This document shows, piece after piece, positions 1-64,000 of a DNA stretch of 64,000 nucleotides (positions are counted from its first letter, which is position 1; each line of letters starts with the position of its first letter). The notes below the pieces were generated by a model. That model was not told where the DNA came from, ran no database searches, and saw only the letters and a program-made list of their open reading frames with translations. Source of the DNA: Escherichia phage vB_EcoM-RPN242. The stretch lies in sequence record OL656110.1; one strand, 5' to 3'. The position numbers and the translations under genes are program-made.

Positions 1-820
1 TCCAGCGATCAATACCACCGTTGTACAGTACCGTCACAGGGAGCTTGGCTTTCTCTTTGACATGGCGACCTTTCATGATGCTTATGTTGAAGTTCCAACC
101 CAGCAGATCTTTGTCTTCCTTCACCTGAGAACGGGTGATAAACCAGATCAAGTTGGAGGATAAGAAGCCCTGTTTGCCGCCTTTGATGTTAGGCTCGGCA
201 TATTGGTTGCCGATCTCATCGTAATAGGAGTTGATCCAAACACACACGAGATTTTTGCTGTTGATTTCGGGAGTCATGACACGCCAGAAGCTGTTAAGGG
301 CACGGGCGCGGGTCATGTCCTGAGTGTCGTTCCCTTTGATCGCATCTTCAACTTCCTTGGTGGAGGGAAGTTGGCTGATAGAGTCGATGAAGATTATAAC
401 ATGGTCGCCTTTCTTGACTTCCTGTAGGATCTGCAGCAAGCGGATCTTGGTCTGTTCAACGTTGTCGATCGGTACGTACAGGACGCGGTCCATGTCAATG
501 CCCATAGAGGTCCAGTAATCGGCGTTGGCACCCTTTTCTGAGTCAGCAAATACACAGATAGCGTCAGGGAACTTGTCCATGTACGCCTTGACGTCCACCA
601 GACCGAACATCGTTTTGAAGGTACGGGAATCACCCACCATCATCTTGATACCGGAGATCAGACCGCCGTCAATACGCCCAGACCATGCGATATCGATCAG
701 GGGAATACCAGTAGAACAGATGATAGACGGTTCCAGAGCGTCGGATTTGGACAGCACTGAAGCCTGGTCATCGTGTTTCTTAGCAACCTTCAGCATGCGG
801 TCCATTAATGAACTGGCCAT
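1..820 (-). CDS. uvsX: UvsX-like RecA-family recombinase (partial; C-terminal end lies beyond window start)
   Basis: Manual minus-strand translation from ATG at 820 gives MASSLMDRMLKVAKK...GIPLIDIAWSG...MMVGDSRTFKT...VCVFADSE..., collinear with T4 UvsX; no in-frame stop before position 1; AGGAAG RBS upstream. Not in ORF track because incomplete. Confidence 0.85.
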   Translation of the reverse strand, partial: MASSLMDRMLKVAKKHDDQASVLSKSDALEPSIICSTGIPLIDIAWSGRIDGGLISGIKMMVGDSRTFKTMFGLVDVKAYMDKFPDAICVFADSEKGANADYWTSMGIDMDRVLYVPIDNVEQTKIRLLQILQEVKKGDHVIIFIDSISQLPSTKEVEDAIKGNDTQDMTRARALNSFWRVMTPEINSKNLVCVWINSYYDEIGNQYAEPNIKGGKQGFLSSNLIWFITRSQVKEDKDLLGWNFNISIMKGRHVKEKAKLPVTVLYNGGIDRW

Positions 821-1347
821 TTCACTTCCTCTTTATTGTTGATCGTCGTTAATAATTCTACACCCATAACCTTCTGGGACAAAATGTTAACCGCCTCTTG
901 GATGCTCTTCAGGGACATTGTCTCAACAAGTGACGATGCGTCATTATGCCGGTCGGTTAGGTACATATTGCGCAGATTGTTGTAGTTCGTGCGGTTGATG
1001 CACGCAGTGTTCAGTGCTATATTCAGGATATACATCATCTGTTCAATGGTTACATCCTTTGGCATAGCGTGGATGTAATAGATCGAGCCTTCAAAATAGA
1101 CGTCTACCAGTTCATCTGGTATCTTGATGCCACCACCGGCATACTCTTCGATCATCCTGAACAGAGACTCTGGTTGCTCGCTGGCGATCTTATGCGTAAC
1201 AGTCGCCGAAAGACCGTCGCCTGGTTTAACAGGCCTGTTGTATTCAGTAAGGAATACATTATGTCCGCCGCCGATGATGTGCTCGGCGAATTTGGAGGAT
1301 GCCTGAGCAGCGTTCTCCGCATGGTATGAAACGACGACTGTAAACAT
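805..1347 (-). CDS. hypothetical protein (180 aa)
   Basis: Complete ORF with ATG start; 3' end overlaps uvsX start by 16 nt; no recognisable motif. Confidence 0.6.
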   Translation of the reverse strand: MFTVVVSYHAENAAQASSKFAEHIIGGGHNVFLTEYNRPVKPGDGLSATVTHKIASEQPESLFRMIEEYAGGGIKIPDELVDVYFEGSIYYIHAMPKDVTIEQMMYILNIALNTACINRTNYNNLRNMYLTDRHNDASSLVETMSLKSIQEAVNILSQKVMGVELLTTINNKEEVKWPVH

Positions 1348-1901
1348 TAGAACTCCAGGGTCAGAGGGGTTTCTGCGGACTTATCGTAATCCGCGCCACC
1401 AGCAGCACGCAGGCGATTGCGATCGTTCTTGCGTTTGTGTGCCAATATGTAAGTCTCAATGTCGATCTCCATATAAGAACACGCAGACGACAGGAAGAAC
1501 ATGAGAGTCTCAACGCAAGGATCGTTCATGAATTGCCCAAGGCGGTACGTAACATTGCGATGCCCTACAACACCCAAAGCAGATGGGGTGAATTCGCGAT
1601 TACTAAGGACTTCAAATTCTTCTTCGATCTCACCTTTGGTGCGGTCCACAAGGATGAAGCACAACATGAAGTGTACCACGTCCACCAGTTCATAAACTGC
1701 GTTCGTATGGTCAAACCCGATGTCGTTGCCATAGACCTTCCAGTCACGGGTGGTTTCATCAAGGAACTCTGCCCACTCACGATAGATGGAGTTGATGACT
1801 GCGTTCTGACTCCATACATTCTTCCACTCTTCCCCAAAGTAGGCCACGTTGGTGGCCTTTTGGAGTTCGAGCAGGCTTTTGATATGTCCTGCTGTGATCA
1901 T
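1347..1901 (-). CDS. putative all-alpha NTP pyrophosphatase (dCTPase/dimeric dUTPase/MazG-like)
   Basis: 184 aa; acidic EIEEEFE and YELVDVVHF segments and C-terminal K..N..R pattern reminiscent of T4 gp56-type enzymes; ATGA overlap with neighbour. Tentative. Confidence 0.45.
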   Translation of the reverse strand: MITAGHIKSLLELQKATNVAYFGEEWKNVWSQNAVINSIYREWAEFLDETTRDWKVYGNDIGFDHTNAVYELVDVVHFMLCFILVDRTKGEIEEEFEVLSNREFTPSALGVVGHRNVTYRLGQFMNDPCVETLMFFLSSACSYMEIDIETYILAHKRKNDRNRLRAAGGADYDKSAETPLTLEF

Positions 1902-2467
1902 TTACGTTCTCCGTAGAATTTAACGAACGGTTCCCAACCATCAAATGGATTGAGGAATTCGTAGTCCACTTTCATTTGGTCAATGAAAGCCTCTATATCG
2001 TCCTCTATGATACCAGCACGGTCGGCCTTTGAAATACGGGTGATAGGACATTTCGTACTCAGCGCCCATTCATATTCCTGAGGGGTACGCAGATCGCTCA
2101 CGATATAATGGACGTGGGGGTTCTGCTCTACCAGAGGAAGCTGGAAGCGCTTGAAGAATGCCAGGAACAGATCGGGTTGTACGTAACGCAAGCCCGTATC
2201 GCTGCCTAGATGAAGCCAGATCTGCCGTGGAGTTAAGCCCTTGGGGTTATCAGGGTGGGTGTAAGGAACGTCCTTCACGGCATCCTCTACCTCCGCTGGG
2301 AGCCATGGGTAGATGTAGTTGGCTACACGGCGCAGTTCATCAGAGAAAGAAAGGCGCTGTATGTCCATATCACCCTGTAAGTGGTGATAACTGATCAGGG
2401 ACTCCAAACAGAAGTCCTTACCGGAGCGTTTGCGCCCCGTAAAGAATTCAAGATTTGGGTACATCAT
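1898..2467 (-). CDS. deoxynucleoside monophosphate kinase (T4 gp1-like)
   Basis: 189 aa; N-terminal P-loop FTGRKRSGKDF matches T4 gp1 LSGVKRSGKDT; ATGA overlaps on both sides. Confidence 0.7.
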   Translation of the reverse strand: MMYPNLEFFTGRKRSGKDFCLESLISYHHLQGDMDIQRLSFSDELRRVANYIYPWLPAEVEDAVKDVPYTHPDNPKGLTPRQIWLHLGSDTGLRYVQPDLFLAFFKRFQLPLVEQNPHVHYIVSDLRTPQEYEWALSTKCPITRISKADRAGIIEDDIEAFIDQMKVDYEFLNPFDGWEPFVKFYGERK

Positions 2468-3510
2468 ACTACACCTTCCAGGAACTTAGGATCAACGATC
2501 TTGCGGTCAACCGGAGAATGGGTGAGCGCGGTGTTCAAGCCATGATCCTGAATCAGGTCCAGGTTAATGAGCTTTTCGTTCAGTTTGCAGTGCAGACAGT
2601 ACGCCATCTGTACAATCAGGCCGCGATCCGCATCGTATTCCTTCAGGTGGGCGACCACAGTTTCCCAAGGGCTGCCGATATCACAGTGATGAAGCACGCC
2701 AGTGAACAGATTGCGGATATGGTTCTGGTTGGTCACGTTCTTGAAGTGAATCATGGAGTTGATGAACCCAGCTTCTACTTTGGTGTCCTTCGTGATCTTT
2801 CCCAGCTGCTTCTGGCTGACTTCATTGTTGTAGTAATGAAGATTGTTAGAGAATAGCTTGTACTGACCGACATCAACATCCAGCACCCGAGCAATCACTT
2901 CCTGAAGAATAGAGAACTCAATGAAGTTGATTGAACTCATCCCCCACAGAACATCCTGTGAGCGATTGATGACCGTCAGGTTCAGACGACCTTCAACGAT
3001 GGCGAACAACAGAGCCAGGTTACACACCATGTCCTTAGTCTTCGCTTCGCCGCTCTCGCTGAACTTCGCCAGACCAGCATCCGAATCTAGAGCCGGGTCA
3101 TAGATGGTGAGGTACGCCTGGCGAGTGTTTGGGTTCTTGCGCAGGCGGTTAATAACGCTATCCAGCTGGCCATGGGCGTACAGACGCGGACCATAAGCAG
3201 CTCGCCATGTTACCCCATCATCCGAAAAGTTAGCAGCGCGAGGCAATACGCGTGACAGGAACTTTATGTCGTTGCGGCCTGACAACACCCAGAAGGTCTC
3301 GCCGATGGCAGCGATAGCCGATGAGTTGCGACCTTCAATAGAGAGCCAGCGGTCACGGATGTCGGCGACGGTTATGGTCACGCCATCAAGGAAGCGGGTG
3401 CTATCAGTATTGATTTCAGCATTACCAGGATCAGATTCGATCCCGAATTCACGGATAGCCAAGACAGCCTGCTTCAGCATGTCATTGTTGTTAATTGCTT
3501 TGATTTCCAT
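2464..3510 (-). CDS. thymidylate synthase-fold enzyme (ThyA / pyrimidine hydroxymethylase family) with ~100-aa C-terminal extension
   Basis: 348 aa; collinear with ThyA: AAIGETFWVLSG, NPNTRQAYLTIYDP, catalytic-Cys region DMVCNLALLFAIVEGRLNLTVINRSQDVLWG, then VGQYKLFSNNLHYYN; extra C-terminal domain not found in canonical ThyA. Confidence 0.8.
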   Translation of the reverse strand: MEIKAINNNDMLKQAVLAIREFGIESDPGNAEINTDSTRFLDGVTITVADIRDRWLSIEGRNSSAIAAIGETFWVLSGRNDIKFLSRVLPRAANFSDDGVTWRAAYGPRLYAHGQLDSVINRLRKNPNTRQAYLTIYDPALDSDAGLAKFSESGEAKTKDMVCNLALLFAIVEGRLNLTVINRSQDVLWGMSSINFIEFSILQEVIARVLDVDVGQYKLFSNNLHYYNNEVSQKQLGKITKDTKVEAGFINSMIHFKNVTNQNHIRNLFTGVLHHCDIGSPWETVVAHLKEYDADRGLIVQMAYCLHCKLNEKLINLDLIQDHGLNTALTHSPVDRKIVDPKFLEGVV

Positions 3511-4169
3511 CAGATACTCCCAAAATCACGACAGAGGAATGCCATCACAGCCTGGTCTACTGTTAGGCCGTGAGACTTCATCATACCCGCAGCCACCGTA
3601 GGGAACAAGTCTTTATGTCGTTGACGATGGTCATGAACTCTCTCCCACTTCTCGACCACCAGACTTTCATTGAAGTCCACACCACCGTTACGTGATTTAA
3701 CGCGGGAGATACACGTTTCAAGGGGAGTGTCCATAAAGAGCACAACCAATTCACGTGGTGGGCGTGTCAGGCGGGGGATCCAAGAACTCAATAATGTTGA
3801 TGGAATGATACCTTCGAAAATCACATCATATTTCAAGTATTCTGGTTGGTCAGCAATAGACAACGCGAACAACATCTGCTCAGTGTCCTTCAGGGAATCA
3901 ACCCCCTTGGACTTCGACTTGTCATATTTACCGATACAGACCACGTTGAACGAAGGACAGACAGTCAGCATGACCTTGCCGTTATGGGTCACGACATACG
4001 CCTGAGGATCCCTCTCCGCCAGCTGAGAAGGCACAGTGGATTTACCGCTACCATTGGAGCCTTTGACGTAGTAGATTTGCCCTCGTGCTGGGTAGATCCC
4101 CTTTACGACGGGTGGTTTAAAGAATGTGTGGACGGGGCGCTTCATCAGCCCCTTCAGGGAGTAGGACAT
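3510..4169 (-). CDS. P-loop kinase (nucleotide or DNA-base kinase candidate)
   Basis: Walker A YYVKGSNGSGKST; first ATG at 4169 with GGAG RBS (track start at 4181 is TTG); stop overlaps start of ThyA-fold gene. Confidence 0.7.
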   Translation of the reverse strand: MSYSLKGLMKRPVHTFFKPPVVKGIYPARGQIYYVKGSNGSGKSTVPSQLAERDPQAYVVTHNGKVMLTVCPSFNVVCIGKYDKSKSKGVDSLKDTEQMLFALSIADQPEYLKYDVIFEGIIPSTLLSSWIPRLTRPPRELVVLFMDTPLETCISRVKSRNGGVDFNESLVVEKWERVHDHRQRHKDLFPTVAAGMMKSHGLTVDQAVMAFLCRDFGSI

Positions 4170-4180
4170 AAACTGCTCCA

Positions 4181-4212
4181 ATAAACAAAAGGAGCTGCTA
4201 TTATAGCAGCCC
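4181..4212 (-). terminator. putative rho-independent terminator
   Basis: Hairpin gctgct-attat-agcagc (4194..4210) followed on minus strand by tccttttgtttat. Confidence 0.5.
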
Positions 4213-4244
4213 CTTCATCTATTGAACAGTTTCTGAACTTAAAT

Positions 4245-5081
4245 CTACACAGCTTTCGCTTCAGCCAGAGCCTGTGGAAGCCATTCATTGATCGCCTTAA
4301 CCAGAGACTCAGCATCAGACTCTTTGATCTTCTGACGTTTGGTGAAGGACTTACCGTTCACGTACAGACTGAAGCCCCAGCCACCGGAAACGATAGGCGC
4401 AACGTCGACATACGTATTGGTGCGGGCGTGAAGGTTTTCAGGGTTAGCCAGTTCGGTGACCGGGAACTGGAACCAACGCATGTCTGGGTTCACGTAGCTC
4501 AGGAACACGCCGGGAACAACACCAGCTTCAATCGCCGCCAAGACCGGACCGTGATTAGAAGCGCGAGCCAAGTCAACCATTTCCTCACGTTTGGTGTGAC
4601 GGCGTTTACGCTCTACCAGCGCCGCCTGCGGGGTCAGGGTCTTACCCTTCGATGCTTCTTTCAACATAGAAGACGCCAAGGAACCGATTTTCGCGTCGGA
4701 CGGCTGATTGCCTTCTTCCAGCGCCGCGTTGACTGCATCTTCAACCGCGTCTACCGGGGCGTCGGACACTGGGGCTTCACATGCATCGGCAGAGATCGGT
4801 GCTTCAGCATCAATGGTTTCAGCGACTTTCAGCGATACTTCAGCTTGGGCTTGCTCTTGGGCTTGCGCCAGAGCCTGCTGAGTTTCTTCCTTCTCTTCGG
4901 CGCTCAGACCTTCAATCAGTTCGAAGCCGTTGGCAGCCTGAAGAACACCTTCAACCATACGGCGCAGGGTAACGTTTCCGATGATCAGACCTGCTTCTTT
5001 GATTTCAGCCTGAATAGCAGCAACGTCTTTGCCTTCAATTTCAATTTTGGTTCCAGAATCCACATGAAGAATATATGACAT
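4245..5081 (-). CDS. hypothetical protein with acidic Ala/Glu/Gln-rich low-complexity centre
   Basis: 278 aa complete ORF with ATG start; segment EEKEETQQALAQAQEQAQAEV. Confidence 0.6.
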   Translation of the reverse strand: MSYILHVDSGTKIEIEGKDVAAIQAEIKEAGLIIGNVTLRRMVEGVLQAANGFELIEGLSAEEKEETQQALAQAQEQAQAEVSLKVAETIDAEAPISADACEAPVSDAPVDAVEDAVNAALEEGNQPSDAKIGSLASSMLKEASKGKTLTPQAALVERKRRHTKREEMVDLARASNHGPVLAAIEAGVVPGVFLSYVNPDMRWFQFPVTELANPENLHARTNTYVDVAPIVSGGWGFSLYVNGKSFTKRQKIKESDAESLVKAINEWLPQALAEAKAV

Positions 5082-5151
5082 AATAAAAACCCTTTCGTTA
5101 TTAAGACCGTATCCGCGGCATATTGTTGTTCTGACTGTGTAGTGAGAACAT

Positions 5152-5179
5152 AATATACTGCATTTTCATAGATGTAAAC
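5152..5179 (-). promoter_or_regulatory. sigma70-like (T4 early-type) promoter candidate
   Basis: Minus strand reads GTTTAC - 16 nt - TATATT about 70 nt upstream of the ATG at 5081, inside a 176-bp AT-rich intergenic region. Confidence 0.4.
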
Positions 5180-5257
5180 TACTTTTTATTGAAAAGAAAG
5201 TTAACACCTAAGTGTTATAAGGTGCGCGACCAAGCGGAGCGCGAACTTGCGTGAATA

Positions 5258-5545
5258 TTAACTTTCTACGTCAATATAGAAAACCATTTCCGGTGGCCAA
5301 CAATTTGTTAGCTCGACTTTTGCGAACCGTGGTTGGCAGTACGCATCAACCGACTCATCAAACAGACAGTGTTCTACATTTGCAATCATCAGATCATCAT
5401 CCACCACTTCAACAGAATGGACAATGATCTTGTGGTCATATGTCAGGCAACCGTCTAAATGCATGTTGTCGGCGCGGAGGTGTTGCATGATGAAATACTC
5501 TATGATCGACTCAAGGGCAGTCGTCAGCTTCAGATAACGTTTCAT
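5258..5545 (-). CDS. hypothetical protein
   Basis: First ATG at 5545 (MKRYLKL...) with GAGAGG RBS; track start at 5551 is GTG. Confidence 0.5.
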   Translation of the reverse strand: MKRYLKLTTALESIIEYFIMQHLRADNMHLDGCLTYDHKIIVHSVEVVDDDLMIANVEHCLFDESVDAYCQPRFAKVELTNCWPPEMVFYIDVES

Positions 5546-5565
5546 ACACACCTCTCACAGTGGAG

Positions 5566-6315
5566 TTATTTGGACAGATAGAAGTTTGGAACTTCAGGGA
5601 AATGTTCTGGTGGGATATCTACCAGAACATCCTGTTTCACCTTCCCTTCGATATCTTCGCGGATACGACGAATCACTTCTTCCTGTTGTTCTGCTGCCAT
5701 CACTTCTTCCATGGCTGAGTACAAGTTTTCTAGAATGACACCTACGTAGTTGTGGATGGCACGACAGGAGTTCTGATCATACTCCATATCCGGATGAATC
5801 GCCAGGTCGACCTGATCACGCCCTACCAGCAGATGTCCAGAAACCAGATTTATCGGGTATTTGAATACTTCACTAGATTTGACAGCAACTCCGTCGGCTT
5901 GCTTCAGCAGAAATTCGGTTTCAGAGAAGCGTTCAAGCAGTTCTGATGGGAATACCATATCGAGATTCTGACGCTTGCGACCAAAGAAGTATAGACAATG
6001 CGCCAGTTTCAGGCATGCATCGGTGGCCATCTTCATGTGTGCTTTAGCGTGTTCATAACCAGCGATCACATCACGGACATAATCGTACAGGTCGGAATGA
6101 CCAAAACGGATGTCCTCTTCGAAGCGGATTGCTGTTTCACTGTCCGGTTTCACACCCAGAACATCGAAAATATTTTGTTCACGAACGAATCTGCCGTTTC
6201 GATCGAAACCCAGAACACAACCTACTTCGAATCCACTCTTTTCAAAATTTGGGAGTTTCATATCAAGGCGAGCTGGGGTAAACTCTAACCCGAACATACG
6301 ATAAATTTGTGACAT
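5566..6315 (-). CDS. hypothetical protein (249 aa)
   Basis: Complete ORF with ATG start; no recognised motif. Confidence 0.6.
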   Translation of the reverse strand: MSQIYRMFGLEFTPARLDMKLPNFEKSGFEVGCVLGFDRNGRFVREQNIFDVLGVKPDSETAIRFEEDIRFGHSDLYDYVRDVIAGYEHAKAHMKMATDACLKLAHCLYFFGRKRQNLDMVFPSELLERFSETEFLLKQADGVAVKSSEVFKYPINLVSGHLLVGRDQVDLAIHPDMEYDQNSCRAIHNYVGVILENLYSAMEEVMAAEQQEEVIRRIREDIEGKVKQDVLVDIPPEHFPEVPNFYLSK

Positions 6316-6377
6316 GTTATAGCCTCATCATTTAGGATTACCTGTTCACGAATTATCCCTCGGAACGGGTTATAGAA

Positions 6378-7082
6378 CTATTTCTTCTTATGCATACGAC
6401 GTGCATCTTTCCACACAGACATCTGGCTCTGTTTCTGGAAGCGGGCAGTGCGCATGAAGAGAACGATCTCCCAGTACTGTGGCTCAATCTCGTAAAGCTG
6501 TGAACGGAACTGATCGGCGCGGTACAGCTTCACACAGTGATTGTACAGCGGATGGTTGGCGAAGCGCTTCAGGGCTTCCCAGGTGAGCTTCAGACGCGTC
6601 TTTGAGCGGTATGCCCGTTCGTTACGCAACTTGATCAGATCCTCAAACACCAACAGCCTGAGCTTTGGTGGCAGGTAGTGCATGTTGAGTCCCCAGAGGT
6701 ATGTTACACCCTTCTCTCCAAAGGTGATACCATCACCCTTGACAAAGTTGAAGAAGAACACCAGAGGGTACATATCCCAGTAGGGTAGTTCATTCTTCGT
6801 CAGAGCATCATATTTGAAATAGAACATACGCCCGACTATATACCGCACACCTTGTACCGGACGTTTGTGATCAGCAAACGCCTGTTTCATATGGTTGGGA
6901 CTCAGGTTGGCGTCCTTAGACACACGCTCCATGAACCACACATGCGAACGGCGGATGTTACGCTTCGCCTCTGGACCGAAGTGTTGACGGTACTTGCGGA
7001 TGTAACGCTTGACCAGCTCGGGGGCGTCCATCTCGGCCGGAAACAGCAACGGATCTTCTTCGCCAGCTGCATTCTTTGCCAT
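6378..7082 (-). CDS. hypothetical protein (234 aa, basic C-terminus)
   Basis: Complete ORF with ATG start; divergent from the plus-strand late gene at 7136. Confidence 0.6.
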   Translation of the reverse strand: MAKNAAGEEDPLLFPAEMDAPELVKRYIRKYRQHFGPEAKRNIRRSHVWFMERVSKDANLSPNHMKQAFADHKRPVQGVRYIVGRMFYFKYDALTKNELPYWDMYPLVFFFNFVKGDGITFGEKGVTYLWGLNMHYLPPKLRLLVFEDLIKLRNERAYRSKTRLKLTWEALKRFANHPLYNHCVKLYRADQFRSQLYEIEPQYWEIVLFMRTARFQKQSQMSVWKDARRMHKKK

Positions 7083-7093
7083 TTGTCAACTCC

Positions 7094-7101
7094 TATAAAT
7101 A
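7094..7101 (+). promoter_or_regulatory. T4-type late promoter box TATAAATA
   Basis: Exact TATAAATA on plus strand about 35 nt upstream of the 7136 start; a gp55-like late sigma is encoded in the window. Confidence 0.55.
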
Positions 7102-7135
7102 ATAACAGTTATTTTATTTAAGTGGAGTCCTCATC

Positions 7136-8080
7136 GTGGAAGACTATCGCAATTTTATCACACAGATGTTACAGCGGGGCTTGTCGCGCAAGAACCGCTT
7201 CAGAGTGACCATCCCTCTACCACCAGGGATCTTTGACTCCAATGCCACTCTGGCTAATGACGGAAAGGCGTACAGAACCAATTCATCTTTTGGTGACTTG
7301 TTTAAGCAGTCAGCCCGTATTGTAAACGCTTTCTTTGGAGGGACAAACCAGACGTCCCGTTCCCTTCAGATGATGTGTATGGTTGCCTCATTGCCAGGGG
7401 TTGGTATCGACACCACTCCAATGACAAACAACGGTAATCACATCAAGATGCCGAACAACAAGTCCAACGTCGACCTCGACTTGTCATTCTTATTAGCCAA
7501 TGACTATTATGAGAAGTCTGTGATGGACAAGTGGAAGAGTCTGATCTTTGATCCACACACCACCAAAATGGGATATTACGAAGACTTCGTGACTGACATA
7601 TGCATTGAACAGCTTGACACCGAAGATCAAGTGGTCCACCGCGTCTACATCGTCGAGGCTCACCCAATAAATTTCAGTTCTATTGAGCTAGATAAAGGTG
7701 CCACAGACCAGTTCAACCAGTACAACATTTCTTTCTCTTACAACAAAGTGCTTTCGGAGACAGAATATGAAACACGCAGCCTTTCCAGCGATTTTCTTCC
7801 TCTCGGCATTGCTGACGCTCTTACCAGTGGTGACTGGGAAACTGCGGCCTCAAAAGCTGGACAGCTTTATCGCAAGGTGAAAGAAGGGAACTTCACAGGA
7901 GAGGCTCTCCTGGCTTACAAACAGCTTGACCAACTTGTAAACAACCTGGCTGGGATAAGCATACAGGACTTCGAGCGCATCTCGGTAGGTATCTCTCGTG
8001 ACATCATGGGTAACGATAACCTGACGGCGGCGGAGAAGACAAGCCTGTTGGGAATATTGCAAGACGTGATGGGGAAATAA
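7136..8080 (+). CDS. tail-tube-fold structural protein (T4 gp19/gp54 family-like)
   Basis: 314 aa; GTG start at 7136 preceded by GGAG; NRFRVTIPLPPGIF ... MMCMVASLPGVGIDTTP pattern resembles the gp19/gp54 family; late promoter upstream. Confidence 0.5.
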   Translation: MEDYRNFITQMLQRGLSRKNRFRVTIPLPPGIFDSNATLANDGKAYRTNSSFGDLFKQSARIVNAFFGGTNQTSRSLQMMCMVASLPGVGIDTTPMTNNGNHIKMPNNKSNVDLDLSFLLANDYYEKSVMDKWKSLIFDPHTTKMGYYEDFVTDICIEQLDTEDQVVHRVYIVEAHPINFSSIELDKGATDQFNQYNISFSYNKVLSETEYETRSLSSDFLPLGIADALTSGDWETAASKAGQLYRKVKEGNFTGEALLAYKQLDQLVNNLAGISIQDFERISVGISRDIMGNDNLTAAEKTSLLGILQDVMGK

Positions 8081-8105
8081 AAAGCCATCCGAAGATGGCT
8101 TGTTG
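8081..8105. terminator. bidirectional hairpin terminator between convergent genes
   Basis: agccatc-cgaa-gatggct stem-loop (8083..8100) with flanking A/T runs, between the + gene ending 8080 and the - gene ending 8107. Confidence 0.5.
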
Positions 8106-8106
8106 A

Positions 8107-9129
8107 TCAGTTAGACTTGAGATACTGCTCGAATTCGTCAATGGAAGCCGTGTTTCTGGCATTCGGTTGAGACTGAGACTGAGACTGAGCCTGCGACGGC
8201 GCGGCCTGTTGCTGTTTCAGGCTGTCTTGAGCAGTTGGCTGATGTGTAGTCTGGGTGCTAGGAGCATGAGCCATCGTGGCTGCACCACCTTCAACCAGAG
8301 GCTGGTCATCAGGGATTGCCAGAACTTTGCGCAGGCGCTTTTCCAGGGAGTCGTAGTCTTTGAAGTTAGCCGGATTGAAGAATTCAAACAGGCTGTGCTC
8401 GCGAGACCAGACGTCTTCCATATACGCTTCGTCATCACTCAGCGGGGCAGGGTTCTCCCACACCACCTTACTGAAGTTTGCCACCAGACCTTCCCAGTTC
8501 CCAAACTTCTTCTGCTCGCCAAAGAGCTTCAGGTTCAGGTTGGCACCTTCCCACAGATCGAACGGATCGAATTTAGGGTCGGTTGGGAACTTAGGATTCT
8601 GCGCCTGATCCAGGATTTTCTTGATGGCGTTACCAAATTCCAGCAGGAAGACCTTGCCGTTGTTTTCCGGTACGTTGACATCTTTGATCACCAGGATGTT
8701 AGCGTAGTATTTGGTGTCGGGTAGACGTTTCTTCAGGATGTCCTTCAGCTTTTCGTCGTTCGTTTCTTTCTGCTGCGCCCACAGCGGACGGTCATGGTCG
8801 CGCACCGGATCGTCGTTGCCGAACGTCTGAGGTGAGTTCTCAATGTACCAACCACCAGGACCCTGGAACTGATGTTTCATGATCATGGCACAAGGGGTGA
8901 GGATCTGATCTTTATCGATCGTCCCTTCTTCCTGTGCCTTGAGGTCTACCAGCGGGACTGGCAGGAAGCGGATGATGTTCTCTGAGATACCATCTTTGTT
9001 CCAAGTCCATTTCCAGATGCGAGGATCCTTCTGGAAACCGGACTTCTGGCCTTGCTGTGCAAGACGCGCCTGCATAGCTTCAGTTTGCTGGCCACGGGAT
9101 GCTTTCAGACGATCGAATAAATTACCCAT
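8107..9129 (-). CDS. 32: single-stranded DNA-binding protein (T4 gp32-like)
   Basis: 340 aa; IRFLPVP, YYANILVIKDVNVPENNGKVFLLEFG and DLWEGANLNLKL match gp32 core motifs; Q/S-rich acidic C-terminal tail. Confidence 0.85.
   Translation of the reverse strand: MGNLFDRLKASRGQQTEAMQARLAQQGQKSGFQKDPRIWKWTWNKDGISENIIRFLPVPLVDLKAQEEGTIDKDQILTPCAMIMKHQFQGPGGWYIENSPQTFGNDDPVRDHDRPLWAQQKETNDEKLKDILKKRLPDTKYYANILVIKDVNVPENNGKVFLLEFGNAIKKILDQAQNPKFPTDPKFDPFDLWEGANLNLKLFGEQKKFGNWEGLVANFSKVVWENPAPLSDDEAYMEDVWSREHSLFEFFNPANFKDYDSLEKRLRKVLAIPDDQPLVEGGAATMAHAPSTQTTHQPTAQDSLKQQQAAPSQAQSQSQSQPNARNTASIDEFEQYLKSN
8168..8190. repeat. tandem hexanucleotide repeat (tgagac x ~3.8)
   Basis: Encodes the SQSQSQSQ low-complexity stretch in the gp32-like C-terminus. 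Confidence 0.6.
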
Positions 9130-9228
9130 TTCTTAATTTCCTATGTTTCCGCCCCTCAGGGCTATTCTGTTACATGTATTTTCAGTTTGCTACAAAGCGG
9201 GGTAATTATACCCCGATCTTACATTGAA

Positions 9229-9468
9229 TTAACCTTTAAGCACTTGATTTGCTGGGTCAATTTCAATAATGTCGAACACGTCCGAAAACGTCTTCTTGCC
9301 TTCGTCGTGCGTGTGATACTCAACGACGTATGAGCGACCATCAGGGGTAACGTAACGAATACGATCCGTCTGGTCGGCATGCTCGTTCAGGCTACCCACA
9401 CGCCAGCGCATAGAGCCAGGAAGAAACTCGGCAGCTTTCATTGCGCTGTAAATTGATTCTTTGCTCAT
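9229..9468 (-). CDS. hypothetical protein (79 aa)
   Basis: Complete ORF with ATG start. Confidence 0.5.
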   Translation of the reverse strand: MSKESIYSAMKAAEFLPGSMRWRVGSLNEHADQTDRIRYVTPDGRSYVVEYHTHDEGKKTFSDVFDIIEIDPANQVLKG

Positions 9469-9475
9469 AATAGAC

Positions 9476-9721
9476 CTACACTAATTTCTTGGACTTTAGC
9501 GCGTCTTTGATCAGGCGCGCATCGGAGCACTCAGCTGTCAGTCGTGACAACAATGGTGCTGTAATCATCTTTTTGACTTTGGTCTCGTCTATGTCGTTCT
9601 CTTCACAGACAGCTGCCAGAGTCTCAAGGATACTATCCTTGGTTTGGGCGGCGCGTAGTAGGACGATTTCAGAAAATAATTCTGGTGTCATCACAAGCGC
9701 TGGCTGTTTTTCTTCAGACAT
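9476..9721 (-). CDS. hypothetical protein (81 aa)
   Basis: Complete ORF with ATG start; overlaps upstream gene. Confidence 0.5.
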   Translation of the reverse strand: MSEEKQPALVMTPELFSEIVLLRAAQTKDSILETLAAVCEENDIDETKVKKMITAPLLSRLTAECSDARLIKDALKSKKLV

Positions 9722-9959
9722 CGATTGTGTTCCCCTTACCCGAACCCTTCTTTATCGTACGCAAGACGTCCTTGAAGCCATCTGGAGCTGATTGTGGTCC
9801 CTTCACCCCAGAGACAATCTTGGGAGCACCCACGACCATTTTAATCTCCCCTCCGCACTCAGTGCAGGGGTTGGATTCAGGCTCATGGCGATCTGCAATA
9901 GATTTACGCAGTGTCATCGCGTTACCACAGCCCTTGCATTGATAATCATACAGCGGCAT
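9714..9959 (-). CDS. zinc-ribbon protein (FmdB-like CxxC...CxxC)
   Basis: 81 aa; YDYQCKGCGN ... CTECGG. Confidence 0.55.
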   Translation of the reverse strand: MPLYDYQCKGCGNAMTLRKSIADRHEPESNPCTECGGEIKMVVGAPKIVSGVKGPQSAPDGFKDVLRTIKKGSGKGNTIDV

Positions 9960-10260
9960 GGAACACCCCCACAGTTGTCAGTACGAAACGTACCATAATG
10001 ATAACCAGCAACATCACTGTAGAAAACACTACACGCTTGATCATTTTATCGCGCATGTGGATGAACTGATATGAGAGGATAGCCTCGGCCTGTTGATCGG
10101 CACGAACGTTCGTGTCACGATGTGGGGACAGCGTGTAGAAGTTGATCTGGTACACATACGCATGAACCAGAGTGAAGAACGACTTCACCCAGACCAAGAC
10201 AACCACTAACAACAAAGCGAACGTCAGGAAGTTCGCCAACAACCAATAATCGACCATCAT
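9946..10260 (-). CDS. small membrane protein (two predicted TM helices)
   Basis: 104 aa; hydrophobic segments LLANFLTFALLLVVVLVWV and VVFSTVMLLVIIMV. Confidence 0.5.
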   Translation of the reverse strand: MMVDYWLLANFLTFALLLVVVLVWVKSFFTLVHAYVYQINFYTLSPHRDTNVRADQQAEAILSYQFIHMRDKMIKRVVFSTVMLLVIIMVRFVLTTVGVFHAAV

Positions 10261-10847
10261 ATACCTCTGTTGAAGTCTGGATTATTCTCAATGAAGTAAG
10301 AGCCACAAGCCATTATCGCAAATGAATCCACAAGGTCATCGATTGGCTTAGGATCCTTAACTTCCAACATATCCATTATACCGCGCATGCTAACATTGAA
10401 CAGTGACTCGAAGTGAGCGATCATGGCGTGTTTATCGGCGTTGCCCTTGTCGGTGAACATCTTCTTCACATGGGATGGCGTCACGATCTGGAAGTCGAAA
10501 TTGTTACGGCGCAGGGCTTGCTTCAACAGTGAGGTATTCTCTGCGGTCTGGCATATGTTGTTGGAATTCTTAGAGTTGCCCATAGCATACCCTTCAAGAG
10601 TGATCACATCCGGCTTCTCAGTCAACAGGACAGCCTCAGCCCATTTACAGATGTTATAGAAGCGTTCTTCTGGGGTCTCCCACTTCGGTTGCTTCATGAT
10701 AAGGATGTTCTGACGAATCTGAGTGCAGTACTTCTCCACAGTATAATATGCGTAGAAGCGCAGATGATCAAAATCAAGAGGGTCTTTATCATCCCAGAAG
10801 CACAGGGATGGACAGCCATAGGAGTAGTCGATTCCGCAATATTTCAT
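10257..10847 (-). CDS. RuvC-like Holliday junction resolvase
   Basis: 196 aa; N-terminal MKYCGIDYS, central ITLEGYAMG and C-terminal DDLVDSFAIMACG match the RuvC catalytic acidic motif arrangement. Confidence 0.5.
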   Translation of the reverse strand: MKYCGIDYSYGCPSLCFWDDKDPLDFDHLRFYAYYTVEKYCTQIRQNILIMKQPKWETPEERFYNICKWAEAVLLTEKPDVITLEGYAMGNSKNSNNICQTAENTSLLKQALRRNNFDFQIVTPSHVKKMFTDKGNADKHAMIAHFESLFNVSMRGIMDMLEVKDPKPIDDLVDSFAIMACGSYFIENNPDFNRGI

Positions 10848-10898
10848 GTAAATAGCCCATAACGAAGTTTCATTGGTGTATGGGCTATTTATGCCGGG

Positions 10899-11390
10899 TT
10901 AACGGGTGATGATTTTGCTATCAGGCAGGATCAGACCAGGGTGGTCTAGGTTCTTCTGCATCTGTTGGATACTCTGCAGGATCACGGTAGTGTCAATGTG
11001 GCGTTTCACTTTGCGCGCTTCATCACCGTAGGAGATCTGTCCCTGAGGATCTATGTAGTGGGCTGTCACAACCTGCAGATCATAACCACACTTGATCAGG
11101 TACTTAGCAATGTTGCTAACTTCGAGAGACAGGGACTCACCGTCCACACCGATGTTGGCTGAGTAGACGATTACGCCATTTTCTACTGCTTTCGGTTCAA
11201 ACAAAACCATACCAGCGATCGTCTGGATCAAAGGAACTCCCTCGGTATCGAAAGCCACCTGATCGAACGCACCGATGAACTCATCCGGCACTTTACCTTC
11301 GGCATCAGAAACTGTGTGTTTCATAAGGTCCAGAACGTGTTGTTGTACTTCCTCAATCGGAGCACGTTCAACGGGTTTTTCGTTTTGCAT
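10899..11390 (-). CDS. hypothetical protein
   Basis: Start taken at ATG 11390 (MQNEKPV...) with GGAG RBS; longer track ORF would overlap the upstream gene extensively. Confidence 0.5.
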   Translation of the reverse strand: MQNEKPVERAPIEEVQQHVLDLMKHTVSDAEGKVPDEFIGAFDQVAFDTEGVPLIQTIAGMVLFEPKAVENGVIVYSANIGVDGESLSLEVSNIAKYLIKCGYDLQVVTAHYIDPQGQISYGDEARKVKRHIDTTVILQSIQQMQKNLDHPGLILPDSKIITR

Positions 11391-11898
11391 TACTTTTCTC
11401 CAGTTCATAATCGCGCTCCACAACGTATTGGTAGACACGCATCTTAATATAGTCAGCACTGCCTGCTGAAGACAGCACCATCCATCCACTACTAAGGGCA
11501 TTCATCTTATATTGACCAACACCCTCTTGAAAATAACTTTTAATCTGTTCCAGCTTTCGCACACGATGATAATACGAGATGAGTTCGCCAATGACAATAC
11601 AATCTGGATAATGCTTGTCCAATGTATTGATGTTGCGGTGAACATACACGGGTAGAACTTCTTCATCGTCGATAGGGCTGTAGTATGGGTCTACGATGAC
11701 CACTTGTAGACCATAACGCAGCAGGTCTTTGACACCCAGCCGACAGAACTTATAATCTTCGTGTTTCATTGCCACATGGAGGATATTCTCTTTCTTGGCA
11801 TAATCGGTCAGGAAGATAAAGAAGTCTGTGTTGGGATCGGGATATTGTATAGACAGTTCTTTGCCTATTTCACTAAAACAAAATCCGCGCATTTTCAT
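11368..11898 (-). CDS. hypothetical protein (176 aa)
   Basis: Complete ORF; GAGGA RBS near start (second ATG at 11892 may be the real start). Confidence 0.55.
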   Translation of the reverse strand: MKMRGFCFSEIGKELSIQYPDPNTDFFIFLTDYAKKENILHVAMKHEDYKFCRLGVKDLLRYGLQVVIVDPYYSPIDDEEVLPVYVHRNINTLDKHYPDCIVIGELISYYHRVRKLEQIKSYFQEGVGQYKMNALSSGWMVLSSAGSADYIKMRVYQYVVERDYELEKSNAKRKTR

Positions 11899-11941
11899 TC
11901 CTCGTTATAATTACTCTTACAATATACCGTGGAGATACATT

Positions 11942-12748
11942 ATGAATTTACCATCATTGCCCAGAACAGAAAAGACATATAAAAGCGACTTTTGGCCTAC
12001 TGTGATCAAATATCGCGCCTTTACTGCGGGGCAACAAACTTTATTACTTCAGGTGTCAGATCCGCAAACGCCGATTGAAGAACGCGCGGCCATGATGGAG
12101 AGTCTCTTTAGCGAGTGTGTAAATGCAGGCGCACCTTTCAGTAAACTACCAATCGGCGTTGTTGAGGAAGTGTTCATCCGCATGCGCATGATCTCCATCG
12201 GTGAATTGATGAAGATTCGTTATAAGTGCAATAATCAGATTGAAGAAATGATCGATCTGGGAGATGGTCAAGAAAAGCACCAGATGGTTCCCTGTGAGCA
12301 GGAACTGACTCTACCTATCCCGTTGAACAACGTCAAATGCATTGCTCAGGACGGCTTCCGGGAGACGTTTGACCTGCCAGGTGGATATCACCTCAAGATG
12401 CGCCAACCTTCCTTCTCGGACGCTACGGCACTGTCTGATGCTGCAAGCGTTGAGATGATGCTGGCCACCTTTATCGACTGTCTGTACGATGATGACGGTC
12501 AGGTTTGGAAGGTTGAGAATCCTGAAGAAATCGGAATCACTCCGGAAGAGGCTACTGAGCGCCGCCGTGTGAAAGAAGCGTTTGTTGAGTGGGTGAAGGA
12601 TAACATCGAATCAGATGTTATTGACAGCGTTACGAAGAACTTCTTCCATAAAATACCGCGCATCCACTACAAGAGTTCGATCAAGTGTCCGAAATGTGGT
12701 AAGGAGCACAAAATCGAATTCAATAGTATTAATGAAATTTTCATTTAA
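11942..12748 (+). CDS. hypothetical protein with C-terminal zinc ribbon (possible baseplate-associated)
   Basis: 268 aa from ATG 11942 with GGAGATACATT RBS (track start 11828 is GTG and overlaps minus gene); C-terminal CPKCGKEH; directly upstream of gp5-like gene. Confidence 0.55.
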   Translation: MNLPSLPRTEKTYKSDFWPTVIKYRAFTAGQQTLLLQVSDPQTPIEERAAMMESLFSECVNAGAPFSKLPIGVVEEVFIRMRMISIGELMKIRYKCNNQIEEMIDLGDGQEKHQMVPCEQELTLPIPLNNVKCIAQDGFRETFDLPGGYHLKMRQPSFSDATALSDAASVEMMLATFIDCLYDDDGQVWKVENPEEIGITPEEATERRRVKEAFVEWVKDNIESDVIDSVTKNFFHKIPRIHYKSSIKCPKCGKEHKIEFNSINEIFI

Positions 12749-12895
12749 TGTTTGAAACTGATTTATTATCCTACTTCGTGATGTGTGATGAATTGAAGTT
12801 ACACGGCTATAGCATATTTGAAATCAACGAGTCGATGCCATGGCATCTTGACTTGTTAACCGAAGCCCTCAAGGTCAGGTTGTCTAAGAAACAGT

Positions 12896-12921
12896 AATCC
12901 CGCTTCGGCGGGATTTTTATT
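12896..12921 (+). terminator. rho-independent terminator
   Basis: aatcccgc-ttcg-gcgggatt stem followed by TTTTAT, about 150 nt after the stop at 12748. Confidence 0.65.
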
Positions 12922-13218
12922 GGCTTAACTGTAAAATCGGTTAACACGAACTTTCTTTACCTGAAATTGCTATAATGGGCTTGTTCCCGAGTCATTTGTT
13001 GGTGTTTGTCTGTTTTGAATCAGATTGTCAGTAAAATACCATTTTTCAAGGAGTGTTCTGGGGTGTACAGTTATTGCCTCGCCCTTATGCCTCCATGGCA
13101 TTGGAATGGTGCTGCCCGCATAGGGCGGTTTGATGAGCGAAGCGAATAGGATCGAATAAAACAAATAAAATGAACGGAAGCAGAGCTTCCTATAGTATAT
13201 AAGGCAAAATCAGCTGCG

Positions 13219-13226
13219 CATAAATA
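13219..13226 (+). promoter_or_regulatory. late-promoter-like box CATAAATA (one mismatch to TATAAATA)
   Basis: About 35 nt upstream of gp5-like start at 13261. Confidence 0.3.
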
Positions 13227-13260
13227 CCTTCAAATCCTTGTTTGACAACCGGAATTCAAT

Positions 13261-14871
13261 ATGTTAGACAATATGAGATGGTTTTACGGCACCGTTGAAG
13301 ATGTCAACGATCCAGACCAAAATGGGCGAGTTGCTGTTCGCATATATGGCGTACACACCGACGATCCCGTCCTCCTGCCTACGGACAAACTCCCATGGGC
13401 GAAGGTACTGATGCCTGCTTCAAATGCCTCCTCTGCTGGTTTAGGTTGGTCTCCAACGGGTATCATTCCTGGTACTGAGGTTATGGGGTTCGCCCTTGAC
13501 GAAGCATACCAGAATTTACGCATCACCTGGACTTGGACTGGTTCAAGCCCTACTGATGGTGCCGACACAAACCCACTGGCTCTCGGGCAGGTCGTTCAAT
13601 CTGTAGAACGTCAGGCGTACAACGCTGTCACTGACGTTCCTGTGAAACAAGAAGACGAACCACAACCAGATCCACAACCACCTGTTGGTGGGTATGATCC
13701 AGAGAAGTGGATGACAATCGCTCGTGGCGAATTGGGTATCAAGGAGTACGCCGGAAAGTTCAACAACAACCCGCGCATTATAGAATATCACAAGACAACC
13801 TCCCTTGGTGCTTCTGAAGATGAAGTGTCGTGGTGTGCGGCGTTCGTGGGTTGGGTTATGATACAGGCTGGATACACGTCTACACGCTCCGCTCTTGCCC
13901 GATCTTACCTTACATGGGGCACTCCACTGTCAGCACCACAATATGGCGCTATCGTAGTCTTCCGGCGTGGTAACAACCCTACATTTGGACACGTAGCGTT
14001 TGTGCAGAAGTTCGATGCAAACTATGTCTGGTGTATTGGTGGCAACCAATCCGATTCAGTGAAGGTCAGTCGTTTCAGACGTTCTTCGGTCTTGGGATAT
14101 CGTTGGCCTGGTCCTGCTAACACAGCCACAGCCGCGCCTGCGCAGCAGAATGGTAAATGGTCAGAACCTATCCCAGATCGTACTCCAAAGGAACAACCGA
14201 CTCCGGCTCCTACTGGGCGAGTACAGGATATTGACAACACTGGAGAGACCATGGTTCCGGCTGCGGGTGGCTCCAAATACCCGTACAATAACGTCATGGT
14301 GTCCCGAGCTGGGCATATTATGGAAGTGGATGACACCCCTGGTGGTGAACGTCTTCACTGGATGCATAAGTCTGGGTCTTACAAGCAAATGTTGCCGGAT
14401 GGTGATGTGGTCAACAAGTCCGTCAAAGACCACTATGACCTGACGATGTTCAACAAGCGTTATTATGTCGGCGGGGACCACAACCTGACGGTCAAAGGAA
14501 CTGAAGTTCAGCGCAAGACAGGTGAGGTCTATCATTTGCATTCCAACAACTACTCAAATGTGGTTGCGGGCACAGCGCTGATGAAATTCAGTGACCTAGC
14601 GGAAATGCAAGCGCAGAATATTCTGCGCATTATCTGCGAGACTCTGGAGGTCGGTGGGACATTGAAGGTTCCTAAGATTCTAACGACTGAGATAATCGCT
14701 GACAAACTGACTGTCGCTCAGACGATCAATGGTAACATCATATATGCCGAAGGTGCTGGTCGCGCTTCTTCTCTGTCAGGTGCAACCCCTGCATCCCCTA
14801 CGGGTCCGGGTGAGATTGACATCAAGGCAGAATTAAAAGACAATGGTGGTAATTTCGGCACCAAAGAGTAA
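13261..14871 (+). CDS. baseplate central spike protein (gp5/VgrG-like OB-fold N-terminus) with embedded CHAP-type cysteine peptidase domain
   Basis: 536 aa; N-terminal NGRVAVRIYGVHTDDPVLLPTDKLPWAKV; CHAP-like SWCAAFVGWVM ... GHVAFV; Gly/Val-rich C-terminal region. Confidence 0.7.
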   Translation: MLDNMRWFYGTVEDVNDPDQNGRVAVRIYGVHTDDPVLLPTDKLPWAKVLMPASNASSAGLGWSPTGIIPGTEVMGFALDEAYQNLRITWTWTGSSPTDGADTNPLALGQVVQSVERQAYNAVTDVPVKQEDEPQPDPQPPVGGYDPEKWMTIARGELGIKEYAGKFNNNPRIIEYHKTTSLGASEDEVSWCAAFVGWVMIQAGYTSTRSALARSYLTWGTPLSAPQYGAIVVFRRGNNPTFGHVAFVQKFDANYVWCIGGNQSDSVKVSRFRRSSVLGYRWPGPANTATAAPAQQNGKWSEPIPDRTPKEQPTPAPTGRVQDIDNTGETMVPAAGGSKYPYNNVMVSRAGHIMEVDDTPGGERLHWMHKSGSYKQMLPDGDVVNKSVKDHYDLTMFNKRYYVGGDHNLTVKGTEVQRKTGEVYHLHSNNYSNVVAGTALMKFSDLAEMQAQNILRIICETLEVGGTLKVPKILTTEIIADKLTVAQTINGNIIYAEGAGRASSLSGATPASPTGPGEIDIKAELKDNGGNFGTKE

Positions 14872-14944
14872 GTTGGTATAAGTTTAGTGGCAGAGGGACA
14901 GCACGTCTCTCTGCTCCTTATAGGCATCCTGAGAGGATCGCGAA

Positions 14945-15325
14945 ATGAAAGAGTATAAAGATGTCGATCTGAAGTTCGGCATGCATCCAGTGACCAAAGA
15001 TGTCACCATGAAATCAGGCGTATACGCTGTCTTGCAATCTGTGCGGAATATCGTCATGTCTTCAGTCGGGGACTGGCCCACTTATCCTGGGATCGGCGCG
15101 GGGCTTTATGGGTTGCTGGGTGAAAACACGACACCGACTATCCAGGTAGATGTGAAGAACAAAGTAGAGGACGCCATCGCCCTGTATGAACCCAGAGCAG
15201 AGGTAGAAGAAGTCACGGTGAGTCTGTCAGAGGATTACCATTCTCTGGGCGTGACCATCACATTCTATGTGGTCAACAATCCAGATCCAATAACAGACAC
15301 CGTGTGGTTGAAAAGGACGAATTAG
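14945..15325 (+). CDS. baseplate wedge protein (T4 gp25 / GPW-like)
   Basis: 126 aa; VLQSVRNIVMSSVGDWPTYPGIGAGLYGLLGE matches the gp25 family signature; directly after gp5-like gene. Confidence 0.7.
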   Translation: MKEYKDVDLKFGMHPVTKDVTMKSGVYAVLQSVRNIVMSSVGDWPTYPGIGAGLYGLLGENTTPTIQVDVKNKVEDAIALYEPRAEVEEVTVSLSEDYHSLGVTITFYVVNNPDPITDTVWLKRTN

Positions 15326-15672
15326 AATTTCGTCCTGAATGCCGGAGCCACGACTAACATGAAGTGGCTCAATAACCTGAACATCTCTTTACCGTTGAAT
15401 TGGTAGAGGATAATCATCGGCCTGACGTCAACCACTGATCCCTCCAGCTTCTTGTTCAACACAAATCTGGAACCCACACTGACCTGTCCGCGCTCTTCGT
15501 CTCCTGGTTTGTCGTAGACCACGCAACTGGTGGCATAACCGATCTGAGATCCATCCTCAGACCGCAAGGGCAGCATATGCCCTTCAGACATCAGATGATG
15601 CAGGTTTTGGTATAAACCTTTGTCTGGTATGGGGACTGCCAGCTGCATTCTCAACTCTTTGTAATCTTGCAT
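15322..15672 (-). CDS. hypothetical protein (116 aa)
   Basis: Complete ORF with ATG start; convergent with gp25-like gene (stop codons overlap). Confidence 0.5.
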   Translation of the reverse strand: MQDYKELRMQLAVPIPDKGLYQNLHHLMSEGHMLPLRSEDGSQIGYATSCVVYDKPGDEERGQVSVGSRFVLNKKLEGSVVDVRPMIILYQFNGKEMFRLLSHFMLVVAPAFRTKF

Positions 15673-15677
15673 GAGGA

Positions 15678-16139
15678 CTACTCCGCCAGGGTGATCACAA
15701 CCATATTTAAGACTGTGTCGATAGCTCGGCCTGTTTCCTCTTCATGGAGGGTTTCGGCGCGGAGGTGCACGTCGGTGATGAAATTGTCGATGTGCATTGA
15801 AGTCAGATACGGGCGGTGTTGACTGACCGGGCGGTTGACCAGAACATAATTGCGCAATGTGTTGAAGTCCTGATGAGAGCACCCCGTTGTATCGATACGA
15901 AGGAAGCGTTCGTTGTGGCTTGTCTTCAGTTCAGTTACCTTGCCGAGGTAGACCAGAGGTCCATTGCGACCGATACGGAACATAACATCAACAACAGACT
16001 TGAAGATTTCGCGTTCAATTAGTGCGGTGGGTGACCAGCAGATCTCTTCTTTGTCATCGGCGTACAGGGTGTCGATCACCAGAGGGAGTTGAATGTAACC
16101 GAAGTTGTGCATTGGGTTGGTGAGTACTTTGTTTGTCAT
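15678..16139 (-). CDS. hypothetical protein (153 aa)
   Basis: ATG start with GGGAACTATATC leader; downstream of promoter cassette D. Confidence 0.55.
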   Translation of the reverse strand: MTNKVLTNPMHNFGYIQLPLVIDTLYADDKEEICWSPTALIEREIFKSVVDVMFRIGRNGPLVYLGKVTELKTSHNERFLRIDTTGCSHQDFNTLRNYVLVNRPVSQHRPYLTSMHIDNFITDVHLRAETLHEEETGRAIDTVLNMVVITLAE

Positions 16140-16244
16140 GATATAGTTCCCGCTTTCAATTTGTGGCGAATGCCAATGAATTACTGGGAAGTATAAGCGC
16201 AGGGATTATAGAAGTAAAGCCCCTCAATGAGGGGCTTTGGCTTG
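16140..16244 (-). promoter_or_regulatory. intergenic cassette D: hairpin terminator + TTTACT-N17-TATACT promoter + conserved leader
   Basis: Hairpin agcccctc-aat-gaggggct (16218..16236); minus-strand -35 TTTACT (16213..16218), 17-nt spacer, -10 TATACT (16190..16195); leader ends GGGAACTATATCATG; homologous to cassettes at 29252, 50853 and 63197. Confidence 0.5.
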
Positions 16245-16469
16245 TCAGCGTTTAAGGCTGGCGGCGAGTCCATTAACGTCGGTCACGGTCTGGTCAGCGA
16301 GGACGATTACAGGCATCGACACGCGCGGCTTACCCGTCAACTGCTGAAGTTCTTCCAGCCGGTAATCTTTGTCCAGCTTGAGGATCTTGTGTTCCAGCCC
16401 TTTCATTTTGCACAGATTTTCGGCTGTTACACACTGAGCGCAACCTTGTTTGGAATAGATCGTAATCAT
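16245..16469 (-). CDS. nrdH: NrdH-like glutaredoxin
   Basis: 74 aa; redox motif CAQC near N-terminus (IYSKQGCAQC); immediately downstream of nrdB. Confidence 0.65.
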   Translation of the reverse strand: MITIYSKQGCAQCVTAENLCKMKGLEHKILKLDKDYRLEELQQLTGKPRVSMPVIVLADQTVTDVNGLAASLKR

Positions 16470-16478
16470 TTCTCACCT

Positions 16479-17582
16479 TTAAGCGAATTTGAGGCCATCG
16501 GATACCGAACCAGTCAGTACACCCATCAGATAATCAGGAGCTTCCGCTTCCTGCAACGCGTACTGCATTGCCTTATTATCTAGCCAGTCATTAATCCATG
16601 GGACTGGGTTCTCCTTGCGAGGTTCACCGGGATATGGATGCCCGATAGCGCCCATTCGGTGGGTTGCCAGCCAGTCTACCATCTGATGAAGGATCTTGGC
16701 GTTCAGCCCCAGGATGGAACCGTCTTTGAATAGGTAGTTCGCCCACTCCTTCTCCTGATGGACCACGTCCAGGAACATCTGGGTCATCTCACCACGCAGT
16801 TCCTCACGGATGATTGCAAAGTCGGGGTCCATACCAGGCAGGCGGTTTAGCAGCGTCTGGGTCAGGATCAGGTGATCCTGCTCATCACGGGCGATCTGTC
16901 GAATGATTTTGGCATTGCCTTCCATCTTCTTCTGGAACTGTGTGAATGCCCAAGAGCATGCAAAGGACACGTAGAAGCGAATGCCTTCCAGTGTGTTGGC
17001 AGCAAACAGAGCACGCCAGAATGCGCGTTTGGCATTCATCAGATCTTCTCGGGTGAAGATGCGTCCGGCCATACGCATGCCACTGTACTGTACCATGTCA
17101 TCGTAGTACACACTGATCTGGTGAGCGCAGTCCACGATCTCTACAACATCCAGTACGTGGTCAAACACGATACCTGGATCGTTCACAGTATTGCGCAAAA
17201 TGTGGGTGTACGATAAAGAGTGAATGGCTTCCTGACGCGTCCATTCAAGGACAGCAAACTGCATTTCAGGGGTAGACGCCCACGGACCAAACGCCTCGAA
17301 CGGAGCCGCACCCTGGATAGAGTCCAGCATGGTCTGGCGCTTCAGGTTGCTGAAGTAGACATGTTTCTCTGCTTCGTTCAGAGTAGCGAAGTCTGCCTTG
17401 TCCTTGGTGATGTCCACCTCTTCAGGACGCCAGAACTGACTGAGACCTTTCTCATACCACTTCTGTACGAATGGCCAGGCCACGACATCGTAACGCTGGA
17501 TGCTCACTGGGTCGCCGAAGAACGGTAGACCAGTGTTGTCCGAGCTTGGGTCGAATACGGAGAATTGTTTCTGTTCGCTCAT
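16479..17582 (-). CDS. nrdB: ribonucleotide reductase class Ia small subunit
   Basis: Start at ATG 17582 (MSEQKQF...); di-iron/tyrosyl-radical regions (EAIHSLSYTHIL, IRQIARDEQDHL). Confidence 0.9.
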   Translation of the reverse strand: MSEQKQFSVFDPSSDNTGLPFFGDPVSIQRYDVVAWPFVQKWYEKGLSQFWRPEEVDITKDKADFATLNEAEKHVYFSNLKRQTMLDSIQGAAPFEAFGPWASTPEMQFAVLEWTRQEAIHSLSYTHILRNTVNDPGIVFDHVLDVVEIVDCAHQISVYYDDMVQYSGMRMAGRIFTREDLMNAKRAFWRALFAANTLEGIRFYVSFACSWAFTQFQKKMEGNAKIIRQIARDEQDHLILTQTLLNRLPGMDPDFAIIREELRGEMTQMFLDVVHQEKEWANYLFKDGSILGLNAKILHQMVDWLATHRMGAIGHPYPGEPRKENPVPWINDWLDNKAMQYALQEAEAPDYLMGVLTGSVSDGLKFA

Positions 17583-17583
17583 G

Positions 17584-17877
17584 TTATGCCTTGCCTTCGT
17601 GGAGTTTGATCTGTTCAGTGGTGATGTAATTCTTGATGTTAACAACAAAATCCTGGCGTTTGTCTGCAGGTAATTTGCTGAGGTCTAGAAGGATGTGAGT
17701 ACGGTTCACAGTATCCATTGGATCCGTGTAATTCAACGGGATAGCCGTGACTTCGCCGCCGTTGTGCCAAGCAGTGGCCACCTTCACGTTGCGGAGAACA
17801 TTCTCCGCTTCCATTTTGCTGTTGTGTTCGAGCAAGATACCTGGTTGGCCAGGGACTAACAATAACGTTTGGAACAT
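17584..17877 (-). CDS. hypothetical protein (97 aa) between nrdA and nrdB
   Basis: Complete ORF with ATG start. Confidence 0.5.
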   Translation of the reverse strand: MFQTLLLVPGQPGILLEHNSKMEAENVLRNVKVATAWHNGGEVTAIPLNYTDPMDTVNRTHILLDLSKLPADKRQDFVVNIKNYITTEQIKLHEGKA

Positions 17878-17946
17878 ATAGAACTCCTGATGAATAGGGG
17901 TGATCTCTCACCCCTGATGATATAACGGTAGTAGGTTTAGACCAAT

Positions 17947-20229
17947 TTATACAACACAGCTGTCGCACTGAGTTTCCTCAGCCTGTTTCAGCTCTTCGTC
18001 TTCCTTGGCGTCCTTGTTTGTGTTGTAATACAGAGTCTTGCCACCCCACATATAGAACGACAGGATATCCTGCATCATCTTGGCGCGAGGGATCTTGCTG
18101 TCAGGGTACTTCTCTGGGTCATACCACGTGTTGGTACTGATGGACTGGTCAACCCAGCGCTGGATGACAGCAGCGGTCTTCAGGTACTCAATACAGTCCA
18201 GGTCCCACTTGAGGTCATACATCGGTCCAAGGGTCTCAACGTCCGGGACGACCTGCTTATAAGTGCCGTCCTTGCTACCCTTGATGCTCACCAAGCCCTT
18301 CGGTGGCTCAATGCCGTTCGTTGCGTTGAGGACCTGTGAGGAGCTTTCGGTAGGGGCTACTGCCAGCAGGGTGGCGTTTCGGATACCATAGGTCTTCAGA
18401 TTATCCTTCAACCCATCCCAATCCAGCCCGTATGCCATCCCTTCTGGCTTCTTGCCATTTGGTAGGATATCAAGTGGAAGCGGCTGAAGGTCGGCGGTGA
18501 CCTGCCCATTATTGTGGATGGTTCCGCGTTTACACGCCCCGAACTTCATAGCCAGACGGTTGGACGCCTTGACCAGATAGAAGTGCAGGTGTGCCATCCA
18601 CGCATCCAGCATTTCAAGACCAGCTGGTGAGCCATAGCCCGTGAAGTTCTTGGCCAAGAAGTGAGCCACATTCACGATACCAACACCCAGAGGACGATAG
18701 TCTTCAACAGCTTTACGAGCCTGAATCGCTGGATAGTCCTGATATTCCAACAGCATGTCCAGCGCAGACACCAACACGAACGCCACGTCTTCCATTTCCG
18801 TAGGATCTTCGAACGCTGTCAGGTTGAAGGAAGCCAGGGTGCACAGAGCCACGCGCCCGTTTTCATCGTTGTACTGCTCAAACTCACGGGTCGGCAGGGC
18901 GATTTCTAAACAAAGATTTGAAGAATAAATCGTGTCTAGGTTGAATGGACTGTACTCATTCATGTGATCGACAAACGCGATGTAGATGCGGCCTGTGTCT
19001 GAACGCTGGTCTAACAGCATCTGGAACACCTCTTCTGCCTGCAACTTTTTAGCACGAACCAAACCAGCATCGGCGGCCTTGATCATGTTCTCATACAGAG
19101 TACGGAACTTGTCAACGTCAGCGAAGTATGCTTCATACATTTCGCGGTTGTCTTTCGGGTCGAACAGATACAGAGGCTGCTTGGCAACCAGGCGCTCAAA
19201 CATCACGCGGTTGATCTGAATGCCATAGTCGATACGGCGTTCGCGGTTTTCTTCAGTACCACGGTTGTTCTTCAGAACAACAACGTCATCGAACTGGTAA
19301 TGCCACAGAGGGATGTACGCTGTTGCTGCACCACCACGAATGCCGCCCTGAGAGCAAGATTTGAGTGCCCCAGTGAGATACTTGATGAATGGGATCAGGC
19401 CTGTGTGAACCATCTCTCCGCCGCGAATAGGACTACCAATCCCACGGATTGCCCCGACATCGAAGCCGATACCCGCACGTTTGGACACATAGTCAACGAT
19501 GGTCTTGGCTGTTGCGTTGATAGAGTTCAGGGTGTCATCAGTCTTGATTAACACACAGGAACTGAACTGACGGGTAGGAGTACGAACACCTGCCATAATC
19601 GGGGTGGGAAGACTGAACTTGCCTGTGCTGGCATATTCATAGAACTTTTTCACCATCTCCAGGCGGCTGGCTTTGTCCCAGTTAGAGAACAACGCCATGG
19701 CGATGCCCATGTACATGACCTGAGGGGTTTCGTAGAAGATCTTGCTGTCTTTCTTGGAACGGTCGCGCAACAGGTACTTCTCAGTCAGCTGACCCATGGC
19801 CGCCCACGTGAAGTTCTTATCGCGTTTGTGATTGATGACATCGTTCAGCTCGTTGAACTCTTCGGTCGTGTAGAGATCAAGGAACTCACGATCATACACG
19901 CGCTGTTTGATGTTCTTGACGAAGATGTCCAGCAGGTGAGGCGGCTTGTACTGACCGTAGACAGCCTTGCGCAGATCATACGACTTCAGACGAGCAGCCA
20001 CATACTGGTAATTGGGTTTGTCTACAGAGATCAGTGAAGCCGCAGCCTGGATGAGGATATCCTGAATGCGATCTGTTCTCATGTTGTCGGTGAACTGAAT
20101 CTTCGATGCAGCGATCACCTCTGACATTGACACACCAGACAGGCCATCACAGGCGCGGTCTACGACTGCGTGTAGTTTCTCAATATCAAATGGGACAGAA
20201 GATCCGTCACGTTTTATAACGTTAATCAT
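17947..20229 (-). CDS. nrdA: ribonucleotide reductase class Ia large subunit
   Basis: 760 aa; collinear with E. coli NrdA (KRDGS, PNYQYVAARL, LPTPIMAGVRTPTRQFSSCVLI, SCSQGGIRGGAAT, NLCLEIALPT, C-terminal CDSC). Confidence 0.95.
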   Translation of the reverse strand: MINVIKRDGSSVPFDIEKLHAVVDRACDGLSGVSMSEVIAASKIQFTDNMRTDRIQDILIQAAASLISVDKPNYQYVAARLKSYDLRKAVYGQYKPPHLLDIFVKNIKQRVYDREFLDLYTTEEFNELNDVINHKRDKNFTWAAMGQLTEKYLLRDRSKKDSKIFYETPQVMYMGIAMALFSNWDKASRLEMVKKFYEYASTGKFSLPTPIMAGVRTPTRQFSSCVLIKTDDTLNSINATAKTIVDYVSKRAGIGFDVGAIRGIGSPIRGGEMVHTGLIPFIKYLTGALKSCSQGGIRGGAATAYIPLWHYQFDDVVVLKNNRGTEENRERRIDYGIQINRVMFERLVAKQPLYLFDPKDNREMYEAYFADVDKFRTLYENMIKAADAGLVRAKKLQAEEVFQMLLDQRSDTGRIYIAFVDHMNEYSPFNLDTIYSSNLCLEIALPTREFEQYNDENGRVALCTLASFNLTAFEDPTEMEDVAFVLVSALDMLLEYQDYPAIQARKAVEDYRPLGVGIVNVAHFLAKNFTGYGSPAGLEMLDAWMAHLHFYLVKASNRLAMKFGACKRGTIHNNGQVTADLQPLPLDILPNGKKPEGMAYGLDWDGLKDNLKTYGIRNATLLAVAPTESSSQVLNATNGIEPPKGLVSIKGSKDGTYKQVVPDVETLGPMYDLKWDLDCIEYLKTAAVIQRWVDQSISTNTWYDPEKYPDSKIPRAKMMQDILSFYMWGGKTLYYNTNKDAKEDEELKQAEETQCDSCVV

Positions 20230-20312
20230 GGTGTTCCTCGGGTTTGTTTACGCAGGTTTTATTATACGCCGCCATCGTAGATTGAAGGCGGCAGGGAGGG
20301 TTGGCGAGTTAC

Positions 20313-21155
20313 TTAAATGTCATACAGATCGTTGACTTCCAGCATCAGGCGGGTGAAGTCGCCGCGCCCGTTGCGGTCAGACTTGTCGAACTCGATGATA
20401 CTGAACGGCTGAACCCATTCAGGGTACTCATCACCGACGCCAACACCATCGATCTTCAGGGTTCCGGCCTCCAACTTGGCGTTGAAGTCGCGGAAGGAAC
20501 TGACGTACTTTTCAAGGGCGCTGTCGCGCAGGCGCTTGTTGGACTGTTTGATGTCACCGTTGACGAAGATGTAAGTCGAGTCGGATGCGCGGGTCAGTAG
20601 GTTCTTCAGCTGCTCCATATCACATTCCTGCGCTTCTTCAATGATCAGGAAGGTGTCGTCGAAGGTCATCCCCTTGATGGTCTCCAGATCCTGGATCTCA
20701 ATAATCCGCTTCTCCCACAGATAGTTGAAGAAACCGTCGCTACCTGTGTCGGTCTTCAGCACCTTCTTCAGCGTCTGAATCAGGGGCATCAGATATGGCA
20801 TCAGCTTTTCGTATGTGTCGCCAGGACGGAAGCCTGCAGTCTGGCCTGTTGGCAGCGGAGAGCGCGTGATGACGATCTTACTGACCACTTTATCGATCAG
20901 GAGCTTGGCGGCGGCTGAGGCACCACAATACGATTTACCTGTGCCTGCCGGGCCGATTGCGATGGTGAGGTTTTCTTCAAGAGCAGATTGATACGCGAGG
21001 TTCTGATTTTCTGAGAGGCCATTGAACGGAGCGATTCTGAAGTCACCTTTAGAGAACTTCATCCAGTCATCTTCTTTCTGGATTGTCTCTTTCTTACGTG
21101 CTGACTTGGTCTTGCCCGCTGGCTTCTTACTTACAACTTTGGTGGCAGATTGCAT
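20313..21155 (-). CDS. phoH: PhoH-like ATPase
   Basis: 280 aa; ENQNLAYQSALEE ... GPAGTGKSY Walker A and PhoH-type downstream regions. Confidence 0.85.
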   Translation of the reverse strand: MQSATKVVSKKPAGKTKSARKKETIQKEDDWMKFSKGDFRIAPFNGLSENQNLAYQSALEENLTIAIGPAGTGKSYCGASAAAKLLIDKVVSKIVITRSPLPTGQTAGFRPGDTYEKLMPYLMPLIQTLKKVLKTDTGSDGFFNYLWEKRIIEIQDLETIKGMTFDDTFLIIEEAQECDMEQLKNLLTRASDSTYIFVNGDIKQSNKRLRDSALEKYVSSFRDFNAKLEAGTLKIDGVGVGDEYPEWVQPFSIIEFDKSDRNGRGDFTRLMLEVNDLYDI

Positions 21156-21221
21156 GGGAACCTTCCTATATCTCAGGGTGTCATCACCTCTAATTAAGGT
21201 GACAACCCCAGCATACCTGAG

Positions 21222-21254
21222 GATTGGATAAAGAAAAGGCCGTTTCCGGCCTTT
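21222..21254 (-). terminator. rho-independent terminator
   Basis: aaggccg-tttc-cggcctt hairpin (21236..21253) followed on minus strand by TTTTCTTTATCC. Confidence 0.65.
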
Positions 21255-21257
21255 GAG

Positions 21258-22052
21258 TTAACTGAAACTCTTGTATGCTGCTGCGAGCTTCGTGTCGTAC
21301 TGGTTCTTGGCATACGCCGGACCATTATAGCGCCGCGCAAACTCAGCCCAGTTCTTGTCCTTCAGAGCCTGCCAGAGCTTGGCGTCAGCCTTGATGAACT
21401 TCACGAATGCCATCAAATGAGCACGTTCTCCTGTCAGGAAGTCGTTGAACATCTCCTTGGCGTTGGCATATCCACAGACCTGGCAGTTGAATCCCATGAT
21501 CTGGAAGAGACCGTAAGAGGCGCTCTCGTACGCACAATCCTCATCAATGTTGATGGCCGCATGAAGTCGATCCAACTCCGCGTCGCCGCCCGTGTACCCG
21601 CCTGCAGAAGGGTTGACCAACGTCGGGTACATATGTCCCATGGCATTCGCCCGAGCCTGTCCGAACTTCGCCATCAGCTTTTTATACATGATGTGGCGCT
21701 CAAATAATGTCTTGATCTTACCTGACTTGGTGAAGCCCGTGCCGCGCGACTCAACCTGATTCACCGCCTTGACAGAGGCAAGGTCAACACCCAGATCGTT
21801 AGCAGCATCAATCAGGTCTGACTCAGTTAGATGATCCTGATGGGCGTCTCCGGCGTTGCGAATAGCATAGGAGGTCTTTGGACCCACGATACCATCAATG
21901 ACAAGCCCCGCACCCGCCTGAACAGTCTTGACGGCGTTCTCTGTTGCCTTGCCAAAGATACCATCAGCGACGAGGGTGAAGCCGATTTTGTTGAGGCTAT
22001 CCTGAAGTGCCTTCACTTCAGTACCACGGTTGCCAAATTTTAGAATGGCCAT
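21258..22052 (-). CDS. endolysin: N-terminal peptidoglycan-binding domain + C-terminal muramidase-like domain
   Basis: Start at ATG 22052 with GGAGG RBS; PG-binding-like LKFGNRGTEVKALQDSLNKIGF...DGIFGKATENAVK; C-terminal YGLFQIMGFN region resembling DUF3380-type N-acetylmuramidases. Confidence 0.7.
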   Translation of the reverse strand: MAILKFGNRGTEVKALQDSLNKIGFTLVADGIFGKATENAVKTVQAGAGLVIDGIVGPKTSYAIRNAGDAHQDHLTESDLIDAANDLGVDLASVKAVNQVESRGTGFTKSGKIKTLFERHIMYKKLMAKFGQARANAMGHMYPTLVNPSAGGYTGGDAELDRLHAAINIDEDCAYESASYGLFQIMGFNCQVCGYANAKEMFNDFLTGERAHLMAFVKFIKADAKLWQALKDKNWAEFARRYNGPAYAKNQYDTKLAAAYKSFS

Positions 22053-22121
22053 AAGAAAATACCTCCACAATGAATGCAGAGGTATTTAAAGTGAAAGTGA
22101 ACTACTTGAGGGAGTGGTGTA

Positions 22122-22457
22122 CTACATTTCTTTGAGCAGCGTTGCCATAAATTCCACCTTCTGGCGCAAACTGATATACGCTTCCGGAGCCGATTTGCCA
22201 CGCCCTTCTAATGAATCCCACCCGATGATTTTCGCCGACCAAAGTTTCTCATACTGATGGTAGGTCATCAAAAACGACTTACGACACATTTTGATGTCTG
22301 CGCCTTCTATGTTTCTGAGTATTTCCCAGTCCACCTGGCCCAAAGAAATTTTGAGTTCATACAGAGCCAATCTTGACAATTCCAAGTTATTCTTTGGAGT
22401 GCCTTCTGGTTTACCTGGCTCTGTTATGGCCAAAGCCTCTTGTTTTGTTAGTTTCAT
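22122..22457 (-). CDS. hypothetical protein (111 aa)
   Basis: Start at ATG 22457 (MKLTKQ...), ATGA overlap with upstream gene; longer track ORF is an out-of-frame extension. Confidence 0.5.
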   Translation of the reverse strand: MKLTKQEALAITEPGKPEGTPKNNLELSRLALYELKISLGQVDWEILRNIEGADIKMCRKSFLMTYHQYEKLWSAKIIGWDSLEGRGKSAPEAYISLRQKVEFMATLLKEM

Positions 22458-22642
22458 CTTGCTATCACCACTGGCATAACTTCGCTGAAGGACGTACGAA
22501 CTTCGGCGTCGTACCCGTATTTTTCCAGGACTGCCAACATCGCCTGCTCGAGTTCCTCTTGGAACTGAGGGAAGACTTTGTTCGGAATGCGGTCGGCAAC
22601 CCAGAGAGCGCCTGCTGAGGCTTGGATGACTGCGCGGGGCAT
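22454..22642 (-). CDS. hypothetical protein (62 aa)
   Basis: ATG start with strong AGGAGA RBS. Confidence 0.5.
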   Translation of the reverse strand: MPRAVIQASAGALWVADRIPNKVFPQFQEELEQAMLAVLEKYGYDAEVRTSFSEVMPVVIAR

Positions 22643-22664
22643 GGTAATCTCCTACCAAAAATCT

Positions 22665-22690
22665 GAATGGGAGGGGAGGTAACTCCCCTT
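22665..22690 (-). terminator. rho-independent terminator
   Basis: ggggag-gtaa-ctcccc hairpin (22673..22688) followed on minus strand by a T-rich run. Confidence 0.55.
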
Positions 22691-22705
22691 TGTTACACGT
22701 CGGGA

Positions 22706-23194
22706 TTAGGCCAGTTTGCTCACCAGAGCTTCAACTGCGTCGGCGCTCAGTTTACCCATTTTGACGTACTGAGCTTTTGCTTCACCACCAGCCGCTTTCA
22801 CGATGTCGGTGTTGTCGTACCCCTTCTTAGGGAATACCATCACAGAGAAGGAACCGTTGTTCAGCGGGTTCAGCTGGATGCGACCTTTACCGACTACGAT
22901 GGTGCCGTAAGTTTCGGTGTTTGCTTCGACAATGTGGATGTCGTGACCCAGGTTTTTCAGCATACCAACTTTGTCGGCAGTCTTAGCAACCACAGCTTTG
23001 TCAACCACAACCTGCTCTACCAGGGTGAAGCCGTTAGTCGATTTCACTTTACCGTTCAGCAGGTTCATGAAGGAAGTTTTGCCACCAGTGAAGCCAGCCG
23101 CCTGAGCGATGCGGAACATTTCAACTTTAGCAACTTCGGTGTTCAGTTCGAAAGAGATGGTGCCGTTGGTGATCAGAGTTTTGGTAGTAGCCAT
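22706..23194 (-). CDS. hypothetical protein (162 aa), probably highly expressed
   Basis: Start at ATG 23194 with GAGGAATTACATC leader; flanked by a terminator downstream and an AT-rich structured upstream region. Confidence 0.6.
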   Translation of the reverse strand: MATTKTLITNGTISFELNTEVAKVEMFRIAQAAGFTGGKTSFMNLLNGKVKSTNGFTLVEQVVVDKAVVAKTADKVGMLKNLGHDIHIVEANTETYGTIVVGKGRIQLNPLNNGSFSVMVFPKKGYDNTDIVKAAGGEAKAQYVKMGKLSADAVEALVSKLA

Positions 23195-23340
23195 GATGTA
23201 ATTCCTCATAATGTAGTTGGTTCATTTCACTTTTCATTCGGCGGTGTGTTGCCGCCCTATGTGAACTATAATAGTGCATCATTATTGAAGAGTAAAGTCT
23301 TTTTCAATAATTTTTTAAAATATTTTTGAAGTATTTTAAA

Positions 23341-23361
23341 AGGCCTCATTCGACGAGGCCT
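23341..23361 (-). terminator. hairpin terminator candidate
   Basis: aggcctc-gtcgaat-gaggcct palindrome followed on minus strand by TTTTAAAATAC. Confidence 0.45.
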
Positions 23362-23435
23362 GGAGGGAGGTGATGTGAAGTAAAAAGTTTTAGCTCGGGC
23401 GAAATCTTACAAACTCGCGAGCCAATTCGGCCTGT

Positions 23436-23597
23436 TCAGCACTGATTGGTTCCCCATGGAAGTCCACCTGACCATTCTTCCAGCCGTGGATGAAACTCGG
23501 AGACTCTTCCCCAGATAGGACATACCCCTTCACGAGATTTCAAGTACCCCCGCACGACCTCTCCGTCGTCCAGTTTGTTCAGTTCTTCTAACGTCAT
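23436..23597 (-). CDS. small ORF (53 aa) with apparent +1 frame continuation
   Basis: ATG at 23597 (ATGA overlap with primase stop, GAGGAAAG RBS); frame 1 stops after 53 codons but protein-like reading continues in the +1 frame to about 23384. Confidence 0.3.
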   Translation of the reverse strand: MTLEELNKLDDGEVVRGYLKSREGVCPIWGRVSEFHPRLEEWSGGLPWGTNQC

Positions 23598-24652
23598 CGC
23601 ACTTTCCTCAGTTCAGCGAATTGTAATGATGCGGCCATACCTTGGTAAACGTTCTTGGCGATTAGCTTCAGGAGGTCTTGTATGGACATGTTGCCCTTTG
23701 ATGGCATGACCATGTCGTTGATATCCTTCCAAGGAACGTCTGGTGGGAACAGTACAACCTTGACACCTTTATCTATCATCTTCTGAATACCGTCACACAC
23801 CTGTGGGTTCCGGTACTGATTATCAGGGATATAAATGTCTCCCTTCACGCTCAGTAGATCAGCGTCGGCCGATGCAAGACAGTTGGGTAGGAACAGGCTG
23901 TCAATCGGACCTTCCACAACCAGCTTGGTCTTGTGAATGTTTACCCGGTCTTCACCATACACCTTAGTGTCTTCATCCTTGGGCTTGACTGTTGCGTAGC
24001 GCAGTGTCGCATTCTTGTCGAATGCACGCCCCTGAACGATCTTCATCCGCCCATCTTGCGTCCAGAATGGGATTACCAGGCGCTCGTCATCGGGAATTTT
24101 CAGTTGCTTCTCAGGGTTCGTTTCGAACTGGAGTAGATCCTGGCGGAAGTGTTGTGTGTAATACAGGAGGGACAAAGTGCTCTCCGGCAGTCCACGCCAC
24201 TGTACGTACTGTCGAGCCTTATGGTCAGGCGGTAGCAGATCAAGCCGTAGCATATTGCCGAGGAGGCTCTCGTCGCGTTTCGCCGCCACTGAGCCAATAC
24301 GGGCGGTCTGTGTCAGCTTTGGCAGCGGCTTCAGGGAAGGAAGTGGTCTGTCCGACGTATCACCCAGCAGACGGAACTTCTCCATGTTGTACTCTGTTGA
24401 GAGGCGTTCGTCGAACTTCTTCAGCCAGAACTCAAATGACCAGCCATTCATCTGGTTGCAGTTGTGGCATTTGAACCGGAAGCAGTCATGATCCCGATCA
24501 TAGAAGAAGTATCCACGGCGCTTGTTAGCAGACTTCGTGGAGTCACCACACAGGGGACAACGGAAGTTCGCAACAGAACCCACGCGCTCCCACTTGAACT
24601 TGTCAAGGCGGGGCGATACGTTGTTGATAAATTGCTCGTCAAGAAATTTCAT
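23594..24652 (-). CDS. 61: DNA primase (T4 gp61-like; zinc ribbon + TOPRIM)
   Basis: Start at ATG 24652 (TAATG overlap); zinc motif RCPLCGDS...CHNC; TOPRIM LVVEGPIDSLFL; collinear with T4 gp61. Confidence 0.8.
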   Translation of the reverse strand: MKFLDEQFINNVSPRLDKFKWERVGSVANFRCPLCGDSTKSANKRRGYFFYDRDHDCFRFKCHNCNQMNGWSFEFWLKKFDERLSTEYNMEKFRLLGDTSDRPLPSLKPLPKLTQTARIGSVAAKRDESLLGNMLRLDLLPPDHKARQYVQWRGLPESTLSLLYYTQHFRQDLLQFETNPEKQLKIPDDERLVIPFWTQDGRMKIVQGRAFDKNATLRYATVKPKDEDTKVYGEDRVNIHKTKLVVEGPIDSLFLPNCLASADADLLSVKGDIYIPDNQYRNPQVCDGIQKMIDKGVKVVLFPPDVPWKDINDMVMPSKGNMSIQDLLKLIAKNVYQGMAASLQFAELRKVR

Positions 24653-25263
24653 TAGATCTTCGGCCTCTGGAACACTTCGGTCACAGTATAGTCTACACCA
24701 CGACTTTGAGCTATACACAGTTGACGCCAAGCCCCATACAGGATATTCTGCTCCCCGGCAGTGTTGCGCTCAAAGTGGGCGAAGCCGTCGAGGAGTTCCA
24801 TGTAGCTACGCATATGCCGGGTAACGGTTCTTCCTCTCTTGATCTGTTCATCAAGGTACTTCTGATAATGCTCTGGTGATGACAATGAAGAGTACTGCAT
24901 GTCTGGCACATGAACTGGCATCAGGGACTTGCGGGGTGTGAAGTAGAACAACCCCCACTTTGGTGGCAGGTCTTCAACCCTGATCACGTCCTGAGGGCAG
25001 ACATAAAAGCGGTATGCGCCCATCCCTGTTGTGGGGTCCATCCGATGGGGCTTCTTCTTGTCGGTAAGGAAATCAGAGCGAGACACCTTCACTTCCATCA
25101 GGATAGAGCAACCGCCGGAACGGAACCCGATGGCATCAGGTGATTCTTTGTTGTCAAACGAATTTGGCTCGATGAAGACAGCGCCGCAGTTCATGCGACC
25201 GCGCAGGTAGTTGGCCGCGATTTCACATCCTTCGCGGTGTGACGGGATAAAGATTTTGCTCAT
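24652..25263 (-). CDS. PD-(D/E)xK nuclease-fold protein
   Basis: Start at ATG 25263 (MSKIFIP...); D ... EVK arrangement (PDAIGF ... ILMEVKVS). Confidence 0.4.
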   Translation of the reverse strand: MSKIFIPSHREGCEIAANYLRGRMNCGAVFIEPNSFDNKESPDAIGFRSGGCSILMEVKVSRSDFLTDKKKPHRMDPTTGMGAYRFYVCPQDVIRVEDLPPKWGLFYFTPRKSLMPVHVPDMQYSSLSSPEHYQKYLDEQIKRGRTVTRHMRSYMELLDGFAHFERNTAGEQNILYGAWRQLCIAQSRGVDYTVTEVFQRPKI

Positions 25264-25319
25264 TGTCCTTTCCTTTCGGTGAATAATGAGCAAATTATAT
25301 GCCTTTATTTCGTATTGAC

Positions 25320-25673
25320 TTACGACAGCTGCTTCAGTTTGTAGATCGTCTGATAACACAGTGTCTTGATATCGTCAAGAGTGCTCTGAAGGTGGGAGTC
25401 ACACTGCTTGTAGATGCCATCGACGTCTATCACCACACTATTAATATAGGAGATAGGGTCTGGGTTGTACAATTTGATATTCTCGAATGATGGAACATAC
25501 TGACCACCCGCACCGATGTATGCTTCGGTAAACGTGTCCAGCAAGTCCTCTAGACCCCCGTAGAACTCCCCGAGTGCCTTGTGCTTGGCATAGGACGTTG
25601 TAACGAAGTGTAAGGCATGAGAGTGGGCTATAGCAAGCAGTCCACGGTTGATGAAAATACTCGCATTGACCAT
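25320..25673 (-). CDS. hypothetical protein (117 aa)
   Basis: Start at ATG 25673 (MVNASIF...) downstream of terminator hairpin. Confidence 0.5.
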   Translation of the reverse strand: MVNASIFINRGLLAIAHSHALHFVTTSYAKHKALGEFYGGLEDLLDTFTEAYIGAGGQYVPSFENIKLYNPDPISYINSVVIDVDGIYKQCDSHLQSTLDDIKTLCYQTIYKLKQLS

Positions 25674-25684
25674 GATTTGTTTCC

Positions 25685-25720
25685 TCAGAAAAAGAAATCC
25701 CCCTGTATTTAGGGGGATTG
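25685..25720 (-). terminator. rho-independent terminator
   Basis: atccccc-tgtattta-gggggat hairpin (25697..25718) followed on minus strand by TTCTTTTTCTG. Confidence 0.6.
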
Positions 25721-25758
25721 TAATCACTGTTTGACCAGAGTCATCTTGATAGTTTCAC

Positions 25759-26064
25759 TTAGTCTTTGTCGGCAGACTTGCCAAAGAAGAATTCGAAACC
25801 GTCATGGACAACAACGACTTCCTGACCTTGGGAGATACCGTGAGTCTGGTCTGGGGTCAGTTTCACCTTGATAGTGTTGCCGTTGGTTAACTCCAGGTTG
25901 TAGACATCCGCCTGATTGTCAGGGGTGATCTGGGTCACGGTAGCACCGGAGCACCACTGAGTGCCGTCAGCTTGCTTGGTGATGGATACGGTCTTACCCT
26001 GGACACCAGCATGGGTCTGAGGTTTAGCGGCTTGTTCTTTAAAATATTCGATAAACGGTTTCAT
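25759..26064 (-). CDS. hypothetical late protein (101 aa)
   Basis: ATG start with GAGGAG RBS; TATAAATA late box 24 nt upstream on the coding strand. Confidence 0.6.
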   Translation of the reverse strand: MKPFIEYFKEQAAKPQTHAGVQGKTVSITKQADGTQWCSGATVTQITPDNQADVYNLELTNGNTIKVKLTPDQTHGISQGQEVVVVHDGFEFFFGKSADKD

Positions 26065-26087
26065 CTTAATCTCCTCGGGATTTCAGT

Positions 26088-26095
26088 TATTTATA
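26088..26095 (-). promoter_or_regulatory. T4-type late promoter box TATAAATA (minus strand)
   Basis: Plus strand reads tatttata at 26088..26095; abuts hairpin agcccc-cgaa-ggggct (26096..26111), which may terminate the upstream 906-aa gene. Confidence 0.55.
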
Positions 26096-26119
26096 AGCCC
26101 CCGAAGGGGCTTTCGATGA

Positions 26120-28840
26120 TCAGATCTTAATCTGCATGTTGCCACCCAGGGACTGCTCGTACTCGCTGTATGCGCCTTCCCCGTAGTCTCGTGCCCACTG
26201 GTCAGACTGCTGGGCGCTATCCAGAGTCATCAGGTTTGGTTCAGTCGGGTTGTAACCCTTGGACTTCGCATCCCGGTACAGAGTCTGCAGGTACTGGTTG
26301 GCGCGGTCAATCTGAGATTTGAACTCGCGATATGCCCCTTCAGTTGTGTTGCGGCGGAAGGTGATATCCCAGTCCACGTTCAGAGTCTGACCATCACGGC
26401 TTGCATAGATCTGCCAATCCAGGTCGCGGCCTTTTGGTGCGTTGTCGCGGATGGAGTCGGCGTATGCCGCAAGGTCGGCACCAGTCTTCTTCGCAGTACT
26501 CGACTCTTTCTCCAGTCTCTCGGTTTCTTTGGACAGGATACCCAACATAAATTCATTAGTGCGGCGATCCGCCATGTCGTACCCGCGCCAAAGGACTGAA
26601 CCGTTGTTGTCAACAGAAATGTCGTCCAAAAATACTTGTTTCGGATTATACGACGTGCTTTTCAGAGTTTGTATATTCCGAGATATCATTTCCATTTTAG
26701 AAGAAATTTCATCGATCACGGCCTGAACAATATCTTTCTTCAAAGTAAGTTCATATGTCTTCGGATTGTTCAGGGTACGACCTTTATTGGATACAATAGG
26801 CGTGATCGCCACTTTGCCTTTGTCGTAGTAATAGGTCACATTCGTGGTCAATACAGCACCATCATACTTCCCAGTTTTCGGGAAATTGACGCCAGACCAA
26901 GTGATGGACATACCGTTGACAGTCTCACCAAACACCATGGCGTTGCTTGGTATATTCAGGGTTCCAGAGTTGACCAGATCAGCGCCTTGGGCATTCAGGT
27001 CGATAGAACCATAGATGGCCCCGGTAATACGATCTTTCAGCATCAGGGTCTTGTCGCCCTTCTCTGGGATGATTTCCAGCGGGTGCTTGCCACGCGGAGG
27101 TTCTTTGATGAGTTCCAGTAGAGCAGTTTTCCCTGGCTTCACACGATTCAGGACAGCGTCGGACACTGTCAGAGTCCAGTTTGCGGTTTCCACATAACCC
27201 CAGCCCCGAGAACGGCGAATGGCTTTGATAGGATATGGAGCGCTTGTTGGCACTGCGCTAATTTCCCATTTGCCAGTGTACTGGGTCTTGGCAACCTCAA
27301 AGATGGACGCAATTACCGCATTGGCGACGTCACGGGCGCTACCTTTGGCCACGTTCTCCTCTTCAGCAATTTCGCTGAAAACTGAGTATTGAACGAAACC
27401 AGCGAGGACGTTTGTGAAGTTGACAACGATAACCAACCCGCCTGCTGTCGTGTAACGACCAGCGCCCACACGACGGATGTTTTCACCAGGAAGAATAGAA
27501 GTGTCCAGCCCAACGTTGGTATCAATGATACCCAGAACACGAGCGATGAAACCACTGTTACGTAATTGATCAACACTGGTTGCACCCTCGGTCGAATCCG
27601 ATGCGGATTTAGACACTTTGTTCAACTTGATAGAGACAAGGGTTTCCCCGTTGACACCGATGATATCCCATTCAGTACCCTGCTCGTTCGAGATGCGAGC
27701 AGTCTTGCGCTTTGAATTGATGGCACCTTCGTAACGCCCGTTCTTGACTACAACAGAGGCTGTGGCAGCATCAGTAGCACTTGCTGCATTTGAAAAGTCT
27801 GGGTCAGAAATACTGATGTCGACGTCACCGTTTTGAGAACGCATGCGAACGCCGTTTTTGAATCGTTCCACGTTTACTTCTCGAGCACCAAGTCGTTTGG
27901 CATCAATAACAGCAGTTCCAGAACCGATAATGTTGGCTGGGTTATTTCTGTCTGAACTGTTTTGAGAACCTTTCCAAAATTTTGTGGACGCTGTGGTGAA
28001 ATCATTCAGGATACTGATAGGGACTTGTGGTAATTTCAACTGACGAGCAATGAAATCAGCACTTTGCCCACGCACAGGTTTCTCATTCATGTATGCGCCA
28101 ACATACACACCCGGCTCATTGTAGTGGGGAGCGATATTTGCCGTGTTCATGCGGCCTCTCTCCTTACCAGCCCATAACAACATGGGCTGATCTCCGTTTG
28201 AAGTTAATTTCCATCCGTTGGAATTATCAACAGAAGATGACACACCCACATCCGGAGTATTGTTCTGAACCGGAACGTCACCGACCTTGTCTGGATCATC
28301 CCAGGTGATACCCTGCATCTTCGGACCGTCGAATACCTGAGCCGGATCTTTACCCTTGCGGACCAGCCACACATAACCACGGTCAGGGACAGGCGCGTAG
28401 GTCAGGTCCATGACATTCAGTTTCTGTTTCAGGCCGGACTGGCGGATGATCTTAGGAATCAGGGTCATACCGCGATCCAGCGCTTTCTTCGAGAAGTTGA
28501 CAGCAAAGCCATCGATGGTTTTGCCCAGAGGAGTCGCCATGAATTGTTTGGTCGCTTCGATCATGGAAGCGATAACGCGCATTGGGTTCTTGAAGCGAGC
28601 GATGGCGTCAGGATAGACGGAGCCGCGCTTCTGGCCGATGAAAACCTGACGAACACTCTTACCCAGCCCCTGAGGGGTATAGAACTGAATACGGTATTCC
28701 TTTTCATCTTCGTCGACGAAGGTGAAGAACACATCGCCTGCGTTCTTCTTACCCATGGTCAGCTCATACGGAGCGGAGTTGAACGCTTCGTCCAACTGAT
28801 CTCTTTCCTGCATGAACTGGAGGAAACTTAGCTTTGACAT
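26120..28840 (-). CDS. large hypothetical protein (906 aa), possible virion/ejected protein
   Basis: Complete ORF with ATG start and AGGAGATATAAA leader; no nucleotide-binding or catalytic motif recognised. Confidence 0.7.
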   Translation of the reverse strand: MSKLSFLQFMQERDQLDEAFNSAPYELTMGKKNAGDVFFTFVDEDEKEYRIQFYTPQGLGKSVRQVFIGQKRGSVYPDAIARFKNPMRVIASMIEATKQFMATPLGKTIDGFAVNFSKKALDRGMTLIPKIIRQSGLKQKLNVMDLTYAPVPDRGYVWLVRKGKDPAQVFDGPKMQGITWDDPDKVGDVPVQNNTPDVGVSSSVDNSNGWKLTSNGDQPMLLWAGKERGRMNTANIAPHYNEPGVYVGAYMNEKPVRGQSADFIARQLKLPQVPISILNDFTTASTKFWKGSQNSSDRNNPANIIGSGTAVIDAKRLGAREVNVERFKNGVRMRSQNGDVDISISDPDFSNAASATDAATASVVVKNGRYEGAINSKRKTARISNEQGTEWDIIGVNGETLVSIKLNKVSKSASDSTEGATSVDQLRNSGFIARVLGIIDTNVGLDTSILPGENIRRVGAGRYTTAGGLVIVVNFTNVLAGFVQYSVFSEIAEEENVAKGSARDVANAVIASIFEVAKTQYTGKWEISAVPTSAPYPIKAIRRSRGWGYVETANWTLTVSDAVLNRVKPGKTALLELIKEPPRGKHPLEIIPEKGDKTLMLKDRITGAIYGSIDLNAQGADLVNSGTLNIPSNAMVFGETVNGMSITWSGVNFPKTGKYDGAVLTTNVTYYYDKGKVAITPIVSNKGRTLNNPKTYELTLKKDIVQAVIDEISSKMEMISRNIQTLKSTSYNPKQVFLDDISVDNNGSVLWRGYDMADRRTNEFMLGILSKETERLEKESSTAKKTGADLAAYADSIRDNAPKGRDLDWQIYASRDGQTLNVDWDITFRRNTTEGAYREFKSQIDRANQYLQTLYRDAKSKGYNPTEPNLMTLDSAQQSDQWARDYGEGAYSEYEQSLGGNMQIKI

Positions 28841-28915
28841 TTTATATCTCCTGACTGAATTAACGGCGGTTTCTTCTAATTAGCGAAACCAAAAGGGAGC
28901 GTCAGCCCCCTTATC

Positions 28916-29251
28916 TTATTTTTGAACTTGGGCTACAGACATCGCCCAGAGCGGGAGGGTGTGGGGGTCCAGGGCTTCCAGTAGATATTCGACGCGCTCT
29001 GACATGATACCTTCAGGGAAGTTTACTTCTTCTGGTTCGTTGTTGGCCGTCCAACCCAAGGTCAGTCCTTCAGCGTGATGGATGATATAAACGAAGTCGC
29101 CCGATTCGTAGTCCTTTTCCATCAGGGAGAAGAAATCTTCCATTTCTTCGTCGGAGAAGTAGTAGATGCGAGGTACGGAGCCGTCAGCAAAGTGCTCAGC
29201 ACCCTGGAAGGCAAACATGTCATCGGCGGTGAAGTTCTTGAGTTGTGTCAT
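28916..29251 (-). CDS. hypothetical acidic protein (111 aa)
   Basis: First ATG at 29251 (MTQLKNF...) with AGGAACTATATC leader; track start is TTG. Confidence 0.5.
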   Translation of the reverse strand: MTQLKNFTADDMFAFQGAEHFADGSVPRIYYFSDEEMEDFFSLMEKDYESGDFVYIIHHAEGLTLGWTANNEPEEVNFPEGIMSERVEYLLEALDPHTLPLWAMSVAQVQK

Positions 29252-29357
29252 GATATAGTTCCTGCTATTCAAGTTGGTGTCGTACTGCTTATGGAATGAA
29301 GTATAGGGAAGGATATTGAAGAAGTAAAGGGGCGAAAGCCCCTTTTATTGAATTATT
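29252..29357 (-). promoter_or_regulatory. intergenic cassette A: hairpin terminator + TTTACT-N17-TATACT promoter + conserved leader
   Basis: Hairpin ggggc-gaaa-gcccc (29329..29342); minus-strand -35 TTTACT (29323..29328), 17-nt spacer, -10 TATACT (29300..29305); 20-nt block 29286..29305 identical to 63331..63350. Confidence 0.5.
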
Positions 29358-29996
29358 TTACGGCGTCGGATTCACAACCGGAATGTGGGATCGAATACCT
29401 GCGATGATGTCCTTCAGCTGAGGCTTCCATCCATCCACCAAACGGGGTAGAGCGATAGCACCAGGCTGAACTAAAATGATGTCGCTGCCTGTGATATTGT
29501 GCTGAGGGAACTGGGCAAGGTACTGCTCCATGGTGACACCCTCATCAATCAGAACCGCACCGACGTCAGACGATGCGTAGGTTGCACCCAGACCGTCAAC
29601 ACCCCACGCCAAAATACCCCAGTCAGGGATGTTGGCTTCAGATGTGATAGTGAATCCAAACACGGTGTTCAGTGATGTAAAGGAGTAGACATCGTGGGTG
29701 ATGTCATACACCAGATACCCCTTGGTCAGCATATCGGCAAAGATCGCGTCCGTATCGCCAGCAGTCGGAGTCGGTACAGTAAACAACAGCTCGCCATCAG
29801 GAGGAGCAGGGTATGTGCTGAGGGCATAGAGGCACCATGCGTCAATACACTTCTTGATAAATGCCTCCGGTGCGACATAATCAGCAAGGCGAACCGTACC
29901 TGAGTACTCGGATACGATGATGCCTTCCTTCGCACCCTGTAGAGCAATGAAGACCAAGATATGTTCATATCCGGCCTGAGATGGAGTGATGTTCAT
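29358..29996 (-). CDS. hypothetical protein (212 aa)
   Basis: Start at ATG 29996 (MNITPSQ...), overlapping the upstream stop. Confidence 0.55.
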   Translation of the reverse strand: MNITPSQAGYEHILVFIALQGAKEGIIVSEYSGTVRLADYVAPEAFIKKCIDAWCLYALSTYPAPPDGELLFTVPTPTAGDTDAIFADMLTKGYLVYDITHDVYSFTSLNTVFGFTITSEANIPDWGILAWGVDGLGATYASSDVGAVLIDEGVTMEQYLAQFPQHNITGSDIILVQPGAIALPRLVDGWKPQLKDIIAGIRSHIPVVNPTP

Positions 29997-30610
29997 TATC
30001 TTGTCCTCTTCAGTTTCTCTATTGTGTGCTTGTTCATGGTGATCACCTGAGGATCTACCTCGGAGATGGTCCGGCCTTCGAAGGACACACATTTCTGAAG
30101 ATATTTAGCTTTCTTCACGACGTCGGCAGCATAAGCGTTCGATGCAGGATTACGGGCGAAGCCAGCATTGTAAGAGGAGAGGGATTTGCGGATATTCTGA
30201 TTGTGATAGGTCAGCCAGAACTGCATCTCATCGAGGGCGGCTTGCGCGGCATATTCTTGGTCGGTCAGCAACTTTATAGCGACATTGGCATAGCACTTGC
30301 GATTCTTACAACCTTCGCGATCACCAACTGTCTTCACCTTGTTCTGAAAGGCTCCCATGTTGGCCGCCTTGAGGTCGTATCGCATTGACACTACATCTTC
30401 ACCAGCGCGGCTCTCTCGCCAAGATATGGCGGCCAGAGTGTAGCCAAGATCTTGTGTCTTGCCTACGTGATAGGCGGTTGCCAGCGTATTAAGTTGTTGC
30501 TCGGAGAAATTATAATCGCATTGGGTGGTACTTTGGGAAGCGTGCACATTCCCGCTGGCAATGGTAAAGGTCACGGACAAGGCCATGGCCTTCAACGTTG
30601 TCATCGTCAT
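29996..30610 (-). CDS. secreted SLT-domain protein (lytic transglycosylase-like) with signal peptide
   Basis: 204 aa; N-terminal signal-like MTMTTLKAMALSVTFTIASGNVHA; SLT motifs LAAISWRESRAGED (catalytic ES) and SSYNAGF. Confidence 0.6.
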   Translation of the reverse strand: MTMTTLKAMALSVTFTIASGNVHASQSTTQCDYNFSEQQLNTLATAYHVGKTQDLGYTLAAISWRESRAGEDVVSMRYDLKAANMGAFQNKVKTVGDREGCKNRKCYANVAIKLLTDQEYAAQAALDEMQFWLTYHNQNIRKSLSSYNAGFARNPASNAYAADVVKKAKYLQKCVSFEGRTISEVDPQVITMNKHTIEKLKRTR

Positions 30611-30707
30611 GATGGCGTTCCTTATGTTTTGTCGACTTGCAGCTCGCTTGAGCCTCCTGACAGGGGTTAAAAGATAAAGGGCACGTGGTATTTAGTGCCC
30701 TTCAGCC

Positions 30708-30992
30708 TCATTCGTAGATGAGGTGGTAGGATTCCTCGATACACTCCAGCCAGCCGTAGACGAACTGTAGAGGGTCATCCCATGCCGTCTTGGTCGCGAC
30801 GGTAAAGTTGCCGTCCAGGATCTGCATATCTTGGTACTTGTTGAAAGCGAGTACAGCATCAACCACAATCAGGCCGCCCTGCTCAAGATAACGATTCGGA
30901 GTGACGGTCACTTGGTAATGAGGATTCCTGCGATTCCATATCTCCACAGCAATGTCACAGGATTCCTGAATTTCATCTTTGTTTTCTGACAT
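30708..30992 (-). CDS. hypothetical protein (94 aa)
   Basis: Complete ORF with ATG start. Confidence 0.5.
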   Translation of the reverse strand: MSENKDEIQESCDIAVEIWNRRNPHYQVTVTPNRYLEQGGLIVVDAVLAFNKYQDMQILDGNFTVATKTAWDDPLQFVYGWLECIEESYHLIYE

Positions 30993-31302
30993 ACGTTTGT
31001 CTCAGATGTTCGGTAAAGGATTTACCCAGCTTGCGGAATAGTTTAATACGACCAATGACTTTGACGTAAACATCTCCGTGGCAGGGGCGCGGCTTACACC
31101 AGCACCCCAATACCTTCCCGTCAAGATCAAGGAGTTCATCCTCAGTGATATCCCCTTTAATCAGGCGCACATACAGGTCGTCCTCAAACAGTTCGATACA
31201 GACGCCTCGTCCATGGTCTTTGACCTCAAACGGGTTCCCCCATTTACCAGGCCGACCAATGTAGACGTCATATGGCTCCTTCTTGAAGTGGACGACTTTC
31301 AT
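30973..31302 (-). CDS. DUF4326-like protein
   Basis: 109 aa; YDVYIGRPGKWGNPF ... LGCWCKPRPCHGDV pattern typical of DUF4326. Confidence 0.5.
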   Translation of the reverse strand: MKVVHFKKEPYDVYIGRPGKWGNPFEVKDHGRGVCIELFEDDLYVRLIKGDITEDELLDLDGKVLGCWCKPRPCHGDVYVKVIGRIKLFRKLGKSFTEHLRQTYVRKQR

Positions 31303-31304
31303 TT

Positions 31305-31463
31305 CAGGATTTGACCTGCAAGTAGATAACAGAACCAGACAGAGAACCCGAGATACCCCAGTGCTTTCAGGTAGTTTTTCCTTTCGACTTCACGAGAAAA
31401 CGCAACGATGTCAATGATGCATGCAAAGACCAGGATTGCGAGTTTAATTTGTTCGTAGTCCAT
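31305..31463 (-). CDS. small membrane protein (about 52 aa)
   Basis: Manual translation MDYEQIKLAILVFACIIDIVAF...; below the track length cutoff; sits exactly between flanking genes. Confidence 0.35.
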
Positions 31464-31465
31464 GA

Positions 31466-33802
31466 TCAATCCTTCTTGATAACTTCAGTCAGGCCGTTTC
31501 GCAGGCCGTAGCGAATGTTGTGTTGGAAGTATTCCTGGAACTCCTGTTCGCGCTGGCTAATAACAAACAGGTTGTTCCCGCCGAACTTATGCTTCAACAT
31601 CTCAACAGATTCCTGCACCCCGCGCTCGCTCATGTTCTCAAGGATCTCGTCCAGCACGAACAGGTTACATTGTACAGACGCCTTGAGGTTAGCCACATCG
31701 CGCAGAGCTAATGTTACAGCCAGGTTCAGACGACTGCGCTGGCCAGTAGACAGGGAGAAGATACTCTGTCCTTTGCGACCTGCTGCGCTCATGGTGATCT
31801 CAAAGGTATCGTCAACAACGATGTCCAAGAACATGTTGAGGGCTTCAAGATACTCGTTGATCTTGCTATTGAGGAATGGCAAGTACAGGGCGATGATACG
31901 CGCCTTGGTCTGGTCATCCTTCAAGAAGAACAGCAGGTGCTGTAAGTCCTGGAGTTCCTCATCTGCATCTTCACGGAGTTCATACAGAGCCTCCAGTTCA
32001 CCTTCCAACGCAGCGATAGAGTTCTCCAGGTCGGTGGTAGGTGTTGGCTGTACAGCCAGTTTACGCTCCAGATCGGCAATAGACGCCACGAGAGGAGCAC
32101 GACGGGCTTTCAGCTCGGCGATCTTATCATCGACGGCTTTAATCCCGCTGACGGCATTCTCTCGCGTCTGTTGCAGCGAAGCAGTGATATCTTCAAAACG
32201 AACGTTCAGTGCCTTACGGATGTCAAGGATCTTCTGTTGGCATTCACGGTTCAGCGAATTACACTCAATCGTGGCGGCATCATGAAAACCTTGAATATCA
32301 CGGCGCAGCTGCTTGATGTTGTCAACGATTTCGTCGGCCTGCTTGCGCATGGCATCCAGTTCAGCATCCAACACAGCAATGTCAGCAACCAGCTTGTCGT
32401 CCTGAGCCTTGTGATCATCGATCAGGACATTGATATCGGCGGTAACTTTGTCCAGTTGATCTAACTTCGACTGTAGTTCCTGGATCTGAGGATTGTACTC
32501 ACTCTCAATCCGCGCCTTGGTGTCATCAGACACCAGTTGGGTACATGTTGGGCAAGTCCCCATATCGTGGAAGCGCTTGATGGCCGACTGATGCCCCTCC
32601 ATTTCAGTCTGGAACTTGATACGGAAGTTCTCACCCTGCTGGCGGCGCTGAATAGCAGCGTTCAGGGTGTCCAGGTTTGTGTTGCGCTCGGTGAGCAGGG
32701 TGTTCTTGCGTTCGGCCACTGTAAAGGCGCGGTCACGCAAGACCTGAAGATCATGCTCCGCAGTAGACACTTCGATGCGCTCATAATCGTCAGCCTTGTC
32801 CTGCGCGGCGTCCTTCACCGCCTGGATCTTGGCATCAAAGTCTTTCTTGACAGCCTCGATCTCCACCATGGATTCATCATGCAGGCGGCTTTCTACCGTC
32901 TTCATTTCCTGGGTGGCTTCAAACTCCACAGCCGTGAGGCGGGTGCGCTCTTCATTCTGGGCGGCGATGTCAGCGTCTAGGGAAGTCAGGGCTTCCTGTT
33001 GCTGTACAAGGATATCGGCCGACTGCTGTTGGATAAGGGCATTGGACCGCTCTATCTGCTGTAGCTGCGTCTTCTTGTTGGTGCGGTCAACAACCTTCAA
33101 CGCACATTCATTCGCGATCGTGTCCAGCTTTTCGTTCGCTTTCTTGATGGCAGCCTTGACATCTTCGTTCATCAGGCTGAAGAAGCCCAAATCCCAGATA
33201 GTCTCCACCATGGCGCGGCGGTCGGCTGTGTACATCTCCGTGAACGGAATGAACTTCTCTTTGCCCAGCACCAGAGAGTTCTCAAACATCTTCTGGTCCA
33301 CGCCGATGAGGTTCACGATGTACTTGTTCATGTCGGCTTTGGCTGCTTCGTTATCGATCTGCAACCACTTGCCGTCCACCATCTGGTAGACTTCAACAAA
33401 GTCAGGTTTAATGCCACGGCGAACCTTCCATTCGCTACCACGGCAGGCAAACTCCACCTCACCCACACATTCCTTGCGGCTCTGTGAGTTAACCAGACCT
33501 GCCTTCTTCTCCTTCTTGCTGTATGTGTCGTTGTACAGTACGAAAAACAGCAGCCATACCAGCATCGTGGATTTACCCGCGCCGTTGTCATCAGACGTAA
33601 CAAGGGTGGCCGGGTTGCGCTGATAATCAATCTCCATGAACTGATTGCCGATGGAGCGGAAGTTCTTGGCGCGGCCTTTGCGGAAGGTCAGTTTGTGTGT
33701 AACAACGTTACGCACTTCAAATGGGACTTCAACCTCGACCGGGGCGTCGGCTTCCTTCAAAAGATTACCAAATTTGGTCAAGATATCTGTGCTCTGAGTC
33801 AT
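31466..33802 (-). CDS. 46: recombination nuclease subunit, SbcC/Rad50-like ATPase (T4 gp46-like)
   Basis: Start at second ATG 33802 just after gp47 stop; Walker A DDNGAGKST, long coiled coil with CPTC zinc hook, signature LSTGQRSR, Walker B LFVLDE. Confidence 0.85.
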   Translation of the reverse strand: MTQSTDILTKFGNLLKEADAPVEVEVPFEVRNVVTHKLTFRKGRAKNFRSIGNQFMEIDYQRNPATLVTSDDNGAGKSTMLVWLLFFVLYNDTYSKKEKKAGLVNSQSRKECVGEVEFACRGSEWKVRRGIKPDFVEVYQMVDGKWLQIDNEAAKADMNKYIVNLIGVDQKMFENSLVLGKEKFIPFTEMYTADRRAMVETIWDLGFFSLMNEDVKAAIKKANEKLDTIANECALKVVDRTNKKTQLQQIERSNALIQQQSADILVQQQEALTSLDADIAAQNEERTRLTAVEFEATQEMKTVESRLHDESMVEIEAVKKDFDAKIQAVKDAAQDKADDYERIEVSTAEHDLQVLRDRAFTVAERKNTLLTERNTNLDTLNAAIQRRQQGENFRIKFQTEMEGHQSAIKRFHDMGTCPTCTQLVSDDTKARIESEYNPQIQELQSKLDQLDKVTADINVLIDDHKAQDDKLVADIAVLDAELDAMRKQADEIVDNIKQLRRDIQGFHDAATIECNSLNRECQQKILDIRKALNVRFEDITASLQQTRENAVSGIKAVDDKIAELKARRAPLVASIADLERKLAVQPTPTTDLENSIAALEGELEALYELREDADEELQDLQHLLFFLKDDQTKARIIALYLPFLNSKINEYLEALNMFLDIVVDDTFEITMSAAGRKGQSIFSLSTGQRSRLNLAVTLALRDVANLKASVQCNLFVLDEILENMSERGVQESVEMLKHKFGGNNLFVISQREQEFQEYFQHNIRYGLRNGLTEVIKKD

Positions 33803-33803
33803 G

Positions 33804-34919
33804 TTATGCATCCAGTTTGTTCAGGCGTTGTTGGGCAGCATTATAGAAGTGCTCTGCCAGTTTACAGACGTTGTCGGGGCGCTGAATGTTGTTCCCGGCG
33901 CGGATATCCTTCTTCAGGACTTCCACCGCATCGGTCGCCACCATCTCTTCGGTGACCTCAACCTTCTCGGCAGCAACAGTAATCGTCCGGTCGATGAAGT
34001 TGTAGTCAATGCACTTACAGCGCTTCATGGCATCACAGAACTTTTCATAATGCTTAGCATTGTCACGGTTCTGTACAATAACCTTAACAATTTGCCCTTC
34101 AATACCCAAGCCTGTGTTCAACCATTCCGGGTCGATCCAATTACCTTCTTCATCAGATGACAACTTGGTGTAATCATATTCCACATAGCGGAACAGCGTC
34201 TGGTGCTCGGCGTTCGGGATAAAGATCTCACCACCACGCATGTCGTCCACATAGAAGCCACGGTTAGTGCCGTCTTTGTAGTCTTCCCAGTTCAGGTGAT
34301 ATGGAGTCCCAATATATTGAATGTTACCTTCCATCGAACGGGTATGGAAATGGCCCGTGTCGACCCTGGTAAACTTGGAAAGCAGAGCAACGTCGATCTG
34401 ACCGTGATCACAAGTAGAAGACTGGTACATTTTGAACCCCGCCAGCTCCAGATGCGCAAAACAGTACTCGGCGTCTGTATCTTGTATCGCTTTAATAGAC
34501 GCATCATAGTTCTCCTTGTTGATCCAAGGCAGCAGCAGAGTCTTGACACCCTCGATCATCACTTCGGTCGGTTCGCTGTAATAGCAGTACACATCCGGGT
34601 CGAGTTCGTTCAGGTAGGATGGCCAGTTGATGCGGTTGGACTCTTCCAGGGTGATGTCATGGTTGCCCACGATGCCATTCCACTTGATACCAGCCGCTTT
34701 CAACGCAGGGGTGAGTTCATCCTTCAGCCAGTCTTTGTCGCGCCCGTACATGAATTTGCGGACATCAAACGTATCACCGAACTGCCAGACCTCTTTGATA
34801 TCAGAGTCGGCAAGTTCAGGAATGAAATAATTGATAAGATAGTTCTTGATGAAGTCGCGAACGTATCGAGAACCATTACGGCTCCCGATATGCAGATCGC
34901 CAATTTTAGCAATCGCCAT
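33804..34919 (-). CDS. 47: recombination nuclease subunit, SbcD/Mre11-like phosphoesterase (T4 gp47-like)
   Basis: 371 aa; phosphoesterase motifs GDLHIG, GDTFD, GNHD, GHFH. Confidence 0.8.
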   Translation of the reverse strand: MAIAKIGDLHIGSRNGSRYVRDFIKNYLINYFIPELADSDIKEVWQFGDTFDVRKFMYGRDKDWLKDELTPALKAAGIKWNGIVGNHDITLEESNRINWPSYLNELDPDVYCYYSEPTEVMIEGVKTLLLPWINKENYDASIKAIQDTDAEYCFAHLELAGFKMYQSSTCDHGQIDVALLSKFTRVDTGHFHTRSMEGNIQYIGTPYHLNWEDYKDGTNRGFYVDDMRGGEIFIPNAEHQTLFRYVEYDYTKLSSDEEGNWIDPEWLNTGLGIEGQIVKVIVQNRDNAKHYEKFCDAMKRCKCIDYNFIDRTITVAAEKVEVTEEMVATDAVEVLKKDIRAGNNIQRPDNVCKLAEHFYNAAQQRLNKLDA

Positions 34920-35697
34920 TGTTCTTTTTCTCCCGTTCTTCTAATCTTTGTTTGAGGGCTTCCCAATCTGGTTCCATCGCACAGATATCATCTTCCAGAT
35001 TGAATTGGGTTTTGCCGAAGTCTTGATCTGAATTGTCTTCGGCCTGCGCTGTTACCGTATTCTTAGCCTGCGCCATGTATTGAAGTATGCCTTTCGCAAT
35101 CTTTTTATTCGATTCTGCGAGACGAGCTGCCTCCACCTTCTCTCGCTCCTTCTGCCTTTGAGCGTCCTTTTTGTTCTCAAAGTTGCCGATACGTTCACGG
35201 AAGTCCATGCCAATTCCTGTAGCATCAACAAAGACCTCTTGTTGGAAGTCGGGATCGTCTGCCAGGCCTGCGAACCCACCCGCCTCTTCAAATGAGCGCA
35301 ATTTAATGTACGTGTGCTCTTCTTCGATATTCAGTTTACGAGCGAATGATCGATCAGCACACATGGTCACCCAAGAGAAGAAGTTGATCTTCCCTTTCTT
35401 TCCAATGTGTTCGACGTCAAATGTGTGGAGGTAGCGCAAGATGTTGACTATTGCTTCAGAGACCATGTCTTCACGGAAGGGATAGTCGCGATAGTTGTAG
35501 CGGGTGCTCATCTTGGTGATGATGCGCTGGACCTGTAGAGCAACATAGTTGGGGATCTTTGGAAGCCTGGTGCCTTCAGCCAGAGCCTTCTTACGAGCAG
35601 GGATCCAATCACGAAGGATACTGATGACACGCTCGTTATCTTCGTCTGTGAAATATTTGACGACATTCTCCCCTCTGTCCACGAAGTTCATTCCCAT
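34906..35697 (-). CDS. 55: late-transcription sigma factor (T4 gp55-like)
   Basis: 263 aa; NYVALQVQRIITKMSTRYNYRDYPFREDMVSEAIVNILRYLHTFD aligns with the T4 gp55 core; lies upstream of gp47/gp46 as in T4. Confidence 0.7.
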   Translation of the reverse strand: MGMNFVDRGENVVKYFTDEDNERVISILRDWIPARKKALAEGTRLPKIPNYVALQVQRIITKMSTRYNYRDYPFREDMVSEAIVNILRYLHTFDVEHIGKKGKINFFSWVTMCADRSFARKLNIEEEHTYIKLRSFEEAGGFAGLADDPDFQQEVFVDATGIGMDFRERIGNFENKKDAQRQKEREKVEAARLAESNKKIAKGILQYMAQAKNTVTAQAEDNSDQDFGKTQFNLEDDICAMEPDWEALKQRLEEREKKNNGDC

Positions 35698-35708
35698 TAT
35701 GAAATCCC

Positions 35709-36236
35709 TCAGATACCGATAAATTCATCAAAAGATCCAACAACCTTCTTCACCGAGATCTTGTCATTCTCAATCAGGAAGTTGCTGTCGTTTTTGGCTG
35801 CTGTGGCCCAGTCATCGGCAAGTTCGTTGCCTTCGTGCCCCGCATGACCCTTAACCCATTTTAGTTCAACATCACAAATTGAACAAACGAGATCATAGAT
35901 TCTGAACAGATCTTTGATGAGTTCAACGTTCTTTTCTGGGAAACCCTGATACTCCCACTTCGCTCGCCATTCGGTGACGCTCTTGATAGCATATTGGCTG
36001 TCAGACCAAATTGTTGCCTTTGGTATTCTGCGCTCACCCTTTCCTGAGAATGCCCACAGTAGCTTCAATGCGTTGGTCACACCCAACAACTCGGCGATAT
36101 TGTTAGTGGACGGGGGAGGTAGATGACCGAAGAACACCTTCCATTGCATACCCGTTATTGGCCTGATGACAAATGCCCATCCTGCGGCCTGGTTGGTCTT
36201 CGGGTTAGAACCCCCGTCAGAATAAATTTCTATCAT
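35709..36236 (-). CDS. rnhA: ribonuclease HI (RnhA-type)
   Basis: Start at ATG 36236 (MIEIYSDGG...); DEDD catalytic pattern YSDGG, NNIAELLGV, IWSDSQY, KGHAGHEGNELAD. Confidence 0.85.
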   Translation of the reverse strand: MIEIYSDGGSNPKTNQAAGWAFVIRPITGMQWKVFFGHLPPPSTNNIAELLGVTNALKLLWAFSGKGERRIPKATIWSDSQYAIKSVTEWRAKWEYQGFPEKNVELIKDLFRIYDLVCSICDVELKWVKGHAGHEGNELADDWATAAKNDSNFLIENDKISVKKVVGSFDEFIGI

Positions 36237-36238
36237 GA

Positions 36239-36246
36239 TATAAATA
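36239..36246 (+). promoter_or_regulatory. T4-type late promoter box TATAAATA
   Basis: Exact TATAAATA 36 nt upstream of the plus-strand ATG at 36282. Confidence 0.5.
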
Positions 36247-36281
36247 TCCCAAACTGGTTTTATAGAAAGAGGAATGAAACT

Positions 36282-37049
36282 ATGGCACCCCGCGCATATC
36301 GTTTCAGTCTCACCGCCCCGCAGATTGAGCAATTGCTCCTCTCTATCTATGATGCTATCAAGTCAGAAGATATCATCTATGATTATGCTGCAGGTGGGAC
36401 TGCTGGACAAGTCGCAGCAGCTTCTGCTGTCAAGAACATGTGGTTGAAGCTCAACGAGATGGTGACAGGCCAAGGTCTCAAAGATGCCATCAACGATGCA
36501 GAAGACAGCAACGTGTTCACCGACTATTATAAGTCTTTACTGGATCGCGAAGGTTGGAAATTTATTGGATCTCCAGCAGATGAACTTCAGCGAGGCGACA
36601 TCGATACCTCGAACTTCAAAGGTGGTGAGGTCATTCTACTTCAGAAGAACGCTTCGGGCAACCCAGAATTCCAATACTGGAAGCGAACCCCTGTTGCTGG
36701 GGGTGATCCTACCTTTGCATGGGCTTCGGTCTATGAAGGGAACTCCAATGATTCCAGCATAGAGATTCCCGTGGTTGGCACCAGCGTACTCAAGGACATC
36801 CCCAAGGCACTCTTCCATATGATCGAGTTCAGAGTGCATGTCTACGATGAGACACTGGGTCATTGGCAAGACACCGACGGGAAGGTAGGGTATCGTGGCG
36901 AGGATCTGATCTACAGTGTATACAACCATATTCAGACCAAACCTCTCGCCACCATTGACTTCAGCCAAGATACGGACAATATGACGGTTTCTGTAACGTC
37001 GTTGGAACCGAATGTCAAGTGCCATCTGTCCTTCGTTGCGGGTTACTAA
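36282..37049 (+). CDS. hypothetical late protein (255 aa), possibly structural
   Basis: ATG at 36282 with AGAGGAATGAAAC leader; lone plus-strand gene inside a minus-strand block; late promoter upstream. Confidence 0.6.
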   Translation: MAPRAYRFSLTAPQIEQLLLSIYDAIKSEDIIYDYAAGGTAGQVAAASAVKNMWLKLNEMVTGQGLKDAINDAEDSNVFTDYYKSLLDREGWKFIGSPADELQRGDIDTSNFKGGEVILLQKNASGNPEFQYWKRTPVAGGDPTFAWASVYEGNSNDSSIEIPVVGTSVLKDIPKALFHMIEFRVHVYDETLGHWQDTDGKVGYRGEDLIYSVYNHIQTKPLATIDFSQDTDNMTVSVTSLEPNVKCHLSFVAGY

Positions 37050-38764
37050 ACCTCAAACACGGCATCAGTGAACCAAGCGGGGAAGAACTCTGGGTTGCGC
37101 ATCATCAGTGATTCAAAAGAAGAATCAAGGATGTACGTCGCAGCCCAGTCATTCACACCCCTGACCGAACGCCCACACATCTGAACGATACGCAGTACCG
37201 CCATCCTGAAGTACGCCGATGGGTCCACGCTGTTGACGTGGGCCACCAGAGGATCACCAAGGTAATCATATGGCACCTTGATCAAGATCTGAAATCGACT
37301 ATAATCGCCTTTGAAGTCATACCCCTCTTCCATGGCCGGACTGGCGATGACACAAGGCGTCTTCGTCCTGAACGCGTGTTCCATGATGTCCATCAGAGCC
37401 TTACGAGTACGAGGAACGTGAATCATATTCCGGTACTTACTGAACTTTTGTAGAGCCAGGGCGCGGTCATAACTGACTGTGTGAATGATGCCAGACTGCC
37501 CAGGGTGGAACGCGATAATTTCATCCACGTATTCAGCCAGCTTCTTCATCTCGTAGTCGCCCATGTTCGCTGTCATCTTCATGATGGGCATGTAGTTGAC
37601 TTTCCGGTTCTCAATCGGGATAGGGTTGCCGATCTGTATCTTGTGGTACTCACCCTCGCGGATACCCAGTGACCGGGCGTACGAGTCAATCCCACAAATG
37701 GTAGCCGACATGTGGACGTGGTAGTCACCCTTGCGGAACAGACCGAACTGGGATACATCAGAGGCGATGACAGGCTTGAACTGAATCATACCCTTGTCCT
37801 TCTCCTGTACGATGAAAGTGCTGGCGTTGGTCTGCCCCATGATACCACAGTAGTCGCTGAGGTTGTGAAGATTATCAATAATATCAGACAGCTTCATCAC
37901 CTGGGCTTCAGTCAGGCGCTCGTCCTCTACCAGTTCCTCAAGAGTTTCCAATAGGGCTTCAACCTTGCCATACAGTTCATCAAATATCGCATGCATCTCA
38001 CCAGACAGGGAATACAGCTTGCCCAATTCGTAGTTCTCTGTGCGGATGATGATATCCTTGATGGTCTCCACGATAGGCACTCCCTCGGGGATCGTAAGCA
38101 ACCCTTCCACAGCCTTTATGTTGTATTCCATGATAGTATGCTCTAGGAGCGTAGAGGGCATCTTATGACACTCGTCAAGGATCAGCATATCGGCACGGTT
38201 TTCCGGCTTCATACAAATCGTCGTACACATCTCCACCATCATGGCGGCGTTGGTGCAGCGCAGGGAGGAGACGTCGGTCCACTGTCTACGCGCCTGAACA
38301 TATGGGCAACGATTCTTACTACAGTGGCCATCACGGCATGCCATACGGCACTGAATGGCGTTGTAGTATAGGTCGGGACTGATGTGGCAACGATAGTTCT
38401 TCTTGCCCTTCAGGATGTCTATCGCCACGGCTTTCTCTGCTGCATACTGATCCTGTAAACCTTTGGTCGGCGTCGTGATAGACGTGCGGAACTGACCATA
38501 CGGGTTGTGCTCAAGAACCAAATGGCGAAGCACGTTATGGATGGTAGTGCCGATGAGGGATTTACCTACACCAGTCGGAGCCTCGATGATCACGTGTTTG
38601 AATTTCTTATTCACAAGGGCATCGATGGCTTCAACGATGCATTCCATCTGGCCGGGGTTGGCGGTGTCATACGGGAAGAACTCAGTGGCAAGAGACTTGA
38701 TGCGGTCTATGCTGACTGGTCCGACGCCGTTAAGCGCCTTGGTATATTGGTTGAATGCTGTCAC
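37046..38764 (-). CDS. DinG/XPD-like superfamily-2 DNA helicase with Fe-S cluster cysteines
   Basis: 572 aa; GTG start preceded by AGGAGGA; Walker A APTGVGKS, DECH box LILDECH, four-Cys cluster YRCH...CRMACRDGHCSKNRC. Confidence 0.7.
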   Translation of the reverse strand: MTAFNQYTKALNGVGPVSIDRIKSLATEFFPYDTANPGQMECIVEAIDALVNKKFKHVIIEAPTGVGKSLIGTTIHNVLRHLVLEHNPYGQFRTSITTPTKGLQDQYAAEKAVAIDILKGKKNYRCHISPDLYYNAIQCRMACRDGHCSKNRCPYVQARRQWTDVSSLRCTNAAMMVEMCTTICMKPENRADMLILDECHKMPSTLLEHTIMEYNIKAVEGLLTIPEGVPIVETIKDIIIRTENYELGKLYSLSGEMHAIFDELYGKVEALLETLEELVEDERLTEAQVMKLSDIIDNLHNLSDYCGIMGQTNASTFIVQEKDKGMIQFKPVIASDVSQFGLFRKGDYHVHMSATICGIDSYARSLGIREGEYHKIQIGNPIPIENRKVNYMPIMKMTANMGDYEMKKLAEYVDEIIAFHPGQSGIIHTVSYDRALALQKFSKYRNMIHVPRTRKALMDIMEHAFRTKTPCVIASPAMEEGYDFKGDYSRFQILIKVPYDYLGDPLVAHVNSVDPSAYFRMAVLRIVQMCGRSVRGVNDWAATYILDSSFESLMMRNPEFFPAWFTDAVFEV

Positions 38765-38811
38765 TTTCTTCCTCCTATGGGATTCGCCTTTAGTTTAACC
38801 GATTCCCAGGA

Positions 38812-38850
38812 ACGAAAAAGCCGGAGCATTGTACTCCGGCTTTCTCTTTT
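38812..38850. terminator. bidirectional rho-independent terminator
   Basis: agccggag-cattgta-ctccggct hairpin (38819..38841) with T-run on plus strand and A-run on the other side. Confidence 0.65.
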
Positions 38851-38892
38851 GCCATACCCTGATTGCAGAGCCTGGCCGCGCGTCAGATAGAA

Positions 38893-39171
38893 TTACTTGC
38901 CGTTGGCAGCGTTCTTCAGACCTTCGCCCACTTTGAATTTCACAACGTTTTTCGCCGCGATCTGAATGGTCTGGCCGTTCAGAGGGTTGCGACCTTCACG
39001 CGCTTCTTGGTGTTTCACTTCGAACGCACCGAAGCCAACCAGCTGTACAGATGCGCCTGCAGCAACTGCAGTTTTAACACCGTCGATAAAGGATGCCACT
39101 ACTTTCTCCGCTTCGCCTTTGGTGATATTCTGGGTCGAAGCAATGTGGGCAACAAATTCAGTACGATTCAT
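38893..39171 (-). CDS. HU/IHF-family DNA-binding protein
   Basis: 92 aa; MNRTEFV ... FGAFEVKHQEAREGRNPLNGQTIQIAAKNVVKFKVGEGLKNA, the HU beta-arm signature. Confidence 0.8.
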   Translation of the reverse strand: MNRTEFVAHIASTQNITKGEAEKVVASFIDGVKTAVAAGASVQLVGFGAFEVKHQEAREGRNPLNGQTIQIAAKNVVKFKVGEGLKNAANGK

Positions 39172-39264
39172 CTGGATTTCTCCGTTGGGTTAATGTTTAC
39201 TTTCATGTTCACTACAAGAGGACTACATCTTACCTAACAAAACATATTGAATAAAGCGAAATTA

Positions 39265-39513
39265 TTAGCCTTTCGCCACGTCTTCAGTCGTCATCGTGCC
39301 ATAACATCCACAGCGTTCACAAATCACTCTGACGCAAGGCTTAAAAGTCTGAATATTAGTCACAGGAACGTTCACCGCCTTTGAAGAAACTTGCATTTCG
39401 CGGACTTCAACCCGTTGTTCGGCCAGGCGCTCATCGTCCAAGAAGGTGATCGTCTTGTGAGAACAACGCATTGACGATTCACCAACCCAGATTATTGCCA
39501 TGTTGGGACTCAT
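39265..39513 (-). CDS. hypothetical protein (82 aa) with CxxC pair
   Basis: Complete ORF with ATG start; ICERCGCYG. Confidence 0.45.
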   Translation of the reverse strand: MSPNMAIIWVGESSMRCSHKTITFLDDERLAEQRVEVREMQVSSKAVNVPVTNIQTFKPCVRVICERCGCYGTMTTEDVAKG

Positions 39514-39788
39514 GATTTGACCTCCGATTTGGAGATTAACGATTCCATCTCCTGACGACCAATGACAGTCTCAACTTTGTCTTCTTCAACCATCATTTCA
39601 TTCAGAAGATCGTACCCCAGGACTTGTACACCAAAAGACTTTTTGTTCAGTTCTGCCTCAATATTGAGAACTCGCTGAACCGTCAGGCCACCGGAAGAGA
39701 ACGGTACTGGATAGAAGGCGGAACGCACTTGGACACACCCATTTACGCTGTAACGAACCAGCAAGACATCACACCATACGCCAGCCAT
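39510..39788 (-). CDS. hypothetical protein (92 aa)
   Basis: Complete ORF with ATG start. Confidence 0.45.
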   Translation of the reverse strand: MAGVWCDVLLVRYSVNGCVQVRSAFYPVPFSSGGLTVQRVLNIEAELNKKSFGVQVLGYDLLNEMMVEEDKVETVIGRQEMESLISKSEVKS

Positions 39789-39789
39789 G

Positions 39790-40452
39790 TCACACCTCCA
39801 CCGCGTGAGACTTCAGGAGTTCATCAATCTCTTTCTGCCCCATGTATGAGAACGGGGTGCGCTGGTAGAACGCCCAGAGTACTAACTGGACAACAGCACG
39901 GGAACGGGTTTCGGCCGTCATCACCAGGCCACTGAAATGAGGAGACTCAGCTGTCCATTGTATCTCTTCGCCCAGGTCTTGATTACAGGTCACCGAGATG
40001 CGGAACTTGTTGCACAGATTGTCGACTTCTTTGTACGCATCGGTAGACACACGAAGTTGTTCCGAATGTGCCCACGGAGTTGTGACGATTCTTTCACCCA
40101 TCACTTTATCAGAGATAAACCAATCAATACATTCGGTAAACTCACTAAAATGGTCTATACGATAAATGCAGTCTCCCCCTTCCATAGAACGCATGGCATG
40201 ATAGCGAGAGTCGATTTCGTTGTTGTGCATCGCGTTGAAGTCGATGAACACGCGACGCGCCAGCACAACGTCTTCTGGTTGAAGTGCCAGGAAATCGTTC
40301 AGGCGGCTATAATGGAGGATATTGGAACCGTCGTGGCCACGTGTGCAATATGCGTAATAGCTACCGATACGGGCGTGGGCAATATAAGACAACGGGGCGA
40401 AGAATAATCCGTCAGGATCAGGACCGACGATAATAGAATAAAGTTTTTCCAT
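39790..40452 (-). CDS. hypothetical protein (220 aa)
   Basis: First ATG at 40452 (MEKLYSI...) with ...ACTATATC leader; track start is TTG. Confidence 0.5.
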   Translation of the reverse strand: MEKLYSIIVGPDPDGLFFAPLSYIAHARIGSYYAYCTRGHDGSNILHYSRLNDFLALQPEDVVLARRVFIDFNAMHNNEIDSRYHAMRSMEGGDCIYRIDHFSEFTECIDWFISDKVMGERIVTTPWAHSEQLRVSTDAYKEVDNLCNKFRISVTCNQDLGEEIQWTAESPHFSGLVMTAETRSRAVVQLVLWAFYQRTPFSYMGQKEIDELLKSHAVEV

Positions 40453-40508
40453 GATATAGTCACTCAAATGAAAGGGCAGCTTTATGATAAGCCGCCCGAG
40501 GTTATTGA

Positions 40509-41375
40509 TTATTGGAAATCGCCAACATACATATTCAGCTTGTCGTCCCAGTTCAGAACGACACGGATCGTTCCAGTATCTTCTGGGAAGGTCAGTTTGT
40601 CACACATGGCGCGATTAACATAAGTCCCGCTCTGGTTGACGTTGTAGTCCTTGCCTTGCATGATACCAAAACGCTTGAAGTCGCGAGTGACCATCATGTT
40701 CAGAGTTGTCCAAGGGATTGCATCGCGCAGGGCTTTGCACAGGACGATCTTGCCATCCGACCTGAACGACACAAACAGCTCGTTGGCGACACGACGGCGA
40801 GTAGGCGGTTCAAGTTCACGCAGGGAAATGAATTGTGAATTCTTTACCTTTTCTGCCAGCGCCTGTACTTCTGCTGGATCCGGCTTGAACGGCTCCACTG
40901 AAGAGTCAGACTTCATCACAACGTCACCCTTGCGCTTCTCGACCAATTGCTCCACAGCCTTTTGACTCACGGGCGGGAGGTATTTGGACTTAGGAACAAC
41001 CGCTGGCTTGATGACAGGGCTTGCATCTGGTTTCGCCTTTGGGGTACTCCGAGCCGCACGCAGCTTTTCCTGGGCTTCCAGAATGCGCTCTTGACGAGAA
41101 AGCGGAGCCTTTGGGGTGATCTTCGTACTGAAGTCAGAAACGCCGACCCAGTCACCCTGGTCATTACGCTTGGCCACCAGAGTCAGTTTGTGGATGATAC
41201 CCTGAAGTTTGCTCTCACGTAAGTTGTCGGCATACCAGAACTTCGCGCCCATCTCGAACTTCTCGGCGAAGATCACGCGAGCGTCTTCGTGTACCAACAT
41301 AACTTTGGCTGCGTTGGGGGCAAAAGCCTTATTCTTTTCGATAATCGCCGCAGCGATTGTTTTGGTCAGGAGCAT
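40509..41375 (-). CDS. hypothetical protein with Lys/Pro-rich linker
   Basis: 288 aa from ATG 41375 (track start GTG at 41378); central KAKPDASPVIKPAVVPKSKYLPP. Confidence 0.55.
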   Translation of the reverse strand: MLLTKTIAAAIIEKNKAFAPNAAKVMLVHEDARVIFAEKFEMGAKFWYADNLRESKLQGIIHKLTLVAKRNDQGDWVGVSDFSTKITPKAPLSRQERILEAQEKLRAARSTPKAKPDASPVIKPAVVPKSKYLPPVSQKAVEQLVEKRKGDVVMKSDSSVEPFKPDPAEVQALAEKVKNSQFISLRELEPPTRRRVANELFVSFRSDGKIVLCKALRDAIPWTTLNMMVTRDFKRFGIMQGKDYNVNQSGTYVNRAMCDKLTFPEDTGTIRVVLNWDDKLNMYVGDFQ

Positions 41376-41414
41376 CACAGTGTATTCCTTCAGTTCACAA
41401 TGTAGGGCTAAATT

Positions 41415-41741
41415 TTAACCCGAAACTTTATTTTGAAATCCGACAAAGTCCTGGGCAATCCCCCGGCAATACATCAGGTCTTTCTTCGTTTGTGGACTGT
41501 TGTCAGCCGCAGTCAGCATCATGGGAAGGTCCAGCGCATTCTCTATCTGATCAACACTGAACAGATCAAGGCGCTTCAGCTCTCCCTCGAAGTCAGACAG
41601 TAGGATAGATGTGTCTTTGTCATCTGGGTGGAACTGCTGATACGTCTCCATCCATGCCACACATGTGTTCAGTTTGGACGGCGGCGCAGCGTTTACACAC
41701 CCGGCTATCAGTACCATCAAGAGCAGGATTTTACATTTCAT
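41415..41741 (-). CDS. putative lipoprotein
   Basis: N-terminal MKCKILLLMVLIAGC with lipobox L-I-A-G-C. Confidence 0.55.
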   Translation of the reverse strand: MKCKILLLMVLIAGCVNAAPPSKLNTCVAWMETYQQFHPDDKDTSILLSDFEGELKRLDLFSVDQIENALDLPMMLTAADNSPQTKKDLMYCRGIAQDFVGFQNKVSG

Positions 41742-42427
41742 CACTCGTTCTCCTTCATCATATTGTCGCAGTCAACACGAGTCTGCTGAAGTTCGCGCGA
41801 CATGCGAGGATCATCAAGGTTCACGCTCAGATTCGTGGCCAGGTCTTTCAGACCGTTCTGAACCCTGTCTTCAAAGTAATAATCGTTCTCAACCAGCCAG
41901 GCTCTGAGACCAAGAGCGCGGGTGCGCCATTCCTTCTTCAGGACGCGATCAGAGGTCTGCGTAGCGCTGTATTCGAATACTTTGATGCACTGGTTGCCAT
42001 CGTTGATAAGGTTCAGGTGGCGGCGACCAACCTGCACACCCTTCTGTAATGCCGGAGAAGGGAGCGAACGGCACTGTCTTACGGTCATTCGGCCTTGGGT
42101 GCCCATTCGGCCAGTCATGATCAAATCGCCAGCCTCCATGCCTCCACGGTTAAATTCGTCGTCATTGAGGTAGCCTTTGAGGTTATAGGCTCCCTGTTTG
42201 TAACGGTTGAACTCAATTCCGGCATTGACGACAGCAGTGGAGACGTTGCCTGTGTTCCAGAGTTCAGCGAAGTTCTCTATGGAACCAGACTTGTCGATGG
42301 CAACCGCCTGGGAGAACCCAGCACAATAGGAAAGGTCGGACCACAGTTTATCACCTGTGGAGTTCAGCTTGGCAGCGGCGGGTAATGCCAGACCAGCCAG
42401 CACAACCCCGAGGATTAAACGTTTCAT
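41741..42427 (-). CDS. secreted/periplasmic hypothetical protein
   Basis: Start at ATG 42427 (MKRLILGVVLAGLALPAAA...), a signal-peptide-like N-terminus. Confidence 0.5.
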   Translation of the reverse strand: MKRLILGVVLAGLALPAAAKLNSTGDKLWSDLSYCAGFSQAVAIDKSGSIENFAELWNTGNVSTAVVNAGIEFNRYKQGAYNLKGYLNDDEFNRGGMEAGDLIMTGRMGTQGRMTVRQCRSLPSPALQKGVQVGRRHLNLINDGNQCIKVFEYSATQTSDRVLKKEWRTRALGLRAWLVENDYYFEDRVQNGLKDLATNLSVNLDDPRMSRELQQTRVDCDNMMKENE

Positions 42428-42506
42428 GGCGATTCTCCTTATTTCATTGGATGAAATGATAGGCGGCTCACCATGATGAGTAAAGGGTTTCAATAAACTA
42501 TCGTAT

Positions 42507-42956
42507 TCAGAAACGGGTATCGCTGACCGTTCTGTATCGCACACCCTGAAACTGTTTAGCGAGTTTAACAAATTCCATCGCTGGCAAATCAACTTTGTAG
42601 ACCTTCATGCGCTGTTTGCCATCCATGTTCAACGCAGCGACAAATCGGTGAGAACCGTCAATAACGTAATTGTCAGAAGACACCCAAACTCGACCCATAG
42701 GTTTCTTATTTCTGATCTGCTTCATAATCTTCCAGACCTTCATTTTATTGATTTCGTTCTGGGTGAGACGAAGCATTTTGATGGGCACTTGCACAGCATC
42801 TATGGACACGCCGTTGTCTTCAAGATATTTGTGAAAATCTTCTTGTTTGTCGGCATCGATTTGTGGCATAGAAGAACGAGAAAGCCCGAGGTTCCCAACA
42901 GGAATCCTCAGGCCGTTAATGATGTTCAACCAGTCAATAAAGGATGTAAGGAACAT
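42507..42956 (-). CDS. ParB/sulfiredoxin-fold nuclease-like domain protein
   Basis: 149 aa; LRLTQNE ... YVIDGSHRFVAA resembles the ParB N-terminal domain signature. Tentative. Confidence 0.4.
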   Translation of the reverse strand: MFLTSFIDWLNIINGLRIPVGNLGLSRSSMPQIDADKQEDFHKYLEDNGVSIDAVQVPIKMLRLTQNEINKMKVWKIMKQIRNKKPMGRVWVSSDNYVIDGSHRFVAALNMDGKQRMKVYKVDLPAMEFVKLAKQFQGVRYRTVSDTRF

Positions 42957-42988
42957 GACACACCTCGGGATATAGGGTTATCCCTTAG

Positions 42989-43180
42989 TTAGCGCATCCA
43001 TCGATCCTTTCTCTCTTTCTCCTTGCGTTCGCGACGTTTCTGGTCGGATCGTAATAACCAATAGAAGAAGTTCCCACCCAAGATGAAAACCACCGCGATT
43101 ATTACTAGGACACCCTTCACAATTTCCCAAACCAATTCTTTATCCAAATTACACCTCGTCTTCTTCAGGTCCACCGTCAA
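42989..43180 (-). CDS. possible small membrane protein (63 aa)
   Basis: Single TM-like segment plus basic C-terminus; track start is TTG and no upstream ATG exists. Confidence 0.25.
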   Translation of the reverse strand: MTVDLKKTRCNLDKELVWEIVKGVLVIIAVVFILGGNFFYWLLRSDQKRRERKEKERKDRWMR

Positions 43181-43436
43181 TCAGGATACGAGCGGTGTCG
43201 AAAGTTTCCCCGCCCGTGTTCAGCAGCTTGGTCAGATCGTCAAGATATCGGACCGTACCAAGATCAGATGACCGCGATATAAACTCCAGCATGCCATACA
43301 ACGCTGTTTGGAATCGGCTGTTATCGATATCGTTCTTTATTACCATCAGGCGCAAGATGTTCTCTGACTGAGTATGGTCAACACACGCCTTGTCTCTGAT
43401 CATCTCCTTGATAGAACTTCTCTCTGATGGTGTCAT
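43149..43436 (-). CDS. hypothetical protein (95 aa)
   Basis: Complete ORF with ATG start. Confidence 0.45.
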   Translation of the reverse strand: MTPSERSSIKEMIRDKACVDHTQSENILRLMVIKNDIDNSRFQTALYGMLEFISRSSDLGTVRYLDDLTKLLNTGGETFDTARILIDGGPEEDEV

Positions 43437-43807
43437 AACGTACCCCCGACAGAGATCAAGAACTCTTCTTGCATGGTCTTGACCGGGTGGTGGTTGCGGG
43501 TTTCGAACATGAAGCCCCAGCCACCGTCGGCGACGTTGCCAAAGGTCTTGACGCCAAAGGACTTCGTCCCGTTAGAGCAGGAATAGATGTCCAGGACGTA
43601 TGGGCTACCCTGATTGTCGATCCCACGATTCACGTCGTCTGATACGCAGCGCTCAATCATCTTCCCGTTCTTATACAGAACGAGGTCTTGGCCATACGCC
43701 TTGAAAGCATAAACACCGTTGGTAGACACTCCGGTGATGACAGGAGGGGCGGAAACAGCAGCAAAGGAAGCGCCCAGCAGAGCAACAGCGAGGATTAACT
43801 TTTTCAT
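43433..43807 (-). CDS. secreted hypothetical protein
   Basis: Start at ATG 43807 (MKKLILAVALLGASFAAVSA...) with AGAGACTATATC leader. Confidence 0.55.
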   Translation of the reverse strand: MKKLILAVALLGASFAAVSAPPVITGVSTNGVYAFKAYGQDLVLYKNGKMIERCVSDDVNRGIDNQGSPYVLDIYSCSNGTKSFGVKTFGNVADGGWGFMFETRNHHPVKTMQEEFLISVGGTL

Positions 43808-43866
43808 GATATAGTCTCTTGGTTTCAAATGGGCGGGGTAATCATACCCCGCCCAAAGTTATAGAA

Positions 43867-44106
43867 TTAACTGATGTGCTTCAGAAGAGCGAAGAGGATC
43901 GCGGCCTTGGCCTTTACCTTTCCCACGATGCCTGTCTCGACATCAACTTCTTCAGCAACCCACTCTTTGCCTTTCTTGCTGATGATCACGTCACGGCGCT
44001 GTGCGTAGACTTCTTTGGTCGCATACACACGACGGAACCCTTTAGCGCGGAGCAATCCCCAATTACGATCAATTTCTACTGAGGTTTCTACCATTTTGTT
44101 CTTCAT
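43867..44106 (-). CDS. hypothetical protein (79 aa)
   Basis: Complete ORF with ATG start. Confidence 0.45.
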   Translation of the reverse strand: MKNKMVETSVEIDRNWGLLRAKGFRRVYATKEVYAQRRDVIISKKGKEWVAEEVDVETGIVGKVKAKAAILFALLKHIS

Positions 44107-44189
44107 GATATAATCTTACCTTTCAACCCGGTGAACCCATCGTTCGCCAGTTATTGAATAATAGGACATTCCTTAGAGGAAGTAAACCC

Positions 44190-44223
44190 CTAAAAGTAAA
44201 AATCCCCAACGTTTGTTGGGGAC
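44190..44223 (-). terminator. rho-independent terminator
   Basis: tccccaac-gttt-gttgggga hairpin (44203..44222) followed on minus strand by TTTTTACTTTTA. Confidence 0.7.
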
Positions 44224-44228
44224 TTCTG

Positions 44229-44552
44229 TTATTTGCGCAGGGCAACCACGAGTTCAGCGAGTTCACCAATGGTCGGGTCATCACCTTTACTACCCAGCCA
44301 ACCGTCGTCGATTTCGACCTGAAACTCTTCTTCTAGTTCCATTACGATTTCGATGGCATCCAGTTCGTCACCGCCGAGGTCTTTCTTGGTACGGAGACCA
44401 GCCAGCTTGTCCAGGGCGTCCTCGTTCTGAGATGCCACGTCGTCCAGCAATTTGCGCTTGTCATCGTCACGCCACAGATCCATATTCAGATTGTCAGTGG
44501 CGTACTGAGCCAGATGACGCATGACTTCAACATATGTTGGTTTACTGCTCAT
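44229..44552 (-). CDS. acyl-carrier-protein-fold protein lacking the phosphopantetheine serine (DSL -> DEL)
   Basis: 107 aa; KKDLGGDELDAIEIVMELEEEFQVEIDD parallels E. coli ACP [27 protein letters not shown]; DNA reads gac-gaa-ctg-gat, so Glu replaces the carrier Ser. Confidence 0.55.
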   Translation of the reverse strand: MSSKPTYVEVMRHLAQYATDNLNMDLWRDDDKRKLLDDVASQNEDALDKLAGLRTKKDLGGDELDAIEIVMELEEEFQVEIDDGWLGSKGDDPTIGELAELVVALRK

Positions 44553-44555
44553 GCT

Positions 44556-44590
44556 ACTTCTCCCAAAGAAAGGCGGGTTGCCCCGCCCGT
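44556..44590 (-). terminator. hairpin terminator/attenuator in leader of ACP-like gene
   Basis: ggcggg-ttgcc-cccgcc hairpin (44572..44588) followed on minus strand by CTTTCTTTGGG, about 20 nt upstream of the ATG at 44552. Confidence 0.5.
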
Positions 44591-44594
44591 TGGA

Positions 44595-46796
44595 TTAGAT
44601 TTTGATTTCTTTCTCTGTCAGTTCGGCAGTGACCTTGTACTTCACGCCATCCACTTCAACTTCCATGGTGGACTCTTCCAGGTCGAGGTCGGTGAACCAG
44701 CCGTGGCCAGCAACGATACCATACACCACTTTAGACAGTGTCTTGTTCAGGGCACGGACTTCGGTGATGGCCGCCTTGGCAGCAGCGTCGATCCAGTTTT
44801 CGATCAGCTGTTTCTGTAAGGCTTCAGGCACGGCAGTGATCATAGGAGACTTCACGAATGCTTCGTACTCTTTCAGAGCATTGGCGATGAACAAGTCACC
44901 AGCATTGAGTTTCTTGTTCTCTGCGATCTTCTTCTGTACTGCCGCGATGCTCGGTAGTGAAGACGCCCCGGCGATCTTCACGTTCAGCTCACGGCTCATG
45001 TAGAAGTCGGTAGACTCTTTGGTCTCAGTCTTCGGTGAGAAGCCGTAATCGCGGATGCCGTAGGAGGACAGGAACTCGGCCGCCTCAGCGCCGTACTGTA
45101 CTGCCAGGCCTTTGGCGTTACCCTTACCAACCAGGGCGTCTCGATAGAACTTCAGCACCTTCTGCTTGCCTTTCAGGGCTTCCAGACGGACATTATCCGC
45201 AAAGAACTGAGCAGCACTGATGTTCTTGACCATGGCGCGGTTGACCAGCGGTACGCTTTCCAGGTTCAGGACAAACACTTCCGGACCACCAAACACGTGG
45301 ACGCCCATTTCGATCAGCTTCTGTACAACTTCGATATCAGCCTTGAACGGCAGAGTCTTCACGTTAATGATACCGTCTTTGACGATGGTGTAGTTGCGCC
45401 ACTGGAAAGTATCCAGTTCTTCAGGCAGGCCAAACTTCTTCTGTGCGAATTCAGGCACAGCCACAGTACCGTGTTGAATTGTACGCACACTGATGTTCGG
45501 GCGCTCGGAGTTATAGACCAAATCACTGATTGGCACAACACCCAGATCGTTGGTAGGTTCGAACGTCGGGTTCCACTCTTCGTGCTCTGCCAGCTTGAGA
45601 GCCAGGGCTTTACGCTCTTCTTTGGACTGAGCATTCGCGATCTGTTCTGCCAGCTTGTCTTCGGTGTCGTCGGTTTTCTGCACAGTACCGCGCCCGATGC
45701 TCTTGTAGGAGAACATCGGATGCTTGGTAGCAACAGGCACACCAGCTTCAGCCAGGTACGTCAGAACATCAACGACGGTCGTCGCATCTTCGGCCGGAAC
45801 CAGGTCATAGTCAATACCGTCAACGCCGCGCAGCTGGTCATCAACGATGGCCTGGGTCAGATCGTTCTTGATGTTGGAGTAGTCCTGCTTGGTGAAGCAG
45901 TTGCTGTACTGTTTGATGAAGCGAACGTCGCCCGTCTTCTTCAGCGCAGCCCAAACCAGATCTGCGTCCATAGTGTGTACGCCGTAGAACGCCAGCACGT
46001 ATGCCGCCTGGATGTCCGCCAGGCTATCCATCTGGTCGATCATGTTAGGGTTTACAACCCACAGCTTGGTGACGCTCTCAGGGATGCTCACGTGGCCGAT
46101 AGGATGGTCTTCATCCGGCTGTACCGCCAGAACAGTTGCTACGCCGTTTTCAACATAGATAGCGTGGGTGTATAGCAGAGGCACATCAACAACCACCTTC
46201 GGTACTGATGACTTCAGCACGTTTTCCAGTTCGGTCTGGTATTCGGTCTGACCTTCGGCAAACACGTGAGTAGCACCAGAGCGTTCGGCCATCTGCGTCA
46301 GCAGTTCACGGTTACAGTGCCAGCCGTATTCGATAAATGTAATGTTATCGAAAGCAAATGGCAGGGTCTCAGCAACCAGTAGAATTTCGTTGGTACGCCA
46401 GCAGTTGTCATACCCGTCAGTCATGAACGCCAGGTTGTTGACGTAGCCAGGTTTCTTCAGGTCACGCGCAGTATCCATCGCCAGTTTCAATGGCTCAACG
46501 AATCCAGTACATCCGGACGGTTGCAGGAAGCGATCGATCAGTTTGTTCAGCTCGCTCAGGTCAGACGCAGCACCAACCTGGCGGCCAGCGAACACAGTGC
46601 CAAAGTCGCCTTTGGATGAGAAGTATAGAACACTTACAGTGTCTTCCGGTTTCACCAGGGAAGGCAGGTTCTCCTTCAGGTGCTTGCGGACTTCAGGAAG
46701 CGCACGGTACATAGAGCCGGAAATGTCTACAACGATTACATGGTTGGACGGAGCAGCAGTCGCAACCGCATTCTTAAATTCTAATGATTCAATCAT
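44595..46796 (-). CDS. large von Willebrand factor A (MIDAS) domain protein
   Basis: 733 aa from ATG 46796 (MIESLEFKN...); N-terminal vWA motifs HVIVVDISGSM (DxSxS) and FMTDGYDN; about 550 aa of unassigned C-terminal sequence. Confidence 0.65.
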   Translation of the reverse strand: MIESLEFKNAVATAAPSNHVIVVDISGSMYRALPEVRKHLKENLPSLVKPEDTVSVLYFSSKGDFGTVFAGRQVGAASDLSELNKLIDRFLQPSGCTGFVEPLKLAMDTARDLKKPGYVNNLAFMTDGYDNCWRTNEILLVAETLPFAFDNITFIEYGWHCNRELLTQMAERSGATHVFAEGQTEYQTELENVLKSSVPKVVVDVPLLYTHAIYVENGVATVLAVQPDEDHPIGHVSIPESVTKLWVVNPNMIDQMDSLADIQAAYVLAFYGVHTMDADLVWAALKKTGDVRFIKQYSNCFTKQDYSNIKNDLTQAIVDDQLRGVDGIDYDLVPAEDATTVVDVLTYLAEAGVPVATKHPMFSYKSIGRGTVQKTDDTEDKLAEQIANAQSKEERKALALKLAEHEEWNPTFEPTNDLGVVPISDLVYNSERPNISVRTIQHGTVAVPEFAQKKFGLPEELDTFQWRNYTIVKDGIINVKTLPFKADIEVVQKLIEMGVHVFGGPEVFVLNLESVPLVNRAMVKNISAAQFFADNVRLEALKGKQKVLKFYRDALVGKGNAKGLAVQYGAEAAEFLSSYGIRDYGFSPKTETKESTDFYMSRELNVKIAGASSLPSIAAVQKKIAENKKLNAGDLFIANALKEYEAFVKSPMITAVPEALQKQLIENWIDAAAKAAITEVRALNKTLSKVVYGIVAGHGWFTDLDLEESTMEVEVDGVKYKVTAELTEKEIKI

Positions 46797-47004
46797 TGTT
46801 CTCTTCGCCTTGTGCGTAAGGGTTAAGTTCAGACTCATCAGCGGCTTCGATGCGCGTCTTTACAGAGTCCAGCATATTGTTGATAAACTCACGAGACTGC
46901 TCCAGCTGAGCCAAGAGCACATCCTTTGGAGCATAGTTCTGAATGCAAGCCGGAATACTTTCAGACGTCGCCTTCAGGTCGGTAAAACATTCTTTCAGTA
47001 TCAT
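46789..47004 (-). CDS. hypothetical protein (71 aa)
   Basis: Complete ORF with ATG start; overlaps vWA gene start by 8 nt. Confidence 0.45.
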   Translation of the reverse strand: MILKECFTDLKATSESIPACIQNYAPKDVLLAQLEQSREFINNMLDSVKTRIEAADESELNPYAQGEENND

Positions 47005-47086
47005 TTGATCTCACTTAACAGAGACGACACCCTGTTGGGATTTAATAGCGGTCTTCACGCGCCAGGGGTGATAGAATCACCGTAGA

Positions 47087-47320
47087 TCAGGCCGATGTGC
47101 TCATCCAACAGGAAGTGCCCAGTTTCAAAGATCTCCCACAGGCGCTGGATAGAGCCAACCGCTTCTGAACGTCTGATGATTTGATGTGAGCATCAATCAC
47201 CACGTTCTGAACATGGCCGATAGGGATACCAGATTTTTGAATCTTGATATGTTCCTCACCACCTGGGAAGGTGAAGTGTTTGTAGAACACATCTTGGTCG
47301 TTCAATTTCAAACGAAACAT
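47087..47320 (-). CDS. hypothetical protein; reading frame appears to continue in another frame
   Basis: 77-aa ORF with ATG start; after about residue 47 a protein-like continuation (RSEAVGSIQRLWEIFETGHFLLDEHIGLIYGDSITPGA) exists in a different frame ending near 47055. Confidence 0.4.
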   Translation of the reverse strand: MFRLKLNDQDVFYKHFTFPGGEEHIKIQKSGIPIGHVQNVVIDAHIKSSDVQKRLALSSACGRSLKLGTSCWMSTSA

Positions 47321-47428
47321 AATGTAACCTCATGGTGTATTGTACAGCCGTATTATACTGTGATGTACAAATTGAAACGCCCAGCATTTACGCTGGACGT
47401 TATTGATATTGAAAAGGTTTTGACAAAC

Positions 47429-47662
47429 TCAGGATTTGGAGGAAGCGCCCTTCCATGTCTGACGTTTGTAGTGGGAAGCCATGGCCATCGACCCGGCGTA
47501 TTGCGTTTCACCCCTGACCACCACAGCCACAACCAGCTTATGTCGTAACAGGAAGTCCAGACCTGACTTAGACGGGATATCGCCAATGCTCAGTGGACCA
47601 CGATTGTACAGGGCATACATGGTGTCAAGCGCCGCCCCGGTAAAGATAATCTCTTTAGACAT
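47429..47662 (-). CDS. hypothetical protein (77 aa)
   Basis: Start at internal ATG 47662 (MSKEIIF...). Confidence 0.4.
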   Translation of the reverse strand: MSKEIIFTGAALDTMYALYNRGPLSIGDIPSKSGLDFLLRHKLVVAVVVRGETQYAGSMAMASHYKRQTWKGASSKS

Positions 47663-47669
47663 GGCGGTC

Positions 47670-47975
47670 TCACTTAAACGAGTCAACGATGGATGTAAGA
47701 ATTTCGGGGGTGGGTTTGGCGTCTTGTGGTTCACGGAAACCCACCTTTGCGATGCGGCCCAAGACATTGTACACTTCGCGCGGAAGGGTGTCTACGACCG
47801 TGTCCGACATGAACGCCACGTCTTCTTGGATGGCGTTGTATTCGGCCAGTTTAGCCAGTTCTGATTCTACCAGGGACTTCAGCTTTTGCAATGGGTCGTT
47901 GCAATAGTTGAGACGGTTGCAGTTGGTGAGCGCCTGAGTTAGATTCTCAAACGCTTCTTGTATTTCCTTTGACAT
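47670..47975 (-). CDS. hypothetical protein (101 aa)
   Basis: Start at ATG 47975 (MSKEIQEAF...). Confidence 0.45.
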   Translation of the reverse strand: MSKEIQEAFENLTQALTNCNRLNYCNDPLQKLKSLVESELAKLAEYNAIQEDVAFMSDTVVDTLPREVYNVLGRIAKVGFREPQDAKPTPEILTSIVDSFK

Positions 47976-48357
47976 TGATATGTGCCTCGTATTGTTGACA
48001 GACAACAACTACTTTACGGCACATGTCGATATCGAACAAGCCAATATGACACTCACGCTTCTTTATCCCCAGCTTATGCGCCAGCCAACTATAAGCGTCG
48101 CTCCTGCTCCTCTCTCCGCTTTTCCACAATGGGTCAAACGATCTATGGGCTTCCTGCTTAGCAGCACGGAGAGCGGCATTCGCCATCCTTCCCAAAGGTT
48201 GTCTGCCGTCGCCATGGGTATGGCAACCGACACGGGCATCACATGGAGTGCACACCCAGAACTTCAGATTGCGGAGGTCAGGGCGATGAGGGTAGAGAAC
48301 ATCACCACCGACGAATTCGGCTGGGAGGCCGCAGTAATCACAAATGACAGGTTTCAT
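47947..48357 (-). CDS. zinc-ribbon protein (DUF3268-like)
   Basis: Start at ATG 48357 (MKPVICDYCGLPAEFVGG...); second Cys cluster CTPCDARVGCH. Confidence 0.5.
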   Translation of the reverse strand: MKPVICDYCGLPAEFVGGDVLYPHRPDLRNLKFWVCTPCDARVGCHTHGDGRQPLGRMANAALRAAKQEAHRSFDPLWKSGERSRSDAYSWLAHKLGIKKRECHIGLFDIDMCRKVVVVCQQYEAHINVKGNTRSV

Positions 48358-48417
48358 ATTCTTTGTCCAAAAGAAACCCCGCACATGGCGGGGTTGCTCA
48401 GGCTGAGGTCAGACAGA

Positions 48418-48789
48418 TTATTTCAGGAGTGCTTCCAGTTCTTCAACAGATTTGCTTTCCAGCTCTTGCTGTTTCTTACGTTGGATCAGCTCCAGGATAA
48501 CCTGGTTGTTCGCCTTACGCTCTGCCGCTTCTCTGCTGTCGTCACGTTCTTTCAGCTTAACGCCGATGATGTGCTTGACAACGTCGAAGCGCAGCTGCAG
48601 TTCGGAGTCAACGTTGCTTTTGGTACCAATGAAATCTTCTTCATCGGTTTCTGCTGCTTTCACCTGACGGCTCAGACCTTTCGCCATTTCGTTCAGGGCA
48701 GTCAGGCTCAGGTCCCAGACCTGCTCAACAGACAGCAGACCTTTGTTAGACTCGAAGCGCAGTTTCATACGGGTTGCTTTATCAAACAT
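48418..48789 (-). CDS. hypothetical coiled-coil protein (123 aa)
   Basis: Complete ORF with ATG start; charged helical C-terminus. Confidence 0.5.
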   Translation of the reverse strand: MFDKATRMKLRFESNKGLLSVEQVWDLSLTALNEMAKGLSRQVKAAETDEEDFIGTKSNVDSELQLRFDVVKHIIGVKLKERDDSREAAERKANNQVILELIQRKKQQELESKSVEELEALLK

Positions 48790-48833
48790 TTTACTATCCT
48801 CAATGATGAATGGGTTACAATTTCAAATCAGGT

Positions 48834-50852
48834 TTAGAACACAACTTTCACAGTGCGGTTGAACGAACCGCTCACCTTCACGAACACGTGGTTGCGTTGG
48901 GTGGTAGAGAAGCCCAGACCGGACAGCTGCTCAGTGCTTGGCTGTACTTTAATCTTACCACCTAACATTTCAAAAACCTTGCGGTGTTTATCAAGTTCCG
49001 GCTTCAGATATTCGTTATAGAAACCACGGGTGCCGACAGGGTTAGCACAACCTTCCAGGATGAAGAACACGTGCTTGTTGCCAGTCTGCTCGCCGTCCCA
49101 ATGGTTTGGTGAGTTCAGAACCAGCTGTACCTTCTGGAAGACGGAGGTCTTGATGCCCCAGATTTCCTGAGAGCGAGCGTCGTCTTTCAGGGTAGAACTG
49201 ATGTCAACCACCTGACCAGCGCGAACCTGAACCACAACAGCCAACGTGCGATCTTTGTTGCCCAGGCCAGGGTGTGAGAAGCGCTTAGTCTGGCCTTTGT
49301 ATTCAACTTCGATTTCGAAACCAACGTCACAGGTTTCACGCTTGTTGAAGTTGGTGACATAGAACTCATAATTCCCGTCACGCAACTTGCGTTCATCGCT
49401 AAAGAAGATGTTCTCCACCGGACGGCGGTTTGGATCAATGCCGTCCATACCGTTCATGTCGATGTCCAGAGTTGCGCCAGTTGTCGAACGACGGTTGCGA
49501 AAATATACGTGGTTGTGAAGAGGATCGTTCATGCTCAGATCCAGGTCGTCGTTGTTATGCCAAGCCAGTGACACGCGGAGGAAGCTGTCGACATTGCCGC
49601 CTGCGGTCTTCACGCGCTCTTTGATGGAGTCGGCCACTTCGCCATTGTACGACCAGCTGAAGCCGTTGTTCCACTTGAACAGGTTAGGAGCGCCTGCGGT
49701 AGCCGGAGCGATCAGGGACATCAGGTTGCCAATGTGAGAGTTTTCGACCAGCACTTCTAGGGAATGCGCCTTTGGCAACACGTTGGTCAGGAAGTCGTCG
49801 ATCGTGATCTCTTCAACCTTGTCCAGGGACTTTGTCGGAGTCTTCACTTCAGACGCCAGCTGAGCAAACGGGTCCATCTTCTTCTGAGCTGCCAGATCGG
49901 CGAACAGAACGTTGTTGATGGTCAGATCGTCATACACGGCATAACGGCGACCCAGTGAATCAGTCAGACCCAGCGCTTCGACTTCTTTCTGCGCGTTTTC
50001 AATCATCGACTTCGTGACCAGCGCGGTTGGGCGCTTGTAGTTCGTCGGAGCGACTTTGGCTTCAAAGGACTTCACGGCGGTTTCCAGATCCCGGCCTTCA
50101 TTGAGGTCTACCAGCAGAGAGCCAATCACGGTATTACGAATGCCGTGAGGGGTATGACCGTTTGCACGGTAGCCAGTGCGCCAAGCCCACAGAGCGCGTT
50201 TCTCTTCTGCAGTTTGTTCGTACAGGGTCTTGTTCACCACGAACGCCTGCACTGCCGCTTTGTGCTCTTCACCGCGATACAGAGAATTCTGGTCGATCAA
50301 TTCCAGAACGATTTCAGCCGATTCCAGAGACAGTTCACGCAGGCCGCGCTCAAACACTTCAATCGCCTGGCGGATTTCACCCTTCTTAGAAGCGATGGTA
50401 TCTGCCCGCAGAACATAGCTGCTCAGCAGGTCGGTGTGGAAGTGGTTGTAGGTGCGGACAATACCGTCTTTCATTTCGTGATTCGACCCAACACCAACTT
50501 TCTTGGTGTCGTTGAAGTACACGTCGACGATTGCGTGCTGCTTAACATATGCTGACAGCGCCGCAGCGACAACGTCGTATTCGTTACCCAACTGAATGTT
50601 ATCCCAGATAGAGATCACGTTCAGGTCGGAGTCGATGGTGACCACACCGCCGATGTTACGGATGAATTGTTTACAGCAGGTGCAGTCGTGCTCGGTACGC
50701 TCACGATAAAGCGGGTTAGTGCCAGCAGGGAAAGAAGACAGATACAGATCCCACAGAGCATCTTTATCGATGTTGGTCATGAACAGACCAGTTGCTGACA
50801 TGGCCCGCACGTTATTGTTGACAGCTACTGCGAAGGACTTAAAATCTGACAT
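48834..50852 (-). CDS. large hypothetical protein (672 aa) with N-terminal Cys cluster
   Basis: ATG start with AGGAAGATTACATC leader; HDCTCCKQF near N-terminus; no Walker or polymerase motifs recognised. Confidence 0.7.
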   Translation of the reverse strand: MSDFKSFAVAVNNNVRAMSATGLFMTNIDKDALWDLYLSSFPAGTNPLYRERTEHDCTCCKQFIRNIGGVVTIDSDLNVISIWDNIQLGNEYDVVAAALSAYVKQHAIVDVYFNDTKKVGVGSNHEMKDGIVRTYNHFHTDLLSSYVLRADTIASKKGEIRQAIEVFERGLRELSLESAEIVLELIDQNSLYRGEEHKAAVQAFVVNKTLYEQTAEEKRALWAWRTGYRANGHTPHGIRNTVIGSLLVDLNEGRDLETAVKSFEAKVAPTNYKRPTALVTKSMIENAQKEVEALGLTDSLGRRYAVYDDLTINNVLFADLAAQKKMDPFAQLASEVKTPTKSLDKVEEITIDDFLTNVLPKAHSLEVLVENSHIGNLMSLIAPATAGAPNLFKWNNGFSWSYNGEVADSIKERVKTAGGNVDSFLRVSLAWHNNDDLDLSMNDPLHNHVYFRNRRSTTGATLDIDMNGMDGIDPNRRPVENIFFSDERKLRDGNYEFYVTNFNKRETCDVGFEIEVEYKGQTKRFSHPGLGNKDRTLAVVVQVRAGQVVDISSTLKDDARSQEIWGIKTSVFQKVQLVLNSPNHWDGEQTGNKHVFFILEGCANPVGTRGFYNEYLKPELDKHRKVFEMLGGKIKVQPSTEQLSGLGFSTTQRNHVFVKVSGSFNRTVKVVF

Positions 50853-50966
50853 GATGTAATCTTCCTGTTTCAGTTCAAATGTGCGCCCCGTTTGCCAGGG
50901 CGCTTCGTTTAAGTGAGGTCAGTATACGCTGGATTGAGTTATTGAAGAACGAAGTAAAGGGAATCT
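50853..50966 (-). promoter_or_regulatory. intergenic cassette C (degenerate copy): TTTACTTCGTTCTTCAATA ... TATACT plus leader hairpin
   Basis: Minus strand carries CCCTTTACTTCGTTCTTCAATAACTCAATCCAGCGTATACT (TATACT = 50921..50926) and leader hairpin gcgccc-cgtttgcca-gggcgc (50883..50903); -35/-10 spacing is non-canonical. Confidence 0.35.
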
Positions 50967-51955
50967 TTATTCAGAAGAACCATATCGTTCTGTCCATTTA
51001 GGACATTTCAAAGGTTCCCACCCTCTATTGAAACGTTCGATAATGCTGTTTGTCGCATTAAAAGCCTTCAGGTCTTTTGTTCTGTACACATGCATGAGGG
51101 CTTCCGCTCTTTTCATTGTTTTTATTGCTTCAAGGAATTTATCAGCTTTTGACCAATACGCATCATTGTCGGGGTTCCATTTACCCTTCTCCCAAGGCAT
51201 CTTAGCCAACATGCCTTTCTGAGCGTTTTCTTTCTGTTTGGCGCGTTGCTCTGGTGTGAATGAGTTGGTTAAGTCCTTCCCATAATTGGGATTGAGTTCC
51301 CCAAGTTTAGCTTTACTGGCACGTTCAGAAAATTGTTCTAAATCTATGTTGGCGCGGCGTTTCTCTAAAACCCGCCTTTTATATTCAGGATCAGAAGCCA
51401 TCCTTTCATGGATTTTCATCAATCCTTTGGTAATTTTCTTGACTTGCTCTGGGGTTCTCTTATATCCATATTGGGGATTATTCTTTCCTCTTCTCCCATA
51501 CATTGGGTTGTTTGCCCCGACGCATTTGGAGACACCCTTTGTGAGTTTGGATATTCTTTGTCCAAATTCTTTCCTTAACTTTTCGTAAAGGTGAGAATTA
51601 AATTTTATACCCGTTGGTGTATACCTACCCCCACGGCTCATCAAAAGAACAGCATATACCATATCAGAATTCGGGAAAGCCAAGGCCAAGCATACATGGA
51701 CAAGATAATGTTGTCTGCCTGTTAATCGAACCAAATTTATCTTATCTTTAGAATATTCAGGGAACATGCTCTTGGGAAGGATGTGGTGCAATTCAGTGTA
51801 GTCACCATCAGAATATTTGAAAGATTGAACCATCATCAAATACTTCTTGATGAAATGCGGTTTACCGCCTTTAGAAATCAATAATTCGTAAAACATAACA
51901 GGAACTCCAAATGAAAGTTCCTGTTATAATATACTTTCTTAACTCACAAAGTAAG
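50860..51955 (-). mobile_element. free-standing homing-endonuclease insertion (candidate mobile element)
   Basis: AT-rich island holding only the HNH gene, inserted between two conserved-looking genes and bounded by intergenic AT-rich sequence on both sides. Confidence 0.45.
50967..51896 (-). CDS. HNH homing endonuclease with NUMOD-like repeats
   Basis: 309 aa; HNH core ELHHILPKS ... N ... H; repeated NPMYGRRGKNNPQYG and NPNYGK motifs; ATG start with GGAG RBS. Confidence 0.75.
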   Translation of the reverse strand: MFYELLISKGGKPHFIKKYLMMVQSFKYSDGDYTELHHILPKSMFPEYSKDKINLVRLTGRQHYLVHVCLALAFPNSDMVYAVLLMSRGGRYTPTGIKFNSHLYEKLRKEFGQRISKLTKGVSKCVGANNPMYGRRGKNNPQYGYKRTPEQVKKITKGLMKIHERMASDPEYKRRVLEKRRANIDLEQFSERASKAKLGELNPNYGKDLTNSFTPEQRAKQKENAQKGMLAKMPWEKGKWNPDNDAYWSKADKFLEAIKTMKRAEALMHVYRTKDLKAFNATNSIIERFNRGWEPLKCPKWTERYGSSE

Positions 51956-53149
51956 TTACTTTTTAAATAAATTTAGTAGGTTTTTAGAACCAGATGTCGC
52001 TTTAGGTTGTCCTTCCCCATCGTATCCAACCTTCCCGCGCGGTTTTTTACCTTGCTGTACAGCCTCTACACAACGGGTATATTTCTGAAGTTCACAAAAC
52101 ATATTTTCTCCTGCCATTATATTTAAATGGCGATCCCAAGGCTCTTCCACAGACCAAAATTCTTCCCTGTTATACCCAAGAGGACCATAAACTGCGTCCT
52201 GGTTGTCCCGTAGCCAGAAGATGCATTCTTCGTGGGTCATACCGTCTTTGTTCAGGAACAGCAGATCAATACCTGCGCGACAGCCTGGTCCAGCAACCGT
52301 GAAGTGGTTCTCACTGAAAGGATATTCAGGAATGTAAGTGAAGTCTACCCAGATCTGATAGGCCAGGAATGGACCAAGCCCTTCGATGTCGTCATACATG
52401 CGCTGGTATACTTCCAAAGGAGTACCAAGGCGCAGCAGGTCATGGAAATAATTTGGATACTTGTTGACGAATGCCTTCAGGGAGCGGATGACACGCATTG
52501 GCATGTACGGTTCCCAACCTTCGATGGTGTAGAAGTCCGGCTCTGCTTCGGCTATCGCCTTGGCTTCTTTATAATCCATGTTCTGGGTTGAACCGTCTTT
52601 ACAGATCAGATTCACCATCATCCCACCGAAGCGCTGCTCCTTGTGGTTGACAACCATCTCAGGGAAAGCCAGGCATTGCTTCAGGCCGCCCGTGTTGAAG
52701 GCATTGGTGAATACCTTACCGCCGTCGGCCTCGAACTTCTGAAGTCGTTCGCGGGTTGCATCGAGGTTGATCTCGGCGAATTCTTTGATCGTCATCGCGC
52801 CGCCGATAGCCTGGATTGGATCCCAGAGGTTGAACATGCGGAACATCACGCAGTTGAACATCTTGTCGGCCATACCCAGAGCATCGTTGTTGACAATGTT
52901 GTTGATCAGGTTGAGAGACTGCCTGTCGTGCTCTCTCCGGACATTACAGAACTTGACCTGCCGTAGTATGGGATTATCAGTCCAAGGAGCAGGAAGGCGC
53001 TGGACGTCCTTCTTGACGTGGATCTGATAACGATCGCGCATCCATTCGTAAGACAGGCGGGTATGGGTCGGACTGAGAACCGGTTTGGCCGACTTTATCT
53101 TTTCTTCACGGACACCGCAGTACGGGACGTCTAGGGCTTTATCTTTCAT
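51956..53149 (-). CDS. hypothetical enzyme-sized protein (397 aa)
   Basis: ATG start with AAGAGGATACC leader; no motif recognised. Confidence 0.65.
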   Translation of the reverse strand: MKDKALDVPYCGVREEKIKSAKPVLSPTHTRLSYEWMRDRYQIHVKKDVQRLPAPWTDNPILRQVKFCNVRREHDRQSLNLINNIVNNDALGMADKMFNCVMFRMFNLWDPIQAIGGAMTIKEFAEINLDATRERLQKFEADGGKVFTNAFNTGGLKQCLAFPEMVVNHKEQRFGGMMVNLICKDGSTQNMDYKEAKAIAEAEPDFYTIEGWEPYMPMRVIRSLKAFVNKYPNYFHDLLRLGTPLEVYQRMYDDIEGLGPFLAYQIWVDFTYIPEYPFSENHFTVAGPGCRAGIDLLFLNKDGMTHEECIFWLRDNQDAVYGPLGYNREEFWSVEEPWDRHLNIMAGENMFCELQKYTRCVEAVQQGKKPRGKVGYDGEGQPKATSGSKNLLNLFKK

Positions 53150-53217
53150 GGTATCCTCTTAGAATACGAAAACAGAGGCCATTATAGCCTCTGTTGTTTA
53201 GTGAATAACTGTATATC

Positions 53218-54090
53218 TTAATCGATACGGGTCAGTTGGGTGATAGATGATTGCACTGGGCTGGCCACATAGATACGGACGTTGGCTTTCCATTCACCCC
53301 AGATCAACGGCAGAGTTGGGAAGTTGTCTTCATTGAAAACAAACACGGGAATGTAGCTCTCGACTGTTTCGCCAGAGAACGCCTGAAAGCCCATCTTGGT
53401 GTATCCCATGATCTCGTCAATAAAATCGAACGGAGCGAAGGCAACACCAGCGTGTTCGTTAGAACCGAGCTGGCCTGGAATGGCCGTGCCCGTCAGAATG
53501 ATTTCGGTGATCTGGCGCTTAGGCTCGGTGGTCAACATATCAGAGAAGTCAGGCTCTTTGAAGGTTGCCATGTTCTTCAGGAACTTGCCAGCCGGGTACT
53601 CTTTGCCGTCGACAGTGATGGTGTCCACCACTTTGATGCACGCCTGAGGGAATTCCCCTTCGATGCGCAGACTTTCGCGTGGGAAGCCTTTGTTGTAGTA
53701 GTAATCCAGTGCAGGCACAACTTCACCTTCATTACGGATGAACTTGCTCATGTTAGAGGCATACACGCGCTGTAGGCATTCGTCACCGTCGAAACCAGCA
53801 ATATGAGCCACACCGTCGTTGACTGTTGTGATGTCGCCCTGGGCGTCCATGATCTGGCGCATGATGTCTTTGATGTCGACAACAACGGGTTCTTTCAGGA
53901 CTCGCGGAGATGCAGTGAACTCAATTTTCACCTCGTGGTCGAAATACGCCGCTTCCAGCAGTTCACGGGTTTCTTCCAGCACCAGTTTCGCCTGATTGCG
54001 GATCTTACCAAAGTCGGGCGATGTGACGTCGCCCTTTGCATTACCGAAAGCCAGATTCAGATTCACGTTCTTGGAAAATGTAGTTGTCAT
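53218..54090 (-). CDS. hypothetical protein (290 aa) immediately downstream of regA
   Basis: Complete ORF with ATG start; occupies the position where T4 carries gene 43. Confidence 0.65.
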   Translation of the reverse strand: MTTTFSKNVNLNLAFGNAKGDVTSPDFGKIRNQAKLVLEETRELLEAAYFDHEVKIEFTASPRVLKEPVVVDIKDIMRQIMDAQGDITTVNDGVAHIAGFDGDECLQRVYASNMSKFIRNEGEVVPALDYYYNKGFPRESLRIEGEFPQACIKVVDTITVDGKEYPAGKFLKNMATFKEPDFSDMLTTEPKRQITEIILTGTAIPGQLGSNEHAGVAFAPFDFIDEIMGYTKMGFQAFSGETVESYIPVFVFNEDNFPTLPLIWGEWKANVRIYVASPVQSSITQLTRID

Positions 54091-54106
54091 AATATAGCGA
54101 CTCCAG

Positions 54107-54571
54107 TTATTCGCTTTTTGCCTTTGTAGGCCGGATGATGTATTTTGGAACCAGCTTCCATTCAGGAACCTGATCGTGTTTAACCACTTTAATGCGAGAC
54201 ATATCGGCTGCTTCGGTGACCTGCTCAGGATGAATGACCTTCACCATGTTCCACTGCTCCAGCAGCTTGATGATTCGGTTCATCCTCAGGACATCTTCGC
54301 GGTTAAATCCGTTGTAATGCCCGTCCAGCATAAATAGATGCTTAAAGTGGACGATATAATACTTACCACACTTATGAAGAATATGGCAAGTCTGATACAG
54401 AGTATTCGGCTCTTGGCGCGTGTTTACCCCAATTCGACTCAGTGTTTCCTTGATCCCCAGAAATATACCTGGCCGATCTTGGTTCAATTGAACTTCAACC
54501 ATACAATCAACGATGCTGGCCTCATCGTTGACTGCTGAAATATTCAATATGTCTAGCGTATTACGCGCCAT
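54107..54571 (-). CDS. regA: translational repressor RegA
   Basis: 154 aa; LYQTCHILHKCGKYYIVHFKHLFMLDG and PEWKLVPKY match T4 RegA. Confidence 0.8.
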   Translation of the reverse strand: MARNTLDILNISAVNDEASIVDCMVEVQLNQDRPGIFLGIKETLSRIGVNTRQEPNTLYQTCHILHKCGKYYIVHFKHLFMLDGHYNGFNREDVLRMNRIIKLLEQWNMVKVIHPEQVTEAADMSRIKVVKHDQVPEWKLVPKYIIRPTKAKSE

Positions 54572-54600
54572 GACTCATTCCCCTTTTACAATAGTTTGAA

Positions 54601-55056
54601 CTATTTAGCCTTGCGCGGTTTCGCTTTGGCGTTCAGCTCAGTGCGTCTCATCTTCTCGCGTATCTCGGCCAGGACTTCCTTCGGCAAGAAACGGACGTAC
54701 TCCGATGCCTTCTCCATGCTGATGTAGAAGTACTCTGAGAGTAACTTCACGTCAGGATCAATCGGACCTTTCTTAGACCATTTATCGTAGCGTTTCCGAG
54801 CCGGAATGGTGTAAAAGGCATATGACCATTGCATCCATGGAGTGATAGCATGTAGCTTATTCATCTGTTGCGCAGCCACTAGAGTGTCTTTGCTCTGAGC
54901 TAAACCACGCCGCGTCATAAACGGGTCGAATCCTTTCAACACTTCTGGGTCATCAGACCGCAAAAGGTTTTCTTTGCTGCTGTTCAGAGCAGCCAGGTAA
55001 TCGAACAATCCAAGGGCGGCCATAATATCACTTCCACTTGATGTTGAGCATGACAT
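54601..55056 (-). CDS. clamp-loader small subunit (T4 gp62-like), start uncertain
   Basis: Assigned by synteny between gp44 and regA; first start codon overlaps gp44 by 29 nt, alternative ATG at 55023. Confidence 0.5.
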   Translation of the reverse strand: MSCSTSSGSDIMAALGLFDYLAALNSSKENLLRSDDPEVLKGFDPFMTRRGLAQSKDTLVAAQQMNKLHAITPWMQWSYAFYTIPARKRYDKWSKKGPIDPDVKLLSEYFYISMEKASEYVRFLPKEVLAEIREKMRRTELNAKAKPRKAK

Positions 55057-56017
55057 TGGTCAGGAAAAACACGGCATGCAGCCAGACATCGCCGACTTGA
55101 CGGTGTTCAATCTGAGACTGACCACATACGCATACCAGATCAGGGATAGACTCATTCTGAACCAACATTTGCTTCTCTTTATCCTGTGGTACACAGAACT
55201 GGAAGAAGCGGGAATAGAAGTCTTCAGTGATATAGTTCTGGTTGTCGGTCACCCACTGCTTCATCCCAGCCCAGTCATTATCCTTCAACATATCCACCAA
55301 CATGCCCATATCGGCCGATTTTAACACAGCCAGTGCACGTTCGTCAATCTTGCCGTAAGTGGTGACGTTATCCTGTAGAACACCCATGATGCGGCGGTTA
55401 TCAGGGAAATGGCGCTTGACAATAGCAGCCAACACAGGAGGGTCATACTCAACACCTTCGCAGCGAAGGATTTCAGCACAGCGGCGCATGAACTGAAGTT
55501 TGACCTCATCAGCCTCGGTCTCATTCCAGATAAAGTCGATTTCACGGCAACGAGAGCGCAGAGGTTCGTTCACACGTTGCTTGGCGTTGGTGGTCAGGAT
55601 GAATGAACAGTTCTTGGAGACCTTCTCCACAATACCCTTCAGCGACTCCTGTGCCGCCATAGACAGACGCTCTACTTCGTCGAGGATAACGACTTTGCGA
55701 CCACCGAATACGCTCACACCAGTAGAGTACTGAATCACGCGGTCACGGATAACGTCGATGCTGTTGTCCAGGGATGCGTTGATCATCAGTGGTTGCTTAC
55801 AACCGATTTCATTACACACGGCCAGGGCGGAGGTAGTCTTGCCAGTACCAGGCTGAGGGGAGTAGAACAGCATAGACGGGATGTTGCCGTTGCCGCTGGT
55901 GATGTAGCCATGGATTTTAGCGCGGACGTCTTGAGGGATGATAATCTCGTCCAGGTTGTCAGGGCGGAAGCGGTTTTCCCATGCATACTGGTCTTTTACA
56001 ATTGTGATATTAGACAT
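55028..56017 (-). CDS. 44: clamp-loader ATPase (T4 gp44-like, RFC family AAA+)
   Basis: 329 aa; collinear with T4 gp44: NRFRPDNLDEII, Walker A SPQPGTGKTT, VVILDEVE, SRCREI. Confidence 0.9.
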   Translation of the reverse strand: MSNITIVKDQYAWENRFRPDNLDEIIIPQDVRAKIHGYITSGNGNIPSMLFYSPQPGTGKTTSALAVCNEIGCKQPLMINASLDNSIDVIRDRVIQYSTGVSVFGGRKVVILDEVERLSMAAQESLKGIVEKVSKNCSFILTTNAKQRVNEPLRSRCREIDFIWNETEADEVKLQFMRRCAEILRCEGVEYDPPVLAAIVKRHFPDNRRIMGVLQDNVTTYGKIDERALAVLKSADMGMLVDMLKDNDWAGMKQWVTDNQNYITEDFYSRFFQFCVPQDKEKQMLVQNESIPDLVCVCGQSQIEHRQVGDVWLHAVFFLTNVMLNIKWK

Positions 56018-56098
56018 TTTCAGCCTCGTGTAGAAGAATCATTTCAAATAGGCGGGGAACGCCCCGCCCACACATTATAGCATCAGGCTGGAGATTGA

Positions 56099-56767
56099 TT
56101 ACTCAATCTGTGCGCCGACGAAGTAATTGATCGTCGCGTCGGATGATTGGAAGTTCACCATCTGTAGATCAGCACAGGCACGCAGAGTGTAGTTGCCTTC
56201 GATCATTTTCAGGTTGGCAACATCCAGCGGCATTACGAAGTCCGGCAGCGCGGTTTCGCCCAGCTCAACAGTGTAGTTGTTGGAGTTGTCCAAGGTAGTG
56301 GTGGTTGCAACCAGGCGAGTTTTGCCACCCTGAGCAACCAGGCGCACAGTCTTGTGTCCGAGGGTAGAGCAGGCGCGGGTCAGTTCTTTCATCTTCTCTG
56401 GAGTGATGATCGCTTCAAAGTCAACAGACGGCAGTTCAATGGTGTCAGCCGGGACAACCGTGAGTTCTTTAGCAGAACGCCAGAATTGCAGCTGAGAGCT
56501 TTCGCCTTTCAACAGGATGTAGTCCTGATGGAATTCGGCTTTGGCACCTTTGAAGGAAGGTAGGCGCTGGATGGCCAGAAGTTTGGTCAGGTCCAGAATC
56601 GGGAACTCAAACGGGAAGTCTTCTTCGATCTGCGCCACGGCGATCACAGTAGAAGAATCATTAATACTGCGCAGCATCTTACCCGGTGTCAGAACGATAG
56701 ATGGGTTGATGGTCTCAAAGTTGGCCAGCAACTGAAGTGTACGTTCGGAGAGAGTGATCTCTTGCAT
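56099..56767 (-). CDS. 45: sliding clamp (T4 gp45-like)
   Basis: 222 aa; N-terminal TLQLLANFETINPSIVL parallels T4 gp45 TALLKNFATINSGIML; position upstream of gp44/gp62/regA as in T4. Confidence 0.75.
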   Translation of the reverse strand: MQEITLSERTLQLLANFETINPSIVLTPGKMLRSINDSSTVIAVAQIEEDFPFEFPILDLTKLLAIQRLPSFKGAKAEFHQDYILLKGESSQLQFWRSAKELTVVPADTIELPSVDFEAIITPEKMKELTRACSTLGHKTVRLVAQGGKTRLVATTTTLDNSNNYTVELGETALPDFVMPLDVANLKMIEGNYTLRACADLQMVNFQSSDATINYFVGAQIE

Positions 56768-56900
56768 TTGTATGTATCCTCAAAATATAGTGGGGGTTCA
56801 AGTCATGTTTGACGCAATCTAGTATCGCTGTGTTTTGTTTATAGAACAAGTGGCAAATTGCGCTACGCGTTATTAATAAATGCCTTCGGCATTTATGGAC

Positions 56901-56947
56901 TTTATTAAAGATAATAACCTTTATTAAAGATAATAATCTTTATTAAT
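56901..56947. repeat. tandem palindromic iterons (TTTATTAAAGATAATAA x2 plus partial third copy)
   Basis: Copies at 56901..56917 and 56920..56936 are identical, 19-bp period; each unit is TTATTA-aaga-TAATAA; lies in a 361-bp AT-rich region between divergent genes. Confidence 0.7.
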
Positions 56948-56979
56948 CCTATTCGCTTCGCTCATAAAACAAATACTCG

Positions 56980-57009
56980 TTGTTCGCTAACGCTCACAAC
57001 TCGTATAAT
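56980..57009 (+). promoter_or_regulatory. sigma70-like promoter candidate for plus-strand gene
   Basis: TTGTTC - 18 nt - TATAAT (57004..57009), about 120 nt upstream of ATG at 57129. Confidence 0.35.
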
Positions 57010-57128
57010 ACCACGCCATTGTTCAACAAGAAAGCAGTTTTTATTCAACAGCAAAATTAATTTATTTGGTCTAAACATGCACGCGAAATAATATGTATGT
57101 CATGTTAACCAACACACGAGAGTAATAT

Positions 57129-57500
57129 ATGAAACAGTTCGTAGGTTTATACGCAGTCGGGTGTAGTAAGCCAGACGCCAACCTCACCACAGGTCAATTT
57201 ATCACAGGCACCCCAGTTTATCTGACACAGCTGGCGTCAGACAAGAACTTACCATCGGAACCGCGATTTGTCCCCCTTGGCTTGATGACAGGCCTGAAAG
57301 TTGGTCTGTATGTCGGCGTTGTGACGTTTGAAAACGGCATCGAAGCGAAGGTTCTGCCATTCAAATTGGGTAGTGAACAAATGCTGAAGGATACGATCAG
57401 TGAACACCTGAACTCACAATGTCTGGCTTCTCTGGATAAATTGTTCGGCGTAGTATCTGATGAAGGCGAGGCCACCCCCGCCTATGTGAATCAAGATTAA
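57129..57500 (+). CDS. hypothetical protein (123 aa)
   Basis: Complete plus-strand ORF with ATG start; convergent with uvsW (overlapping stops). Confidence 0.5.
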   Translation: MKQFVGLYAVGCSKPDANLTTGQFITGTPVYLTQLASDKNLPSEPRFVPLGLMTGLKVGLYVGVVTFENGIEAKVLPFKLGSEQMLKDTISEHLNSQCLASLDKLFGVVSDEGEATPAYVNQD

Positions 57501-59005
57501 TCGTGATTACCCAGCGCCACCTTCATGAACTCCACAGGGTGGCGCTCTGCCAGGTAAAACTTGTAACGCTCATGAGAGTGCCTAAGAGCGTGGTTCGTGC
57601 TGGCGTTATACGATGCATCATCCACTAAGTCCCATATCCACGCGACGTCCTTAGAGGAGTGCTGACGCATCAGACGACCCAATGTCTGTATGACGCGGAT
57701 ATATGACTTGCTCGGGTGTGCCAGTACAAGGTGGTGTAGCTTCTTGATCGACACTCCCTGCTGCATTGTCCCGTATGATGCCAACAGGGTGATGTCCTCT
57801 CCATCCTCCATCGCTTTCTGTATGCGGCGGCGGTCTTCGATCTTCACTTCCCCGTTGATGACAAACACGTTGGGCTTGACTGCGCTCAGCATATCATACA
57901 CGACCATCATGTGACCATCAATACGCTCGAACATGATGGCCACGTTTCCTTTCAGATTCAGTGCCATCTTGGCGATCAGTTCGTTGCGGGACTGGTGTGT
58001 AATAAGGTATTCTATTTCCTTGGAATAATCCCCGTCTAGACCAACAGCATCCGCCGGAGTGTGCTTCAGCTGGATCATCTTCACTTTGATGTCAGTGGCG
58101 TACCCGAGATTGATAAGATCGCGAGCCGTGATGATCTTATGGTACGCCCCGAAGTGAGCCACCACCTGAAGCCCGGCAACTTTGGTGTTCGCCAGCGTAC
58201 CTGTAACCCCCAGGCGCTGGTCGGCATAGATGCAGTTGTTCAGGATGTAAGACAGTTTCTCAGACTTGGAGGTGTGCACTTCATCCACCACGATATCACC
58301 GAACTGGTGGAACCATTCCTTCGGCTGGTCTTGAATGCCCTGCCATGTGCTGATGACGATTGGTTTGCTGATCTCCTTTGTCGCGCCCTCAAAAATCAGC
58401 TGGGTGTTAACAACGGGCTTCCAATCACTGCCATGAGCATACTCTTCGAAGTTGTCGTACAGCTGAGTGACTAGGTGGATTGACGGCACCACGATAAGCG
58501 TCTTCAGAGGACTTTCGAGAGCTTCTCTGCGCCGCCTGTAGTACCGCGCCATGACATACAGAATAAAGGACTTACCGGCACTCGTAGCCAGTTCACAGAC
58601 GCATCTGGTTTGACGCATAGCCTTGGCGATGGTGTCGTATTGGTAGTCACGAGTCTCGGCATCGATATATTCGTGATTTTCGGTGCGGATCTTTGGATGC
58701 AGACTGTCGATGAAGTCACGGATTTCTTCATCTGGGATGTCCTGAATGTACTTCAGTGCCGGATCCAGTTCAATGGTGTATCCGTTGTTCTTACAGAACT
58801 TAAATACCTCAAACAGCAGACCGATATCGATTAGACCAGATGACTTGGTAAATAGGCGGACAACCCCGTCCCATTTAGAAAAGGGGTTGGGAACGAAGTT
58901 CGGGTCTTCGAATTTGAAGTAGTCATTAAGTTCTTCCCTGATAGAAAGATCTGCGATGCAACGCATGCGGACTTCGTTAACCTTAACAATCTGAATGTCT
59001 GCCAT
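57497..59005 (-). CDS. uvsW: UvsW-like SF2 DNA/RNA helicase
   Basis: Start at ATG 59005 (MADIQIVKV...); collinear with T4 UvsW: Walker A ELATSAGKSF, DEVH box IVVDEVH, KLHHLVLAHP, QTLGRLMR. Confidence 0.8.
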   Translation of the reverse strand: MADIQIVKVNEVRMRCIADLSIREELNDYFKFEDPNFVPNPFSKWDGVVRLFTKSSGLIDIGLLFEVFKFCKNNGYTIELDPALKYIQDIPDEEIRDFIDSLHPKIRTENHEYIDAETRDYQYDTIAKAMRQTRCVCELATSAGKSFILYVMARYYRRRREALESPLKTLIVVPSIHLVTQLYDNFEEYAHGSDWKPVVNTQLIFEGATKEISKPIVISTWQGIQDQPKEWFHQFGDIVVDEVHTSKSEKLSYILNNCIYADQRLGVTGTLANTKVAGLQVVAHFGAYHKIITARDLINLGYATDIKVKMIQLKHTPADAVGLDGDYSKEIEYLITHQSRNELIAKMALNLKGNVAIMFERIDGHMMVVYDMLSAVKPNVFVINGEVKIEDRRRIQKAMEDGEDITLLASYGTMQQGVSIKKLHHLVLAHPSKSYIRVIQTLGRLMRQHSSKDVAWIWDLVDDASYNASTNHALRHSHERYKFYLAERHPVEFMKVALGNHD

Positions 59006-59033
59006 ACAAAATCTCCCAAGGATTATGGGGTAT

Positions 59034-59780
59034 TTAGTGATCCGGCCAGACTCCGTTTTGTTCTTTATCCATGCGATGATACAGACGAACACGCTCAAAC
59101 ATCTTTGTCAGAATGTCATCACGGTTGAACTCAATGACGGTTGGTAGAGGGGAAGACTCGTTGGCGATCACGTTGATGAGGCGGGTGATCTTGACGCCGA
59201 ACATCTGCTGGAACATGACCGAATATAAGCACAGCTGGATACTGTAATCCTCGATCATGCCCCGCGTCTTCATGGTGTTCGATGTCTTGAAGTCGATGAC
59301 AGCAGGTTTACCCTCATAAACCCCGATAAGGTCTACACGACCTGCAAGACCAAGCACCTCACTATATAATGGGATCTCCTGAGCATAGATCTTTGTCATC
59401 TTGTTCAGGTAAGGGAACAGCTGCTTGAACATGAACATGTATTCGCCAGCCGCTTCCAACACTTCTTTCATTGGGCGGTTCTTTAGATACAGTTCACACG
59501 CAAGGTGCAGCTTCTCCCCTCGGTCAGCACAGCGCATGGTCTCAAGATCAGCGGCCTCTGCGCCCAGCTTCTTCCTCCAAGACTCAAGCCATTCATGATC
59601 TCCAGTGCGTCCCAGCATAGTCGTGACGGATGTCAGTTTTACACCAGACGGTGAAACGTAATGACGACCATTCTCCGTCGTAACACACTCCAGTTCCTTA
59701 TGAGGAAGTTCGTATTGCTGGAATGTGTAATGACGGTTTTCGAAGTCATTCAGCTTGCGTAGATCCTGGAGAGATGCCAT
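59034..59780 (-). CDS. PD-(D/E)xK nuclease family protein (RecB/Cas4-like fold)
   Basis: 248 aa; GRVDLIGVYEGKPAVIDFKTSN ... QLCLY arrangement. Confidence 0.45.
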   Translation of the reverse strand: MASLQDLRKLNDFENRHYTFQQYELPHKELECVTTENGRHYVSPSGVKLTSVTTMLGRTGDHEWLESWRKKLGAEAADLETMRCADRGEKLHLACELYLKNRPMKEVLEAAGEYMFMFKQLFPYLNKMTKIYAQEIPLYSEVLGLAGRVDLIGVYEGKPAVIDFKTSNTMKTRGMIEDYSIQLCLYSVMFQQMFGVKITRLINVIANESSPLPTVIEFNRDDILTKMFERVRLYHRMDKEQNGVWPDH

Positions 59781-59795
59781 TATGTGTGATCCTCG

Positions 59796-60248
59796 TTATA
59801 CACCATCAATATATTTTCTCCACTCAATAGCATTTTTCACTTCGTATCCCAGTTTGTTCAGGCGATCCAAACAAGTCTCTATGAACTTGACTTTTGCTTT
59901 TTGTTCTTGTAACAGAACAGACAACTCCACATAGTCATCGTCTGCTTTGACCCATGTATCTAGGTCAGACTTCAGGGGGCGAACCTTCAGGGGGCGATCT
60001 GCGTAGATGTTAGGGGGTAACTCCCCTGCATAGTAGCGGCGCAGATAGAGATCGATTTGGCGGAAGCGCCCGTTGAGAAATTCAAGATAACGTCCCTCGC
60101 GCAGATAATGCCGCTGTACAGCCATCCAAGAGCGCCCGATTTTCAGTGAGATCTGGTCAAGGTTCATGTCTTCTGGGTCCACTGTGATCAGCGGCTCCAG
60201 TTCGTTCATGATGTCCTCGGTAGCCATTGTCTGTAGTTGTTCTTTCAT
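59796..60248 (-). CDS. uvsY: UvsY-like recombination mediator
   Basis: 150 aa; similarity of the C-terminal half to T4 UvsY and conserved position next to uvsW. Confidence 0.55.
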   Translation of the reverse strand: MKEQLQTMATEDIMNELEPLITVDPEDMNLDQISLKIGRSWMAVQRHYLREGRYLEFLNGRFRQIDLYLRRYYAGELPPNIYADRPLKVRPLKSDLDTWVKADDDYVELSVLLQEQKAKVKFIETCLDRLNKLGYEVKNAIEWRKYIDGV

Positions 60249-60290
60249 AAAATATCCCAGCTTGTCAATGTCATAGAATTATACCGCATT

Positions 60291-60791
60291 TCATGGATTA
60301 GAATCAATCGCCTTCCCAACAGATAGTGGAACCAGCTGTTGGAACTTGAAGGTCACTGTCGTCACCAGCTGAGGTACAGCCGCGTCTACGTCCACCAGTA
60401 CGTTGTCCAAAGCAGTCGGGCGGGCTTCCTCCAGCACTAGAGTGAGGCCAATCGGTCGGTTGAGGTTATCCAGCAATTCAATGGTAATGTCCTTGCTGAC
60501 AGGCAAATCCTTGCCGACGTTGCTGGTAATCCATTGGTGGATCTGTAACCATGATTTCCAGTCCTCGTCTATAACGAAAGTAAATACGACGGGATCATAG
60601 GTTAAACGCTCTGAAGGTATAGAAACCAACACGTCACCAGGAGACGGACCATCGATGCCTTCGGAGTACACCCCTGGTATACTGAAGTCGTGGATGTTAC
60701 GGGTTAGGAGTACAAGGTCTCCGATAGTCAGACGCCACTTATCGGACGCCGCGAAATTAGGGTTTTCGTTCTTGAATTGTACGTTGGACAT
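60291..60791 (-). CDS. hypothetical protein (166 aa; possible tail-tube-like fold); start uncertain
   Basis: Taken from ATG 60791 (MSNVQFKNE...); track ORF extends to a GTG at 61094, which would overlap the divergent plus-strand ORF. Confidence 0.45.
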   Translation of the reverse strand: MSNVQFKNENPNFAASDKWRLTIGDLVLLTRNIHDFSIPGVYSEGIDGPSPGDVLVSIPSERLTYDPVVFTFVIDEDWKSWLQIHQWITSNVGKDLPVSKDITIELLDNLNRPIGLTLVLEEARPTALDNVLVDVDAAVPQLVTTVTFKFQQLVPLSVGKAIDSNP

Positions 60792-61062
60792 AATAGCACC
60801 TTTGCTGTGGAGATATTTTGTGACCCTGATGCGCGGGATCAGTAGATTGTTGTTGGCATGCTCGATGCTCTTGTTTACGAGCTGTCGCATCTTTGTCACG
60901 CCAATAATTTCTGTTTCCGAACTCTGGAACCCAGAAGTGCGCACTGTACCTGTGACGTTGTCGGCCAGCGTTCCCACTTGTAACAAGGGTATGCTGGACA
61001 TCATCGTGCAAGAGTTCCAGCCCTTCCAGAAGCTCGTACCTTTAGGTTGCTTTGATGAGAAC

Positions 61063-61470
61063 ATGAGCACCCTCAAGCCATACTGGAAGACCACAATTCC
61101 TCTCCTGCGGCATGGCGATGAAGGGAAGATTCCATACCTATCAGCAAGTATTTATTACTCTCAGAACAACAGCATCATTATCACTTTTAATCCATCATTC
61201 CATGCCAAGCTGAAGCAACACATGGTTGGGCGACTGGATACAACATCAGATATAATCGTGACGTTCAAGATCATGAATGACTCGGATAAACCAGTACGAA
61301 TCGCAACTCAGGGTGTGTTCGTTAACAACGACGCGGTTGGAAATGGGATGAGTATCTTTGAAGTTAACCCAGGGGGAACGATCTTGATCAGACTGAGTAA
61401 TGTGGGTGTGAACTCCCTGCTGTTGGATGGCATCGAACCAGTGGGAGTTCTTCCGGCGCGGGAGCACTGA
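61063..61470 (+). CDS. hypothetical protein (136 aa)
   Basis: ATG at 61063 (MSTLKPYW...); convergent with the minus gene ending 61471. Confidence 0.4.
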   Translation: MSTLKPYWKTTIPLLRHGDEGKIPYLSASIYYSQNNSIIITFNPSFHAKLKQHMVGRLDTTSDIIVTFKIMNDSDKPVRIATQGVFVNNDAVGNGMSIFEVNPGGTILIRLSNVGVNSLLLDGIEPVGVLPAREH

Positions 61471-62241
61471 TTACTTCAGCGCGTTCTTCAGATTATCGGA
61501 ACCAATGCTGTTGATGACACCTCCGGCGCAGATATCTTTCGCCCACTCTGAGATCACGTTGGCAAAAGAGAAGTTAAGACACTTACCAACCATGTCTTGG
61601 ATATGGGCTAACTCTGCTGCAATACCGTTCGTGATGTCCTGAGCAATAGAGGCTACTGATGCGACAGCAGTGTCGATGGCCTGAGTAACTTCAGCAGCCA
61701 GTGCCTGAATAGCATCAAGACCAGCACCGACGCCCTGAGCTACCAACTCAGCCAGCTCATTCATCTTGTTTGTGATAGTTGTGAGAACACTTTGCATGGT
61801 GTTGATCCACTGTTTGCCGAGGTTCTGAATAACCCCAAATGCATTATTGATCAGATCACAGTTGTTCGGTTCTCGACCTATAGACTTCAGGGCGGACTTA
61901 TACGACACAGATGTACCGATGCGGGAATATGCCTCGTTCACTGACTGGTCGCCATAGTTGTTCAAAGTAGTGATGCTGTTGTTGGCTGAGTTGAACATTG
62001 CTGTAGATTCGTTGAGTTTGGCTGTAGTCAACCCACCTGCCGTCAGCGCTTCCTGAATCTGCGCATTTCCGGTGTTAGCCAGTGACGCTGTAGTCGCCTT
62101 ACCACTGGTGATTAACCCCTGTGAGGCGCTGCTGAGGGACGGGAGAGGATTGGTAAAGGCGTTGCCCTGTGATAGGGCGTCATAGATCTGTGCGTTCATA
62201 AGAAAATACCCCCATGGATGATGGGGGTATTTAGGGATCAT
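61471..62241 (-). CDS. hypothetical Ala/Thr/Ser-rich protein (256 aa)
   Basis: ATG start overlapping upstream small gene stop (ATGA); hairpin atacccccat-catc-catgggggtat inside the first codons. Confidence 0.55.
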   Translation of the reverse strand: MIPKYPHHPWGYFLMNAQIYDALSQGNAFTNPLPSLSSASQGLITSGKATTASLANTGNAQIQEALTAGGLTTAKLNESTAMFNSANNSITTLNNYGDQSVNEAYSRIGTSVSYKSALKSIGREPNNCDLINNAFGVIQNLGKQWINTMQSVLTTITNKMNELAELVAQGVGAGLDAIQALAAEVTQAIDTAVASVASIAQDITNGIAAELAHIQDMVGKCLNFSFANVISEWAKDICAGGVINSIGSDNLKNALK

Positions 62242-62408
62242 GGTAGTTTGTAAACGAAGTTGGACCAGAACTTACGAACAAACTTCTTGACATAAACCAT
62301 TCGGTTGGCGTATTCCCCATCCTTCAGGTCATTGTAGGTCTCGATCCCTACCGCGCCCAAGAAGTACGCCGTGAAGATATAGCAGAACAGATTGATGACG
62401 ACAAACAT
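62238..62408 (-). CDS. small membrane protein (56 aa)
   Basis: Manual translation MFVVINLFCYIFTAYFLGAVG...; GGAGATACATC leader; below track cutoff. Confidence 0.4.
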   Translation of the reverse strand: MFVVINLFCYIFTAYFLGAVGIETYNDLKDGEYANRMVYVKKFVRKFWSNFVYKLP

Positions 62409-62448
62409 GATGTATCTCCGCTGTGTGTACTCAATTATTTATGGTATG

Positions 62449-62871
62449 TTACAAAAGGCGCTTGGTCTTCGGCTTACCCATTAGAGTGATATCCACAGGC
62501 AGGCCAGCTTTCTTGCAACGGTTGATCATGTCCAGGGTGCCAGTGGACGAACCATCCCACATCGCAATCGGATACACTTCCAGCTTGGTCTGTCTGACGA
62601 GATCCAATGCCTTGTCTAACATGTCCTGATTGCGTTTGTTGCCCATCCCTTTCCCATACTTTTCATAATAGCTCGGAGGTATTGGCATAGGAGTGATATG
62701 AACATAATTGATTTCAGCCCAGTCACGGCAAATCTTGTCCACACCAGAGGCTTCACCCTCAATCAGTGTATAGACCTCACGAGGATCGAGGAGTTCGTCC
62801 AGCTTGGCGAATACCTTATCCCGCTCGGTGATTGAGCGGGAACCCGTAATGAGAACGATATACTTCTTCAT
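62449..62871 (-). CDS. SLOG/DUF2493-like Rossmann-fold protein
   Basis: Start at ATG 62871 (MKKYIVLITGSRSITERD...); EGEASGVDK motif typical of YspA/DprA-like SLOG domains. Confidence 0.5.
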   Translation of the reverse strand: MKKYIVLITGSRSITERDKVFAKLDELLDPREVYTLIEGEASGVDKICRDWAEINYVHITPMPIPPSYYEKYGKGMGNKRNQDMLDKALDLVRQTKLEVYPIAMWDGSSTGTLDMINRCKKAGLPVDITLMGKPKTKRLL

Positions 62872-62875
62872 AGAA

Positions 62876-63196
62876 TCACAGCGCCCCAAGATTGCCGATT
62901 ACGTACAGGGAGCACAGAGGAGTACCTGACGAACGAGGTTCGATCGTCATCCCGCTCAGGCGGATCAGTTCCAGTAAGCCGTCAGTGGTCTGATACGCGC
63001 GTGTCGAACCGTTCGGTCGATATAGCTCCAGCTCAGTTCGCCCTTCCTTTATTGCATTTCGAATGCGAGTGAACACACTGTGGTCGCCGAACTTCTGTTT
63101 CAGAAGATCCAGCTTGGTGGTCAGGCGGCGACGTGGTTTGCGCGCACGAGGGTTCTCTTTTACGACCGCTTCTAAAATCGGGATGCTGTTAGCCAT
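62876..63196 (-). CDS. hypothetical protein (106 aa)
   Basis: Complete ORF with ATG start and AGAGGA RBS. Confidence 0.5.
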   Translation of the reverse strand: MANSIPILEAVVKENPRARKPRRRLTTKLDLLKQKFGDHSVFTRIRNAIKEGRTELELYRPNGSTRAYQTTDGLLELIRLSGMTIEPRSSGTPLCSLYVIGNLGAL

Positions 63197-63398
63197 GATA
63201 AAGTCCTCTATTTGTAGGGGATAGGGTATGCGGTTAACATACCCTGTTCAAAGGTTTAGAACAAATTGCTGCAATGTTACTTTGTAACGAGAGTGGTGAT
63301 AGTTCCTTCATTTCAGAGTCAGTGTTGTGCTGCTTATGGAATGAAGTATACGGGGTTTATTGAAGAATTAAACCCCGTATATTGAATAAATTTAAAAT
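63197..63398 (-). promoter_or_regulatory. intergenic cassette B: TTTAAT-N16-TATACT promoter + conserved leader
   Basis: Minus-strand -10 TATACT (63345..63350) and -35 TTTAAT (63367..63372); 20-nt block 63331..63350 identical to 29286..29305; leader contains ATGAAGGAACTATCACC and a hairpin before the 63196 start. Confidence 0.45.
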
Positions 63399-63635
63399 TT
63401 ATTTGAAGCGATCAGGAAGGGTGTCGTGAACCTCGGCGCTCAGCACCAGAAACTTACCATCCGTCGTTGGGAAGCAATAGTCTTTCTTGATGTGACGCAA
63501 GTGTTCAGCTACAGCTGCTACGCAGTCATCTGTCACGTCGGTCTTCTCACCAACCCACATGCTGGTTTTGGTGTTCAACCTGCCCTGGAATATAGTACCA
63601 GTGAGAGGACTTGCGCCGATCTTTTTGATAATCAT
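63399..63635 (-). CDS. hypothetical protein (78 aa)
   Basis: Complete ORF with ATG start. Confidence 0.45.
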   Translation of the reverse strand: MIIKKIGASPLTGTIFQGRLNTKTSMWVGEKTDVTDDCVAAVAEHLRHIKKDYCFPTTDGKFLVLSAEVHDTLPDRFK

Positions 63636-63643
63636 GTTTAACC

Positions 63644-64000
63644 TCAGTTGTTAACGCGGAATGCCGCCGGATACCCACCTGGATGCCCTTCTCCGGTCAC
63701 GAAGACCTCGTACCGGGCACCTTTAACCAAACCAGGCAAATTGCCTGAGTCAAGCAGATAGCGGATTTTATCCATAGTCTCCATCCAGGACTTAGCAGGT
63801 TCGGCCTCGGCCTCCCCACGGTTGATTTTGATCACACCCTCTGAATAATACTTCCCATTGTCCTTCATGTAGTACAGCTTGACATCGATAAACTGTGGGG
63901 ATGGAACTTCTGTCCAACCCTCATCGTTCAAATCCTGGCGATCATTGTCGAAACTCTGAAAATCAACATCACCGCATGCCAGGCGATAATCTTTGAATTT
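63644..64000 (-). CDS. hypothetical protein (partial; N-terminus beyond window end)
   Basis: In-frame reading continues without a stop from 63931 to 64000 (track start is TTG). Confidence 0.45.
   Translation of the reverse strand, partial: KFKDYRLACGDVDFQSFDNDRQDLNDEGWTEVPSPQFIDVKLYYMKDNGKYYSEGVIKINRGEAEAEPAKSWMETMDKIRYLLDSGNLPGLVKGARYEVFVTGEGHPGGYPAAFRVNN

Follow-up and report, generated by a model that had tools for sequence, protein, structure and literature searches.

A phage vWA-family protein with an intact MIDAS site, a predicted ArnB/Sec23-24-type core and no evident AAA+ partner

The gene at positions 44595..46796 on the minus strand of the window (the whole 64,000-nucleotide stretch of Escherichia phage vB_EcoM-RPN242 DNA analysed here) encodes a large vWA-family protein that appears, on sequence comparison, to have neither a dedicated AAA+ partner nor a conserved neighbour. 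Our best explanation, held tentatively and rated at somewhat under an even chance, is that this is a soluble, non-virion, intracellular protein serving as a metal-dependent protein–protein adaptor or scaffold and working without a dedicated AAA+ partner. The term "adaptor" is generic, and the data say far more about how the protein would act (MIDAS-mediated binding) than about its biological role. Hundreds of database entries already contain the gene, under the name of a hypothetical or VWA protein and without an assigned function. New here are the assignment, from a structural model, of residues 213–334 to a predicted core of ArnB/Sec23-24 type, the recognition of about 410 well-modelled residues that seem to have no counterpart among solved structures, and negative evidence on AAA+ partners and on virion association. 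Among uncharacterised gene families of big virulent phages this one ranks with the larger, its carriers including the therapeutic candidates Kuttervirus, Agtrevirus, Limestonevirus and Slopekvirus, and an intracellular vWA protein that keeps an intact MIDAS without an AAA+ partner is unusual among prokaryotic systems.

The longest open reading frame listed here runs 44595..46838 (minus strand) and gives 747 residues counted from its first ATG, the ATG at 46796 being the second in frame. The latter overlaps the stop codon (ATGATTGA) of a small upstream gene (46789..47004, minus strand; 71 residues, with homologues only in Ackermannviridae loci) and is preceded by a purine-rich stretch, neither of which is seen at 46838. 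Homologues of 733–734 residues agree with a start at 46796 and not with one at 46838, and residues 15–747 of the longer reading frame align with positions 2–736 of the 736 in the phrog_2426 profile (E = 0, 1230 bits). Based on the stop overlap, the purine-rich stretch, the length of the homologues and a PHROG alignment that begins at residue 15, we consider 46796 the likelier start, and the interval 44595–46796 given in an earlier note on this DNA was kept. The product would be a protein of 733 residues (81 kDa, pI 5.1; the coordinates include the stop codon). Residue numbers below are those of the 747-residue frame (ATG at 46838) unless stated, and subtracting 14 converts them to the 733-residue protein. 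No transmembrane segment, signal peptide or hydrophobic segment was found, and with its acidic character (net charge −26; family mean −17) the product is predicted to be soluble and cytoplasmic.

The N-terminal region had been described as a vWA domain with a full MIDAS set (DISGS ... TDGYDN), and this is borne out. The Pfam VWA model matches residues 34–198 (E = 1.3e-6, exceeding the gathering score) and the whole domain, of Rossmann-like alpha/beta fold, occupies residues ~31–212 (46203..46748, minus strand). In the translation the DxSxS motif reads DISGS (D38, S40 and S42; 46713..46727), the MIDAS threonine T111 (46506..46508) lies within GCTGF (46500–46514), and the MIDAS aspartate D141 lies within TDGYDN (46404..46421), all on the minus strand. 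D38, S40, S42, T111 and D141 are invariant in an alignment of 70 homologues that reaches down to 34% identity, as are G142 and N145. The features of the vWA/MIDAS superfamily were thus all found, namely the Rossmann-like fold, the DxSxS motif, the Thr and the Asp, and since no member of the set is missing or varies, it is plausible that the protein binds a ligand in a metal-dependent way, in line with what the earlier note had proposed.

An AlphaFold2 model built from the 70-sequence alignment (pLDDT 89.4, pTM 0.75) was compared with the PDB and BFVD by Foldseek. In this model the vWA domain is followed by a small beta-sandwich (residues 213–264; 46047..46202, minus strand), which an N-terminal strand (residues 16–20; 46779–46793, minus strand) may join by analogy with ArnB, and then by a helical bundle (residues 265–334; 45837..46046, minus strand) that we assign as the counterpart of the ArnB-type C-terminal helical domain. 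Between 264 and 285 residues of the model align to 8s05_B, 4fx5_A and 5a8j_A, and the helical bundle matches the same three entries; the N-terminal third is accordingly modelled as a vWA domain, beta-sandwich and helical bundle, the core architecture of the ArnB-type and Sec23/24 proteins. What ArnB, 4fx5 and the Sec23/24 core have in common is that they work by binding to other proteins. ArnB itself is built of a vWA domain whose MIDAS holds a metal ion, an eight-stranded beta-sandwich and a helical bundle at the C-terminus, and an ArnB-like arrangement has also been noted in the Sec23/24 core, in 4fx5 and in E. coli YfbK (PMC12852372). The phage protein shares only 13–16% sequence identity with ArnB/ArnE (Sulfolobus vWA regulators; 8s05 and 5a8j) and with 4fx5 (Catenulispora), is about twice the length of ArnB or 4fx5, both of which lack its extra module of ~413 residues, and has about six strands in the beta-sandwich against the eight of ArnB. 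ArnA, the FHA/zinc-finger partner of ArnB, has no equivalent conserved beside the phage gene, and no kinase/phosphatase circuit is evident. Zn-ribbon ORFs that might encode an ArnA-like partner are not enriched near the gene outside Ackermannviridae (10/45 within 2 kb compared with 8/45 at 4–6 kb). The core of these relatives binds a zinc-finger element, supplied in trans by ArnA and in cis in Sec23/24; the vWA-family protein itself has no zinc finger, and in Ackermannviridae a DUF3268 zinc-finger gene lies in the same putative unit.

Sec23/24 proteins have no functional MIDAS, start with a zinc finger, end in a gelsolin-like domain, and do their membrane work with Sar1. Neither the zinc finger nor the gelsolin domain has a match in the phage protein, whose C-terminal model gave no gelsolin or Sec23/24 hit, and its MIDAS is intact; of the Sec23-type layout that had been suggested, therefore, the predicted core of vWA domain, sandwich and helical bundle stands, whereas the gelsolin-like C-terminal domain is missing and the MIDAS is retained. 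A solved structure would extend the ArnB/Sec23-24 core architecture to viruses and could add a new fold.

That fold would lie in the remainder of the protein, a family-specific C-terminal module of mixed alpha/beta structure (residues 335–747, ~413 residues; 44598..45836, minus strand). The earlier estimate of about 550 unassigned residues holds for sequence families, as ~549 residues beyond the Pfam vWA match have no Pfam, NCBIfam or PADLOC family, but residues 213–334 (~120) now have a structural assignment, which leaves ~413. Searches of Pfam, PADLOC and PDB sequences identified no match beyond the vWA part and NCBIfam gave sub-threshold matches in the vWA region only, while profile searches with the C-terminal part against PDB sequences and Pfam returned noise. 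Foldseek with the C-terminal model found no counterpart in the PDB (no catalytic fold, no Ku barrel, no TROVE/HEAT), and in BFVD it found only family members and a 361-residue SP-15 protein that resembles the C-terminal module and has no vWA domain. Since neither sequence nor structure searches gave a match, residues 335–747 appear to be without a known relative among solved structures or sequence families. The earlier note had held that a C-terminal match to a tail-fibre or virion domain would make this an ordinary structural protein, and no such domain was found in the PDB or BFVD. Its description of this part as a large beta-rich region does not agree with the model, in which the module is 43–44% helix and 25% strand. 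Constraint extends over the whole length: mean column identity is 0.52 for the C-terminal module, little below the 0.59 of the vWA domain. The most conserved C-terminal motifs are RPNIS, RNYTIVKDG, GIRDYGFSPK and ELNVKIxGxSSLP, the polar residues invariant among the 70 homologues include R446, N448, D488, K560 and D597, and in a protein that is otherwise acidic the helical sub-domain 533–712 stands out as consistently basic (+6 on average).

By a full-length match the gene falls in phrog_2426, whose function PHROG gives as unknown. The 2.2-kb stretch containing it shares 96% of its DNA sequence with Escherichia phage AV101, whose copy of the protein is 98% identical, and a megablast search matched this stretch to 231 phage records, nearly all of them Ackermannviridae (Agtrevirus, Kuttervirus, Limestonevirus and Taipeivirus-like), so that the window is part of an Ag3-like Ackermannviridae genome. 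A word-indexed search identified 214 homologues, nearly all of 700–790 and mostly of 715–790 residues, with 94–99% query coverage and identities down to 34%, and of 50,697 phage records searched by tblastn, 503 (~1% of deposited phage genomes) carry the family. Many jumbo phages have it too. These positive phages include Ackermannviridae, Slopekvirus (KP15/KP27), RB16/RB43-like phages, T4 relatives of Cronobacter and Citrobacter, Pseudomonas phage pf16, Rhizobium T4-like phages and Bacillus phage AR9; named members are RB16p109, KP27_128 and AR9 gp067, the last with 25.7% identity over 92% of the length. A profile of the C-terminal part, searched against 1.84 billion representatives, matched at least 1371 clusters at 50% identity (E ≤ 0.001; 888 at E ≤ 1e-30). 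In the best 150 of these 1371 matches the module is placed alike, starting near residue 250–300 and running to the end of a protein of 700–820 residues, and the shorter entries among these 150 look truncated; based on this shared position the two-part architecture appears to be fixed, and it is conserved from phages of Enterobacteria to AR9. The IMG/VR loci lie on contigs of 140–450 kb. A set of cellular genomes that represents 185,579 prokaryotic species by one genome apiece yielded only 11 loci, mostly in MAGs or on phage-like or whole-phage contigs, and by these searches the family seems to be phage-restricted and almost absent from cellular genomes. For functional, transcriptomic and essentiality data on the family, the literature yielded only mass spectrometry of Sajous1 virions and an expression table for AR9, and none of the Tn-seq, HIDEN-SEQ and CRISPRi-ART studies examined reports on a phage that carries it.

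Within the window, the vWA gene was said to be co-oriented with an ACP-like gene and a zinc-ribbon gene, and both are indeed on the minus strand: the ACP-like gene (Pfam PP-binding; 44229..44552) immediately downstream, and the gene for the DUF3268 zinc-finger protein (47947..48384; Pfam DUF3268, E = 2.7e-37) upstream. A pattern scan identified a terminator-like GC-rich hairpin with a T-run (44571..44588, minus strand; fold −18.3 kcal/mol, z = −2.0) right after the vWA stop codon and before the ACP-like gene, and a second terminator-like hairpin (48375–48395, minus strand) just upstream of the DUF3268 gene. The two bracket a putative transcription unit in which the DUF3268 gene comes first, small genes follow and the vWA gene is last. 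In the annotation of the Yersinia phage CAU_YEP3, which has ~91% DNA identity here, the homologue lies inside a long leftward DNA-metabolism block, with a gp46/47-like exonuclease, a late sigma factor, RNase H, a helicase and spanins on one side and aGPT-Pplase, MazG, RegA, the clamp loader and the clamp on the other.

When the ORFs from 82 loci were clustered by all-against-all BLAST, no neighbour was common to different lineages, all recurrent neighbours being lineage-specific. The ACP-like gene, the DUF3268 gene and genes for proteins of 672 and 123 residues are confined to Ackermannviridae plus one extra contig, and both the 672-residue neighbour and the ACP-like gene were rejected as co-distributed partners, their distributions across phages differing from that of the vWA family. 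In the Pfam-labelled neighbourhoods of seven distant members the genes concern replication, repair and translation, with RecJ, a Pif1-like helicase, a ligase, a topoisomerase, a CCA-adding enzyme, PTH2 and peptide deformylase, and one distant-member context is plasmid-like, with TrfA. Such positions among replication and repair genes (Pif1-like helicase, ligase and topoisomerase), together with the thymidine-hypermodification genes near the vWA gene in Ackermannviridae (HMUDK_hel/aGPT-Pplase at 51956-53149, with ADDT elsewhere in the genome), would suit the view that the C-terminal module of ~410 residues is an enzyme domain of a new kind, with DNA, nucleotides or a protein as possible substrates, and that the vWA/MIDAS part does no more than target or regulate it. 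It is also in keeping with this view that the module is as conserved as the vWA domain and that the invariant polar residues in RPNIS, RNYTIVKDG and GIRDYGFSPK would suit an active site equally with a binding surface. However, the module resembles no catalytic fold in the PDB and no Pfam family, the 82 loci share no neighbour, and the family is also present in RB43/RB16, KP15/KP27-like phages and AR9 (which has uracil DNA), none known to hypermodify thymidine, which makes a link to that pathway unlikely; overall we regard a new enzyme as an unlikely explanation.

In prokaryotes, vWA/MIDAS proteins that stay inside the cell mostly have a MoxR-class AAA+ ATPase as their partner, and genuine MoxR-vWA pairs are encoded by adjacent genes. 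The phage protein has in common with the MoxR-associated cochaperones (ViaA, CbbO, NorD and BchD, and the MoxR-vWA-peptidase pair of jumbo phages) an intracellular vWA domain with an intact MIDAS, and in both the MIDAS would be expected to grip an acidic residue of the target. By analogy it might be a vWA cochaperone of a host AAA+ protein (MoxR/RavA-type, FtsH or Clp) or of a distant phage AAA+ protein, delivering a substrate for remodelling or virion assembly, and this would be consistent with an FtsH-like AAA+ protease gene 8–10 kb off in jumbo-phage loci, with a ClpP gene that adjoins in one locus and with the late-rising expression of the AR9 homologue, which suits an assembly role. Unlike the MoxR-associated vWA genes, though, the phrog_2426 gene has no adjacent AAA+ gene in any of the 82 loci, in agreement with the earlier remark that no AAA+ partner is evident nearby, and no MoxR ATPase adjoins it in the Pfam-labelled neighbourhoods of the seven distant members. 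The search that the earlier note had proposed for an AAA+ gene elsewhere in the genome was made in the complete Ackermannviridae genome of the relative CAU_YEP3 (annotation, plus the larger unannotated ORFs against Pfam) and revealed no MoxR-type gene. Furthermore, host MoxR is not universal across the Enterobacteria, Bacillus, Rhizobium, Vibrio and Pseudomonas hosts, and AR9 carries a separate AAA+/vWA-peptidase pair of its own, g028/g029, already treated in connection with jumbo phages (PMC7824862). We thus consider a cochaperone role improbable.

Ku and Ro60 both contain vWA domains, and Ku has lost the MIDAS site. Their layouts had both been offered as parallels, and a protein of either type could bind DNA ends or misfolded RNA in replication, recombination or RNA repair. 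The consistently basic sub-domain 533–712 would fit such a role, as would the gp46/47, helicase and clamp loader genes nearby in Ackermannviridae and the RecJ, CCA-adding enzyme, PTH2 and HD genes in jumbo-phage loci. Neither parallel survives comparison of the structures: the alignment to Ku70 covers only 207 residues, about the size of the vWA domain, with no Ku beta-barrel ring or C-terminal arm found in the model, and Ro60 has an N-terminal TROVE ring of HEAT repeats and a C-terminal vWA domain, whereas the phage protein has its vWA domain at the N-terminus and no TROVE or HEAT match. The MIDAS is invariant in the phage family, and the protein is strongly acidic. A nucleic-acid binder of Ku or Ro60 type is, in our view, quite improbable.

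Returning to the adaptor or scaffold, the protein would be made inside the infected cell and would use the MIDAS metal to hold a partner protein, which is how vWA/MIDAS domains usually bind. An acidic (Asp/Glu) or phosphorylated side chain from the partner would complete the coordination sphere of the bound divalent cation, and the C-terminal module of ~410 residues would bind or act on a second component. Because members occur in phages that infect Gram-negative as well as Gram-positive bacteria, and because no neighbouring gene is kept throughout, the partner is probably either a host component that is conserved universally or a core large-myovirus protein encoded elsewhere in the genome, and the identity of the ligand would probably reveal a general infection step of large myoviruses. 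A more specific version starts from the ACP-like protein, in which the phosphopantetheine-bearing Ser is replaced by Glu, or by Asp in some relatives (motif GGD[ED]LD / FDELD / MDELD in 23/23 Ackermannviridae loci). Here the family would be a new, phage-specific, AAA+-independent class of MIDAS adaptors, in which an ArnB/Sec23-24-type core is joined to a module of unseen fold and which captures an acidic residue of a universal, highly acidic host protein, with the pseudo-ACP of Ackermannviridae acting as MIDAS ligand or host-ACP mimic in the hijacking of ACP-dependent machinery; this is a speculation to which we give very little weight.

The adaptor reading places the protein outside the particle, and virion proteomics, a check the earlier note had named, is available from published work: mass spectrometry of Sajous1 virions purified on CsCl recorded 924 spectra for the capsid protein and a single one for the VWA protein, the same level as for the clamp loader, dUTPase and thymidylate synthase (PMC10892097). 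The AR9 record marks virion proteins and leaves gp067 unmarked, no TATAAATA-like T4-type late promoter precedes this gene or any other gene start in 44.0–53.4 kb, and the gene has a DNA-metabolism location. We conclude that the vWA-family protein is not a virion component. A minor tail or injected protein, as might be read from the three family records named "tail protein" or "minor tail protein" (the others being "hypothetical" or "VWA domain-containing"), from that single Sajous1 spectrum and from an AR9 homologue silent at 5 min like late genes, is highly improbable: that spectrum is at contaminant level, the AR9 flag is missing, the gene sits away from the structural modules and lacks a late-promoter motif, its product does not resemble tail or fibre proteins in structure, and PHROG gives its function as unknown. 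The AR9 homologue was expressed at 0.96, 105.6 and 431.5 FPKM at 5, 20 and 40 min (PMC5312081 Table S4); it is not an early gene in AR9, and its late rise would also fit a role in assembly. The timing is probably middle to late and not immediate-early.

Directly downstream of the vWA gene, on the minus strand (44229-44552), lies a gene for an ACP-like ('acyl carrier protein') product with a Pfam PP-binding match, which tblastn found to be confined to Ackermannviridae. In the protein of the window (LGGDELDAIEIV) the phosphopantetheine-bearing serine has become a glutamate, and the same position is Glu or Asp in all 23 of the Ackermannviridae loci examined (GGD[ED]LD, FDELD, MDELD). Because this serine is replaced, the protein, judged by its sequence, cannot be a conventional carrier; it may instead be an ACP mimic.

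On the other side of the vWA gene, the ~1.2 kb immediately upstream (46800-47994) is an exchangeable small-gene cassette within the putative transcription unit. When its DNA was compared with that of the annotated Yersinia phage CAU_YEP3, the corresponding stretch there, ~1.7 kb long, was unrelated and carried a 264-aa Phage_gp49_66 gene, and the flanks were 91-94% identical. A small protein of ~77 residues (47429-47662, minus strand; motif SGAxLDV...PSKSG) gave no match in a Pfam search. RB43/KP15-like T4 relatives encode homologs of it (loci L025, L026, L029, L031, L032 and L035, at 3.1-5.1 kb), with the vWA gene following 3-4.5 kb downstream; apart from the vWA gene itself, it is the sole ORF of this stretch of the window found near a vWA gene in another lineage.

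Further upstream, a minus-strand ORF of 672 residues (48834-50852; phrog_1735), for which searches of Pfam, NCBIfam, PADLOC and PDB sequences returned no match, represents a further large orphan family. The 556 phage records that contain it are distributed unlike those of the vWA family, the carriers being Ackermannviridae, phiCbK, Bacillus phage BC01, SP-15, Xp12-like phages, Microcystis phage LMM01 and Vibrio phage VmeM-32; several of these carriers have modified DNA. In the window it is a neighbor of an HMUDK_hel/aGPT-Pplase-type gene (51956-53149, minus strand; E = 1.8e-78), which marks thymidine hypermodification, and between the two sits an HNH/NUMOD3 homing-endonuclease gene (50967-51896, minus strand), at whose position CAU_YEP3 has only a short 'homing endonuclease' ORF (~72 aa).

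P0098, a distant member of the vWA family, is located on an 87 kb Logan contig (SRR26673770; locus L088), where it neighbors the gene for the plasmid replication initiator TrfA along with response regulator, tRNA synthetase and sigma-70 genes, a context that suggests the family is also found on a plasmid or phage-plasmid. In addition, a Foldseek search matched the C-terminal module of the vWA protein to the 361-residue BFVD entry A0A127AX08 of Bacillus phage SP-15 (E = 3e-10, 12% identity); this modelled similarity suggests that the SP-15 protein is the module standing alone, without a vWA domain.

Follow-up and report, generated by a model that had tools for sequence, protein, structure and literature searches.

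The 64,000-nucleotide stretch of DNA analysed here, referred to as the window, is from a phage of the family Ackermannviridae, subfamily Aglimvirinae. Over the 4 kb that surround the repeat described below, the window is 98-99% identical to the Escherichia phages YX22, PC3, PH4, LHE287, A221 and ZQ1 and 94% identical to Shigella phage Ag3. Genome-wide counts were made in ZQ1, whose complete genome has 149,115 bp and in which the region is 99.4% identical to that of the window. The repeat lies in an intergenic region of 361 bp (56768-57128) between the gene for the gp45 sliding clamp on the minus strand and a gene for a 123-aa protein (orf123) on the plus strand. The uvsW gene converges on orf123 with an overlap of 4 nt, and a PD-(D/E)XK nuclease gene and uvsY are found beyond it; RegA, gp62 and gp44 are encoded on the far side of gp45. 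A preliminary description of the locus had already given the divergent arrangement of gp45 and the 123-aa gene with uvsW and uvsY nearby, and the open reading frames and Pfam matches confirm it. A scan for tRNA genes found none. The features are listed in Table 1.

Within the intergenic region, the 17-mer TTTATTAAAGATAATAA occurs at 56901-56917 and again at 56920-56936, followed by a partial third copy, as had been claimed. The actual period of the repeat is 19 bp, the unit being CTTTATTAAAGATAATAA followed by C or T. Each unit has inverted arms of 6 bp, TTATTA and TAATAA, with AAGA between them; this symmetry had also been described, as had the palindrome and the hairpin aatgcc-ttc-ggcatt just upstream, and all of them are present in the sequence. 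The chance expectation for the 17-mer is 0.09 per window, and two copies appeared in 1 of 100 shuffles. The hexamers TTATTA and TAATAA are concentrated here, 7 of the 26 in the window falling within 56870-56945. The preliminary description had looked to further copies of the 17-mer elsewhere in the genome. Beyond the tandem pair, none was found with up to 3 mismatches, either in the window or in the complete ZQ1 genome. A search of IMG/VR with the bare 17-mer was uninformative, since more than 100 unrelated AT-rich viral contigs match.

Table 1. Features of the gp45/orf123 locus and of the second locus upstream of gp5, in window positions
Feature	Position	Strand	Remarks
gp45 sliding clamp gene	56099..56767	-	ORF; weak Pfam gp45-slide_C match; sliding clamp annotation in all relatives
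gp45 leader and candidate promoters	56768..56849	-	consensus matches only, 7-8 of 12
Alternative gp45 promoter GTCAAA-17-TATATT	-10 element near 56789	-	
Candidate gp45 promoter, TTGTTC, 17-nt spacer, GATACT	56849-56844 (TTGTTC), 56826-56821 (GATACT)	-	
Palindrome TTATTAATAA	56870..56879		
SL1 hairpin ATAAATGCC-TTC-GGCATTTAT	56876..56896		9 pairs, -9.3 kcal/mol as RNA, z = -1.8; modest stability on its own
Repeat unit 1 CTTTATTAAAGATAATAAC	56900..56918		only full unit in 38 of 45 relatives
Repeat unit 2 CTTTATTAAAGATAATAAT	56919..56937		lineage-specific duplicate; gap in alignment of Ag3, SKML-39 and LIMEstone1
Partial unit CTTTATTAAT, 10 nt	56938..56947		conserved 5' edge of next block
18-mer CCTATTCGCTTCGCTCAT	56948..56965	+	contains SL2 ATTCGC-TTC-GCTCAT (56951-56965)
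Candidate sigma-70-like promoter of 123-aa gene, TTGTTC, 18-nt spacer, TATAAT	56980..57009	+	
Conserved non-coding block TTGTTCAACAAGAAAG...TTTGGTCTAAACATG	57019..57079	+	conservation 0.72-1.0 per 10 nt
123-aa gene, phrog_4255	57129..57500	+	ORF; function unknown
UvsW helicase gene	57497..59098	-	Pfam UvsW_N, ResIII, Helicase_C
UvsY gene	59796-60248	-	
HU-family protein gene	38896-39189		
Second module copy, upstream of gp5	13133..13190	-	hairpin, T-rich tract, 18-mer
SL1-like hairpin GGAAGC-TCT-GCTTCC, second locus	13190-13176	-	
T-rich tract, second locus	13175-13151	-	
18-mer, second locus	13150-13133	-	

Copy number of the 19-bp unit among relatives

Relatives were collected by megablast with a 171-nt query spanning the tract, which gave 45 Aglimvirinae records, and the number of units was derived from the match lengths. 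One unit is present in 38 of these records, two units in six and three units in a single one. The distance from the hairpin to the next conserved block is 34 nt with one unit (Ag3, SKML-39, LIMEstone1, AV101, fGh-Ecl02 and three IMG/VR contigs), 53 nt with two (the window, YX22, LHE287, CECAV_050, one IMG/VR contig and one metagenome contig) and 72 nt with three (A221). The tandem state is not an assembly artefact, because the two-copy state recurs in independent genomes and contigs, namely six independent GenBank genomes, one IMG/VR contig and one metagenome contig.

Copy numbers of 1, 2 or 3 are not monophyletic on a neighbour-joining tree of the 4-kb flanks, which diverge by 1.2-2.7% and in which recombination could blur the branching. 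Among these phages, which are 97-99% identical over 4 kb, one-copy AV101 groups with two-copy ZQ1, and three-copy A221 groups with the two-copy window and YX22. The final base of the unit also differs between relatives, with the patterns [C][T], [C][C], [C][C][T], [T] and [C]. Taken together, the pairings in the flank tree and the differing unit ends point to repeated gain and loss. In one-copy genomes, the 9-nt direct repeat CTTTATTAA is found twice, 19 bp apart, once in unit 1 and once in the partial unit. The locus therefore combines the two marks of a VNTR, whole-unit polymorphism in close genomes and direct repeats bounding the single-copy unit, and the tandem state is a copy-number variant of recent origin and low stability, produced by duplication of 19 bp. 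The ancestral state is a single 19-bp unit with the 10-nt partial copy behind it, and slipped-strand mispairing or unequal exchange on CTTTATTAA leads to gain or loss of whole 19-bp units and to 1, 2 or 3 copies.

As a tandem repeat, this is a fresh example of a common kind. The repeat alone is an ordinary slippage polymorphism that is useful mainly as a strain marker, and its annotation as iterons or operators should be avoided. It is also a natural experiment, which indicates that the length and the helical phase of the tract are not critical. With 19 or 38 bp more between them, the flanks are turned relative to each other by about 0.8 or 1.6 turns of the helix. Since the phages tolerate 19-bp additions, the flanks need no fixed helical register across the tract, and the tolerated rotation argues against mechanisms that need a fixed geometry across it.

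Conservation of the region and a module shared with a second locus

The intergenic region was aligned for twelve Ackermannviridae, and a conservation profile was calculated over six lineages. The 361-bp region is conserved in 270 of the 273 matching phage records. It has 78.7% DNA identity to Vi01, the clamp protein is about 80-82% identical to that of Kuttervirus phages, and, taken as a whole, the region roughly equals the adjacent clamp gene in conservation. Within this strongly conserved non-coding DNA, the repeat is the part with the lowest conservation and the highest AT content. In the six-lineage profile, conservation is 0.2-0.57 at 56898-56937 compared to 0.83-1.0 in the flanking conserved blocks, and several 10-nt blocks of the flanks are invariant (100%) across genera whose clamp proteins are ~80% identical. 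The stretch 56894-56953 has a GC content of 0.167, compared to 0.49 overall, and is the joint second-lowest 60-bp stretch of the window. In the ZQ1 genome, the tract forms the most AT-rich 200 bp (GC 0.295).

The preliminary description had taken the presence of the repeat in related genomes as a point on which its reading depends. A single unit is present in 38 of the 45 Aglimvirinae records and two or three units in the other seven, but the repeat is not conserved outside this subfamily. Kuttervirus phages carry a different AT-rich sequence, in which only the inverted pair TAATAA(A)...TTTATTA is kept. The unit is absent from Taipeivirus (Klebsiella), and Miltonvirus has yet another sequence. 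In all genera aligned, (T/A)TATTA(A/G)TC stands before the next block. The stem of SL1 is kept in Kuttervirus with a different loop (TGAC), and Taipeivirus has a different AT palindrome at the position of SL1. Vibrio phage K446 carries the inverted arms TAATAA/TTATTA at the same position. The Vibrio Ackermannviridae, with a clamp of only 36% identity, likewise have AT-rich DNA at this position, together with a hairpin and motifs of the type TTATTA/TAATAA or ATTAAT.

The conserved block at 57019..57079 is not coding, because single-base indels occur in it among relatives. In the twelve-taxon alignment, no conserved ORF was found in the 361-bp region, in which close relatives differ by single-base indels. 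A small ORF on the minus strand, from 57079 to about 56963, was rejected as a gene because its frame is broken by such indels. An Rfam scan of both non-coding regions, at the gp45 and gp5 loci, gave nothing near threshold, and the consensus fold of the plus-strand RNA from SL2 to orf123 is weak (-7.3 kcal/mol, with little covariation). With a conserved non-coding block across several genera, the surrounding region merits more attention than the repeat.

The 18-mer CCTATTCGCTTCGCTCAT, which follows the partial unit, occurs twice, and no more often, in both the window and the complete ZQ1 genome, whereas two copies were obtained in 0 of 100 shuffles. The second copy is located in another long conserved non-coding region (277 matching records), between the terminator that closes the gp26 operon and the gene for the baseplate hub/lysozyme, gp5. 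On the motif strand, the order is common to both loci: a stem-loop, then an AT- or T-rich tract of 23-30 nt, then the motif. In phage 0507-KN2-1, the hairpin of the second locus shows a compensatory change (GGATGC/GCATCC), and downstream of the motif this locus also has conserved G+C-rich stems with compensatory changes. No second copy of the module was found by BLAST in the Vibrio Ackermannviridae.

The SL2 motif, A(C/T)TCGC-N3-4-GCTC(G/A)T, is an imperfect inverted repeat. Its core is ATTCGC-TTC-GCTCAT at both loci of Aglimvirinae, ACTCGC-(TTC/TAC/TGAA/GTT)-GCTCGT at both loci of Kuttervirus and Taipeivirus, and TCTCGC-AAAT-GCTCGA at the second locus of phage Kevin. Across genera and loci, the outer two pairs change on both sides and stay complementary. 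In the covariation analysis, in which the sequences are related and the structure was derived from these same sequences, 97.9% of cells are paired, 5 cells are doubly changed and 0 of 500 shuffles reach the score. This covariation suggests base pairing in RNA or in single-stranded DNA, or else a common recognition factor. As far as the literature searched shows, the paired conserved module appears to be undescribed. It is the part of the locus most worth following up experimentally.

Possible roles of the AT-rich tract

The best-conserved candidate promoters face away from the tract. On the minus strand, the hexamers and the 17-nt spacing of TTGTTC-17-GATACT are constant in Aglimvirinae, Kuttervirus and Taipeivirus, and the spacer sequence varies. 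On the plus strand, TTG[T/C]TC-17/18-TATA[A/T/G]T stands in alignment register in 11 of the 12 taxa. Both candidates are modest matches to the sigma-70 consensus (7-9 of 12 positions), and the repeat units are upstream of either candidate -35 element by 50 bp or more.

Other promoter assignments were considered. A scan for TTGxxC-N16-18-xAxAxT revealed no family of similar sites, and a shared phage-specific promoter consensus was discarded, as the conserved blocks are unique within the window. A T4-type late promoter upstream of gp45 at TATAAACA was rejected because just TATA(A/T) is conserved. The 'middle promoter' annotated in LIMEstone1 was also rejected: it follows the T4 consensus only, and the spacing of its elements varies from 9 to 13 nt between genera. 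In the genome papers of LIMEstone1 and Ag3, the region carries such a consensus-based 'middle promoter' or no annotation. A genome-reduction paper on phage selz holds no data on the gp45/orf123 intergenic region, and the literature searched contained no transcription-start data or transcriptome for any Ackermannviridae phage. Other AT-rich intergenic stretches of the genome are terminator-plus-promoter regions, for example 23258-23357 with the Ag3 promoter Porf100.

On balance, it seems somewhat probable that the repeat is a slippage product in a composition-driven AT-rich spacer of a divergent promoter region, and that its units are not specific sites. The region would serve as a divergent control region, its sigma-70-like promoters facing away from each other, with gp45 as the minus-strand target and the 123-aa gene as the plus-strand one. 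The AT-rich tract would act via its composition, as upstream DNA that is easily bent or melted, and presumably not via a set number of sites recognised by their sequence. Nucleoid proteins may bind it loosely, for example the phage's own HU-family protein.

Several observations count against this explanation, the modest consensus matches of the candidate promoters among them. The complete conservation of the flank blocks is more than ordinary promoters need. The stem-loops on both sides of the tract and the recurrence of the module with covariation point to a dedicated cis-element, and the rank of the tract as the most AT-rich 200 bp of the ZQ1 genome is a further point against it. In addition, the inverted arms at the same position in Kuttervirus and K446 may reflect some sequence specificity of the tract. 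There is a small but appreciable chance that the module of stem-loop, AT- or T-rich tract and SL2 is a dedicated cis-element, acting either as the replication origins of the family, with the repeat as unwinding element, or as the target of a phage factor that couples expression of the clamp and of the baseplate hub.

The replication reading, which we regard as unlikely although it is the strongest of the alternatives, would make the AT-rich tract the DNA-unwinding element of an origin in the manner of T4 oriF and oriG. The SL2 motif would mark two origins, gp45-uvsW and gp26-gp5, and the copy number of the repeat would merely alter the length of the unwinding element. In T4, oriF is located near uvsY/uvsW and oriE near gene 5. 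The T4 origins oriF and oriG consist of a promoter and an A+T-rich unwinding element, which in oriF can be replaced by heterologous unwinding sequences; several T4 origins are found near switches of the transcribed strand, and they have no common sequence motif (PMC3016281). Consistent with such an element, the tract keeps its AT-richness, extreme for the ZQ1 genome, from Aglimvirinae to Vibrio Ackermannviridae while its sequence varies. The module of hairpin, T-rich tract and 18-mer, with its compensatory changes, is present exactly twice per genome, and both loci are at local strand switches, one adjoining uvsW and the other gp5. However, a convincing, well-conserved promoter directed into the tract was not found. 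The promoter-like sites with the best conservation face outwards, and the inward site on the minus strand, TTGTGA-17/18-TATTAx, lacks the essential final T of the -10 element outside Kuttervirus. A MotA/AsiA homologue was not found in the six-frame ORFs of ZQ1 with approximate queries (best E-value 0.37), and on this search the sites do not class as MotA/AsiA-dependent middle promoters. The second locus has just a 25-nt T-rich tract and no large AT-rich block, and a motif shared between origins is without precedent in T4. The cumulative GC skew of ZQ1 turns at 9.9 kb and 53.7 kb and not at 118.4 kb, the position of this locus, but the skew follows gene orientation and is uninformative for the gp45/orf123 locus. 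In the literature searched, no replication mapping and no origins were found for Ackermannviridae. Phages of this family are widely used for biocontrol and therapy, and the gp45 and gp5 loci provide concrete, testable candidates for their origins or promoters.

A role at the RNA level is less likely again. SL1 and the start of the U-rich tract could form the intrinsic terminator of a short plus-strand RNA, or the arrangement of stem-loop, AU-rich tract and stem-loop could be an RNase processing site, with the repeat units as a passive tail. As a terminator, it would end an RNA that starts near 56798 from TTGCAT-18-TATAGT and runs antisense to the gp45 leader; upstream of SL1 there is no annotated plus-strand gene. 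A terminator consensus scan does flag the plus-strand site, but the stem has just 3 G-C pairs and the tail is GGACUUUAUU, which makes for a weak terminator. The plus-strand promoter-like site TTGCAT/TATAGT is in register in 11 taxa, but it overlaps the start codon and the ribosome-binding region of gp45, so that its conservation is uninformative. On the motif strand, a good U-tract accompanies the hairpin of the second locus, which also shows the compensatory change described above. The SL2 pairs co-vary in the way that base pairing predicts, although SL2 by itself, with 2+2 pairs and a 2x2 mismatch, is not stable enough to fold unless it has a partner. Because orf123/uvsW and a wedge gene/116-aa ORF are convergent overlapping pairs, both regions must receive antisense read-through. 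The lack of an Rfam match and the weak plus-strand consensus fold also argue against this role.

The preliminary description had favoured adjacent dimeric operators or an iteron array, in which every palindromic unit of 19 bp would bind a dimeric protein with sequence specificity and the tandem copies would serve as cooperative operators or origin iterons. We consider this highly improbable, and it comes last in our ranking, after slippage in an AT spacer, an origin unwinding element and the RNA-level role. Each unit does carry TTATTA-N4-TAATAA, the half-sites cluster only here (7 of 54 in the ZQ1 genome), and similar arms, TAATAA(A)-N-(T)TTATTA, are found in Kuttervirus and K446. However, the tandem state is present in just 7 of the 45 Aglimvirinae records, the other 38 having a single unit, and copy number varies from 1 to 3 among near-identical phages at <3% divergence. 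The unit belongs to the least conserved part of the region and is absent or different in Kuttervirus, Taipeivirus and Miltonvirus, that is, not conserved outside Aglimvirinae. Its period of 19 bp does not correspond to an integral number of helical turns, the ZQ1 genome contains no further copies, and the bare 17-mer also occurs in >100 unrelated AT-rich viral contigs. Iteron origins have at least three evenly spaced direct repeats that are kept in relatives and an adjacent gene for an initiator Rep protein; here, there are two full copies, next to gp45 and the 123-aa protein. Conserved palindromes overlapping a core promoter, as for a dimeric repressor, were not observed either.

Concerning a protein that could bind such sites, no adjacent gene encodes a recognisable DNA-binding protein. 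The 123-aa protein has no Pfam domain, and in a structure search with its AlphaFold model (pLDDT 79.7), neither a solved structure (best E-value 0.6) nor a DNA-binding fold was matched; a repressor encoded next to the repeat is thus not indicated. In favour of operators or iterons, the phage does have a gene for an HU-family protein, but proteins of this family are mostly not sequence-specific, which counts against them.

Comparison with known systems

Iteron origins such as lambda ori, plasmid R6K gamma and the 12-nt repeats of T4 oriE resemble the locus in that a short repeated unit with internal dyad symmetry stands beside AT-rich DNA. These origins have several evenly spaced copies that are conserved in relatives and usually an initiator gene nearby, whereas the unit described here is mostly present in one copy in relatives, is unstable in number and has no evident initiator. 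With T4 oriF and oriG, the locus shares an AT-rich, sequence-tolerant tract near promoter-like sites, in a T4-related phage and close to uvsW/uvsY. It differs from them in that no inward promoter is established, MotA/AsiA was not detected and there is no sequence homology to the T4 origins, and also in its motif, which is found twice per genome and has no counterpart in T4.

Curved or UP-like DNA upstream of sigma-70 promoters, as in T4-type early promoters, is similar in that an AT-rich tract is located upstream of outward-facing sigma-70-like promoters and in that composition is conserved rather than sequence. A classical UP element is positioned at -40 to -60, whereas the tract is 50-135 bp upstream of the putative -35 elements, and it is flanked by conserved hairpin-capable elements. 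Finally, the repeat itself resembles slippage VNTRs in intergenic DNA in that whole units are gained or lost between nearly identical genomes (1, 2 or 3 copies), the unit is flanked by short direct repeats, and the sequence is AT-rich and of low complexity. It differs from them in that a phase-variable phenotype is neither known nor implied and there are just 1-3 copies, and in that the repeat sits within an otherwise strongly constrained region.

The 18-mer module and adjacent non-coding DNA

The window contains the 18-mer CCTATTCGCTTCGCTCAT at two sites only, and the complete genome of the related Escherichia phage ZQ1 likewise has no copies beyond these two. At each locus it forms part of a module in which a hairpin and then an AT/T-rich tract lie 5′ of the 18-mer. 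The inverted repeat at the core of the 18-mer shows compensatory changes between genera, and these were observed at the gp45-side and gp5-side loci alike. The conserved non-coding stretch upstream of gp5 contains G+C-rich stems with compensatory changes, e.g. GCCC...GGGC, GCCT...AGGC and GTCT...AGAC. No match to this stretch was observed in Rfam. It may represent a structured RNA. Upstream of the 123-aa protein gene, the invariant block carries the near-palindrome TTGTTCAACAA, a partial repeat of it, TTATTCAACAG, and TTTGGTCTAAACA.

Features of the window and of two Vibrio phages
Feature	Coordinates	Strand	Remark
Conserved non-coding stretch, ~200 nt	12926-13132	-	flanked by gp26-operon terminator and gp5 late promoter
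18-mer module, gp5 side	13133-13190	-	
18-mer module, gp45 side	56876-56965	+	
Invariant non-coding block	57019-57079	+	3′ of candidate plus-strand promoter of orf123
123-aa protein gene (orf123)	57129-57500	+	
HU/IHF-family DNA-binding protein gene	38896-39189	-	Pfam Bac_DNA_binding, E = 7.7e-30
Overlap, orf123/uvsW	57497-57500	+ and -	convergent, 4 nt
Overlap, baseplate wedge gene/116-aa ORF	15322-15325	+ and -	convergent, 4 nt
Long intergenic region next to gp45, K446	L018 2155-2494		
Long intergenic region next to gp45, 207E48.1	L019 2140-2482		

Gene order in related phages

In the distant Vibrio Ackermannviridae K446 and 207E48.1, uvsW is still followed by a small ORF, a long intergenic region and then gp45, gp44, gp62 and regA. 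Their intergenic region contains a hairpin (TTGATTGC-TTC-GCAATCAA), an AT-only tract of ~65 bp and the palindrome AATAAGAGCTCTTATT, followed by two predicted sigma-70-like promoters directed toward gp45. Between gp44 and gp45, phage YX22 has an additional ORF of 657 bp (L014 1018-1674), which is absent from the window. In LIMEstone1, the HNH endonuclease I-LimI interrupts uvsW (L001 2212-3343).

Convergent overlaps and the 123-aa protein

At two places in the window, convergent genes overlap by 4 nt. These overlaps leave no space for terminators, so that read-through must produce antisense RNA over the plus-strand genes. One of these, orf123, is arranged head-to-head with the clamp gene, and a homologue of its product is named ‘clamp loader subunit’ in one UniRef entry. 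The C-terminal sequence GEATPAYVNQ of the protein is invariant, and an (S)LDxLFG motif is conserved (CLASLDKLFG); this motif resembles the C-terminal peptide through which T4 DNA polymerase binds its clamp.

What the first reader, a model, noticed from the sequence alone, without database searches (positions are those of the whole stretch)
63331..63350. Identical 20-nt block at two loci 34 kb apart
TGCTTATGGAATGAAGTATA occurs at 29286..29305 and at 63331..63350, with near-identical flanks (GT..GTGC upstream; ATTGAAGAA and AAA downstream). On the coding strand it spans the putative -10 and the first transcribed nucleotides. Exact conservation beyond the -10 hexamer suggests selection on the initial transcribed or leader sequence, or a recent duplication or recombination hotspot.
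Basis: seen in the sequence. Interest (0 to 1): 0.5.

Follow-up and report, generated by a model that had tools for sequence, protein, structure and literature searches.

The report
Conserved phage promoter-leader cassette repeat
The repeated 20-base block is the core of a roughly 85-110-base terminator, early-promoter and leader cassette present several times in this Ackermannviridae phage genome; it is almost invariant across the phage family and marks spots where small genes of unknown function are swapped in and out.

Summary
The exact match is 21 nt (29285-29305 and 63330-63350), and no shuffle gave two hits. Similarity extends over about 110 nt. The window is an Agtrevirus-like Ackermannviridae phage with these genes on the minus strand. 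Read on that strand, each copy has an AT-rich tract, a GGGG...CCCC hairpin, a -35 (TTTACT, or TTTAAT at site B), a 16-17 nt spacer, a -10 (TATACT), a leader (CATAAGCAGYACRACAC...) and AGGAACTATATCATG. The flanking genes are unrelated, so this is not a gene duplication. It is not recent either: both loci carry the cassette across four genera. The 78-nt site-B cassette averages 95.6% identity against 75.7% for the adjacent gene. The gene starting at the cassette's ATG differs between relatives, with at least 4 unrelated families at site B and 5 at site A. Insertion and deletion junctions fall inside the cassette's SD-ATG part. In the window, site B retains only a decayed remnant of its gene. A full relative genome holds five strong members plus weaker and half copies. 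This matches the promoter-early stem-loop (PeSL) cassettes of T4-type phages, which I did not find reported for Ackermannviridae. Promoter activity and recombination are inferred, not shown.

The parts
29285..29305 (-). Site A copy of the exact 21-nt repeat (minus strand TATACTTCATTCCATAAGCAG): -10 hexamer plus discriminator plus predicted first transcribed bases
29326..29345 (-). Site A GC-rich hairpin AAAGGGGC-TTTC-GCCCCTTT. It is a probable intrinsic terminator of upstream gene 29358-30092, and its 3' arm overlaps the -35
   Evidence: -13.5 kcal/mol, z -4.0. The homologous position is annotated as a terminator in LIMEstone1. The U-tract is below the scan threshold on the minus strand
29346..29356 (-). 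Site A AT-rich upstream tract (ATAATTCAATA), containing the first TTCAATA copy
29323..29328 (-). Site A -35 hexamer TTTACT
   Evidence: TTTACT-17-TATACT, 9 of 12
29300..29305 (-). Site A -10 hexamer TATACT
29252..29292 (-). Site A predicted 5' UTR (ATAAGCAGTACGACACCAACTTGAATAGCAGGAACTATATC), with SD AGGAA at 29259-29263; predicted to be unstructured
   Evidence: MFE -2.6, z +0.9
28916..29251 (-). Site A cargo gene (111 aa, MTQLKNFTADD..., phrog_9866, unknown function)
63330..63350 (-). Site B copy of the exact 21-nt repeat
63347..63381 (-). Site B 13-bp hairpin UAUACGGGGUUUA-(9 nt loop)-UAAACCCCGUAUA. It encloses the -35 and spacer and abuts the -10
   Evidence: -17.5 kcal/mol, z -6.0; not called a terminator by the consensus scan
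63367..63372 (-). Site B -35 position. It reads TTTAAT in this window and in LHE287, and TTTACT in all other relatives examined
63345..63350 (-). Site B -10 hexamer TATACT (16-nt spacer)
63300..63337 (-). Site B predicted 5' UTR, with SD AGGAA at 63303-63307; the original ATG is deleted in this window
63260..63299 (-). Decayed remnant of the site-B cargo gene (LIMEstone1 ORF133 homologue). About 51 nt including the start codon are lost at a junction flanked by ACTAT, and 191 nt are lost at a junction flanked by ATTTGTT
   Evidence: same state in LHE287
63224..63244 (-). Hairpin GGGTATGTTAACCGCATACCC, retained from the 3' end of the lost cargo gene unit
62876..63196 (-). First intact gene now downstream of the site-B promoter (106 aa, phrog_4663, unknown function)
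16133..16240 (-). Third, more diverged family member in the window: hairpin AAAGCCCCTCATTGAGGGGCTTT, TTTACT-17-TATACT, and GGGAACTATATCATG starting gene 15678-16139
23190..23300 (-). Weak family member (TTATTGAA-N-TTTACTCTTCAATAA...TATTAT ... AGGAATTACATCATG)
44102..44191 (-). Weak family member (GGGGTTTACTTCC...; nhmmer E 0.13 in the window, 8e-4 for the LHE287 counterpart)

Best explanation
The 20-mer is the -10 hexamer, discriminator and first transcribed bases of a composite regulatory cassette. Read on the minus strand, the cassette consists of an AT-rich tract, a GGGG...CCCC stem-loop (terminator of the preceding gene), a host sigma-70-type early promoter (TTTACT, 16-17 nt spacer containing TCTTCAATA, TATACT), a roughly 45-nt unstructured leader (CATAAGCAGYACRACAC...TTGAA..) and a fixed translation-initiation region (AAGGAACTATATCATG). 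Shown: the cassette occurs at about 4 fixed loci in Ackermannviridae genomes and is kept almost invariant across genera. It serves as a transcriptionally insulated expression slot for small ORFan genes. Inferred: because the copies share 20-80 nt of near-identity, and partial SD-ATG 'half cassettes' sit before neighbouring genes, homologous or short-homology recombination inside the cassette deletes, inserts or replaces the cargo gene. In this window, site A has lost one cargo gene present in relatives, and site B keeps the cassette with only a gene remnant. This works like the PeSL (promoter-early stem-loop) cassettes of T4-type phages.
For: The anatomy is as described. The flanking proteins of the two loci are unrelated, so only the non-coding cassette is repeated. 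The 96-nt site-B cassette hits 278 phage records, all Ackermannviridae-type, mostly at 95-100% identity and usually in 2-3 places per record. The 78-nt cassette has a mean pairwise identity of 95.6%, against 75.7% for the adjacent 237-nt gene; for LIMEstone1 versus Marshall the figures are 100% and 68.9%. In 16 IMG/VR locus-B sequences, 71 of 82 cassette columns are invariant, and conservation drops sharply at the ATG. The family in the complete LHE287 genome comprises 5 strong nhmmer hits (E 2e-25 to 2e-17), weaker ones, and half cassettes. The motifs are enriched in the window relative to shuffles. The cargo differs behind the same cassette: 4 unrelated families at locus B and 5 at locus A, all in different PHROGs of unknown function. 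Junctions lie inside the cassette. A221 has an extra gene at site A bounded by the repeated AGGAACTATATCATGA. MK-13 has an extra gene at site B followed by a half cassette. In L068, the locus-D cassette is fused to the next gene. Cargo family F3 sits behind cassettes at locus C and, in two Kuttervirus contigs, at locus A, with two different crossover points in the leader. Leader and spacer variants are shared mosaically between loci; for example, CECAV_050 site B carries site-A-type bases. LIMEstone1 curators independently annotated promoters at both positions and a terminator at the site-A position. The architecture matches the published PeSL description: AT-rich tract, GGGG..CCCC stem-loop, TTTACW-N17-TAYWAT, then SD and ATG at the 3' end (PMC4122927, PMC2839356).
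Against: No transcription start, promoter-strength or termination data exist for any of these phages in the searched literature. Site B in this window has a weakened -35 (TTTAAT) and fails the consensus promoter scan. Neither hairpin passes the consensus terminator scan on the minus strand. There are only about 5 strong copies per genome, against the many PeSLs in RB49/phi1. Invariance of the leader could reflect a direct function (see rivals) rather than, or as well as, recombination. The recombination events are inferred from comparisons, not observed. The site-B gene decay in the window used chance microhomologies (ACTAT, ATTTGTT), with only the 5' ACTAT lying in the cassette's SD-ATG region.
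Confidence: 0.72

Rival explanations
1. The cassette is only a strong early promoter plus an optimised 5' UTR, held constant by purifying selection on expression. The variable genes downstream reflect ordinary hyperplastic-region turnover, and the cassette plays no causal role in recombination.
For: The cassette is extremely conserved, with sharp boundaries at the hairpin and the ATG. The leader is unstructured and has a good SD with 7-nt spacing. The site-B gene decay in the window used chance microhomologies: ACTAT (whose 5' copy is the end of the cassette's GGAACTAT) and ATTTGTT inside the gene.
Against: Three independent indels have both ends in cassette or half-cassette TIR sequence. The same cargo family lies behind cassettes at two different loci, with two different junctions inside the leader. 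Spacer and leader variants are shared mosaically among loci.
Confidence: 0.18
2. The invariant spacer (TCTTCAATAA, with a second TTCAATAA nearby in direct or inverted orientation) or the invariant leader (CATAAGCAGYACRAC, GGAACTATATCATG) is a recognition site for a dedicated factor. Candidates are a phage early-gene repressor or activator, a RegA-type translational repressor (a regA homologue is encoded in the genome), or a nuclease or recombinase. The repeat would then reflect a shared operator.
For: Positions that a sigma-70 promoter does not constrain (spacer, +1 to +40) are invariant across genera. The TTCAATAA motif is paired in every cassette. regA and putative regB homologues are annotated in relatives. 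Ackermannviridae early and middle regulation is unexplained and they lack MotA/AsiA (PMC3184105).
Against: No factor is identified and there is no GGAG RegB site. At site B the spacer is also constrained by being the 3' arm of the hairpin. There is no Rfam match or significant RNA structure in the leader. Locus D has a different leader behind the same promoter core.
Confidence: 0.08
3. The repeat is a chance match, or a recent local duplication without function.
For: There are only two exact copies in the window.
Against: 0 of 100 shuffles reach two hits. Both loci carry the cassette in four genera, and the cassette is more conserved than neighbouring coding DNA.
Confidence: 0.01
4. Read on the plus strand, TGCTTA is a T4-type MotA box of a middle promoter firing antisense.
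For: The plus strand reads TGCTTATGG. LIMEstone1 curators labelled the site-A position 'putative middle promoter'.
Against: No TAnnnT -10 lies 11-13 nt downstream on the plus strand (the sequence is TATAGG / TATACG). No plus-strand gene follows. ViI-like phages have no MotA or AsiA (PMC3184105). The LIMEstone1 annotation is on the gene strand, not the antisense strand.
Confidence: 0.01

Closest known systems
PeSLs (promoter-early stem-loop cassettes) of T4-type phages RB49/phi1, T4/PST and KVP40/nt-1 (Arbiol et al. 2010, PMC2839356; Comeau et al. 2014, PMC4122927)
   Same: Both are composite units with an AT-rich tract, a stem-loop (often GGGG...CCCC) and a sigma-70-like early promoter, with the SD and start codon at the 3' end. 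The T4/PST consensus is TTTACW-N17-TAYWAT; here it is TTTACT-N16/17-TATACT. Both occur in several copies per genome. Both sit next to ORFan insertions, deletions and replacements between close relatives. In both, crossovers map between the -10 and the ATG, and degraded 'half' elements are present.
   Different: The host phage family is Ackermannviridae, not Straboviridae. There are far fewer copies (about 5 strong per 150 kb). Conservation is much higher and the conserved unit is longer: about 80 nt including the whole 5' UTR is nearly invariant across genera. At site B the stem-loop encloses the -35 and spacer rather than lying upstream of the promoter. Mini-circles and promoter or terminator activity have not been shown here.
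T4 early promoters (Liebig and Rueger 1989; Hinton 2010, PMC2988021)
   Same: Both use host sigma-70 recognition with a TTTAC-type -35, an A/T-rich upstream region and strong conservation beyond the hexamers.
   Different: Here the spacer and the transcribed leader are also conserved. These phages lack Alt/ModA/MotA/AsiA (PMC3184105).
Morons of lambdoid phages (promoter-gene-terminator units inserted between conserved genes)
   Same: Both are autonomous transcription units carrying accessory ORFs. The locus-C copy sits between the tail sheath and tail tube genes in LHE287.
   Different: Morons do not share a common conserved promoter-leader sequence that could serve as recombination homology.
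Integron gene-cassette platforms (by analogy only)
   Same: Both have a fixed promoter-bearing slot with exchangeable promoterless cargo.
   Different: No integrase or attC-like sites were identified. Exchange here is presumed to use general homologous or microhomology recombination.

Membership tests
PeSL (promoter-early stem-loop) cassette | Stem-loop adjacent to or just upstream of the promoter, typically GGGG...CCCC | tested here: met
   Site A has AAAGGGGC-TTTC-GCCCCTTT (z -4.0) and site B has a 13-bp stem with GGGG/CCCC (z -6.0). At site B the stem encloses the -35 rather than preceding it.
PeSL (promoter-early stem-loop) cassette | Sigma-70-like -35/-10 with about 17-nt spacing (T4/PST type TTTACW-N17-TAYWAT) | tested here: met
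   Site A has TTTACT-17-TATACT. Site B has TTTACT-16-TATACT in relatives; in this window the -35 is TTTAAT and fails the scan threshold.
PeSL (promoter-early stem-loop) cassette | AT-rich region upstream, with the Shine-Dalgarno and start codon of the downstream gene at the 3' end | tested here: met
   Present at site A and in relatives at site B. In the window the site-B ATG has been deleted.
PeSL (promoter-early stem-loop) cassette | Multiple related copies per genome | tested here: met
   There are 5 strong, several weak and several half copies in the LHE287 genome, and 3-4 promoter-core matches per complete IMG/VR genome. This is fewer than reported for RB49/phi1.
PeSL (promoter-early stem-loop) cassette | Association with ORFan indels or replacements between close relatives, with junctions inside the element | tested here: met
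   No genome-wide enrichment statistic was computed.
PeSL (promoter-early stem-loop) cassette | Demonstrated promoter and terminator activity, and mini-circle formation by PeSL-PeSL recombination | not testable with these tools
   This requires reporter assays, transcript mapping and inverse PCR on infected cells.
Intrinsic (rho-independent) terminator | GC-rich stem followed by a U-tract | tested here: inconclusive
   The stems are strong, but the tails (UUUACUUCUUC and UAUACUUCAUU) fall below the scan's T-run threshold on the minus strand. LIMEstone1 annotates the site-A homologue as a terminator.
T4 MotA-dependent middle promoter | MotA box (TGCTT) at -30 with a TAnnnT -10, and phage MotA/AsiA | tested here: not met
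   The plus-strand TGCTTA lacks a proper -10 and a downstream gene. ViI-like phages lack MotA/AsiA (PMC3184105).
Known structured RNA family (Rfam) | Match to a covariance model at the gathering score | tested here: not met
   There were no gathering-level hits in the whole window and only sub-threshold noise at both sites.

The most novel reading that the evidence does not exclude
The near-absolute invariance of about 80 nt, including spacer and 5' UTR positions that a sigma-70 promoter does not constrain, could reflect a dedicated recognition system. This would be a phage-encoded factor (regulator, nuclease or recombinase) that reads the cassette. The four fixed cassette loci would then form an integron-like gene-capture and expression platform for immediate-early ORFans (possibly host-takeover or anti-defence genes) in a family of virulent phages, rather than a passive by-product of homologous recombination.
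Probability: 0.1. Interest if true: 0.75.

Novelty: new member of a known kind. Interest (0 to 1): 0.4.

Why it matters
Early transcription signals of Ackermannviridae (ViI-like phages used in biocontrol and therapy) are poorly defined. Kutter et al. 2011 reported being unable to identify early promoters by informatics. This cassette family gives a concrete, testable early-promoter and leader consensus. It identifies about four fixed 'slots' where accessory ORFans are exchanged between genera. It also extends the PeSL model of modular shuffling beyond T4-type phages. In practical terms, the slots are natural insertion sites with a built-in strong promoter and ribosome-binding site for engineering reporter or payload phages. 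Their cargo genes are candidates for host-takeover or anti-defence functions.

Tried and rejected
- **Gene duplication:** rejected. All-against-all BLASTP of the flanking and cargo proteins shows the two loci share no protein similarity.
- **Structured RNA or riboswitch:** rejected. There was no Rfam hit. The site-A leader folds no better than shuffles (z +0.9). A possible CUUCAUU/AAUGAAG pairing in the site-B leader is absent at site A and would mostly lie upstream of the predicted start.
- **Plus-strand MotA-box promoter:** rejected, as set out under the rivals.
- **Rearrangement between the two direct repeats:** the window is collinear with LHE287 at both ends sampled, so there is no evidence for it.
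- **MAFFT alignment of the site-B remnant against intact relatives:** this misplaced the gaps. The junctions were defined by exact-segment matching instead.
- **Literature:** searches for transcriptomics or TSS data on Ackermannviridae found nothing relevant. No paper links PeSL with Ackermannviridae, and the longer motifs were not seen among the top-ranked text hits. The 2012 Viunalikevirus genus paper (Arch Virol) is not held, so prior description of a promoter consensus there cannot be excluded.
- **Function of cargo genes:** Pfam and PHROGs gave none.
- **Unrelated pattern hits:** fifteen of the 69 IMG/VR pattern hits were unrelated AT-rich or coding matches in other phages and were set aside.

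Full report
**Observation**

The 20-mer TGCTTATGGAATGAAGTATA is present exactly at 29286-29305 and 63331-63350 on the plus strand. There are no further hits at up to 3 mismatches, and 0 of 100 dinucleotide-preserving shuffles gave two matches. The exact match is 21 nt (29285-29305 / 63330-63350) and is the longest direct exact repeat in the window. An alignment of 200 nt around each copy shows that similarity extends over about 110 nt, with 75% identical columns.

**Context**

The window is 97-99% identical to Escherichia phages A221, LHE287 and YX22 and related to Shigella phage Ag3. These are Agtrevirus-like members of the Ackermannviridae (ViI-like phages). The window corresponds to about 48.0-112.0 kb of LHE287. 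Genes around both copies are on the minus strand.

**Anatomy on the coding strand**

Site A reads as follows:
- an AT-rich tract, ATAATTCAATA (29356-29346);
- a hairpin, AAAGGGGC-TTTC-GCCCCTTT (29345-29326; -13.5 kcal/mol, z -4.0);
- TTTACT (29328-29323), a 17-nt spacer TCTTCAATATCCTTCCC, and TATACT (29305-29300), the only sigma-70-type match in that kilobase;
- a roughly 41-nt predicted leader, ATAAGCAGTACGACACCAACTTGAATAGCAGGAACTATATC, which is unstructured (z +0.9);
- the ATG of a 111-aa gene (28916-29251).

Site B has the same order, but its 13-bp hairpin (63381-63347; -17.5 kcal/mol, z -6.0) encloses the -35 and spacer and abuts the -10 at 63350-63345. In this window and in LHE287, the site-B -35 reads TTTAAT rather than the TTTACT of all other relatives. 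It therefore fails the consensus scan.

**Not a gene duplication, and not recent**

The proteins flanking the two sites show no similarity to each other, so only the non-coding unit is repeated.

A 96-nt site-B query finds 278 phage records, essentially all Ackermannviridae (Kuttervirus, Agtrevirus, Limestonevirus, Taipeivirus). Most match at 95-100% identity, with usually 2-3 places per record. A site-A query behaves likewise.

Across seven genomes from four genera, the 78-nt site-B cassette averages 95.6% pairwise identity, against 75.7% for the adjacent conserved 237-nt gene. For LIMEstone1 versus Marshall the figures are 100% and 68.9%.

In 16 further locus-B sequences from IMG/VR, 71 of 82 cassette columns are invariant. 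The major-allele frequency is 0.97 in the cassette, 0.83 in the upstream gene and 0.60 after the ATG. The conserved block has sharp edges at the hairpin and at the start codon.

**A family, not a pair**

An nhmmer profile finds five strong members in the complete LHE287 genome (L005-L007; E 2e-25 to 2e-17):
- sites A and B;
- a copy upstream of window gene 15678-16139 (window 16133-16240);
- a copy between the tail sheath and tail tube genes (LHE287 about 121.2 kb);
- a copy near 4.7 kb.

It also finds weaker members (window about 23.2-23.3 kb, 44.1-44.2 kb and 50.9 kb). In addition there are 'half cassettes' that retain only TTTGAA..GAAGGAACTATATCATG.

The consensus is [AT-rich tract / GGGG..CCCC hairpin] TTTACTTCTTCAATAA N7-9 TATAMTTC N5 CATAAGCAGYACRACAC.. 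TTGAAA.GAAGGAACTATATCATG. Both core motifs are enriched in the window relative to shuffles.

The curators of LIMEstone1 independently annotated the site-B position as a putative early promoter. They annotated the site-A position as a terminator plus putative middle promoter (PMC3296691).

**Variable cargo**

Behind the near-identical site-B cassette, the gene starting at the cassette's ATG differs:
- ORF133-like (MTTKAQL) in LIMEstone1 and CECAV_050;
- an additional MARSIHDF gene in MK-13;
- MTTAKVTIY / MNTPKISI-type genes in Kuttervirus;
- MNN(M/T)PTTK genes in Taipeivirus and some others.

These form four families with no BLASTP similarity to one another. Locus A has five unrelated families. 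The eight cargo families tested fall in eight different PHROGs of unknown function, and none has a Pfam domain.

**Junctions lie in the cassette**

- A221 carries an extra 91-aa gene at site A bounded by the repeated AGGAACTATATCATGA. The window and LIMEstone1 lack it, while KN2-1 has both genes.
- MK-13's extra gene at site B is followed by a hairpin and a half cassette.
- In contig L068, the locus-D cassette is fused directly to the next gene through the same TIR motif.
- Cargo family F3 lies behind the cassette at locus C in Agtrevirus-like genomes. In two Kuttervirus contigs it lies at locus A. One of these has a locus-C-type 3' leader and the other a locus-A-type leader up to the ATG, so there are two different crossover points inside the cassette.
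- Spacer/-10 and leader variants are shared mosaically between loci. CECAV_050, whose neighbouring gene is 97.5% identical to the window's, carries two adjacent site-A-type bases in its site-B leader. This suggests conversion between copies.

**State of the window**

At site A, the window has the short form, with the cassette running directly into the MTQLKNF gene.

At site B, the cargo gene is reduced to a 40-nt remnant (63299-63260). About 51 nt including the start codon are lost at a junction flanked by ACTAT. A further 191 nt are lost at a junction flanked by ATTTGTT. LHE287 is in the same state. The promoter would now read through the remnant and a retained hairpin (63244-63224) into gene 62876-63196.

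**Mechanism**

Shown: the sequence architecture, the conservation, the family membership, the cargo diversity and the junction positions.

Inferred: that the unit is an active host-RNA-polymerase early promoter with an efficient leader and an upstream terminator, and that recombination within it drives cargo exchange.

The conservation of spacer and leader beyond promoter requirements has three possible causes. It may reflect selection on expression. It may reflect the dual use of the spacer as a hairpin arm at site B. It may reflect homogenisation by recombination. A dedicated binding factor cannot be excluded. The TTCAATAA motif is paired in every cassette, and regA and regB homologues exist, but nothing tested here points to a specific factor.

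**Comparison with known systems**

The architecture and behaviour match the PeSLs described in T4-type phages. Those have an AT-rich tract, a stem-loop often of the form GGGG...CCCC, a sigma-70-like promoter (T4/PST consensus TTTACW-N17-TAYWAT), and the SD and ATG at the 3' end. They are associated with ORFan indels, with crossovers mapped between the -10 and the ATG, and degraded half elements occur (PMC2839356; PMC4122927).

The differences are as follows:
- the phage family is different;
- there are few copies per genome;
- the near-invariant unit is much longer and includes the 5' UTR;
- the hairpin at site B is embedded in the promoter.

Kutter et al. reported that ViI-like phages lack MotA/AsiA and that early promoters could not be identified by informatics (PMC3184105). 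No paper in the searchable library links PeSLs to Ackermannviridae, and the longer motifs were not seen among the top-ranked text hits.

**Verdict**

This is a real, functional-looking, ancient and strongly conserved regulatory cassette family. It is a new member of a known kind (PeSL-like). Interest is moderate. It is useful for understanding early transcription and accessory-gene turnover in Ackermannviridae, and as natural engineering slots. It is not categorically new, and it lacks experimental support.

Noticed in passing
window 56860-57130: This is a divergent intergenic region. It contains a hairpin AATAAATGCCTTCGGCATTTAT and about 2.6 tandem copies of a 19-nt AT-rich unit, CTTTATTAAAGATAATAA(C/T), at 56900, 56919 and 56938. 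It also has a TATAAT-containing stretch. It looks iteron-like or regulatory.
   Followed up: partly
window 13133-13152 (+) and 56946-56965 (-): This is an exact 20-nt inverted repeat, ATGAGCGAAGCGAATAGGAT, 43 kb apart. It is as long as the finding's repeat. One copy lies upstream of the gp5-like baseplate hub gene (13261-14871) and the other lies next to the 19-nt tandem repeats. Both copies are followed by AT-rich ..AATAAA.. sequence. Its function is unknown.
   Followed up: partly
window 16134-16150 and 29246-29262: A 17-nt exact repeat, TGTCATGATATAGTTCC (minus strand GGAACTATATCATGACA), is the shared translation-initiation region of two cassette members. The same TIR, with 1-3 mismatches, precedes genes at 23192, 40450 and 43805 as 'half cassettes'.
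   Followed up: yes
LHE287 (L007) about 120.8-121.3 kb, outside the window: A cassette copy and a small ORFan (MTKTEINAI family), plus a second small ORF just upstream, are inserted between the tail tube (gp19-like) and tail sheath (gp18-like) genes. This is an early-promoter, moron-like unit inside a late structural block.
   Followed up: partly
window 63260-63305: After the decay of the cargo gene, a 25-codon ORF (MKELSPLSLQSNIAAICSKPLNRVC) is opened from an ATG inside the old leader. It is probably fortuitous.
   Followed up: no
window 8168-8189: A hexamer tandem repeat (TGAGAC x3) lies inside the single-stranded DNA-binding protein gene (8107-9129).
   Followed up: no
window 4370-4386 and 43510-43526: A 17-nt exact direct repeat, TGAAGCCCCAGCCACCG, occurs 39 kb apart within coding regions. 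It was not examined.
   Followed up: no
IMG/VR loci L062 and L067 (contig of 128.5 kb): The same promoter core (TTTACTTCTTCAATAATCCGCGTATAAT) sits upstream of a gene in a contig that does not look like the standard 155-160 kb Ackermannviridae genomes. This may be a more distant lineage using the same promoter type.
   Followed up: no
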